From Paramicrosporidium saccamoebae KSL3 (lineage: Eukaryota > Fungi > Cryptomycota), in the NCBI GenBank assembly GCA_002794465.1, contig MTSL01000008.1, forward strand, positions 1 through 32,000: 32,000 bases of DNA. The letters are read 5' to 3'. Positions 1-32,000 of the stretch are shown piece after piece. The notes beneath the pieces are model-generated. The model saw only the letters and a program-made list of their open reading frames with translations, was not told the DNA's origin and searched no databases. Numbering within the stretch: the first letter of the stretch is position 1; every line of letters starts with the position of its first letter. The position numbers were made by a program, and so were the translations under genes.

Positions 1-785
1 CCCTCATGGGGCCCAACGGCAGTCGTGATAGACAGGACGCTTCAATTCGTCGGTTTTGTCGATAGACAATCTAAATACATGCATAAAATTGGTTAATGGG
101 ATACTGAGAGGGCCTGCTCGAGGGTGGTGTTCTCGGTCAATGTGCTGAGGGGGCACCGGTCCGCATGGCGCTGTCCCAACTTATTCAACTTGCGGCGCTA
201 TACGAAATATCTGATCAATAGGATTCATGTGGGAGATAAGGCAGACGCAACGCCAGTTCCAAGTACCCAGGTTGCCGTCCCAAGAGCGGCCAACATAGCC
301 TGCATAAACACCCGTATATAAATAGGAAACAATTCATGCTGTCATGCCGTCATTCCGTCATGCTGCTATGATTGGTCAAGTCGGATTGGCGGGTCCAAGA
401 GATGCCTCTTTGTGGTCTAGGAATTGTGAGTAACATAACTATGCGAGGGCACGATGGATATATTTAGACACAGTTGCTCATTAGTCGTTGGTACTGTTTA
501 TTTAACTGTTGTAGGTACTGATCAATTACCGACAACAGAACCATCTATTAAGTCTTGTATTATGGATACACAAGTTATCTACACAATAATTCGTTTTCAA
601 ATCAATCTCGGCCATTGTTTCTAGGATCACCAGTGAGCAAACCCTCTTCCTATCTCTTGTCTCTCTTCACCTGACACAACCCACAATGGCCAGTGTTGCT
701 TCCCCATGTTCTATAAATAGCCATCCAACCCTTTTGCAGAGGGGACGTTTTTATTGGATGGTCAAAATTGCTGGCCTCTCCACTG

Positions 786-1586
786 ATGACATACTTGACA
801 TTCAGGCCGGCCAAAGGTAGCCGAACTATTCCAATACTTGCCCGATGTCTCAGTGTAATCGCTGATCTGCTTTTACTCTTGCCCATGGCATGGAATGTCG
901 CCAATTTGTTCTACCCACTTTGTGGCTGGATCGGATTTGTGGGACATCCGTTCATCTTCTGGATCATTGACCGCTTCAGATTCCGCTCTTTCATAACTAC
1001 CAAACTCCGTCTCACTGACCACATCACAACAGGACAAGACGGCCATTTGAAACATCTGGGATTTCTGTACTCGGTATGGGAAACGCCCGAAGCTCTCACT
1101 CTGGGACATTACGACCGCTCTGATAGAATTTATTGCCCGAAGAGGCGCCTTGCCATTTTACATTGCAACAATGAGTACAAAAAGTGGGTTGGCTGGCTGG
1201 TCATTTTCTCCACCGACGCTATTCCGGTCGCCGTGCTGATTTCGCTGCTCGCTGCTGGCTACTTTCTCGGCGTCAAGTCTGTCATATTTTTTACAATGGG
1301 GCTCTTCCTGGCTTTACAAATTGATACTCTCGGCCTTTGTTTCCAAAAGTCACCCTACTATTGGAAAGATGAAATGTTTCTTGACGGAAAAATGTGCAAA
1401 AGCAAGTCTCTCGGCTTGATGACGTGCATTCTAGAGGGGCCAGAGGGCGAACTGTTCTTGACACTTATAAAAGAGTCCATGTATAATCATTATGACAAAC
1501 AGGACTGGTTCAGATTTTCAAATTGGGGAGGATGCGCGTGTTGCTCCTCCACTATACCTAGTGCTACACCTAAAGGAACCGTATGA
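786..1586 (+). CDS. Hypothetical multi-pass membrane protein (~266 aa)
   Basis: Open frame from ATG 786 (the track start at 768 is TTG). It has several hydrophobic stretches and a TATAAATA at 712-719. No family recognised. Confidence 0.55.
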   Translation: MTYLTFRPAKGSRTIPILARCLSVIADLLLLLPMAWNVANLFYPLCGWIGFVGHPFIFWIIDRFRFRSFITTKLRLTDHITTGQDGHLKHLGFLYSVWETPEALTLGHYDRSDRIYCPKRRLAILHCNNEYKKWVGWLVIFSTDAIPVAVLISLLAAGYFLGVKSVIFFTMGLFLALQIDTLGLCFQKSPYYWKDEMFLDGKMCKSKSLGLMTCILEGPEGELFLTLIKESMYNHYDKQDWFRFSNWGGCACCSSTIPSATPKGTV

Positions 1587-2553
1587 TGAACCATGGATTT
1601 ATGTATAATACCCATTCCCTGTAACAAAGATAATTTGGCGTTATGGACAACTCTAGTTATAAAACATTTATTCCACTTGGCTTGTATTTGTCATCGCGAT
1701 ATTTTCACCAGGATCAGCAACTTCTGCTGGGATCATTACTTTGGTTCTCCGGGGCGTCAAGTTTGCACAGAACACGAATCGATACAGGATACACGCTGAG
1801 AGCGTTGATGTGACAAACCTCACAGCGATTCCATGTCATCATAAAGTATTTGACAAGCCAGCGTCTCCATAAGGCTAACTTACCTGAGGGCCTATAGCAG
1901 CACAGTAGGCATTCGGAAGTATCTCCGGGGACATACCAGAGGCTCAAGTGTAATTCAGTGGTATTATCCAACAGGACTGCCTCGATCCTTTCATACGAGA
2001 CCCATACATCGGGTGAGTATAGTCGCATTAGCGCTAGGCAAAGTGCCTTTCTCTCTCCCAGCGTTATACGACTTAACGCCCAATGTGCAGTTGAGTCGGG
2101 CCGGTCGATCAAGCACTGAACTTGTCCACATGTACCTCACTAATTTGACAAGATCCCCGCCTTTCAATGTGACATAGAGCTCCATCTACATGATGTACTC
2201 TACAAACCATTGGCAGCCTCGGCAGGTTTCACGAAGAGCAATACTCCCGCCTTCTCTCGAAAAATAAAGAGATGGGAGACAGACTTGAAACCTAGTGAAA
2301 AGAGTCTAACTGGATACATGAGTCGTAGTTCTGCAAGTAAATATATTTGCAATGGTAATACATGCTAGGTATTTAGTAGTGGCTATAAAAGAGGGTCCCT
2401 TTTTGATTTGCAATCTCGATCCATAGTAATCATTCCACAGATCAGATTCGCTCTAAAGGCACCACGCTATCTAGTATTAATGAATCCTTTTATCATTCAG
2501 CGCTTTTAATTTGGTATCGATTTCCTAGCATGCACGAACTATGGCCCGCAAGT

Positions 2554-3456
2554 CTATAACCCTGCTCTCTTGCTTGTCACGTAATGTACTTTGTGAAATC
2601 TGTTCCTACTTCTTCTGCTCTTCCTCGTTCGCCCGCTTCTTTTACTTCTCCCTTTGCCTCTCCTTATGCTTCTTCCGCTTCGTCCTTTTCCAGCCAACAT
2701 CATCCCCATCTTGATGGATTCTTCCGATGGAAATACCTGCTTTTCAATGAGCCAGTCCAGCACATCAGGGTTCGGAGCTATGGCCGCTCTGTTGGCCATA
2801 TCGGAATTGGCAATATCTATATTTGTAAACTTGTCAATCCACTCAATAAGGTCCAAACCAACAATTCTCGAGGTGCAGAGTTTCATCAGGGCCTTACTAG
2901 AAAGGCGATTCGCATCCATGGCGTATACCCATTTCACAAACTCTACCGGCTGGTCATACAGCTCGTCCATGGTGGGCAGATAGTTCGAGTCCTGCGTCTT
3001 CTTGTACAAATTACTGAGAAGGATAAATTTCGCTACCCTCTCTTCATTTGGCGCACATTCATAGAGACCATTCGTCCCTATAGTCGCCGTGATACTCTTT
3101 CTGCCGGGACAAAGGGCAGGATCTATCTGCACAATCCAGTGTACTAGCAACCAGTCGTGCGAATCAATTGCTCGTGTCATATCAGCCGCTGTCGGTTTTG
3201 AATTGGCGTAGGCAGAGTCGTCAAAATGACGCAATTTTATAGCATCAAGATAGAGCATTTGGAGGCGCGCCAGCACGGGATGGATAGAGTACAATTCGAC
3301 AATCTGTTGAGGGCTCCAGATGGTAAACCCCTCGACTTCCTGGCACCACTCCTGTATAGCTCGCGGTGGGTCGGCCGTCTTAGCAGTTTTACTTGACGAT
3401 GCGCTGCAATCGCTTACAATCGCCGCTAGAAATAGCGGTAATATGGATAGCTTCAT
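2554..3456 (-). CDS. Putative secreted protein with degenerate ankyrin-like repeats and a basic tail
   Basis: 300-aa ORF with signal-peptide-like start MKLSILPLFLAAIVSDCSA. Repeated helical motifs (LLVHWIV, EFVKWVY, DLIEWID, ANRAAIAPNPDVLDWLIEKQVFP) and an R/K/S/G-rich C-terminus. Confidence 0.65.
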   Translation of the reverse strand: MKLSILPLFLAAIVSDCSASSSKTAKTADPPRAIQEWCQEVEGFTIWSPQQIVELYSIHPVLARLQMLYLDAIKLRHFDDSAYANSKPTAADMTRAIDSHDWLLVHWIVQIDPALCPGRKSITATIGTNGLYECAPNEERVAKFILLSNLYKKTQDSNYLPTMDELYDQPVEFVKWVYAMDANRLSSKALMKLCTSRIVGLDLIEWIDKFTNIDIANSDMANRAAIAPNPDVLDWLIEKQVFPSEESIKMGMMLAGKGRSGRSIRRGKGRSKRSGRTRKSRRSRNRFHKVHYVTSKRAGL

Positions 3457-3682
3457 CGGGTGACACTTGGAGACTTGAATTAATTTAGCGACAGATCGAT
3501 GCCGAGTTTATTAAGCGACTCTACTGGTCGATGCAATCTTTATCAATGAAATCCAGAACCGTGATTAAAAGTAAAGGCTATTTGTGAGATTTTGATCCTT
3601 TATCCCGGCAGTCGCTCGACATGGGGTCGCCAAAATTTGAAGCCTTCGTGACCCTTGGCCCTCTATCCATCCATCATATACC

Positions 3683-4485
3683 ATGACCGCAGAATTGAAA
3701 AAGGAGGACGAACAGGTCGGATTCAGAGTATTTGTCGGCAACCTCTCATACGACATTGACACAGACAAGCTCAAGGACTACTTCGGTCAGGCTGGTGAAA
3801 TGTAAGCATCCATGGTCGTTAGAGTTTGGGATGATGATACTCATTTTGGTCTGTGTTTATGAGACTGCGTCTTTGAATTCAACTCTGGTCTGACCAAACT
3901 CCAACGACCTCCTCCATTGAGCTCTTCTAATATTTTAGTGTGGACTGCATCGCCGTGAAGCGATATGGACGCTCTGCCGGATATGGCTTTATCACTTTTG
4001 AGACCGAAGAGGCTGCCGATAAGGCTGTGGAACTAAAGGACACTGAGCTTGAGGGTCGCAAGGTCAATGTGGAGCGAGCCACTCCCCGCGACGAGAATGC
4101 GCCTCGCCGACAACGCCGCGGACGCGGTGGACGTGCACGCGGACGTGGAACCCGCACCCGCCATGAACCCAGCGGCGAGCTGTCAAAGACGACCATGTTT
4201 GTTGGAAACTTGCCCTTCAATGTCATTGATCAAGACTTGATTAACATCTTTGGTGACTATCAAGTAGAGGAGGCCCACGTCATTCGTCACTTTAATGGGG
4301 CTTCGCGTGGGTTTGGATTTGTCACCCTGACCGGCGAACAAGAGCTGCAAAAGGCAATTGAGGCCATGACCGAAGTCTTCTGTGACGATCGCAAACTTGT
4401 TGTCCGCCAGGCCTACGAAGACGACCACAAGAAGAAGCCCGCCATGGAGCATGAAATAGTCATCAAGAATGAGGCTAGTGCTTAA
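3683..4485 (+). CDS. Two-RRM protein with central RGG box (Sbp1/Tcg1-like); exons 3683-3801, 3939-4485
   Basis: RNP2 FVGNL twice, RNP1 GYGFITF and RGFGFVTL, RGRGGRARGRG linker. Intron 3802-3938 (GTAAGC...CTAAT...TAG) restores the frame. Confidence 0.88.
3814..3909 (+). ncRNA. SNORD18: Intronic box C/D snoRNA, U18/snR18 homologue
   Basis: Box C ATGATGA 3831-3837, box D CTGA 3890-3893, 16-bp terminal stem (3814-3829/3894-3909, one mismatch). Guide TTGGTCTGTGTTT 3846-3858 precedes D' ATGA and is complementary to conserved LSU AAACACGGACCAA. Confidence 0.88.
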
Positions 4486-4584
4486 TTTAATAAATCATGT
4501 ATCATTGTGTTTAAATCAGAGGCTGTGTGGAGGCAGGTCGAATTCTAGAGCGCAAATACAAACGTCACAACACCATCGGATCCC

Positions 4585-5658
4585 TCAGTCAACGCTGACG
4601 GTGAGGATCCTAACAAGACCATCGTCTCCAACCACAGCCAATGTCCACGGGTCTTTTGGACTCCACCTCACAGAGTTCAGGTCGATTCTTCCTGGCTCCT
4701 CATAGGTGGCCAAGAGTTCCAGCTGTCTATTTCCGACATTACACCTCCACAATCGAATTTTCCTATCGCCCGCACAGGACGCTATTATCAAATCTGTCAC
4801 TTGCCCTTCATCAAATGCCTTGTGCTGGATTGAAATGGACATGATTGAGCGCTCATGTGACATTTCGTGGGATACCACCAACTCGTAGCCCTTTTCATTT
4901 CGCTGATACACATTGATCCTCCTGTCATCTCCCGCAGAGACGATAAAACGGCCACAGGGAGAAAAGGATGCTGTCCAGACGGTGGATTTATGGTGGGAAA
5001 GGGTCTGCTTGCATACCCACTCGTCATCCTGGACGTGTTTGGAATGCCAAATTTTGATAGAATCATCATAACTTGCAGAAAGTAGAGTGCCAGAATCCAA
5101 CGGATGAAACTGAACCATTTTGACATCTTGTGAATGTTCAGCCAACACTGCAAGACATTCAAAGTCTACGTCCCCACTGTTAACCTCATCCATTCCTGGA
5201 TTCAATTCCCAGATCCAGACCGTCTTGTCACGGCCACAGGTTGCAAGAAAGCTTCCATTTGGACTCCACGACACCGACTTTACCTCATTCTCGTGCCCCT
5301 CAAGGTTTGCCATACACTTCCACTCAAGTCCTGCCCCATCAATGACCCAAATCGACACTAACCCATCAAAACCAGCTGCTGCCAGAGTTCGTCCATCTGG
5401 TGAAAAGTCTATGTTTCTAATCGTCCTTTGGTGAGCACCTTGAAGCTCATCCGACAAAGCCCACAAGTTATGGGGCGCTTGTAACGTCAATGAGGATCCC
5501 TCCTCCCGCGAGAATTTCTCACTCTCCAGTGGGTTTTTCCATAGTCTAATTATCTGGTCTTGTCCACATGTGGCCAGAATGCGCCCATTGGGGTGCCATG
5601 CACAGCTCCATACAATTCCCTCATGTCCTTGCAAAAAGGCAGTGCAATGAAATGACAT
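4585..5658 (-). CDS. CIA1: Cytosolic Fe-S assembly WD40 protein Cia1
   Basis: GAHQRTIR, LEGHENEVKSVSWS, RDKTVWIWE, ECLAVLAEHSQDVKMV are typical Cia1/CIAO1 motifs. Confidence 0.93.
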   Translation of the reverse strand: MSFHCTAFLQGHEGIVWSCAWHPNGRILATCGQDQIIRLWKNPLESEKFSREEGSSLTLQAPHNLWALSDELQGAHQRTIRNIDFSPDGRTLAAAGFDGLVSIWVIDGAGLEWKCMANLEGHENEVKSVSWSPNGSFLATCGRDKTVWIWELNPGMDEVNSGDVDFECLAVLAEHSQDVKMVQFHPLDSGTLLSASYDDSIKIWHSKHVQDDEWVCKQTLSHHKSTVWTASFSPCGRFIVSAGDDRRINVYQRNEKGYELVVSHEMSHERSIMSISIQHKAFDEGQVTDLIIASCAGDRKIRLWRCNVGNRQLELLATYEEPGRIDLNSVRWSPKDPWTLAVVGDDGLVRILTVSVD

Positions 5659-5765
5659 TCTTGTTGTGATTGGCTGGGACTCTTCATCATCCCTACTGGT
5701 TGCTATTTATAGCTACTCTTGGTCAATAAACGGTCACACGAGCAGCAATTCGCCTCCACACTGTA

Positions 5766-6848
5766 ATGCCAGTCGAATCTTGCCACTCTGACAAATGTTC
5801 GATTGAAGAGACGGTGAGATTAAAAGCATGCGAGCTACGACGTCGAAGCAGCCCTACCCTCCCGACTGACATGCCTGTAAAGTCAGGCCTTGAGATTAGA
5901 CCGGCAGAGTTTTATGACTTGGAGGAGCTTGGGTGTGGATTTGGGGGGATAGTCTATAAATCTATCCATCTCCCATCGGGTCGCGTGATGGCTCGCAAGG
6001 TCATCCACAATCGCATTTCATCTGCCAAAATCCGAAAATCGCTGGCAGCCGAGCTCGCTACTCTACAAAGATGCAAGTCTCCACAAATAGTCGGTTGCTT
6101 TGGTGCATTCGTGTCAGACCTGCAAGTGTCCATCGCCTTGGAATACATGGACATTGGGTCGCTGGATTGGGTCTGTCGCACTGTGGGGCCCATATCCGAG
6201 TTGCACCTTGCGCAGGTGACAAAGGCAGTGCTTGACGGCCTCATGTATTTGCATCGCCAATGGAACATTATTCATCGCGATCTGAAGCCATCAAACATTC
6301 TGCTAAATTCCAAGGGAGAAATCAAAATTTGCGACTTTGGAGAGTCCATAGAGCTGGTCAATTCAATGGCAAAATCGCTAGTAGGAACTACCGGGTACAT
6401 GGCACCCGAGCGGATAAAAGGGCAGCCATACACAATCCGCTCAGACGTTTGGAGCCTTGGAATCACTCTCGTCGAACTGGCAACAGGAAGTTTTCCTTAT
6501 TATATCTGTCCAGAAAAGAGGGTGAAAATGACCCCAATTGGCGCCTCCGAGCCTACTAGTAATGGAGAAGAGACAAAAATGTCGCTAATCGAGCTATGGG
6601 AATCAATCAGTCATGAGCCGCCGCCTGGCCTTGATCCTGCAGCATTTTCACCTGAATTTGTAGACTTTACGCGGCAATGTCTCTGCAAGGAGGAAACATA
6701 CCGTCCCGATCCGTATCAGCTTTTGGTACACTCAATAATACTGCTAATTATTTAGGAACATCCGTTTGTCAAACAAGTGGAGAGTTTTGATACTGTACTT
6801 GCTTTAAACTGGGCAAGCAATCTTGCTCAACTCAAAAAAAGAGTCTGA
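5766..6848 (+). CDS. STE7: MAP kinase kinase (Ste7/MEK family); exons 5766-6725, 6756-6848
   Basis: HRDLKPSNILL, DFG, activation loop NSMAKSLVGT, YMAPER. A 30-nt intron at 6726-6755 yields the conserved LLEHPF. Confidence 0.88.
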
Positions 6849-6983
6849 TCAATAGATTATAAAGATTATTTGCACATGCGAGGTTAGCCGATGGTGTTGG
6901 CCCGTGATATATATTTTCAACACCAATCTCTAGATACTCTCCCGCAGCCCCTGGCCTGTATAGATACCCGTAAACACCACTTT

Positions 6984-7325
6984 ATGGTCGCAGACCCGTA
7001 CAAGACTATTCAAACCGGAAAAGGGCTCTTATTAAAGTACTGCACAGGGTAGGTGATAATTTGTAGAAAGCCAACAGCCTCAAAGGCTGTCAAAAAAGTG
7101 TCCACCGCTCCTGTAGTTGCAAAGGGCAAAACTGCTGCCGAGGTGGCATTTGAAAAAGCAAAGAAATCCAAGCAGGAAAAGGACTCGAAACATCACAGTC
7201 GCAAGTCGCACAAGGAAAAAGTGGCCGAGTTTAACGAAAAACTATCAAAGCTCTCCGAGCACTATGACATTCCAAAGGTAGTCCGCGATGGGTCATGTTA
7301 AATGTCATAGGTTGGGCCTGGCTAG
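6984..7325 (+). CDS. FAM32A: FAM32A/DUF1754 protein; exons 6984-7036, 7067-7277, 7311-7325
   Basis: After removing introns of 30 and 33 nt the protein ends [28 protein letters not shown], the family signature. Confidence 0.88.
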
Positions 7326-7640
7326 TTTGCCAATTCTGCAACGCGGGGCAATATTATTTTGTAGTTTAAGCAATGTATAAAATGTAGACATTCGATTCTT
7401 TGGCGGATCGATCAAAGAGCTACTGATTGGTAATGTGTAGTTGGGGAGACCATTACGTGTTGCGTAGTGAAGGAGGGAGGTACGGTACCACGTCACGGGC
7501 GGGGAGAGAAATTGTTCGCTGTTAATTCAACAGCCCAAGTCAGACGAGAGGAAAGCTCGTTCACTGATACTCCTAAAAGGCCCGGCTAACCAATCCACCA
7601 CTTTACTCAACAAAGAACCGACCAATCAATCCGCTACGGC

Positions 7641-8876
7641 ATGGAGCCGTTTGGTGAACTAAGCTCTCCAGTGCCACAAGAGGAACATATTGCCAGTTCA
7701 CCATTACAATGCGACTGTGACATTTTTAATCGCTTAAAGTCTATAAGGAATGACTCTAATTGGAAGGTCGACGAGTTGGTGCGAGTCCCTGCTGCTGCCC
7801 ATGGCTATATTGACCAGCAATCGGGAAAGCAGGTCGGCTCTTATATGACATATATTATCAGCTTCTGTGTACTTTTTGGGGCTCCATGTCATGTTTCTAG
7901 GAGAATTCAGTGAGGAGGAGATATTCGGACTTTGAATTATTGCATGCGCATTTTGTTCGCGTGTATCCATACAGCATAATTCCGCCCATTCCAAGCAAGC
8001 AATCTCTGAACGGTGCCCAATTGCCTCCACTCTGATAATTTAGTGAGCATTTCGGTCATATTTGGCAAAGGGCAAGCAGAGGGCTCCCACATTGTGGATC
8101 AGCGGGTTCGCTTCTTTTGCAACTTTTTGCGTCACTCTTTGAGCCATCCGGTTCTATATGCCGACCATGTGCTGCACCTTTTCATATCAAATCCCGATGC
8201 GTCATGGAGAGCCGAGGTGATCAAGTACAACCCGGTTGAACCTAGGCCGTTTACCAAAATACCCGCTTCAGTGGGCAAGCCCTTTGAAGAGCTGCTGCTA
8301 ATGTTACTTCACTTTGAAGAAGCATGCAAGACCCTGGAGATTTCCCAGAAATCGGTTCTGAGAAAGCTCCAAGAAATTTTGCGTGGCCTAGAGTCGCTGA
8401 GCACTGCATTTAATGGATTCTCGCTGGAATATGCAGAACTTGTCGAGACGCTGGATTCTCTTGGCGAAATCTACGACGGAAACGCCACTAGCTTTGGAGA
8501 CATTGTGCTAAATCAACAAATCACCTGCGATTTAATTCACGAATTTTCCCAGTACATTGTAGCCATCCGACGAGCAGCAAGAAATGTGGCGGCACACGCA
8601 GTGCAATGGGAGATGCTCACTGAAAAGCTCAGCCACCTGCGCAGTAACGCGCTTCAACAAGGTTCAGATGGAGTCTTGGAAAATCTCGAGGCTGGCGAGC
8701 AAAACTTGGCCAAAGAGGTCCATGAAGAAAAGGAATTGTTGTGGGAGCAACTCTCTATCTGGCTTAAACGGCTGACTGCCTCCTGGAACCAAATTCTTGT
8801 CCGAGTTGCCGAGTCTGAAAAATATTACATACAACGAGGATTTGCTCTCTGGAAAGATGCTGAAGTAGCCCATTAA
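7641..8876 (+). CDS. PX-BAR sorting nexin (Snx4/Snx41-like); exons 7641-7868, 7901-8012, 8044-8876
   Basis: PX motif VRRRYSDFELLH...YP..IIPPIPSK appears only after splicing introns 7869-7900 and 8013-8043, followed by a coiled-coil BAR-like C-terminus. Confidence 0.82.
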
Positions 8877-8899
8877 TAGCGTTTGTTTAGCCATTAAAG

Positions 8900-9140
8900 C
8901 ATAAGCGTGATCTTGAGTGGGGCGGGTTAAGATGGGGGATTTAAGCGTTAGGATTTAATGTCTTGATGTCGTCATGTCCTGACATTTTGACATGGCATCA
9001 CGATACACCCTAGCATACATTACATCCCAACACACAGATCCCCAAGCATACATTACACCCCAACACACAGATCCCCCAGCATACATTACATCCCAACACA
9101 CAGATCCCCCATCTTACCTCCACTCAAGATCGCGCTTATG
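8900..9140. mobile_element. Foldback/MITE-like element with ~40-bp terminal inverted repeats
   Basis: 8900-8920 pairs with 9120-9140 (20/21) and 8928-8940 pairs with 9104-9116 (13/13). Non-coding interior; no clear target-site duplication. Confidence 0.6.
9012..9110. repeat. Tandem repeat, 3 x 33 bp
   Basis: Unit AGCATACATTACATCCCAACACACAGATCCCC(A/C) at 9012, 9045 and 9078, with no spacers. Confidence 0.92.
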
Positions 9141-9142
9141 TT

Positions 9143-12100
9143 TTATTTAAGAGTTTTGCGTTCTTTGGAAATTCGATTGTAAAAATGTTTCAATTCACGA
9201 CCGCTTATTTCAGTGGGCCAAACACTGGCGATATATTTCCAAACACGATCGGAATCCCGCTCGTTCGAGAGCAATCGGCCAATCTTTTCTAATGCAGCAC
9301 AAACGCCATCCAGATTGTTGGAGAATGATTCGGCAGAGAGAGAGGCAATAAATGCAATGTCCTCTCTCGCGGGCTTGAGAATCTTTTTCATCTCTTTCAT
9401 CACCAGAGACTCTTCATCAAGCGTTAACAAGTCAGTCTCTTCCGCTTCGGGTGGATCCTTCTTTTTCCTGGAATTCTTAGACGGTCCAGCAGCCGGCCGG
9501 TCTGTCATCATATGTGTTAATAAATTCTCCACCCTCCTCCCGAGATGAAGATCCTTTGGCAAAAATTTGGAATCGTCCGCATTGTCCACAAGGGACTCTT
9601 TCAGATGGCCAATATCGAGCGCAGCGTCTTCTGCAATCCGCAGCCAGTTCCCAAATCCATACTTGTGCACGCCCAACAGCAATTGCGCATCATCCCGAGG
9701 CGTCTTCCATTCAATCATCCATTTATGGGCACCAACAGAAGAAACGGCCTTGATGCCTCTCTCAGTGATCTGAAACTCCTTTGGTCGATACAAGTAGGGA
9801 GTGACCCGTTCATGGAGAAAACTGAGCAGATTGTTCCTCTCACGTAATTGTGACAAATTGACGTGGACAAGATTGCTCAACTTGCACGAATCATCGGATG
9901 TCTGCAGTTTCCTGCGCAACACATGCAAGGCATGTCGAAGATGCTCCGGCTTAAAGCAATCCCCCTCAGATTCTGTCACTTCTTTCAAAATTGTATCAAA
10001 ACGTCCTTCAATCACGCCAAACCGAAGAGCAGTAGCCAACAATGCCCGGGTAACACTTTTAGTTAATTTGATAGAGTCGTCACTTGAATCGATGTTGGCT
10101 CTCTTTTTGGTCACTCGCTGTCTCCTGTCAGAATCTACCTCGGGCTCCACAGAAGCGACATGAGCAGTGCGACTTTTTCTTTTGCTTGCAGAAGTAAATA
10201 ATGCTTCTTGCAAAACCATGTCCTTTTTGCGTTGTTCATCAGCCTCCATGGTCGCCTTTGCTTTGTCTATTTCGTCTTGTGGAATAATTTCATCCCAATC
10301 TCTCAACGGCGCACCAAAGTCTGCCACCTTGAACTGATCAAAGAAGCCCGAGTTGGCTGTGCCGGCGGGGGCCGATTCCAAATTGTCTGCCCGGCTCAAG
10401 ATTTCGTCAAGGTCCAGCTGTCCTTGCGTTCCAGTATTATTAAACAAATCTTGAGAGCCGAATTTTAAAATTTCCTGAAGCTCCTCTCTGGTAATCTTCT
10501 TGCCATCCCCAAACGAGCCAGTGTCGCGGGACCGAGCCATCTTTGCAGAAGTATCCATGGACTGGATAACCAGGTGATCGAGCACCATTTTCTGCTTTGC
10601 GCGCTCCAAAATCGTCTCTTCCACAGAATTCTTAGAGACAAGGCGATAAATGTTGACAGACCTCGTCTGGCCTATCCTATGAGCACGCGCCATTGCTTGC
10701 AAATCATTCTGCGGGTTCCAGTCACTGTCATAAATGATCACAGTATCTGCCGTCTCTAAATTAATACCCAGTCCCCCTGCCCTTGTGGAGAGGAGAAAGC
10801 AAAAATCTGCCGAGTTGGGGGCGTTAAAGGCCGCTATCGACTTTTTTCTTGCATCTGAAGAGGTTCCGCCATCCAGACGCTGAAATTTCCAAGCCTTTAG
10901 CTGGAGATATTCACTCAAAATGTCCAGCATTCGGACCATTTGAGAGAATATGAGCACTCGATGTCCATCCTGATGAAGGCGGGTCATCAATTGGTCGAGG
11001 ACTGCCAATTTCCCCGATCCTTTGAGCAGACGATCAACCGATCCAACATCTTCCAAAGGCCCTCCACCTACAAGCAACGGATGATTGGAGACTTTTTTCA
11101 GCTCAATCAAAATATTGTTCAGCGACCCGACATTCTTTGTATGGCACGCCAGTTCCTTGTAATTTCTAGTAATCACGAGCCTAGACAGTTCCTTTTGCTC
11201 TTCCGACAGCTCGATGCGCAAAATTCTTTCTACCTTTCCTGGCAGTGAAGTTTCAACGTCCTTTTTCATTCTCCTTAACAAGTGTGGCTTGAGAATCTTG
11301 TGCAGCTTTTCCAACTTTTTGTCGGCCTCGTCGCTGTGTCCAGCCTGCTCAGTGCCAGCTGGAGGACCATATTTTTCCAAAAATTCTTCATAATCTGGAA
11401 ATTTGTTCGGCATTAAAAAGTGTAATAGAGACCATAGTTCCAGAATTGAATTTTGCAAAGGAGTTCCTGTAACCAAGAGACGACTCGAGGGCGAGAGTTG
11501 ATCTAGGACAGCATGAAGCTGCGAATCTGCATTCTTAAGACGATGTCCTTCGTCGACAATCAGCATTCTCCAATCAACCTCTGATAAATATTCCTGATCC
11601 TTTAAAACCAGTTCATAGGTAGTAAGTAGCACGTGAAAAAGAGGAAAAGTTGGCTTGGAATTAGGATTAGTCGAGTTGGAGTTGACCGAGTTGGAATCAC
11701 TTCGTCTCGCACCTCTAGTATCTACATCATTACGCGCGTCTTTTGTATCTTCGGCAAACCATTCGTAATACCGTTGCACTCCACGACTCTTTCCATCGCC
11801 GAGATAGAGTAAAGTGTTTAAAGATGGCGCCCATTGATAAAACTCGCGTTGCCAGGCAGCAATGGTGCTTAGCGGAACAACGACCAGAACGGGGCCCGTA
11901 AACCCATATTCATGAACCAAGGAGGAGATGTAGGAAATGGACTGCACCGTCTTTCCCAAACCCATTTCGTCGGCCAAAATGACATTTGTGCCATGACACC
12001 AAGAATACGCGAGCCAATTTACACTCTCCAATTGATAGTCGCGAAGCTGTCCACATTTTGCCAAATATTCTGGAAGACTCTCCAGTTTCCTAAATGTACA

Positions 12101-13141
12101 GCGCTTATGCAGTAGTTTGGGACTTGGCTGAATTCCGCCCGAGTACGCCCTACAAGTATACTCGTCCACCAACATTCGGTAATTCTCTATCCTCTCCAGT
12201 GGTTCCCAGGTGCACTCTGCGTAGGGAACCATCATCCATTTACATAGGTAATAATCTACTCCACTACCCTCATCTAGCCAATGATCCAGAACCCGCTCAA
12301 CCACCTTGAACTCTTCAATATCAATTTCTTCATTCATCCTAGAGGGATCTTTGAGAAAATTTTCCAACTTTCTACCACCACCAAATGTCCGTACCTGATC
12401 CACCGACTCCCAACTATCAAACAAGTGCGATCGATGCTTCCATTTGATCAAATATTGGAAACTTCCACTAGAATTCTGACGATGCCCAAGAATGCAATCA
12501 ACATGTCGAACAATATCCTTTTCGGGCACAAAGGGAATGTCAAAAGTGACTTGGGCCTTGACCCGGGGACCGTCGGTCTCTGAGAAATCCGACTCTGATT
12601 CATCAGAAACTTCTATAGGCTCAGCTTTGGAGGGACGCGTCCGATTGACTGGTTTCCGTTTGTAAGTCTCCTCACTGTCAGAACTATTAACTATCCGATT
12701 GGTCTTTTTGGGCTTCTTTCTTGGCGTTTCTTGACGTGAATCCCAAACGTCAGAGTCAGACGACGAAGATGACATGCTGGATGTAAAATCATTGTCACTA
12801 CCAGTGTCATTACTGTAATCTTCATCCTCATCTTCTTTGTTAATCCAGTTGTCCATCGGTGTTGTGTAAGAGTCTATCGATTCTATCGATTCTATCGACT
12901 CTATAGGCTCTATAGGCTCTATCGGCTCTATCGACTCTATAGGCTCTATCGGCTCTATAGTCTCTATCGGATTTACCAAGCCCATCGAGCCCACTGAACC
13001 CACCATGCCCCTCGAGCCTACCGAACCCACCATACCTGCCGAACCCATTGAACCAACCGTAGCACTGGACGCCGGAATGGTCGAACCGTGAGAAAAGTCA
13101 CTCATTAATAAGTATAATAAATCATTTTTACTTAAACCCAT
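9143..13141 (-). CDS. CHD1: Chromodomain helicase CHD1/Hrp1 (start uncertain: 13141, 13105 region or 12856)
   Basis: Tandem chromodomains, ILADEMGLGKT, DEGHRLKN, RVLIFSQM, STRAGGLGINL, DWNPQNDLQA, SANT/SLIDE-like region and C-terminal helical domain. Confidence 0.95.
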   Translation of the reverse strand: MGLSKNDLLYLLMSDFSHGSTIPASSATVGSMGSAGMVGSVGSRGMVGSVGSMGLVNPIETIEPIEPIESIEPIEPIEPIESIESIESIDSYTTPMDNWINKEDEDEDYSNDTGSDNDFTSSMSSSSSDSDVWDSRQETPRKKPKKTNRIVNSSDSEETYKRKPVNRTRPSKAEPIEVSDESESDFSETDGPRVKAQVTFDIPFVPEKDIVRHVDCILGHRQNSSGSFQYLIKWKHRSHLFDSWESVDQVRTFGGGRKLENFLKDPSRMNEEIDIEEFKVVERVLDHWLDEGSGVDYYLCKWMMVPYAECTWEPLERIENYRMLVDEYTCRAYSGGIQPSPKLLHKRCTFRKLESLPEYLAKCGQLRDYQLESVNWLAYSWCHGTNVILADEMGLGKTVQSISYISSLVHEYGFTGPVLVVVPLSTIAAWQREFYQWAPSLNTLLYLGDGKSRGVQRYYEWFAEDTKDARNDVDTRGARRSDSNSVNSNSTNPNSKPTFPLFHVLLTTYELVLKDQEYLSEVDWRMLIVDEGHRLKNADSQLHAVLDQLSPSSRLLVTGTPLQNSILELWSLLHFLMPNKFPDYEEFLEKYGPPAGTEQAGHSDEADKKLEKLHKILKPHLLRRMKKDVETSLPGKVERILRIELSEEQKELSRLVITRNYKELACHTKNVGSLNNILIELKKVSNHPLLVGGGPLEDVGSVDRLLKGSGKLAVLDQLMTRLHQDGHRVLIFSQMVRMLDILSEYLQLKAWKFQRLDGGTSSDARKKSIAAFNAPNSADFCFLLSTRAGGLGINLETADTVIIYDSDWNPQNDLQAMARAHRIGQTRSVNIYRLVSKNSVEETILERAKQKMVLDHLVIQSMDTSAKMARSRDTGSFGDGKKITREELQEILKFGSQDLFNNTGTQGQLDLDEILSRADNLESAPAGTANSGFFDQFKVADFGAPLRDWDEIIPQDEIDKAKATMEADEQRKKDMVLQEALFTSASKRKSRTAHVASVEPEVDSDRRQRVTKKRANIDSSDDSIKLTKSVTRALLATALRFGVIEGRFDTILKEVTESEGDCFKPEHLRHALHVLRRKLQTSDDSCKLSNLVHVNLSQLRERNNLLSFLHERVTPYLYRPKEFQITERGIKAVSSVGAHKWMIEWKTPRDDAQLLLGVHKYGFGNWLRIAEDAALDIGHLKESLVDNADDSKFLPKDLHLGRRVENLLTHMMTDRPAAGPSKNSRKKKDPPEAEETDLLTLDEESLVMKEMKKILKPAREDIAFIASLSAESFSNNLDGVCAALEKIGRLLSNERDSDRVWKYIASVWPTEISGRELKHFYNRISKERKTLK
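12867..13075 (-). repeat. In-frame 9-nt and 27-nt tandem repeats in the CHD1 5' extension
   Basis: Encodes (IEP/IES)n and three GSxGxxGMV-like 27-nt units. Confidence 0.85.
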
Positions 13142-13144
13142 ACA

Positions 13145-14673
13145 CTAGATCTTGGATCCTACTGCTTTGGCAAGTTCTTTTTCGATACGGCTGGCCCACT
13201 GCTTGTCACTACGCTTAAAGTGTGCCATTTCACGACGCCGAATGTGGGGTTTTGCCCCAGATATGGCCGCAGCCAAATTCCCCACCATGCGCTCCTGGCC
13301 TTCTTTGGATTGGATCGCATACAATTTTGCCGGCTGCTTAAAGTCCGCATCGGAGAGGGCGATTGGAAAACGGCCAACAGTTCCATTCAGCTCCATTGGA
13401 GTAAAAGTGATCCCCACGGCAGGACCAACCGCAGTTGGACCGCCAAAGCTGTTGGGCTCGTAGTTGGGAGCAGATCCAAAGTTGCCATTCACACACATCA
13501 ATCCGTCGCGTTGGTAGGTATTCACGTGGGTGTTCTGTGGACGATTTACTGGAATTTGGGTGTAGTTCGGACCAAGACGATGACGATGAGTGTCAGGATA
13601 CGAAAAGAGACGTCCTTGTAACATTCGGTCCACCGAGGCCTCAATGCCGGGAACTAGATGACTGGGGGAGAACGCGGCCTGCTCAATTTCCGCAAAGTAG
13701 TTGGAGGGATTGCGATTCAACACCATTCTGCCAACCGGAATCAGCGGATAATCTCCGTGGGGCCAAACTTTGGTAACGTCAAAAATATTCCAGCGATACT
13801 TTTGCGCATCAGCCTCAGGCATGACTTGGATGTGCAAGGTCCATGAAGGATAATCTTTTTTGGCAATTGCATTAAAGAGATCTCTGGTGGCGTGGTCGGG
13901 ATCTTTGCCGGCGAGCTCAGAAGCCTGGGGACGAGTCAAGTTTTTAATGCCTTGGTCCGTTTTGAAATGAAACTTGCAATAATGAATCTCGTTCTTGGCA
14001 TTCACCAGTTTGAACGTGTGGCTTCCATAGCCATTCATGCCGCGAAATCCATCTGGCGTTCCACGGTCAGAGAACAGGATGGACACTTGATGGAGAGACT
14101 CGGGGACGAGACTCAGAAAATCCCAGGTCATGTCAGGATCCTTTAGATTTGTTTGAGGGTTCTTTTTTTGCGTATGAATGAAATCTGGAAACTTGATTGG
14201 GTCTCGAAGGAAAAAGACGGGAGTGTTGTTGCCAACCAAGTCCCAGTTCCCTACACAATTACAAAATCGACTAAATTTGGATCCCTTCTTCGGTATAGAG
14301 CTTGATTGCAAAGCCACGTGGATCACGTTCAGTATCGGCCGAGCCCTTTTCGCCTCCGACGGTGGAGAAACGAATCAATAAAGGAGTCCTCTTGCCAACC
14401 TTGTTGAACAGCTTTGCCTTGGTATACTTGCTAATGTCATGAGTGACCTCGAGGTATCCATGGGCGCCGGCCCCTTTGGCATGAACGACGCGCTCTGGGA
14501 TTCTCTCGCGGTCAAAGTGGGCGAGCTTGTCAATCAGGTGAAAGTCTTGCAACAGCCTAAACAAAGGATGAGACCCGGCAACTCAATCTCTACACGGGAC
14601 CATTGACACCTGCCGTCTGCGAGGTCTGGTTGTAGTCCACAGGATTTCCGTTAGAAGTGGTGAGCACGGGCAT
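13145..14673 (-). CDS. CAT: Monofunctional haem catalase; exons 14673-14594, 14556-14285, 14250-13145
   Basis: [54 protein letters not shown]; ends SKI* (PTS1-like). Intron 2 has a GG donor. Confidence 0.93.
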
Positions 14674-14748
14674 ACTAACAATGCGCGAGTTTATTATTGT
14701 CAATTCATGCTATATAGACTACAACGAAATGAATTTGTCTTTAGTCCA

Positions 14749-16587
14749 ATGTCGGAAATGGACGTTGTGATGGGCGAAAATAGTGACATAGAGGGCAATG
14801 ATGAATTCATTCAGCCCGTGGCCCTCCTGATGGATGAGCTCAAGAGTGAGGAGACTGCAGTCCGGGTAGAGTCCATGAAGCGACTTGGAACCATTGCGCT
14901 TGCACTCGGCCCAGAACGGACTCGAAACGAACTGGTGCCATTTTTACAGAGCTCCCTAGACGAGGAGGACGAAGTTTTGACGGCGCTGGCCGAGGAAATT
15001 ACCAGTCTTCTGGAGTATGTGGGAGGTGCACCGCACGGATATATCCTATTACCACTTCTGGAAGGGCTGGTCAGTGCTGAGGAGACATATGTACGGAACA
15101 CTGCATTAGATGCCTTTGAACTGATTATAAAAGACATGCCGGAGGCTCATCTAAAGGAACACTTGACACCGGCAATCCAGAGACTTGCCTCGGGAGACTG
15201 GTTCTCCAAAAAGAGCAGCGCATCAGTCTTAATAGTGGCGCTTTCCAGTCGAGTGAACGAAGCCTCCGAGATGGAGATGAGCGTCAAACAGGCCATAATG
15301 ACTGAGGCGCTACGAATGTTTGCGGCGTTGGCGGTTGACGAGACTCCGCTGGTCCGCAAAGCAGTGGCCAATAATCTGGTAAAACTCATTCCTCTGGTCG
15401 ATGTGTCTATACGGGATCAACAATTGAACACTCTCTGTTCACAGCTTGCTGCCGACCCGCAGGACTCGGTCCGCCTGCTTGCCGTGGAACCAGTGACAGT
15501 CCTGATGGAAAAGTGTTCCATGGTCGAATTTAATGCCTTGGTTCCGCTCTTTTTGGCATTGGCCAGTGACAATTCGTGGAGAATTCGGTTTATGGTAGCC
15601 AAATTGTATGGACGACTGGCGGCAGCTCTGGTGAATGGAAATAATGCCTCGGTCAATGTCCTTGACATTTACTGTGCTCTGATGAGGGACGCAGAGGCCG
15701 AGGTGCGCAGTGCTGCCTGTTCACAGATTACAAGCGTTTCCAGCGTCATTCCTGCATCTATAACAGAGGACAAGATTATTTCTTCTGCGAGAACACTTCT
15801 TTCGGATCCTTCAGCTCACGTTCGTGCTGCTCTGGCTTTGCAACTAAATCAAGTGTCCAAGGTCCTTGGTTCAGACTCGTCAGTCAAATTGGTTCTACCA
15901 ATGGTCCTCCAACTTTTAAGAGACGAGTCGTCTGATGTTCGCCTCAATGTCATCTCCAGGCTCGAAGTGATTGTCGAGGTCATTGGTATTGACCAACTTG
16001 CTGCCTCTCTCCTCCCTGCAATTGTGGCTTTGGCAGAGGACCGTCAATGGCGAGTCCGCCAGACGATCATTGAATACATTCCCGAACTATCCTCTCATCT
16101 CGGACGGGCATTTTTCGAGGAAAAGTTGGCCAAGTTGGCAATCTCATGGTTGAATGATGCCGTTTTCGCCGTGAGGGAGACGGCAGTGGATTCGGTAAAG
16201 AGGATCATTCAGCAGTTTGGATCCGAGTGGACTGTGAACAGTGGACTATTGCAACAACTCTTAGAGTACGCTCAGCATCGAAATTATCTGCGTCGGATGA
16301 CCCTCCTTTCCGCACTATCTCAAACGTGCTGTGTGGTGGAGACGCCAGTAATCACTGCGCAATTTGTTCCCATCTTGGAAAAGTTGGCTAGCGATCCTAT
16401 TGCAAATGTCCGGTTCAACGTGGCCAAGGCCCTCCAAGCCATAGTCCCGATTCTAATTGCTGCCAGCGAATGCAACGAGGTGCTTCGTGCTCCCATAGTT
16501 CCCATGTTACAGGAACTACAGAGGGATGCGGATTCTGATGTCCGAGACCATGCTACTCTCGCTCTTAACATTATTCCAGTGTTCTAA
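14749..16587 (+). CDS. TPD3: PP2A scaffold subunit A (HEAT repeats); an upstream in-frame ATG exists at 14707
   Basis: LMDELKSEE, ALALGPERTRNELVPFL, WRIRFMVA, WRVRQTIIEYIP, DPIANVRFNVAK. Confidence 0.95.
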   Translation: MSEMDVVMGENSDIEGNDEFIQPVALLMDELKSEETAVRVESMKRLGTIALALGPERTRNELVPFLQSSLDEEDEVLTALAEEITSLLEYVGGAPHGYILLPLLEGLVSAEETYVRNTALDAFELIIKDMPEAHLKEHLTPAIQRLASGDWFSKKSSASVLIVALSSRVNEASEMEMSVKQAIMTEALRMFAALAVDETPLVRKAVANNLVKLIPLVDVSIRDQQLNTLCSQLAADPQDSVRLLAVEPVTVLMEKCSMVEFNALVPLFLALASDNSWRIRFMVAKLYGRLAAALVNGNNASVNVLDIYCALMRDAEAEVRSAACSQITSVSSVIPASITEDKIISSARTLLSDPSAHVRAALALQLNQVSKVLGSDSSVKLVLPMVLQLLRDESSDVRLNVISRLEVIVEVIGIDQLAASLLPAIVALAEDRQWRVRQTIIEYIPELSSHLGRAFFEEKLAKLAISWLNDAVFAVRETAVDSVKRIIQQFGSEWTVNSGLLQQLLEYAQHRNYLRRMTLLSALSQTCCVVETPVITAQFVPILEKLASDPIANVRFNVAKALQAIVPILIAASECNEVLRAPIVPMLQELQRDADSDVRDHATLALNIIPVF

Positions 16588-16616
16588 ATAAACCAATACT
16601 CCGATCTGTTCATGAC

Positions 16617-16850
16617 AGGGGTCCAGATAGAGATGGCTTCCTCGGCATTGTGATAGCTTGGAAAGGAAGACTTTTGCGTTCTCGCTGGCCAGGAACTTGG
16701 ATAAGATTGGATGTCTCGGAGCTAAGATATCTTGAAGAGGAATACTCCCACGTCCTCGCTGTCCGGGGGTCCAAATGAAGTTGGATGCCTCGGCATTAAG
16801 ATATCTCGGAAAGGAAGACTTTCGCGTCCTCAGTGCCCTGGAGATTGGCA
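16617..16850 (+). repeat. 74-bp tandem triplication; the third copy is the RIO2 start
   Basis: Matching blocks recur at offsets of exactly 74 and 148 bp, e.g. GGAAAGGAAGACTTT at 16660 and 16808, TTGGATGYCTCGG at 16707 and 16781. Confidence 0.85.
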
Positions 16851-18073
16851 GCAAAAATCACCAAGTGGTGCCGCTGTCGATGATAGCAAGTCTGTGTCGG
16901 ATGCGTCCGGGTGGTGTCAACTCTCGTCTTGCCGAGCTTGCTAAGCACCGTCTCGTTTCCAAGGAGCACCACACCAGCTATGAGGGCTTCCGTCTCACCT
17001 ATGGTGGATACGACTATTTGGCGTTGTATGCCATGTCCCAAAGGGGGACAGTGTTGGGGGTTGGCCGGCAAATAGGAGTGGGCAAAGAGTCGGATGTTTA
17101 TCTCGTCGAGGGCAGATATCCCTGCGAAACAGAGTGCGAAGAAGAGCTGCCAACCGAGTCTTTTGTTCTCAAGATTGAGCGTCTGGGCCGCACTTCGTTT
17201 AGGACTGTCAAGACCAACCGGGACTATGTGGGTCGTCGCACCCACGTTTCCTGGATGTACATGTCTCGTCTGGCGGCTGAGAAGGAGTGGCTGTTCATGA
17301 AAGCGCTCCATCAGCATGGATTCCCTACCCCAAAACCTGTTGACTGGAACCGGCACTGCATTGTAATGGAGTGGATCGAAGGGCGCACGCTAGAGCAACT
17401 GCATCCCGAGGACTGGCCTGAAGGTACCGATATGCTTCAGATCGCCCAATACCTCTACAACCACCTAATGAAGTTGATTATCCGTCTCGCCGAACACGGT
17501 CTTGTTCATGGTGACTTTAACGAGTTCAATTTAATGATAAGAGACGGCTTTGTAGATGAGCCAATCTTTGATGACGAAAACCATCCGATAGTCATGATAG
17601 ACTTTCCGCAAATGGTCTCCACCTCCCATATTAACGCAAAAGAATTGTTTGAGCGCGATGTCAACTGTCTGAGGACATTTTTTACGCGGCGCTATGGCTT
17701 CGAGCCCACTGAGTGGCCCTGTTTTGATCGTGATGTTTCTGTCGATATTCAGCTTGATAGTGAAGTTCGTGCTTCAGGCTTCCGAGGCATTAAGAATCTG
17801 ATTGATGATAATGCAGGGAGTGACAATGATACAGACGACGTCGATGAAGACTGTGATACGAGTGACGCTGACAATAGTGATAACGTTGATGACAGCGATG
17901 ATAATGAGGATGAAGACAGTGATGATAACGAGGATGAAGACAGTGGTGATGATGATGATGGAGATGATGATGACGATGGAGATGAAGACAGTGATGCTAA
18001 TGGAGACGAAGACAGCGATTATGACAACAATGCCGACAATACCACTGAAGACACTGATAGAACGGATAGATAG
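16775..18073 (+). CDS. RIO2: RIO2 atypical kinase with Asp-rich tail
   Basis: EDFRVLSALEIGSKNHQVVP, GFRLTYGGYDYLAL, IGVGKESDVY, RLGRTSFR, VHGDFNEFNL, IDFPQMVS. Confidence 0.95.
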   Translation: MKLDASALRYLGKEDFRVLSALEIGSKNHQVVPLSMIASLCRMRPGGVNSRLAELAKHRLVSKEHHTSYEGFRLTYGGYDYLALYAMSQRGTVLGVGRQIGVGKESDVYLVEGRYPCETECEEELPTESFVLKIERLGRTSFRTVKTNRDYVGRRTHVSWMYMSRLAAEKEWLFMKALHQHGFPTPKPVDWNRHCIVMEWIEGRTLEQLHPEDWPEGTDMLQIAQYLYNHLMKLIIRLAEHGLVHGDFNEFNLMIRDGFVDEPIFDDENHPIVMIDFPQMVSTSHINAKELFERDVNCLRTFFTRRYGFEPTEWPCFDRDVSVDIQLDSEVRASGFRGIKNLIDDNAGSDNDTDDVDEDCDTSDADNSDNVDDSDDNEDEDSDDNEDEDSGDDDDGDDDDDGDEDSDANGDEDSDYDNNADNTTEDTDRTDR

Positions 18074-18093
18074 AATAGAGACTGATTTTTGAG

Positions 18094-18390
18094 GTTTGTA
18101 GTAAAGACTCTGTTAAACATCATCCACTTACTATTGATGAGTCCGATCCAGATAACGATACCACAGGTCATTCTGTCGCGTAGTGGGGATAATACCGCGG
18201 CCCGGTTTAGGCGAGAAGAGAACCTGTTTACTGCTAATCCTATAATAGTATAGATACACATCACATCCCACTGTCCTCAATACCCAGCAAAGCGATCCAC
18301 TCTAGCACGCAAATACCCAACTATTCAACCCTCTGCCTCTACGTCACATAGCCAACTAATCAATCCTCTACCTCTACGTCACAATTCCAA
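18094..18390. repeat. Dispersed intergenic repeat family, copy A
   Basis: Shares a 27/28 core (18173-18200), CGAGAAGAGAA and TCTACGTCACA with 20260-20720; has an internal 35-bp duplication at 18317 and 18352. Confidence 0.65.
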
Positions 18391-18518
18391 TCGTGTTAAG
18401 AATGGCTGCTTATAAAGGAGCCGCATACTTTAACAAAATTCATTCGCTCATCAAAAGACTCTTCACTGGAATTCTAGAATCGTAAATGTATGAGCGACAT
18501 AATCTATTATAAATTTGT

Positions 18519-19562
18519 CTATTTTATAAATACGTAAATATGTGGACTAGTTCTGATGGGCGCAGGGAGTAAATTTACAAAAGTATCAGAGTCATAGCCA
18601 GAGGCAATGCTGAACGCCAATAGCCCCTTCAGAGCGGCCGCTACTCTCGTATGGGCTTGTCTTTCGGATGATTTTGCACCCCTCTGTACGCTTCCAGTTA
18701 TGGGAGAAGCTTCAAGCCAATCGTCCAACAGACTATTGCTGAGCCAGGCAATAATTTTGCTAAATTTCATCTCGCAGATTCCCTCGAGAATTTGATCTGA
18801 TGTGGTCTTTCGAAGTCGAGCGCCGATCAAAGAGTTACTTTGTACAGACTGCCAGCAATAATGTAGCGGTGGGGCACTCTCAGGTGCCATCTTGGCCTTT
18901 GTGTAAGCAGCAACAAGTTGCATGGCGCATTCCTGTGCCTTATTTCCTTTCTGCCTCGACAGCGTCCCATCGGCAAGCGCAGCAAGCAAGTTTCCCGTAT
19001 ATGGTAATAGTACAGTCATTGGTACTGCTTTCAGAGCAGCCTCAAGAAACTTGATAGAGTCCCTCCTAATGTCAGTGTGTAGATGTGTCATAGCCAGAAG
19101 GGCAAACTGCACCCACCCACCAAAGAGCGCTCTCAGCTCGACCTTTTGCTCCCACAAATATACAGTCAGATGTAGAACAGCTGTCCGTACTACCGCCTCA
19201 TTATCCACCATTCCGCGACTTGCATGCTCCAGAAGAACGTTAATAACATCGCCAATATCCGGATGCTCTTTGCAGCGCTTTAGAAGTGTTGCAAAGGCTT
19301 CTTTTCGGACATTTGTATTGTAGTGTCCAGTTTGGGAGAGTGTTGGTTTCAAGATGGCTGCCAAGGCTGACGAAGAGCCTTCTGATGTGGCTTCTATCTT
19401 TTGGGCTGTCGAAAGGTGCTGTTCGCGCAGTGCAAGGCGTTTTGTTTGAAAGGACGTGTTTGTAGCGTTCACTGCGCCCGCTTTGGCGCGACCCACCTTG
19501 ACTTTGGACTTTTCAAAATCTTTTGGACCCGTTTTCCTCGACTTTTTGTTCAAGTTGGCCAT
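18519..19562 (-). CDS. IPI1: Rix1-complex subunit Ipi1/TEX10
   Basis: N-terminal KDFEKSKVKVGR..NATNTSF..K...L.EQ and HYNTNVRKEA (Ipi1_N-like), followed by HEAT-like repeats. An alternative ATG is at 19592. Confidence 0.85.
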   Translation of the reverse strand: MANLNKKSRKTGPKDFEKSKVKVGRAKAGAVNATNTSFQTKRLALREQHLSTAQKIEATSEGSSSALAAILKPTLSQTGHYNTNVRKEAFATLLKRCKEHPDIGDVINVLLEHASRGMVDNEAVVRTAVLHLTVYLWEQKVELRALFGGWVQFALLAMTHLHTDIRRDSIKFLEAALKAVPMTVLLPYTGNLLAALADGTLSRQKGNKAQECAMQLVAAYTKAKMAPESAPPLHYCWQSVQSNSLIGARLRKTTSDQILEGICEMKFSKIIAWLSNSLLDDWLEASPITGSVQRGAKSSERQAHTRVAAALKGLLAFSIASGYDSDTFVNLLPAPIRTSPHIYVFIK

Positions 19563-19624
19563 ACCGGGGATGCACTTGCCAAATTGGTACATGTAAATAA
19601 ATGGTCCCCGGGTCCCAACACAAC

Positions 19625-20140
19625 ATGATCTGTTTCTGTGTCCTCCTGCTGGCGCTGTTTCAGGTAGCAGATTTACTCTCAGCTACCAATGATCTCACAA
19701 CACCCCTCTACCTGCGCGAAGTGTACACTCATGAGATTTTGGATGTAGAGTATAAAATTGGCAACTATTCGGCCTCTATTGCGAGCCCTTACAATGATGC
19801 CACCGCTTTTGTCCATCTCGGCTACAAAAAGCTAACTGCTGGAGTGGAAAATGGCTCCATAGTTTTAGTGCTGCGGGGCAGAGATTTTATCATGGGCGAT
19901 GCTGCAAACTATGCCCTTAATTACTCGCCATCTTCCTTGCAAACAGCCACCATCAGACCCATGCGAGGTGACATTGTGATCCTTCTAGTTCCCATGGTAC
20001 CGATGACGCAGTGCACAGTGGCCAAATTTAAGATTGAGCTGAGAGTCAGTGGTAGCACATCTCTTGCCGACAAGTTACGCGATGCCTTTTACTATTCCTG
20101 CTACTTTAACGTAGCCGGTTCGGCATTCCGAGTACAATGA
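19625..20140 (+). CDS. Hypothetical secreted protein (~171 aa)
   Basis: Hydrophobic start MICFCVLLLALFQVADLLSA; no recognised domain. Confidence 0.6.
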   Translation: MICFCVLLLALFQVADLLSATNDLTTPLYLREVYTHEILDVEYKIGNYSASIASPYNDATAFVHLGYKKLTAGVENGSIVLVLRGRDFIMGDAANYALNYSPSSLQTATIRPMRGDIVILLVPMVPMTQCTVAKFKIELRVSGSTSLADKLRDAFYYSCYFNVAGSAFRVQ

Positions 20141-20259
20141 TATTTGCACAGTAAACAATCCAAATAATGGTGATGGACGTGTGGTTTAGGGAGGGGTCCT
20201 AGGTAGGTAAATGGATGGATGGTTGAATGGGAGTAGGCGGTTGAGCGAGTGTAGAAGAA

Positions 20260-20720
20260 TTGATGAGCGCACCTATCAACCAGCTATCTATGAGTCAACT
20301 ATAATAACTTTTGCTGCAAGCTGTCGCGTAGTGGGGATAATACCACGGATTTTGTCAGGCGGAAAGAGGAGATGGGACGAGAAGAGAATTTCTTCAGTCA
20401 ATCCAACGACCCATTTATAGTCTCACAAATAACATTATCCTCAAATGGTAAAGATCTCATTATTCTTGATCGATTGTTCTGGTTATCCCTTCTCCAAACT
20501 AGAGAACTATTTCCAAAAGACATACTAATCAGTCTTCTACGTCACAAAGCTATCTATGAATCAACTATCAAAAACGTATTTCGCCAATATAAACAGTCTT
20601 TACCACAAACTAGCTACCGGCAACATATTTCACCACCATAAACAGTCTTTAATACAGACGACCCACGAATCAGCCATCAGCAATATAGTTCACCAACTAT
20701 CAACAACCTTTACTGCAGAC
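20260..20720. repeat. Dispersed intergenic repeat family, copy B
   Basis: Core at 20321-20348, CGAGAAGAGAA at 20378, TCTACGTCACA at 20536. Internal repeats GCTATCTATGARTCAACTAT (x2) and AAACAGTCTTTA (x2). Confidence 0.65.
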
Positions 20721-20796
20721 TCAGAATGTGATTACATACGTTTTCAACAAATTAGCTACAATGATTCTTTATTGCAAATCTCGCAATTTAAACAGT

Positions 20797-21891
20797 TTAG
20801 GCCAAGAATGCCTTATCCTCTCCACATTCAGAGAGGGTAATTGTCTTTACAATTCTAGGACGATCTTGTCCCATCACTGGGGACCAGCCAGCATCAAACC
20901 GTTTGGCATCCTTCCGCTGTCCCCATCCTACTAGTTTTACTAATCGGCTCCACGCAGTGTGTATGATCTGGTGGATTATGCCAGTGCAAGTGTACACACC
21001 ACCAATAATGCCCACCAAGTGGATTAAAAACGATACAAAATTGATAGATTCGTGCGTAATGACCAAGGCTAGCGGCTCATGACTGTAATTAAAGAATAGT
21101 CCTGGATCGTCAACCTCACCAGCGCCCAGTTGGCTCTTGAAGCCATTCAGTGCGTATTGATTGGTTTGTATGTTTCGGCCAGCCGTCTTGTAAGAGGTCG
21201 AGATGATGGAGAGAAAGTATGTGAAATGTTCGTGTGGGCGCATGGTCAGCTGATTGATTCCGTTCATAGGATTCTTCATTCCCGGATATGTCGTTCCAAA
21301 TGACAAATGATGCACATAGTGACTAAAGTTGACCGACTCATCCAGTCTGCTGAGCAGTGCGCCGAGTTGGCCCATTGCAACAGTAATAGGGAGTATCATG
21401 AGTCGCCCCCCAGAATTACTGACATCGATGCGTCCTCGTATCCGACATCCGTATATCTCTTCCTCCTCTAAACTCTTGTGCTTCATGACCTGGTCGGCCC
21501 AATCTCCCACTGCTGTGCGCACACTTCCAAAGTTTTCCGGATACGCCTCCAGCTCATCGTTGAGAATCCGTGTACCGCCTGCCTCGTCACTCTGCAGTAC
21601 TACCATCTTTTCGCACTCGGTCGCAATGGAAATGTCAAGCTCCAGGGGAACGCGATAACCTATGGTCGGGTCGACGACATAGTATTGCTGCAGCGGCGGC
21701 AGGAGATAGTGGAACAGCTCCGCACACATCAAAGTTCCCAGCAGTCCTACCGTGAGAATGGTGAACAAGCCTCCACTGCTAGTCCTTTGGAGATATGCAG
21801 TATCCACCTTTGGGAAAGCGTCTAGATTCTTAACCAAGGATCCAACACGCGTATCCTCCATCTTTGACAGCATTTCATCCATAGTTGGCAC
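20797..21891 (-). CDS. ERV41: ER-Golgi vesicle protein Erv41/ERGIC2 family
   Basis: LDAFPKV...RTSSGG + TM, GCRIRG, NFSHYVHHLSFG, TNQY, PGLFFNY..EPL, GIIGGVY TM. Confidence 0.82.
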   Translation of the reverse strand: MPTMDEMLSKMEDTRVGSLVKNLDAFPKVDTAYLQRTSSGGLFTILTVGLLGTLMCAELFHYLLPPLQQYYVVDPTIGYRVPLELDISIATECEKMVVLQSDEAGGTRILNDELEAYPENFGSVRTAVGDWADQVMKHKSLEEEEIYGCRIRGRIDVSNSGGRLMILPITVAMGQLGALLSRLDESVNFSHYVHHLSFGTTYPGMKNPMNGINQLTMRPHEHFTYFLSIISTSYKTAGRNIQTNQYALNGFKSQLGAGEVDDPGLFFNYSHEPLALVITHESINFVSFLIHLVGIIGGVYTCTGIIHQIIHTAWSRLVKLVGWGQRKDAKRFDAGWSPVMGQDRPRIVKTITLSECGEDKAFLA

Positions 21892-21991
21892 TTCTTAAAG
21901 AGCAGCACCAATGGGCCGGGGTAGTCACGGCTAATTGGCCGAGTCCGTACCTATCAAAATGACCAAAACCGTCCCGGCACCAATCAAACAT

Positions 21992-23224
21992 TTAATACTT
22001 TGCGAAAATATGATCTATGAGTTGAGAATAGCCTGCTCTAAGTTCATCTAATTCTTTCGTATCCACAACAGTGGCAGGTTGCTGTGCAGTTGTAGTAGTA
22101 ATCTTTGCCATTGACAGCTCTGGTACTAGCACGGTCCAGGAGGATTGGACACTAGACATTGCCCGCTTAGGTTGTCCCGCAATGAGACGAGCTTTCTGAT
22201 CAAGGGCCGCCTCAAAGCTTGCCTTGTGTACCACTCCAATCCATCTGACGTGTCCATCTGCTGCAAGTCGCCTCATTATTTGTCTTGTGGAAATGTTCCA
22301 AATCAGCACATTTCCCTCTGCATCGCCACTGATCAGACATTCCTCGTCCATTGACAATTCAATAGACACGACTGCAGACTTGTGACCAGCGAGACGAGTA
22401 CGATCAGATCTCTGTGAATACGAAACTGCACTTTGCTCGGCAATTTCCCCAGCATCTGCTGCCAAATCAATGATATAAATATTACCATCCTCACAGGCAG
22501 CAAAGATTAGCGTTTCAGCTGCCGTCATTTTGACTTTGAGTACGGCAGAGGGGAATTCAAAACATGCCAGTAGATGCGCATCGACCAGATCGTATAGACG
22601 CACCTGCCTGTCGCGGCATGCAGTGGCCATCCTACAGTTCCGGTCCACACCAAATCCAAGATGAGTATCCGTCACCATATCCGTATGATCGTCCAAGTTC
22701 CACATTGAGCTCCCCTCTCCAGCCAGAAGGGCAGACCAGGACCACACTTTTACAGTCCCATCCGCACTCGAGGTCACCAAGTACTCTCCATCGCTAGTGA
22801 GTGTGGCCTTGGTAACACGCTGCAAATGAGCACCCTCTAAGAATACAACCATTTCCCCCGAGACTATCTCCCACGCCATCACTTTGCCCTCTTCATTACC
22901 GGCGACCAGGTATGACGAGTCTGGTGATATACACAGCGAACATAACCGGTCCTGTCCAAAGTAGCGATGGACAGGTCGCTCCTTGCCGATCAAATGATAG
23001 TTGAGTGAAGAATTTTTAGTGTTCAGGCAAGACAGGGCCCAGCTGTGGAGCAAAGTGTTGGGCGGATACAACGCCACTGGGTTGGTAGAAGACTCTGCAT
23101 AGAACTCCTTTAGAGGAGTTCCTAAGGATACACCAGTGCTGAGGTCCCAGCGTTGGATGTGGCCAGTGTCAGCAGACTTTGGATCGGCAACTGCGGCCAG
23201 GATGACCTGTCCAATCATTCCCAT
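21992..23224 (-). CDS. IPI3: Rix1-complex WD40 subunit Ipi3/WDR18
   Basis: LCISPDSSYLVAGNEEGKVMAWEIVSG, AHLQRVT, DGEYLVTSSADGTVKVW, HTDMVTD, GHKSAVVSIELSMDEECLISG, plus a C-terminal coiled coil. Confidence 0.75.
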   Translation of the reverse strand: MGMIGQVILAAVADPKSADTGHIQRWDLSTGVSLGTPLKEFYAESSTNPVALYPPNTLLHSWALSCLNTKNSSLNYHLIGKERPVHRYFGQDRLCSLCISPDSSYLVAGNEEGKVMAWEIVSGEMVVFLEGAHLQRVTKATLTSDGEYLVTSSADGTVKVWSWSALLAGEGSSMWNLDDHTDMVTDTHLGFGVDRNCRMATACRDRQVRLYDLVDAHLLACFEFPSAVLKVKMTAAETLIFAACEDGNIYIIDLAADAGEIAEQSAVSYSQRSDRTRLAGHKSAVVSIELSMDEECLISGDAEGNVLIWNISTRQIMRRLAADGHVRWIGVVHKASFEAALDQKARLIAGQPKRAMSSVQSSWTVLVPELSMAKITTTTAQQPATVVDTKELDELRAGYSQLIDHIFAKY

Positions 23225-23387
23225 CCCCGGTTGCGTGGTCGAGGCTCTTGTACAAATCTCCAAACTACAACCTTGACATTTTTAGATGCTCACTAATTAT
23301 TCATGTACAGCTAATATTCATGCATATCATGGCAGCAAATACGAAGCACAACATGTTGTCATATTATTGTGTCTTTACGTTTCAGAT

Positions 23388-23459
23388 GACTCCTTGGCGC
23401 AACGGTAGCGCGTCTGACTCCAGATCAGAAGGTTGAGTGTTCAAATCGCTCAGGGGTCA
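23388..23459 (+). tRNA. tRNA-Trp(CCA)
   Basis: Full cloverleaf: acceptor GACTCCT/AGGGGTC, D stem GCGC/GCGC, anticodon arm TCTGA-CTCCAGA-TCAGA, T loop TTCAAAT. Confidence 0.95.
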
Positions 23460-23463
23460 ATCT

Positions 23464-23468
23464 TTTTG
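23464..23468 (+). terminator. Pol III oligo-T terminator of tRNA-Trp
   Basis: TTTTT 4 nt after the tRNA 3' end. Confidence 0.75.
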
Positions 23469-23703
23469 TTTTTGAGGAAATATGCCATTTGCTCAAGTCA
23501 GTGTGACTTTGAATATACTAATAATAGTAGCAAGTCTCGGTTTGTCTCAAAGACACTTTAAGTTGGCCAAAACATTCACAGACTCTTATTAGACTTAATG
23601 CGTAAAACCTACAAATAATGGAGGGACGTTTTGTTTCAACAATATTCCAAAGTGTCCAAGTTTGTAGACTCGCAGTCATCTTGATATGTAGAGCTTGCAA
23701 CCC

Positions 23704-25097
23704 ATGATGAGTCCTTTTTTGGTTCGGGGATACTCCAAGTTGGCCAAGCGGGGTTTATAAACTCGTGCTCATCTCATCTTAGGACGACTAGTAATATTGG
23801 GAAGCGGATGGGGTGGATTTGAAGTGCTCCGGAACATTGACCGCCGCGCGTACGAAGTGGTTGTTGTATCGCCAAGGTACATTCTCCGCTCTGCTGGACG
23901 CTTGTTAGAAATTACTTTGTCTTTACCCCGCTACTGGCAAGCACTTGTGTGGGGACCTTGGAGTTCCGCTGTGTCACCGAGCCCATCCGCAGAATAGCCC
24001 CAAACATCAAATATCATCAGGCTTTCTGCACTGATGTTGATTTTGAAAACGATCGCCTTACTGCCCACAGTGCTCTTGAACTGGAAGAGCATGCAGCACA
24101 GTTTACGCTCGAGTACGACCGGTTGATTATCGCCAGTGGTGCCACCAGCAACACTTTTGGCATCCCGGGTGTTTCCGAGCATGCATTCTTCCTAAAAGAC
24201 ATTTCCGATGCCCGTAACATTCGCCACAGAGTGTTAGAATGCTTTGAACATGCCATGCAACCCGAGACACCCGACACGGAGAAACGTCGCTTGTTGCATT
24301 TTGCAATTGTTGGTGGTGGTCCCACTGGCGTTGAATTTGCTGCCGAGCTGCACGATTTTGTCAAAGACGACATGGGACGCATTTATCCCTCCCTTTGCGA
24401 TTATGTGAGGATCACCGTCTATGATGTGGGACAGCGCATTCTGGGCAGTTTTGATGAGAAATTGGGAAAATATGCAGCAGACCGCTTTGCAAGGGAAGGA
24501 ATACGAGTAGAAGTTGGGACTGGTGTCTCCAAGGTGGACAAAAAATGGATTGTTCTAACCACGGGAAAGACTGTGCCAGTTGGGATGATTGTCTGGGCCA
24601 CTGGGCTTGCCCCGACCATGTTTAGCAAGAATCTTGCCTGTAAACACGATCAAAGCACAGGTAGACTGGTGACTGATGACAAATTGCGACTATTCAATCC
24701 GGCAGGACAAGTCTTGGAAAATGTATATGCTTTGGGGGATTGCGGCATGATCGATACGATGCAACTTCCTTGTACGGCCCAAGTAGCCAAGCAACAAGCC
24801 CAGTATCTATCCCGTGTCCTAAATGCACACGCCAAAAATCTGAAACCGACATCGGGGGCGGACCGCTTCGTCTTTAATCCACTAGGCACTATGGCATACA
24901 TTGGGGGATGGAAAGCTGTTGCAGACATGAAGATTCCATCAAAAGGCCACCCTGAGCAAAAAGTATCTGGGAGACTCGCATGGTTAGTTTGGAGATCTGC
25001 CTATTTTTCCATGGCCGTGTCGGTGAAAAATAAGATTCTCATCCCAATGTATTGGTTTCTTACCTGGATATTTGGTCGCGACATTAGCAAGATTTAA
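23704..25097 (+). CDS. Type II NADH dehydrogenase (Nde1/Ndi1-like); exons 23704-23752, 23783-23876, 23909-25097
   Basis: Splicing introns of 30 and 32 nt gives [10 protein letters not shown]...[21 protein letters not shown]; also [29 protein letters not shown]. Confidence 0.92.
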
Positions 25098-25501
25098 ACG
25101 GCGTGTAAAGCATGGCAAACTTGTATAATTAGTGAGATGGCGAATACAATGAAATGGCTCGCTGATTGTTGTGTAATAGGGTAGCTACTACAAAATTGGC
25201 CACTGTCATTTGTTTGGGGCGGTAGAGATTACTTAATAATTAGTGAAGCCTTTATAGACCTTTCCACCTACACTTGAAGAACGAATCAGTTATATAGATT
25301 ATGACGTATTGATGGACCAACTGTTCCATCTGATCATTCTCTAAACATGCCTTGTACACGAATCGGTTAATGTTTGCAATAATGGCCCTTTGCCTTGGAC
25401 CCTTGATATGATATTATTGGGCCCTGGTCTTTCTCAAGTCTTGGATCTATACCGGCTATTCGCCTTACATCCATCACACTCCTCCCAAATATACATACAA
25501 G

Positions 25502-26491
25502 ATGGCTCCCATGCTTATGAACAAGAAGCGCAAGGTAACAATTCACTGGTGGAGGACAGTCTCGTGGTTGCTGGCGGGCGTCTGGAGCGATATGCCCTTG
25601 GGAACGCTTAGGGTCCTTGGCACACTCTCCAGGTTGCTATCCATCCATCCTCGGACTGCATTTCCGCCTTGTATATGATGATTCCCATGATTCCTCTCGT
25701 TTGAATGTCTTATTGCAACGGACGCACTGTGAATAACATGGTTGAGACTGATACAAATCCCTCTTCTTTTACTGGTGCTAACCTCGTAGTTTGTCAACGA
25801 CGGTGTTTTCTACGCTGAACTCAACGAACTCCTCACCCGCATGCTCTCTGAGGAGGGTTACTCTGGAGTCGAGGTCCGCGTCACCCCCCAACGCACAGAA
25901 GTTATTATCCGCGCTGCCCGCACCCAAAAGGTCCTCGGAGAGAACGGTCGTCGCATCCGCGAACTTACTGCTGTCGTCCAGAAGCGCTTCAAGTTCCCCG
26001 AAGGCTCCATTGAGCTCTTTGCTGAAAAGATGGAGAACCGCGGACTGAGTGCTATTGCTCAGTGCGAGTCGATGCGCTTCAAGCTGCTCTCCGGACTGCC
26101 CGTCCGTCGTGCCTGCTACGGAGTGCTCCGTTATGTCATGGAGTCTGGAGCCAAGGGTGTAGAGGTCATCATCTCCGGCAAGCTCCGTGGTCAGCGTGCC
26201 AAATCTATGAAGTTTGTTGACGGTTTCATGATCCACGCTGGTCAGCCCGTCCGGGACTACATTGATTACGCTGTCCGCCACGTCCTCCTCCGTCAGGGTG
26301 TCCTGGGCATCAAGGTCAAGATTATGCGCGACTGGGATCCCAAGGGAATCAACGGACCCAAGATGCCCCTTCCTGATGTTGTCACTATTATGGATCCCAA
26401 GGAAGACACTGCCGTCGTTGCTGCCGGTGTTCCCTCCACTGAGGCATTCGGTCAGCGTGCCGCAGCTCCCCAGCCTGAGATTGCTCAGTAA
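25502..26491 (+). CDS. RPS3: 40S ribosomal protein uS3; exons 25502-25534, 25790-26491
   Basis: NKKRK|[59 protein letters not shown]. Intron 25535-25789 (GTAACA...GCTAAC...TAG). Confidence 0.97.
25669..25756 (+). ncRNA. Intronic box C/D snoRNA, family member 1 (RPS3 intron)
   Basis: Box C 25675-25681, box D 25748-25751, terminal stem TTGTA/TACAA; near-identical copy at 26768-26854 on the minus strand. Confidence 0.85.
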
Positions 26492-26767
26492 AGTCCCCAA
26501 ATTCTATAATAAATACGATGAAGGTTTATTAATTCTCTGATGAGAGAGAGAGGGATAGCGTCTAGTTAGTTGTCTGGACTGTTTCTAGATGGATACCAAT
26601 CAATCTATAGACGGGCAAAGAGTCTATTGGCATTAACTACATTTACGAGAATCAGCTGGCTCGATAATAACATACTTTATTACCAAACATATACAAACTC
26701 TCACAACTATAATGGTTAGTACCAAGTTCAAATAATTGAGTGATTGGATGAGTGAAAGAGTTGGGTT

Positions 26768-26854
26768 GATGTCAGTTTTAACCTTGTTATTCACAGTGCG
26801 TCCGTTGCAATAAGACATTCAAACGAGAGGAATCAAAGGGAATCATCATTCATC
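26768..26854 (-). ncRNA. Intronic box C/D snoRNA, family member 2
   Basis: Box C 26849-26843, box D 26775-26772, terminal stem GATG/CATC; 51 nt identical to member 1. Confidence 0.85.
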
Positions 26855-26951
26855 GTTACAACCTTACTCATCGTCTCACTCAACACCATACCTTCATGTG
26901 ATTATATACAGGACAGACAACGCCTAAGGATAAGAACAGTTCAATACGCAG

Positions 26952-27056
26952 GCAGTCGAGTCATCAGTTTAACCATAGTATTCGCAATGTATCGGGTAAT
27001 GACACCTAGAACAAGAGGTGTCAGAAATCTTTGGGAATCATCATCTGGTCGACTGC
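26952..27056 (-). ncRNA. Intronic box C/D snoRNA, family member 3
   Basis: Box C 27044-27038, D' CTGA 27024-27021, box D 26967-26964, outer stem GCAGTCGA/TCGACTGC, internal stem TGACACCT/AGGTGTCA. Confidence 0.78.
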
Positions 27057-27155
27057 ATGCTGGGTACATTACCTTGGTTTCAATGGATGCACTAGGACCA
27101 TCCGGGTCAATGTTCGCTGTGGTCGCTATTTCACCAGGGTCACCTATTTAATGGA

Positions 27156-27162
27156 TTTTATA
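27156..27162 (-). promoter_or_regulatory. TATA box of the snoRNA host gene
   Basis: TATAAAA about 85 nt upstream of the first donor. Confidence 0.5.
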
Positions 27163-27350
27163 AACAGGCTATTGTGGGAGTGCAATTTCCACAGAGCCCC
27201 CGACTCGTAGTTACACTATACTACGCATTATAATATACTAGATTACTTTACATTACATTACATTACATACCATACTTTCATTTTTATCATGTCCTGATAG
27301 AATATGTTACGCTATGGCATACTTGGTATACGTTGGAGATGGCTTACAAA

Positions 27351-27959
27351 TTAAACAACGCGTCTCACCTCAAAGAAGCGCTTCAGCGAATTGATCTGGA
27401 AGTAACAGACGGCGCCCAGCATGACAATCTGAATAAAGAACCACCACATGACACGGGAATTAGTGTTCAGAGCGACTACATAATGAGTGGATAACGGAAA
27501 ATCACCTTCACGATGCTTCGTCTCACGTTCCATGAGGAAGGCGTGTTCGTCACGGACCATACGAAGACCGTCGTTGAGTTCGCGCAGTTCGTTCTGAACG
27601 GGATCAAGCTTTGTTGCCGATTCTGCAGAGCTGCCGAGGATGCTGAAGGATGGCTTTTTGGGCGGTGTTCCAACCGGGTCCATATTCCTAAACTTGAATG
27701 AATGCACTCCCGCAGTCTTGGCTGTGAGCGCATAAGAGCCATATGTCTCTGCTGGTCCTTCGAAAATGACACCCTCCGGACTACTAAGACGGAAGCCAAT
27801 GGTGCCGTCGACATTTTGGAATTGAACGCCCCAGTTGGAGCCCTTGGCAAGGTCATCAAAGAATTCAATCTCCTTGCCGGGACGCAACTCGACAGTTTCG
27901 CACTGGACAAAGGCGACTAGTGCCGTTACCAAGACGATGAATGCGTCCAAGGCCAACAT
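27351..27959 (-). CDS. TMED2: p24-beta cargo receptor; exons 27959-27506, 27475-27351
   Basis: Signal peptide, GOLD domain, coiled coil, NTNSRVMWW, TM, tail LKRFFEVRRVV*. A 30-nt in-frame intron is predicted at 27505-27476. Confidence 0.9.
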   Translation of the reverse strand: MLALDAFIVLVTALVAFVQCETVELRPGKEIEFFDDLAKGSNWGVQFQNVDGTIGFRLSSPEGVIFEGPAETYGSYALTAKTAGVHSFKFRNMDPVGTPPKKPSFSILGSSAESATKLDPVQNELRELNDGLRMVRDEHAFLMERETKHREGDFPLSTHYVVALNTNSRVMWWFFIQIVMLGAVCYFQINSLKRFFEVRRVV

Positions 27960-28087
27960 TTCCACGGTAAAGTTATAAAATTAGTTTCGTGTTATCATTT
28001 ACGCATTCCGACCAAACATTTTAGTTCAATATGTCCACCGTCCACTGTTGCGCTGTATGTTTCGGGAGCTTTCAGTATTCCTAACTT

Positions 28088-29212
28088 TTATTCGTCTATT
28101 GGAAAATTTAGGATTGCTGCTACGCCCGTCAGCTTGACAAGCTCTGCATCGGGTTCTGATCCAGCGGAAAAGATGGTCACTTGTCCCCCATTCTCCCGAA
28201 CAGTTCCCACTATGTTAGCGTAGAGCCTCCTCTCCTTGGCATCAGTGGAACGAAACAGACTGTCTGAGAGCATCAAATGTTTGACTGCACACTGCTCAGC
28301 TGCAGACTTTACTTGTTTTGCTCCATATGTGGTGCGATCTGGATCGTTAGTGTGCATTTTGTGATAGGCATCCATGACTTTGGCCTCCTTGGCCGCCTTT
28401 GTATCGGCGAGTATAGAGGCAATACGAGGCTCTTTAAGGACTTCTGTGAGTGCGGTTGGCTGACCTGACGATACTGCAACTCGCATAAACTTGGATTTGT
28501 TGTCCAGAATGGCCTTGACGGAATCCTTTTGGGCGCGGTCAATCAGTCTCTTGTAGACCTCATCTTTCAACAGATCACTACCCGCCACTACGACGGCCTT
28601 TAAGGCATCGAATCGGACATGCGCAATCATGGCCTCGACACACTGAACCAAAAACTTTTCCATGGCCTTTTCAGACTGAGAGGTTGGGCCAAACTTTTTC
28701 TTTGGCATTGAAACCTCTACTCGCTGTAATACTCTTGTCCCATGTGGCGACACTGTACAGACATGAGCCAAGCCGTCCTGCATGACAATTGCACCAATCT
28801 CGGTTCTCCCCACCGAGGACAGCGCCTGTTCAAGAATTTCCACCGACAGAGCGTCCCAGGAAGACTTTGTGAGCTTTAGCCATCGGTCTGGTTCAATGTC
28901 GAGGGTGTGGTAGCTCCCCAGTTTCACATGCTTATTCTCCTTTACATTTCTTCCATTCACCCGGAGGCTTGCCGCAGCCAAATCTACGTCCAGCTTCTCC
29001 ACCTTGACGGCAAGAATCATTTTCATTTTCTGGCTGTCAACGACATCACCAGAACTGGACTCTTGGAGCACCTTTCGCAGGGTTACACACTCCACCTCGT
29101 CGCCTGGAGAGATTAGGTTGTAGAGGGCCCAAATGTCGTCAGTGTCATCGGGTGTAATATTTACTGTTCCCTCTGCCAATGCGGCCTTCCAGTTCTTTCT
29201 TGTTATTTGCAT
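28088..29212 (-). CDS. DOM34: Ribosome-rescue factor Dom34/Pelota
   Basis: DDIWALYNLISPGD, LRVNGRNVKENKHVKLGSYHTLDIE, IVMQDGLAHVC, LVKLTGVAAILNFP. Confidence 0.95.
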   Translation of the reverse strand: MQITRKNWKAALAEGTVNITPDDTDDIWALYNLISPGDEVECVTLRKVLQESSSGDVVDSQKMKMILAVKVEKLDVDLAAASLRVNGRNVKENKHVKLGSYHTLDIEPDRWLKLTKSSWDALSVEILEQALSSVGRTEIGAIVMQDGLAHVCTVSPHGTRVLQRVEVSMPKKKFGPTSQSEKAMEKFLVQCVEAMIAHVRFDALKAVVVAGSDLLKDEVYKRLIDRAQKDSVKAILDNKSKFMRVAVSSGQPTALTEVLKEPRIASILADTKAAKEAKVMDAYHKMHTNDPDRTTYGAKQVKSAAEQCAVKHLMLSDSLFRSTDAKERRLYANIVGTVRENGGQVTIFSAGSEPDAELVKLTGVAAILNFPIDE

Positions 29213-29284
29213 GTCGATAAATGAGGGGATTTGTATTTACCGAACAAGGGTTTCCACTAAAAAGGAGCCCTCTAGCGGCTTGGT

Positions 29285-29413
29285 ATGAATCGCTATATAT
29301 CAGCCCTGCACCATGAGTCGCTATCGACTCTGCACCATGAGCCACTATCAATCCCCGCATAAAAATCACTATTAACGCCACACCACAAATCATAAGTCAC
29401 TATCAATCCCCCC
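29285..29413. repeat. Degenerate ~24-bp tandem array upstream of DOM34
   Basis: Units ATGAATCGCTAT...GCACC (29285), ATGAGTCGCTATCGACTCTGCACC (29313), ATGAGCCACTATCAATCCCCGC (29337), ATAAGTCACTATCAATCCCC (29392). Confidence 0.75.
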
Positions 29414-29437
29414 CTAATCTCACCTTGAACAATTTAT

Positions 29438-31711
29438 TCAATATTGGTTGGTAAACCAAGAATTGGATGGCAGACGCTCTCCTCCGTGTTCTTGATACCA
29501 TTCTCTTGTAATCCAAGGCAGTTGGTTGTCTTCCCGACAGAGAAGAGCTGCACCGCGCCAAGTGTCGAGCATCGGATTGGCTCCCAGTGTGATGGAGAGT
29601 GGTGCACCTACTTGGAGTACCGCTCGGAGGTCTCTCTCTAAACGAGCAGCCAGTCCCTCCGCTTGACATGCGCCGCCAGTCAGAAAGACATTTGCAGACA
29701 AAGAGTCCCGCTGGGAGGGATTCAAAATTTTGAGCAAGTCTTCAATGGCTTCTACGAGTCCGGCCTGATCGAGTCCAAGAATAGCACCGGGCTGGAACAG
29801 TCCTTCCACTGCTCGGTATCGTTCCACGTTAACATGAAGCTGATTGGTTCTTGCACTTGGATCATCCCCATCATCTGCAATGCCATTCTTTAATCGATCG
29901 ACAATTGTGACAGCCCTGCTCATCTCTGAAGCAACAATGTCGAAAAATGCATCAGGATCAAACTGTTCCAGCTGTTCTTCAATTTCGCTCAGCCGTTTCT
30001 GAATCTCTTCGTCACGCTCCCCCTCGGCTTCATCGTCTCGACTAATTTGCCGATATATAAGCCAATCGGCATCATTGTCACCAAAGCCATCATTTTCTGG
30101 GGCCTCTGGCTGTTTTGTCGTCTTTTTGCGTTTCGCCGCACTAGACTTGCCATTCGTTTTACCATTTGATTTGCCGCTTGGCTTTTCTTCTTCGTCCTCT
30201 TCGACCAGCGACACGACATTTCTCAATCTCGCGCCAGCAGCTTGGCTTCTTCGGTCTGACAGGGCCTCTTTCTTCTTTTGTCGCAGTTTAATAATTTTCA
30301 ATAATTCCTGCCTCTCAGTGTATAAATCACTCTTCCATCCACTAAAATCATTCAGCCGTCGCTGCTCTAGCGCCTTTTTCTGTTCCTCGACTCGTAAAGT
30401 CTCTACCTCCTTTTCTTTTCTCATCCTTTCGCGGGCTTCCGCAGAGTTTTTCAGCAAGCGTTGCTTCCTCTTTTCCTTAATCTCCTCGGGGGAAAGATTA
30501 GAATCAGGAATATCCACCAACGAGTAATCTGGCGTCTCTTTCGGCTCCTCGATCCCCAACATCCTGTTGAGCTCCTTTTGTTCCGCAACAATTGCAGCCT
30601 GCAGCTCTTCAATGTCCACATAGCCAAATAACCGCAGCTGGTCCATTGACTCTTCCTCTTCTTCATCATTAAACTCTCCATCTGCTCGAATCGTTGCCGT
30701 CTTGGAAACTTGCTTTTCAAGCCTGTTCATCGACTCCAGCTGTTGTTTCTTGGCCTCCAATTTTTCTGCACGTTGTTTTTCTGCGCGTTCTCGTAGCTTT
30801 TGGGCTTGCTCCCTTCTCCTCGCAGTAAGTTGTTCACGAGCTTCTTCTTTTTGTTGCTTCTCTGCGAGCGTCTCGAAAGAGTACGGAAACTGGACCTTTA
30901 TGTCATGCTCAGCGAGAGACGTGTCAGATTGGACCATTCTTGTCAAGGTTTCATCATAATCAAGAGCGAATCGACATGCTCTATGCACTACCTCTTGAGA
31001 CTGCGCAAGTGTCATTTTTGTGGGAAACGCGGGATATTTGCACTGCATCAGCTGGAGCATTGTTTCTGATGCAACATGGCCACCAAAATCGATTCTTTTG
31101 ACGTGCTCGATGCGTCCGTCAAGGATCGCAGTAATAACAGTTGTATAATTTCCAATGGAAATGACCAGAGCATTGTTCGACTGTTTGTTGGCAAACCATG
31201 CCAGCGGGCCATCCGTCCCATAGCAAAGCTTCGGCGCGTTGTAAGCTTCAAATATCAACTCGCTAATCTCCTTTCTGCAACTTGGGGGATTTCCCACAAC
31301 TTCTGTCATAAATATGGGATGCACAATGGACTCGTCTTTGGAGTGGACGTGCAACTTTGAAAACACAGTATCAAGAATATGTTCTAGCGTGGAGGGCTGG
31401 TTAATGACATTTCCGTCTTCATACAATGGCTTGGAAGAGACACGTGCCATTCCCGCCGGTGCTGTTCTGCCGGTCTGAAACTGTGCAGGCTCGCCTGCCT
31501 TGTTCTGAAACCGATGTAGGATGGGATCAAATACTAGCGCAGGCAGGTCTTTGGACGCGTAGCCAGCTCGAAACTGCCACGAGCCCGCATCAACCACCAC
31601 AGCATCATTCGTCCCTGTGGGTTTGTATTTTCCAAGCGCTGGAATACAGTCCGGCACCTCTTTCTGTCGCCAATTAACAGTGGTGAAATCAATAGCACGC
31701 GCTTTTGTCAT
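29438..31711 (-). CDS. ARP5: Actin-related protein Arp5 (INO80 complex)
   Basis: VVDAGSWQFRAGY, HPIFMTE..NP..CRK.ISELIFEAY, long charged insertion, NDADWLIYR, VERYRAVEGLFQP, LTGG, WRGA. Confidence 0.92.
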   Translation of the reverse strand: MTKARAIDFTTVNWRQKEVPDCIPALGKYKPTGTNDAVVVDAGSWQFRAGYASKDLPALVFDPILHRFQNKAGEPAQFQTGRTAPAGMARVSSKPLYEDGNVINQPSTLEHILDTVFSKLHVHSKDESIVHPIFMTEVVGNPPSCRKEISELIFEAYNAPKLCYGTDGPLAWFANKQSNNALVISIGNYTTVITAILDGRIEHVKRIDFGGHVASETMLQLMQCKYPAFPTKMTLAQSQEVVHRACRFALDYDETLTRMVQSDTSLAEHDIKVQFPYSFETLAEKQQKEEAREQLTARRREQAQKLRERAEKQRAEKLEAKKQQLESMNRLEKQVSKTATIRADGEFNDEEEEESMDQLRLFGYVDIEELQAAIVAEQKELNRMLGIEEPKETPDYSLVDIPDSNLSPEEIKEKRKQRLLKNSAEARERMRKEKEVETLRVEEQKKALEQRRLNDFSGWKSDLYTERQELLKIIKLRQKKKEALSDRRSQAAGARLRNVVSLVEEDEEEKPSGKSNGKTNGKSSAAKRKKTTKQPEAPENDGFGDNDADWLIYRQISRDDEAEGERDEEIQKRLSEIEEQLEQFDPDAFFDIVASEMSRAVTIVDRLKNGIADDGDDPSARTNQLHVNVERYRAVEGLFQPGAILGLDQAGLVEAIEDLLKILNPSQRDSLSANVFLTGGACQAEGLAARLERDLRAVLQVGAPLSITLGANPMLDTWRGAALLCREDNQLPWITREWYQEHGGERLPSNSWFTNQY

Positions 31712-31736
31712 CCAGAAACTAAATATATTTAATTTT

Positions 31737-32000
31737 ATGTCTACTGATTGGGTACCAAAGCCAACTGTCGGAGCTGTTCCTCAGCGAGTGGAGCGGTATG
31801 GCTTTTCTCCCGTCAGTCTCCCGACCAAGCCGGACTATGCAAAAGACCCGCGTGTGATTGAACTGGGTGAGCGGCTGATGAAGGAAGTCTTAAAAGGGAA
31901 CGGGCGAGACCTTCCAGACCCTTGGGCGAGACGCTACGCGTGGAGGAACCATCCGTTTTACTCACCAGTCAACGTGTTGAGGAATGCATTCCCTGGACTG
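31737..32000 (+). CDS. NDUFB3: Complex I B12 subunit-like, 3'-truncated by the window edge
   Basis: Open to the edge; DPWARRYAWRNHPFYS...NAFPGL matches the fungal B12 pattern DPW.R.EAWR...F...FPG. Confidence 0.72.
   Translation, partial: MSTDWVPKPTVGAVPQRVERYGFSPVSLPTKPDYAKDPRVIELGERLMKEVLKGNGRDLPDPWARRYAWRNHPFYSPVNVLRNAFPGL

Follow-up and report, generated by a model that had tools for sequence, protein, structure and literature searches.

Probable retargeting of a duplicated SNORD60/snR48-type box C/D snoRNA at the RPS3 locus of Paramicrosporidium saccamoebae yields a conserved guide predicted to aim at the ribotoxin cleavage site

Three related box C/D snoRNAs, referred to as members 1, 2, and 3, are located in and next to the RPS3 gene in the window, that is, the whole 32,000-nt stretch of DNA that was analysed. 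Member 1 resides in the first intron of RPS3, while members 2 and 3 are found on the opposite strand in a gene that converges with RPS3 and is followed upstream by a gene of the EMP24/p24 family. The features of the region are as follows.

25502-26491, forward strand: RPS3 (uS3) gene, host of member 1, with the Pfam domains KH_2 and Ribosomal_S3_C; exon 1 25502-25534, intron 1 25535-25789, exon 2 25790-26491.
25669-25756, forward strand: member 1, a box C/D snoRNA located in RPS3 intron 1 and carrying the derived ("SRL-type") guide; terminal stem UUGUA/UACAA (25669-25673 with 25752-25756), C box 25675-25681, D′ guide TTCCTCTCGT 25691-25700 (invariant part ATTCCTCTCG 25690-25699), D′ box TTGA 25701-25704, D box 25748-25751.
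26660-27150 (ends approximate), reverse strand: noncoding snoRNA host gene, convergent with RPS3, its splice signals read directly; exon 1 ends at 27073, intron 1 27072-26924, exon 2 26923-26892 (32 nt), intron 2 26891-26707, exon 3 from 26706, AATAAA 26681-26676.
26854-26768, reverse strand: member 2, a box C/D snoRNA located in host-gene intron 2 and carrying the SRL-type guide; terminal stem GAUG/CAUC (26854-26851 with 26771-26768), C box 26849-26843, D′ guide 26832-26823, D′ box TTGA 26822-26819, D box 26775-26772.
27056-26952, reverse strand: member 3, a box C/D snoRNA located in host-gene intron 1 and carrying the ancestral SNORD60/snR48-type guide; 8-bp outer stem GCAGUCGA/UCGACUGC (27056-27049 with 26959-26952), C box 27044-27038, guide TTTCTGACACCTCT 27027-27014, D′ box TCTA 27010-27007, D box 26967-26964.
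27351-27965, reverse strand: EMP24/p24-family gene (upstream of the host gene), last large exon; C-terminus ...KRFFEVRRVV.

For comparison, contigs carrying the Arp/Pelota/EMP24/RPS3 neighbourhood were collected from metagenomes and public sequencing runs (handles beginning with L). The RPS3 protein of the window is 88-91% identical to RPS3 on these contigs. Its closest named homologues are 70-80% identical and those of Pelota 39-43%; these homologues come from early-diverging fungi, animals, and plants alike. Intron 1 of RPS3 starts with GTAACA, contains the branch site TGCTAAC, and ends with AG. The gene on the opposite strand has the 5′ splice sites AAG/GTAATG and AAG/GTATGG, a branch site TACTAAC in intron 2, and a TATAAAA-like element near 27155, and no meaningful ORF was found in it. 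An orthologous two-intron gene is present in L152, L001, and L007. Judging from these features, the host of members 2 and 3 is a dedicated noncoding gene with one snoRNA per intron. A previous examination of the letters of this DNA (the sequence-only reading) had assigned these snoRNAs to the antisense neighbour of RPS3. They do lie there, but the neighbour is this separate two-intron gene rather than EMP24, the reading frame of which ends at 27351. The EMP24 gene served as a synteny anchor (Pfam EMP24_GP25L on the orthologues). Pfam analysis of ten other ORFs of the window detected housekeeping genes only.

The C box ATGATGA and the D box CTGA occur in all three members and are invariant in the 16 of 16 aligned copies of the family. 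The internal boxes are degenerate (D′ = U[UC][GUC]A, with the variants UUGA, UUUA, UCUA, and UCGA; C′ = RUGNRAA), and this applies equally to copies with the canonical and with the derived guide. Written as RNA, member 1 reads UUGUA-u-AUGAUGA-UUCCCAUGAUUCCUCUCGU-UUGA-...-CUGUGAA-UAACAUGGUUGAGA-CUGA-UACAA, the body of member 2 is as in member 1, and member 3 reads AUGAUGA-UUCCCAAAGAUUUCUGACACCUCUUGU-UCUA-...-UGCGAA-UACUAUGGUUAAA-CUGA within its outer stem. The coordinates and features described in the sequence-only reading proved correct, including the 51 identical nucleotides common to members 1 and 2, which are the longest identical stretch and exactly 51 (25688-25738 equals 26785-26835 on the opposite strand), and the ATGATGATTCCC motif and the TGCGAATA..ATGGTT..CTGA end that member 3 shares with them. 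Selection on structure had also been proposed there, as the terminal stems differ yet remain complementary. This is borne out by the covariation of the 5-bp terminal stem over 16 copies from nine loci: 75% of the cells are paired versus 47% in shuffles, none of the 500 shuffles reached the observed pairing, slid controls gave 31-61%, and all five pairs change on both sides across the copies. The terminal stem of member 1 is present in its minimum-free-energy fold; whole-molecule folding of members 1 and 2 was no better than that of shuffled sequences, a result to be expected of C/D snoRNAs. With a covariance model built on the family, member 1 scored 84.8 bits and member 2 88.2 bits; neither a fourth copy in the window nor further copies in L005, L014, L150, and L151 were detected. 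Each member lies in its own GT..AG intron, members 1 and 2 upstream of a CTAAC-type branch site, while no clear branch site was recognised on reading the splice signals of the member 3 intron. Considering the boxes, the covarying stems, the intronic position, and the orthologues in relatives, it is nearly certain that the three elements are genuine box C/D snoRNAs of the SNORD60/snR48 lineage.

The assignment to this lineage was based on Rfam and on the guide of member 3. Searching the window at gathering thresholds returned only a tRNA and no snoRNA match. In E-value mode, the alignment of member 3 with plant snoR1 extended over the full length (29 bits, E = 0.0017, threshold 49), and weak matches to SNORD60 were obtained for members 2 and 1 (20.6 and 16.9 bits, respectively, threshold 42) with a gap inside the guide; the weak matches to Afu_264, CRISPR-DR6, and SCARNA7 were judged noise. 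SNORD60 (RF00271), plant snoR1 (RF00345), and yeast snR48 (RF00471) form clan CL00066, whose box C/D architecture is common to the window copies, and the 16-copy alignment united all copies in one family. The sequence-only reading did not recognise the family; the Rfam search it proposed gave no snoRNA at gathering thresholds, yet the sub-threshold kinship with CL00066 makes the family known in kind. Member 3 and nine copies of the relatives also share with the clan the 5′ (D′) guide UUUCUGACACCUC, directed at GAGGUGUCAGAAA in the large-subunit rRNA. Unlike the clan's families, all three window copies score below the gathering thresholds, and they are hosted in the RPS3 intron or in the dedicated host gene. 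The guide of member 3, UUUCUGACACCUCU, is the exact complement of AGAGGUGUCAGAAA over 14 nt in eukaryotic rDNA, and AGAGGTGTCAGAAA in real rDNA is likewise its exact complement. With UCUA as the D′ box, counting five pairs leads to the G of CUA[G]AGG, which has been assigned to yeast snR48 (Gm2788) and Arabidopsis AtsnoR1 (Gm2781). Since both the complement and the register point to the snR48/AtsnoR1 position, member 3 is a divergent orthologue of this known, ancient snoRNA, which would direct 2′-O-methylation of the G in CUA[G]AGG via pairing with AGAGGUGUCAGAAA. In members 1 and 2 the defining guide of the clan is replaced by AUUCCUCUCG, so that they would represent descent from the family without its function. 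Member 3 had previously been regarded as the odd one out; its guide does differ, but this guide is the ancestral one, and that of members 1 and 2 is derived.

The distribution of the copies over the relatives allowed the history of the locus to be reconstructed. Five contigs (L011, L013, L155, L156, and L157) each contain just one snoRNA in the RPS3 intron, and its guide is the canonical one. In L013 and L157, EMP24 is the gene immediately upstream of RPS3, and a host gene between the two is lacking (the remaining three contigs do not show this region). The window, L001, L007, and L152 carry the extra host gene between EMP24 and RPS3, which in these four species contains a canonical copy together with a copy bearing the guide AUUCCUCUCG. 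An RPS3-intron copy with the derived guide is found in three of the four, the contig of L152 ending before RPS3. In L005, RPS3 is intron-less and there is no snoRNA in it. These contigs show that the ancestral state was one SNORD60-type snoRNA in RPS3 intron 1. Starting from this ancestral snoRNA of the SNORD60/snoR1/snR48 lineage, duplication produced a copy in a new host gene, after which one lineage of copies was probably retargeted and one canonical copy retained. The local duplication with diverging guides that had been suggested from the window alone is supported by the single canonical copy in the five relatives and the three copies in the subclade, as represented by the window; the comparison with relatives also revealed the orthologues and the derived guide in four species.

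Members 1 and 2 are parts of an inverted repeat, the arms of which (25688-25760 and 26763-26835) are 73 nt long, 90% complementary, and 1002 nt apart, in agreement with the distance of about 1 kb noted earlier. RPS3 is on the same strand as EMP24 in L001, L007, L013, and L157, and it converges with the NDH2 gene in L001, L155, and L156. The window has the same neighbours, between which RPS3 alone has changed orientation. Among the relatives compared, this inversion is specific to the species of the window, and the inverted-repeat geometry results from it: paralogues that had been direct repeats became inverted ones when RPS3 was inverted. Recombination between members 1 and 2 was rejected as the cause of the inversion, because the two were direct repeats before it and an exchange between the present copies would flip exon 2 alone, breaking RPS3. 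Box to box, members 1 and 2 are 94% identical compared with 72% for the same paralogue pair in L001 and L007, and both resemble the host-gene copy of L001, which indicates that conversion overwrote the RPS3-intron copy. The 51-nt identity thus marks a recent gene-conversion tract, which the sequence-only reading had named as one possibility, and the conversion spared the stem and the D-guide end of the RPS3-intron copy.

The derived guide is the most constant part of these snoRNAs besides the terminal boxes. Its 10 nt, ATTCCTCTCG, are 100% identical between species in seven of seven copies from four species, which equals the C and D boxes (100% each), while between-species identity in the same copies is 72% in the 5′ spacer, 76% in D′, 59% in the internal loop, 68% in C′, and 63% in the 3′ (D) guide. 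With no more than 67-69% identity between the Pelota proteins of the subclade species, neutral sequence would be expected to have reached saturation, and the derived guide appears to be under purifying selection. Both canonical and derived copies have the guide core CCUCU at positions 8 to 4, in the same register. The change from canonical to derived consists of U to C at position 3, ACA to AUU on the 5′ side, and a shortened spacer. Since the two rRNA sites share A[G]AGG, retargeting amounts to a change of the flanks.

Directly before D′, the derived guide UUCCUCUCGU is a perfect 10-bp complement of the sarcin-ricin loop sequence 5′-ACGAGAGGAA-3′, a match that the sequence-only reading had not noticed. 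The uniqueness of this site was examined in complete 18S-5.8S-28S units of other eukaryotes obtained by a metagenome scan; a scan of viral contigs for rDNA returned 14 contigs, none of which contained rRNA. A pattern that includes the loop had been used to pick the units, which guarantees that the loop is present; the informative result is that competing sites are lacking. In 38 of 39 rDNA contigs, each unit has a single occurrence of the 9-mer CGAGAGGAA, and it lies in the loop. An anchored scan, in which pairing had to start at most 2 nt from D′ and to cover the fifth position, was run with the guides of the window, L001c, and L007b. ACGA[G]AGGAAC was the best site in 25 of the 26 complete units, with 10 Watson-Crick pairs and no G-U, and the exception was one foreign unit with a 12-bp site, containing GCGAGAGGAAUC, in a variable region. 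Only 0.65% of shuffled guides reached 10 anchored pairs at a conserved site. The duplex of the derived guide is predicted at -18 to -21 kcal/mol with the loop versus -8 to -14.5 kcal/mol with the ancestral site, and member 3 shows the reverse preference (-24.6 kcal/mol with the ancestral site versus -13.7 kcal/mol with the loop). Ten base pairs are near the lower limit for a functional guide, and at guide position 11 the invariant A faces the C of the loop, with which it does not pair. A better target for CAUGAUUCCUCUCGU may exist in the species' own lineage-specific expansion segment, the scanned rDNA being that of other eukaryotes.

Counted from D′, the pairing with the loop is U1-A, G2-C, C3-G, U4-A, C5-G. 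The tetraloop of rat consists of G4323-A4324-G4325-A4326; α-sarcin cuts between G4325 and A4326, while the N-glycosidase toxins remove A4324. According to the fifth-nucleotide rule and the rat numbering, the designated residue is the equivalent of G4325, that is, the α-sarcin cleavage site. A fibrillarin-containing snoRNP with members 1 or 2 would methylate the 2′-OH of the third residue of the GAGA tetraloop, the G whose 3′ phosphodiester is the bond cleaved by α-sarcin. On balance, the sarcin-ricin loop is probably the functional target of members 1 and 2, with considerable doubt remaining. The sequences establish how the snoRNAs are built, how they are related, how they were duplicated, and that the guide is invariant and its complement unique in the rDNA scanned; expression, snoRNP assembly, and actual methylation of the loop are predictions inferred from these features. 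According to a plant review, the sarcin-ricin loop is not 2′-O-methylated, and the only nearby site found in mammals is Gm4618, guided by SNORD91 at the base of H95; no natural ribose methylation within the GAGA tetraloop was reported in the literature searched. As far as that literature goes, tetraloop methylation would have its first candidate in a conserved snoRNA directed at the G of the cleavage site. SNORD91 and members 1 and 2 have in common C/D snoRNA-guided 2′-O-methylation, here predicted, in the sarcin-ricin-loop helix (H95), but there is no sequence relationship and the window guide points at the tetraloop G attacked by ribotoxins. Gm4618 lies, as we presume from the human numbering, about 12 nt 3′ of the GAGA tetraloop.

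Since both rRNA sites share AGAGG, the loop match is partly an inherited coincidence, and the ancestral guide already pairs with the loop over 8 bp including one G-U. It could be argued from this that members 1 and 2 are redundant or decaying SNORD60-type copies, which act weakly on CUA[G]AGGUGUCA or are orphans, the loop match arising by chance through the AGAGG core. Orphan and redundant C/D paralogues are common, and the derived guides of the window, L001, and L152 still pair with AGAGGUGUCA at 10 positions with one U-U mismatch and one G-U (-12.4 to -14.5 kcal/mol). Decay, however, predicts variation, while all 10 nt, including those mismatching the ancestral site, are invariant in seven copies from four divergent species. 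In L007, pairing with the ancestral site is down to 5 bp (-7.6 kcal/mol versus the likely A-variant), but the complement of the loop is kept (-21.1 kcal/mol), and a canonical copy for the old site is maintained in each genome. The later perfection and the invariance of the match argue for function, and we regard redundancy as rather unlikely, albeit the most serious of the alternatives.

Two further explanations accept that the guide is functional and were considered improbable to the same degree, more so than redundancy. In one of them, the guide pairs with the nascent loop as a folding or timing chaperone, or as a placeholder in pre-60S assembly, and no methyl group is deposited. The complementarity and its conservation are the same as those expected for methylation, some C/D snoRNAs work through pairing alone, a long snoRNA complement at the base of H95 in Tetrahymena gave no methylation, and the degenerate D′/C′ boxes might not support catalysis. 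Yet the duplex begins exactly at D′ position 1, with the register and the box variants of the methylating canonical copies, and nothing points to an essential role in processing. In the other, the real target is a different RNA (spliceosomal snRNA, tRNA, or mRNA, for instance) or a stretch of rRNA that is specific to the lineage and contains CGAGAGGAAU. The invariant A at position 11 would then pair with a U, which the loop lacks, and the foreign unit with GCGAGAGGAAUC illustrates that such a sequence can occur in a variable region; human U5 snRNA, which contains GGAGAGGAAC, would form 8 bp with the derived guide. Against this, no such conserved site was found in the 26-39 rDNA units of diverse eukaryotes, and a variable segment confined to one lineage would hardly have remained unchanged among species as divergent as these.

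If the loop is methylated as predicted, the question of toxin resistance arises. RNase T1-type enzymes use the 2′-OH of the G at the cleavage site as nucleophile, so a 2′-O-methyl group on that G should block cleavage. Ribosomes methylated by the derived snoRNAs would then be intrinsically resistant to fungal ribotoxins, a proposal that we consider doubtful. A comparable case is thiostrepton resistance, for which the producer Streptomyces has a methyltransferase acting on A1067 of 23S rRNA: there, too, an inhibitor is blocked by one ribose methyl group within a conserved rRNA element of the GTPase centre. The agent in that case is a stand-alone bacterial protein enzyme; in the present eukaryote it would be guided by RNA, and its effect on resistance is hypothetical. 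The sarcin-ricin loop is among the most conserved RNA sequences and is the shared target of the ribotoxins, which are cyclizing RNase T1-type enzymes, and of the ricin- and Shiga-type N-glycosidases; according to a review, ribotoxins inactivate every ribosome known. Methylating this universally conserved GTPase-activating loop might be costly. If resistance were real, susceptibility to the loop-directed N-glycosidases could also be altered, and the locus would represent RNA-guided target-site immunity derived from a duplicated and retargeted housekeeping snoRNA. It raises the questions whether a naturally ribotoxin-proof ribosome is possible and whether the GTPase centre tolerates a ribose methyl at this position. 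Independently of the toxin reading, the locus offers a clean, datable case of snoRNA guide retargeting, in which duplication would have been followed by a change of both flanks, with the 5-nt core shared by the old and new sites kept, and then by purifying selection. As judged computationally, what appears to be new is the conserved, retargeted guide aimed at the ribotoxin cleavage site, in a family that is known in kind.

Some additional observations concern the other guide, distant genomes, and the host. The 3′ (D) guide of member 1 can form 10 bp (one G-U) with 18S GUCUU[A]ACCAUAAAC; as the D guides are 63% conserved and the sites they point to are inconsistent, no target is claimed for them. 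A scan of bacterial and archaeal genomes for archaeal sRNAs with the same guide-box junction gave at least 120 matches, mostly bacterial chance matches, and no C′ box at the junction was seen among the matches listed. Finally, vertebrate RPS3 also hosts a box C/D snoRNA in an intron, namely U15 (SNORD15), which differs from the members of the window in family and target. The sequence-only reading rightly kept the two apart, as no Rfam match to SNORD15 was obtained. Because introns of ribosomal-protein genes often host snoRNAs, the common RPS3 host of U15 and member 1 looks like convergence.

The canonical snoRNA copy of L007 (2715–2816), a contig of one of the relatives, carries CUGUCACCUCU in place of CUGACACCUCU. 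Since the rRNA variant AGAGGUGACAG, which matches this guide, is present in some eukaryotic rDNA units (L049, L083, and L112), comparison of the sequences suggests that guide and target co-vary in the case of the L007 canonical copy. In member 3, which has the canonical guide in the window, the sequence AGGUGUCA, which immediately follows D′, is the complement of guide segment UGACACCU (window 27006–27025, minus strand), and the predicted fold of this snoRNA contains an 8-bp internal hairpin formed by these two segments (z = −2.06). The same guide self-complementarity was seen in the canonical copies of L001 and L007. By carrying this complement, the snoRNA appears to mimic its own rRNA target, and the guide could be masked in this way.

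Member 1 has a 3′ guide, AUGGUUGAGA (window 25738–25751), that pairs with UCUUAACCAU of the 18S rRNA and would be fully Watson–Crick paired with the 18S variant UCUCAACCAU, the plant sequence. The residue predicted to be designated by this guide is an A near position 1000–1010 of 18S. Similar 3′ guides were found in L156 and in L007b, a derived-guide copy of L007, while the element is not conserved across the whole family. The 10-mer of the derived D′ guide, TTCCTCTCGT, was also detected in an intergenic region of the window with a directly adjoining perfect CTGA (7540–7553, minus strand). The C box was absent from the approximately 100 nt upstream of this element, for which Rfam gave no match; the chance expectation for the 14-mer is roughly 2e-4 per window, and its origin by chance is unlikely.

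In L005 (GCA_047514055.1), from a GC-rich relative whose RPS3 is 91% identical, RPS3 has no intron (3990–4100), and no copy of this snoRNA family was seen in the 8.7 kb covered. In the L001 host gene, the exon that separates the two snoRNA introns carries a tandem repeat (3040–3190) whose 19-nt unit, CTGGCCTTTACCCATGATT, is present about seven times; this repeat is absent from the window. Exon 2 of the L152 host gene starts with GGTGATGATTCCC, followed by CTGA about 45 nt downstream; judged by its sequence, this segment (5819–5870), undetected by the family covariance model, looks like a truncated relic of a further family copy.

In the window assembly, the entire RPS3 gene (within the compared region 25400–26600) is flipped relative to its conserved neighbours when compared with L001, L007, L013, and L155–L157. 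In the relatives, RPS3 lies on the same strand as EMP24, and as the snoRNA host gene where this is present, and is convergent with NDH2, whereas in the window it follows NDH2 in tandem and is convergent with the snoRNA host gene. This inversion may be a mis-assembly. The window also contains a tRNA gene:

23387–23460, plus strand, tRNA-Trp (anticodon CCA), 65.4 bits, between a WD40 gene and NDH2

Follow-up and report, generated by a model that had tools for sequence, protein, structure and literature searches.

A helix-88 guide paralogue in the RPS3 intron of Paramicrosporidium saccamoebae with predicted complementarity to the sarcin-ricin loop

In Paramicrosporidium saccamoebae, a fungus-related parasite of amoebae, the sole intron of the RPS3 gene hosts a box C/D snoRNA (m1) which, like a neighbouring copy (m2), carries a conserved guide complementary to the sarcin-ricin loop (SRL). 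The SRL is among the most conserved RNA elements; it is the site where elongation-factor GTPases dock and are activated, and the target of both ricin-type and sarcin-type toxins. On balance, we lean towards the view that m1 and m2 are functional snoRNAs that arose by duplication of a helix-88 guide and were retargeted to a predicted methylation in the SRL. The DNA analysed, here called the window, is a stretch of 32,000 nucleotides that is 100% identical to contig MTSL01000008.1 of assembly GCA_002794465.1.

Anatomy of the snoRNA cluster at the RPS3 locus

In m1, box C conforms to RUGAUGA and lies close to the 5' end, and a CUGA box D lies close to the 3' end (Table 1). Box C is followed by a 19-nt spacer whose 3' end is TTCCTCTCGT, and this decamer directly precedes a D'-like TTGA, as the initial annotation had described. 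Computational evidence supports m1 as a true box C/D snoRNA that selection has maintained. The RPS3 orthologue of L004 (GCA_047514055.1) is intronless, and a search for the snoRNA at that locus found none.

Table 1. Features of the RPS3 locus and the adjoining snoRNA cluster, with positions in the window
Feature	Position	Strand	Remarks
RPS3 (uS3) exon 1	25502..25534	+	read from sequence; start matches NCBI gene call in L255
RPS3 sole intron, GTAACA...CTAAC...TAG, host of m1	25535..25789	+	frame restored across 25534/25790
m1, complete SRL-type box C/D snoRNA	25670..25755	+	nhmmer family match E=3e-19; terminal-stem covariation among copies
m1 terminal stem, 4 bp, TGTA/TACA	ends of 25670-25755	+	
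m1 box C, ATGATGA	25675..25681	+	invariant in all copies
m1 D' guide core, TTCCTCTCGT	25691..25700	+	complementary to SRL ACGAGAGGAA; position 5 is C25696
m1 D'-like box, TTGA	25701..25704	+	abuts TTCCTCTCGT
m1 internal hairpin D'-C', GTC.../...GAC	25705..25727	+	hairpin folds in every copy, sequences all different
m1 C'-like box, TGTGAAT	25728..25734	+	from alignment; consensus TG.GAA
m1 D guide, AACATGGTTGAGA, 13-nt spacer	25735..25747	+	family consensus AYGGTTGAA
m1 box D, CTGA	25748..25751	+	invariant
RPS3 exon 2, to stop codon	25790..26491	+	KH_2 and Ribosomal_S3_C domains
m2, second SRL-type snoRNA	26768..26854	-	nhmmer E=2.9e-20; stem GATG/CATC
m2 box C	26843-26849	-	
m2 guide, TTCCTCTCGT	26823-26832	-	exact match
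m2 D' box, TTGA	26819-26822	-	
m2 box D	26772-26775	-	
m3, ancestral-type paralogue, snR48/U60/snoR1-like	26958..27050	-	Rfam snoR1, 29 bits vs gathering 49, E=0.005
m3 box C	27038-27044	-	
m3 guide, ATTTCTGACACCTCTTGT	27011-27028	-	toward LSU helix 88
m3 D' box, TCTA	27007-27010	-	
m3 box D	26964-26967	-	
emp24/p24-family gene, directly upstream of m3 and m2	27351..27965	- (same strand)	Pfam PF01105
Unrelated exact TTCCTCTCGT site	7544-7553	-	

The genes are arranged in the order Actin-like, Pelota, emp24, U60-type snoRNA, SRL-type a, SRL-type b (in the RPS3 intron) and NDH2, and this order recurs in L001 and L006. The initial annotation had pointed to the identity of the guide in m1 and m2 as conservation. 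The decamer is indeed the same in both, but it lies within an identical block of 51 nt (TGATTCC...AATAACA) that includes the spacer, and we therefore rejected this identity as evidence of constraint. The shared block, with 78 nt at 93.6% identity, fits a recent duplication or gene conversion.

Exact copies of TTCCTCTCGT occur at 3 sites in the window, where chance would place a given 10-mer ~0.06 times in 64 kb. The site outside m1 and m2 had been a candidate third member (7540-7553 on the minus strand, where TTCCTCTCGT is followed by CTGA); it was rejected, having no box C and no match to Rfam or to the family profile, and it falls within a palindromic hairpin. A copy with one mismatch at 7676, inside a plus-strand ORF, is no more than chance would produce.

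Descent from helix-88 guides and conservation of the guide

The Rfam gathering score was reached by none of the three snoRNAs. The Rfam search gave no match for m1, and m2 matched SNORD60 weakly (20.6 bits against a gathering score of 42, E=2.7), with a gap inside the guide. Both m1 and m2 could be aligned with m3 and with the U60-type copies of relatives, and a family profile (nhmmer) recovered all copies with E-values of 1e-9 or lower, mostly spanning 1e-10 to 1e-20. The alignments argue that m1 and m2 are paralogues, by common descent, of the snR48 (yeast), SNORD60 or U60 (human) and snoR1 (plants) snoRNAs, which are homologous box C/D snoRNAs of Rfam clan CL00066. The family shares with m1 and m2 the D' guide core CCUCU.GU, followed at once by a non-canonical D', as well as a C'/D' module built around a hairpin and the location of the guide on the D' side. 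While m3 is an ordinary member, m1 and m2 differ in their guide, which is shorter by ~7 nt and contains a T-to-C change, in forming 10 Watson-Crick base pairs with the SRL and not with helix 88, and in Rfam scores that fall far under the gathering threshold.

The guide of m3, in which GATT, TCTGACA and CCTCTTGT follow one another, forms 16-17 bp with GCAAGAGGTGTCAGAAA in rDNA units. The corresponding sequence in m1 and m2 is GATTCCTCTCGT, and complementarity has moved from ACAAGAGGUGUCAGAAA of helix 88 to ACGAGAGGAA, which spans the GAGA tetraloop together with the 3' side of the SRL (helix 95). Since the ancestral guide could already form 8 bp with the SRL (7 Watson-Crick and 1 G-U), the step to 10 bp would have been small, and its origin could be fortuitous. 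We picture that a helix-88 guide of the snR48/U60/snoR1 type was duplicated to give m1 and m2, with the original type persisting as m3, and that one short deletion and one transition could have made the duplicate a 10-bp SRL guide.

In m3 and in the U60-type copies of L001, L127, L129, L252, L253, L254 and L258, the known helix-88 G is found at position 5, and D' occupies the same alignment column as in the SRL-type copies, which fixes the register of D'. The equivalent of yeast G2791 in ACAAGAGGUGUCAGAAA is not presented at position 5 in this way by m1 or m2: owing to an A-C mismatch at position 3, no more than 5 contiguous base pairs remain around the target, with a predicted energy of -12.1 kcal/mol including mismatches, as against -28.5 kcal/mol for m3. 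Helix 88 was therefore rejected as the true target of m1 and m2. Descent from the snR48/U60 family is clear, and the two rRNA sites are 1 base apart over 8 nt (ACAAGAGG and ACGAGAGG), as would be expected if m1 and m2 were redundant or decaying guides with the snR48/U60 function, or non-functional pseudogenes. We nevertheless regard this as highly improbable, given the poor pairing, the intact helix-88 guide m3 next to them, and the retention of boxes, covarying terminal stem and invariant guide in 6 copies over saturated divergence.

Conservation was assessed in an alignment of the 6 SRL-type copies from 3 lineages (P. saccamoebae and two uncultured relatives, L001 and L006). Guide positions 2-10, TTCCTCTCG, are invariant in all six, while position 1 varies between T and G; the longest invariant block of the alignment, ATTCCTCTCG, exceeds box C. 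Four-fold degenerate sites of RPS3 among the three lineages are only 37-52% identical, i.e. saturated. The terminal stems read TGTA/TACA, GATG/CATC, GCTG/CAGC and GCTGTGC/GCACAGC, with double compensatory changes in 4 of the 5 stem pairs; the stem of L001b is weak. Covariation is also seen in the internal hairpin. Among the SRL-type copies, m2 and L001b have a decayed D guide, whereas the D' guide is never altered, a contrast that argues for selection on the D' guide. SRL-type copies were present in 3 of the 9 sampled lineages that have a snoRNA at the RPS3 locus; L127, L129, L252, L253, L254 and L258 have only the U60-type there, and no SRL-type was seen at that locus.

The sarcin-ricin loop as predicted target

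A metagenome scan supplied 7 complete eukaryotic rDNA units, divergent from one another and all from organisms other than P. saccamoebae, and targets were sought in these; since the SRL is near-universally conserved, the same pairing is presumed for P. saccamoebae. The only rRNA obtained from viral contigs was a 3' piece of LSU (L032) and an unusual SSU (L131). The SRL was the only target with 10/10 Watson-Crick pairs, in register with D', that was common to all 7 units, and SRL-type copies with G at position 1 pair with it 9/9. Alternative targets were rich in G-U pairs or confined to one lineage, and no target of 11-13 bp was found in any of the 7 units. One match of 10-11 bp in 18S rRNA (CYGGGGGGAGUAUGG) was judged weak, with 3-4 G-U pairs. 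The 18S site AACGAGGAAUUCC, which we take to be Gm1572, was rejected because a 2-nt bulge is required, and the ungapped scan was negative there.

The in silico evidence supports 9-10 perfect base pairs between the D' guide and the SRL, in a register directed at the alpha-sarcin-site G. For m1 the duplex energy is -15.2 kcal/mol. The initial annotation had applied the 5-nt rule correctly: C25696, at position 5 from D', lies opposite the bracketed G in ACGA[G]AGG, which we take to be G2661 of E. coli and G3028 of yeast in standard numbering. One sampled LSU (L247) has A in place of this G. The chance that a random 9-mer complements a 9-mer common to all 7 rDNA units is 0.16%, or ~1% with composition-matched shuffles. 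In reconstituted C/D RNPs, duplexes of 9-10 bp are efficiently modified while those of 8 bp are not, and position 1 is unused (PMC7229835). The T/G variation at position 1 of the guide fits this behaviour, and the guide/SRL duplex lies at the lower end of the working lengths.

The D' boxes of the SRL-type copies are degenerate (TTGA, TTTA or TCTA) and the TG.GAA-like C' is weak, and predicted activity and site choice are therefore uncertain; with D' boxes that have no 5' C, the methylation site could be shifted or multiplied. Descent from the snR48/U60 family eases the concern over a non-canonical D'. Yeast snR48 methylates G2791 and G2793 of helix 88 though it has no CUGA-type D', and the C'/D' motif is no more degenerate in SRL-type copies than in snR48 and the U60-type paralogues (PMC5389607), among which the copy of L129 has a canonical CTGA at the D' location.

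The same boxes may instead indicate that pairing with the SRL is real but non-methylating, the snoRNA serving as a chaperone or timer that holds helix 95 unfolded or marked during 60S assembly, with a degenerate C'/D' that is not catalytic. A precedent is available in TtnuCD32, which shows complementarity to helix 95 without methylation (PMC6315972). We consider such a role decidedly unlikely, because the U60-type paralogues, too, have a degenerate D' and their homologue in yeast, snR48, does methylate (PMC5389607), and because a methylation module depends on a D'-C' hairpin, conserved here, and on precise spacing from guide to D', neither of which is needed for simple pairing. Moreover, invariance ends at ~10 nt, which matches the length gauged by the enzyme (PMC7229835).

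Conservation extends to guide positions 11-13 (A, G/A, T), for which the SRL offers no pairing partners; this hints at some other constraint, or at a different target of the form CGAGAGGAAUYA. The SRL match might then be coincidental, and the invariant TRATTCCTCTCG might be kept for another target that contains this sequence (clade-specific rRNA, snRNA, tRNA or mRNA) or for intramolecular structure. RNAalifold does predict pairing between the guide and the box-C-proximal GAUGAUUC, in which one CG pair is doubly changed to UA; this hairpin would, however, compete with the kink-turn required of every C/D snoRNA. A match of equal length does occur in the 18S rRNA of one divergent rDNA unit, L147 (GCGAGAGGAAG), but in a variable region, and a variable-region target would not fix a 9-mer across lineages saturated at synonymous sites. 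The ancestor already resembled the SRL complement, and small changes sufficed; even so, a fixed 9-mer that complements a pan-eukaryotic rRNA 9-mer has a chance of 0.2-1%, and a target of 11-13 bp is absent from 7/7 rDNA units. Coincidence therefore appears rather unlikely to us. If the SRL is the target, the P. saccamoebae SRL is expected to read ACGAGAGGAA, with no longer complement of TRATTCCTCTCGT in its rRNAs, snRNAs and tRNAs.

Binding of both guides to helix 95 at once, with the D guide on the 5' strand and the D' guide on the loop, was set aside, since the D guide is common to the U60-type copies and pairs over only 8 bp, and since, reasoning from mono-RNP architecture, 4 nt of rRNA would probably be too short a linker to bridge the C'/D' module. 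A search of 185,579 genomes for the design TGATGA-N(0-3)-GTTCCTCTCGN-CTGA yielded 2 matches, both bacterial, where we estimate ~1 by chance; no archaeal C/D RNA of this design was found among them.

Predicted consequences and comparison with known systems

If m1 is expressed, the snoRNA would be freed from the RPS3 intron and assemble with Snu13, Nop56, Nop58 and fibrillarin. It could then pair with nascent pre-rRNA ahead of SRL folding, and fibrillarin would methylate the 2'-OH opposite guide position 5, that is, of the G 5' of the alpha-sarcin cut. Given a D' with no 5' C, a neighbouring nucleotide may be methylated in addition or instead. A 2'-O-methyl group removes the nucleophile required by alpha-sarcin-type RNases. 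A far-reaching extension, which we hold to be improbable, is that a Rozellomycota clade (Paramicrosporidium and uncultured relatives) 2'-O-methylates the universally conserved sarcin-site G by means of the retargeted snoRNA and so possesses ribosomes intrinsically immune to ribotoxins, with GTPase interaction possibly retuned. Immunity would follow because alpha-sarcin-type toxins use the 2'-OH of this very G as nucleophile.

We know of no modification inside the SRL loop in ribosome maps of E. coli, yeast or human, which lowers the prior for such a methylation. The initial annotation knew of none in the yeast or human maps either, and the literature searched gave no 2'-O-methylation in the SRL loop, no ribotoxin resistance by such methylation and no Paramicrosporidium snoRNAs. 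The modification, if true, would be the first known inside the SRL and would represent a natural RNA-guided 'vaccination' of the ribosome. The conserved guide toward the central SRL G offers a concrete, testable prediction of a new ribosome modification, and the locus shows in unusual detail how a snoRNA switches target. Should methylation be absent, the family would still represent an orphan snoRNA that is conserved within a little-studied lineage branching at the base of Microsporidia.

By our count along the 28S sequence, human 28S Gm4618 falls in the stem of helix 95, ~12 nt 3' of the sarcin-site G and not in the loop. Gm4618, in the H95 stem, is the 2'-O-methyl nearest to the SRL loop in the literature searched; like the modification proposed for m1 and m2, where it is only predicted, it is a box C/D-guided 2'-O-methylation in helix 95, with SNORD91 as the guide (PMC12288042). 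The Rfam search gave no SNORD91 match for m1 or m2. Like m1 and m2, the U14-like TtnuCD32 of Tetrahymena is a C/D snoRNA strongly complementary to helix 95, in its case beside the SRL; 15/16 nt are complementary where the SRL stem has its base, and a chaperone role in folding this region has been proposed for it (PMC6315972). It differs from m1 and m2 in belonging to a different family and in that its predicted site is unmethylated.

Self-protective 2'-O-methylation is exemplified by the thiostrepton-resistance methyltransferase, which acts on A1067 of 23S rRNA. It sets a precedent for the proposed protection, in that a single ribose methyl in the GTPase-associated region of the LSU blocks a ribosome-targeting toxin. 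That enzyme, however, is a stand-alone bacterial protein that is not RNA-guided and acts at another site, and its methyl group blocks the binding of an antibiotic, whereas the methylation predicted for m1 and m2 would remove the nucleophile of an RNase.

An intronic box C/D snoRNA and its surroundings

We found a complete box C/D snoRNA, m1, at 25670-25755 (+), hosted by the sole intron (25535-25789) of the ribosomal protein uS3/RPS3 gene. The window corresponds to the start of Paramicrosporidium saccamoebae contig MTSL01000008.1 (GCA_002794465.1, first 32 kb), with 20,898 matching bases, all identical (100%) and at the same coordinates. P. saccamoebae resides in the nucleus of Saccamoeba amoebae. 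It is a rozellomycotan parasite (PMC6349667), and the title of the genome paper cited there refers to its intracellular life. On re-reading the sequence, the initial annotation was correct in assigning to m1 the 10-mer TTCCTCTCGT with an adjoining TTGA and in noting that a second copy, m2, carries the identical guide. [quoted passage not shown] Literature searches found no snoRNAs described in Paramicrosporidium.

Features of the snoRNA cluster, its host gene and neighbouring genes (window coordinates)
Feature	Position	Strand	Basis or remark
CHD1-like chromatin remodeller, catalase, PP2A-A-like HEAT-repeat protein, RIO2 kinase, Ipi1-like protein	9143-19592		Pfam
tRNA gene	23388-23459	+	Rfam, 65.4 bits
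RPS3 exon 1	25502-25534	+	
m1 terminal stem, 5' half TGTA	25670-25673	+	sequence reading
m1 box C ATGATGA	25675-25681	+	sequence reading
m1 19-nt spacer, 3' end = guide TTCCTCTCGT	guide 25691-25700	+	sequence reading
m1 D'-like TTGA	25701-25704	+	sequence reading
m1 short hairpin	between D'-like TTGA and C'-like box	+	sequence reading
m1 C'-like TGTGAAT	25728-25734	+	sequence reading
m1 13-nt spacer	between C'-like box and box D	+	sequence reading
m1 box D CTGA	25748-25751	+	sequence reading
m1 terminal stem, 3' half TACA	25752-25755	+	sequence reading
RPS3 exon 2	25790-26491	+	
m2, SRL-type snoRNA	26768-26854	-	guide 26823-26832
m3, third copy, guide ATTTCTGACACCTCTTGT	26958-27050	-	box C region, C' box and 3' part common with m1/m2
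D-box guide + box D, m1	25735-25751	+	also in L006 and L253 copies
D-box guide + box D, m2	26772-26788	-	
D-box guide + box D, m3	26964-26980	-	

The tRNA gene is tRNA-Trp(CCA), because its anticodon loop reads CU-CCA-GA. The NCBI model of RIO2 has 282 aa, whereas the window holds a 432-aa open reading frame. A CCATCCATCC motif lies at 25641-25652 (+) and in RPS3 loci of relatives (L001 3789, L127 3788, L004 3972, L006 2523). In three lineages it precedes the RPS3-intron snoRNA by 5-25 nt, and in L004, whose RPS3 has no intron, it is found just upstream of the RPS3 start codon; it may serve as a conserved promoter, as part of the 5'-UTR or in processing. A third exact TTCCTCTCGT, with canonical CTGA directly after it, occurs at 7540-7553 (-); about 2e-4 such 14-mers are expected in the window. 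No box C was found within 100 nt of this site, nor any match to Rfam or to the family profile. It lies within the palindrome ACGAG-CTTTCCT-CTCGT, in intergenic sequence upstream of a PX-domain gene.

Relationship to the snR48/U60/snoR1 family

The identity of m1 and m2, cited in the initial annotation in favour of the guide, proved uninformative: the uninterrupted identical block is 51 nt long and takes in, besides the guide, the D' box, the hairpin, the C' box and a portion of the second spacer (78 nt at 93.6% by blastn), which fits a recent duplication or gene conversion. In Rfam, m3 matched plant snoR1 (29 bits, E=0.005) and m2 weakly matched human SNORD60/U60 (20.6 bits), the alignment gap of 5 nt falling precisely within the guide. 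In the three rDNA units that retain GCAAGAGGUGUCAGAAA of LSU helix 88, the m3 guide can pair with it over 16-17 bp, with position 5 at the first G of AAGAGG. Yeast snR48 acts on the same helix-88 site, methylating G2791 and G2793 without a CUGA-type D' box (PMC5389607). Given the parts common to m3, the Rfam alignments and the m3 target at the snR48 site, m1 and m2 are paralogues of a snR48/U60-type snoRNA. They are homologous to this nearest family, but fall below the Rfam threshold and lack a helix-88 guide, and for both reasons we treat them as a retargeted variant (SRL-type) and not as members.

The change of guide, from GATT/TCTGACA/CCTCTTGT to GATTCCTCTCGT, involves a deletion of ~7 nt and one transition. 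The ancestral guide already had 8 bp with the SRL (7 Watson-Crick and 1 G-U) in the same register; the deletion and transition give 10 Watson-Crick pairs and destroy the helix-88 fit, leaving 5 contiguous pairs. That so little had to change in the ancestral guide weakens the case.

SRL-type and U60-type copies have a D-box guide in common, with the consensus AYGGTTGAA. Among conserved rRNA sites, LSU AUUCAACCA complements it best (8-9 bp); this site lies ~790 nt on the 5' side of the SRL. The D-box guide read together with box D is also similar to the 3' strand of helix 95 of some LSUs (GGTTGAATCTGAT vs CGTTGAATCAGAT), so that it could pair with the opposite, 5' strand of that helix, immediately upstream of the SRL. 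The U60-type copy of L006 (2717-2814) has two guide changes (TCTGTCACCTCTTAT) that produce mismatches with the conserved helix-88 site, and either this copy may be decaying or the L006 rRNA may be different.

Conservation in related lineages

Loci of the nearest relatives (79-92% protein identity) were fetched following an RPS3 protein search. The same cluster was present in the same gene neighbourhood in two other lineages, L001/L002/L003 and L006/L007/L008 (JGI metagenome contigs and Logan assemblies of public sequencing runs), in the order actin-like, Pelota, emp24, U60-type, SRL-type a, SRL-type b (RPS3 intron), NDH2. In P. saccamoebae the segment with RPS3 and m1 is inverted relative to the order in L001 and L006, and as a consequence m2 and m3, downstream of emp24, now face RPS3 tail-to-tail. 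The RPS3 intron of six other lineages (L127, L129, L252, L253, L254, L258) contains only a U60-type snoRNA.

Four-fold degenerate sites of RPS3 are only 37-52% identical among the three lineages, and are therefore saturated. Despite this, none of the six SRL-type copies deviates at guide positions 2-10 (TTCCTCTCG), and the longest invariant block of their alignment, ATTCCTCTCG, exceeds box C in length. Position 1 is T or G, in agreement with the finding that it takes no part in substrate binding (PMC7229835). Terminal stems carry compensatory substitutions (TGTA/TACA, GATG/CATC, GCTG/CAGC, GCTGTGC/GCACAGC), with double changes in 4 of 5 pairs. The D'-C' hairpin is kept in every copy, each with a different sequence; some SRL-type copies (m2, L001b) have an eroded D guide, and the D' guide is unchanged in all. 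Together, the invariant guide, covarying stems, retained hairpin and eroding D guide argue for expressed snoRNAs under selection, the selected part being the D' guide. The D' box of L129 is a canonical CTGA at the homologous position, which fixes the D' register.

Predicted pairing with the sarcin-ricin loop and its consequences

All SRL-type guides were compared, in an ungapped, register-aware scan, with seven complete eukaryotic rDNA units that diverge from one another and came from a scan of metagenomes, none of them the parasite's own; the window holds no rRNA of P. saccamoebae. Guide positions 1-10 formed 10 Watson-Crick pairs with the SRL (ACGAGAGGAA) in all seven units, and copies with G at position 1 formed 9. 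The other matches either had many G-U pairs (3-4 in the case of 18S CYGGGGGGAGUAUGG) or occurred in a single unit (18S GCGAGAGGAAG, L147). The seven units have only 408 nine-mers in common, and a random 9-mer guide thus has a 0.16% chance of complementing one; for composition-matched shuffles the chance was ~1%.

The predicted guide-SRL duplex has an energy of -15.2 kcal/mol. Reconstituted eukaryotic C/D RNPs modify duplexes of 9-10 bp efficiently, but not those of 8 bp (PMC7229835); the guide-SRL duplex only just reaches the shortest length that works, which weakens the case. Conservation extends to guide positions 11-13 (A, G/A, T), which are unable to pair with the SRL; the next LSU position was C in 11/11 sampled sequences, all picked by an SRL pattern. 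Another constraint or a different target may lie behind this. RNAalifold paired these positions with nucleotides after box C, with one double change, and such covariation could explain their conservation. At 25682-25692 (+) and in homologous columns, TTCCC/TTTCC after box C may covary with position 12 (G/A), the pair being CG in four window and L001 copies and UA in two L006 copies. The SRL is not strictly invariant, because one metagenomic eukaryotic LSU (L247, ~3615-4200) carries A at the sarcin-site G (SRL AGTACGAAAGGAAC). L247 also has a ~330-nt insertion after GGGATAA near helix 88, possibly an intron.

In the mechanism we propose, m1 would be freed from the spliced RPS3 intron and m2 from a transcript downstream of emp24. 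The snoRNA would join a C/D snoRNP and pair with nascent pre-rRNA before helix 95 folds, and fibrillarin would methylate the ribose that faces guide position 5 and belongs to the G on the 5' side of the alpha-sarcin cut. The D' boxes of the copies (TTGA, TTTA, TCTA) all lack the 5' C, and the C'/D' motif is degenerate, a further weak point of the case; given these D' boxes, the site may move by one nucleotide or double, as described for snR13, U18 and snR48 (PMC5389607). The methylated nucleotide could alternatively be the ricin-site A, or a downstream A or G. We lean slightly towards the view that the SRL-type snoRNAs guide a 2'-O-methylation within the SRL loop. We regard the initial interpretation as supported in part: the guide and its predicted SRL target now stand on much stronger comparative evidence, and the modification and its function are kept as hypotheses. 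Ribotoxins of the alpha-sarcin type cleave as cyclising RNases, through the 2'-OH of the sarcin-site G. Methylation of this G would block alpha-sarcin-type cleavage, a chemically sound element of the initial interpretation that draws on established enzymology.

We found no report of a 2'-O-methyl within the SRL loop in literature searches. A search of 185,579 bacterial and archaeal genomes with a pattern for C/D RNAs of the same design gave two matches, both bacterial, where by our own estimate ~1 is expected by chance. The nearest known modification is human Gm4618 (SNORD91), which sits in the stem of helix 95 and not in the loop (PMC12288042). The Tetrahymena snoRNA TtnuCD32, which pairs at the base of the SRL stem but leaves it unmethylated (PMC6315972), provides the model for a rival reading in which m1 and m2 would act as chaperones of the SRL.
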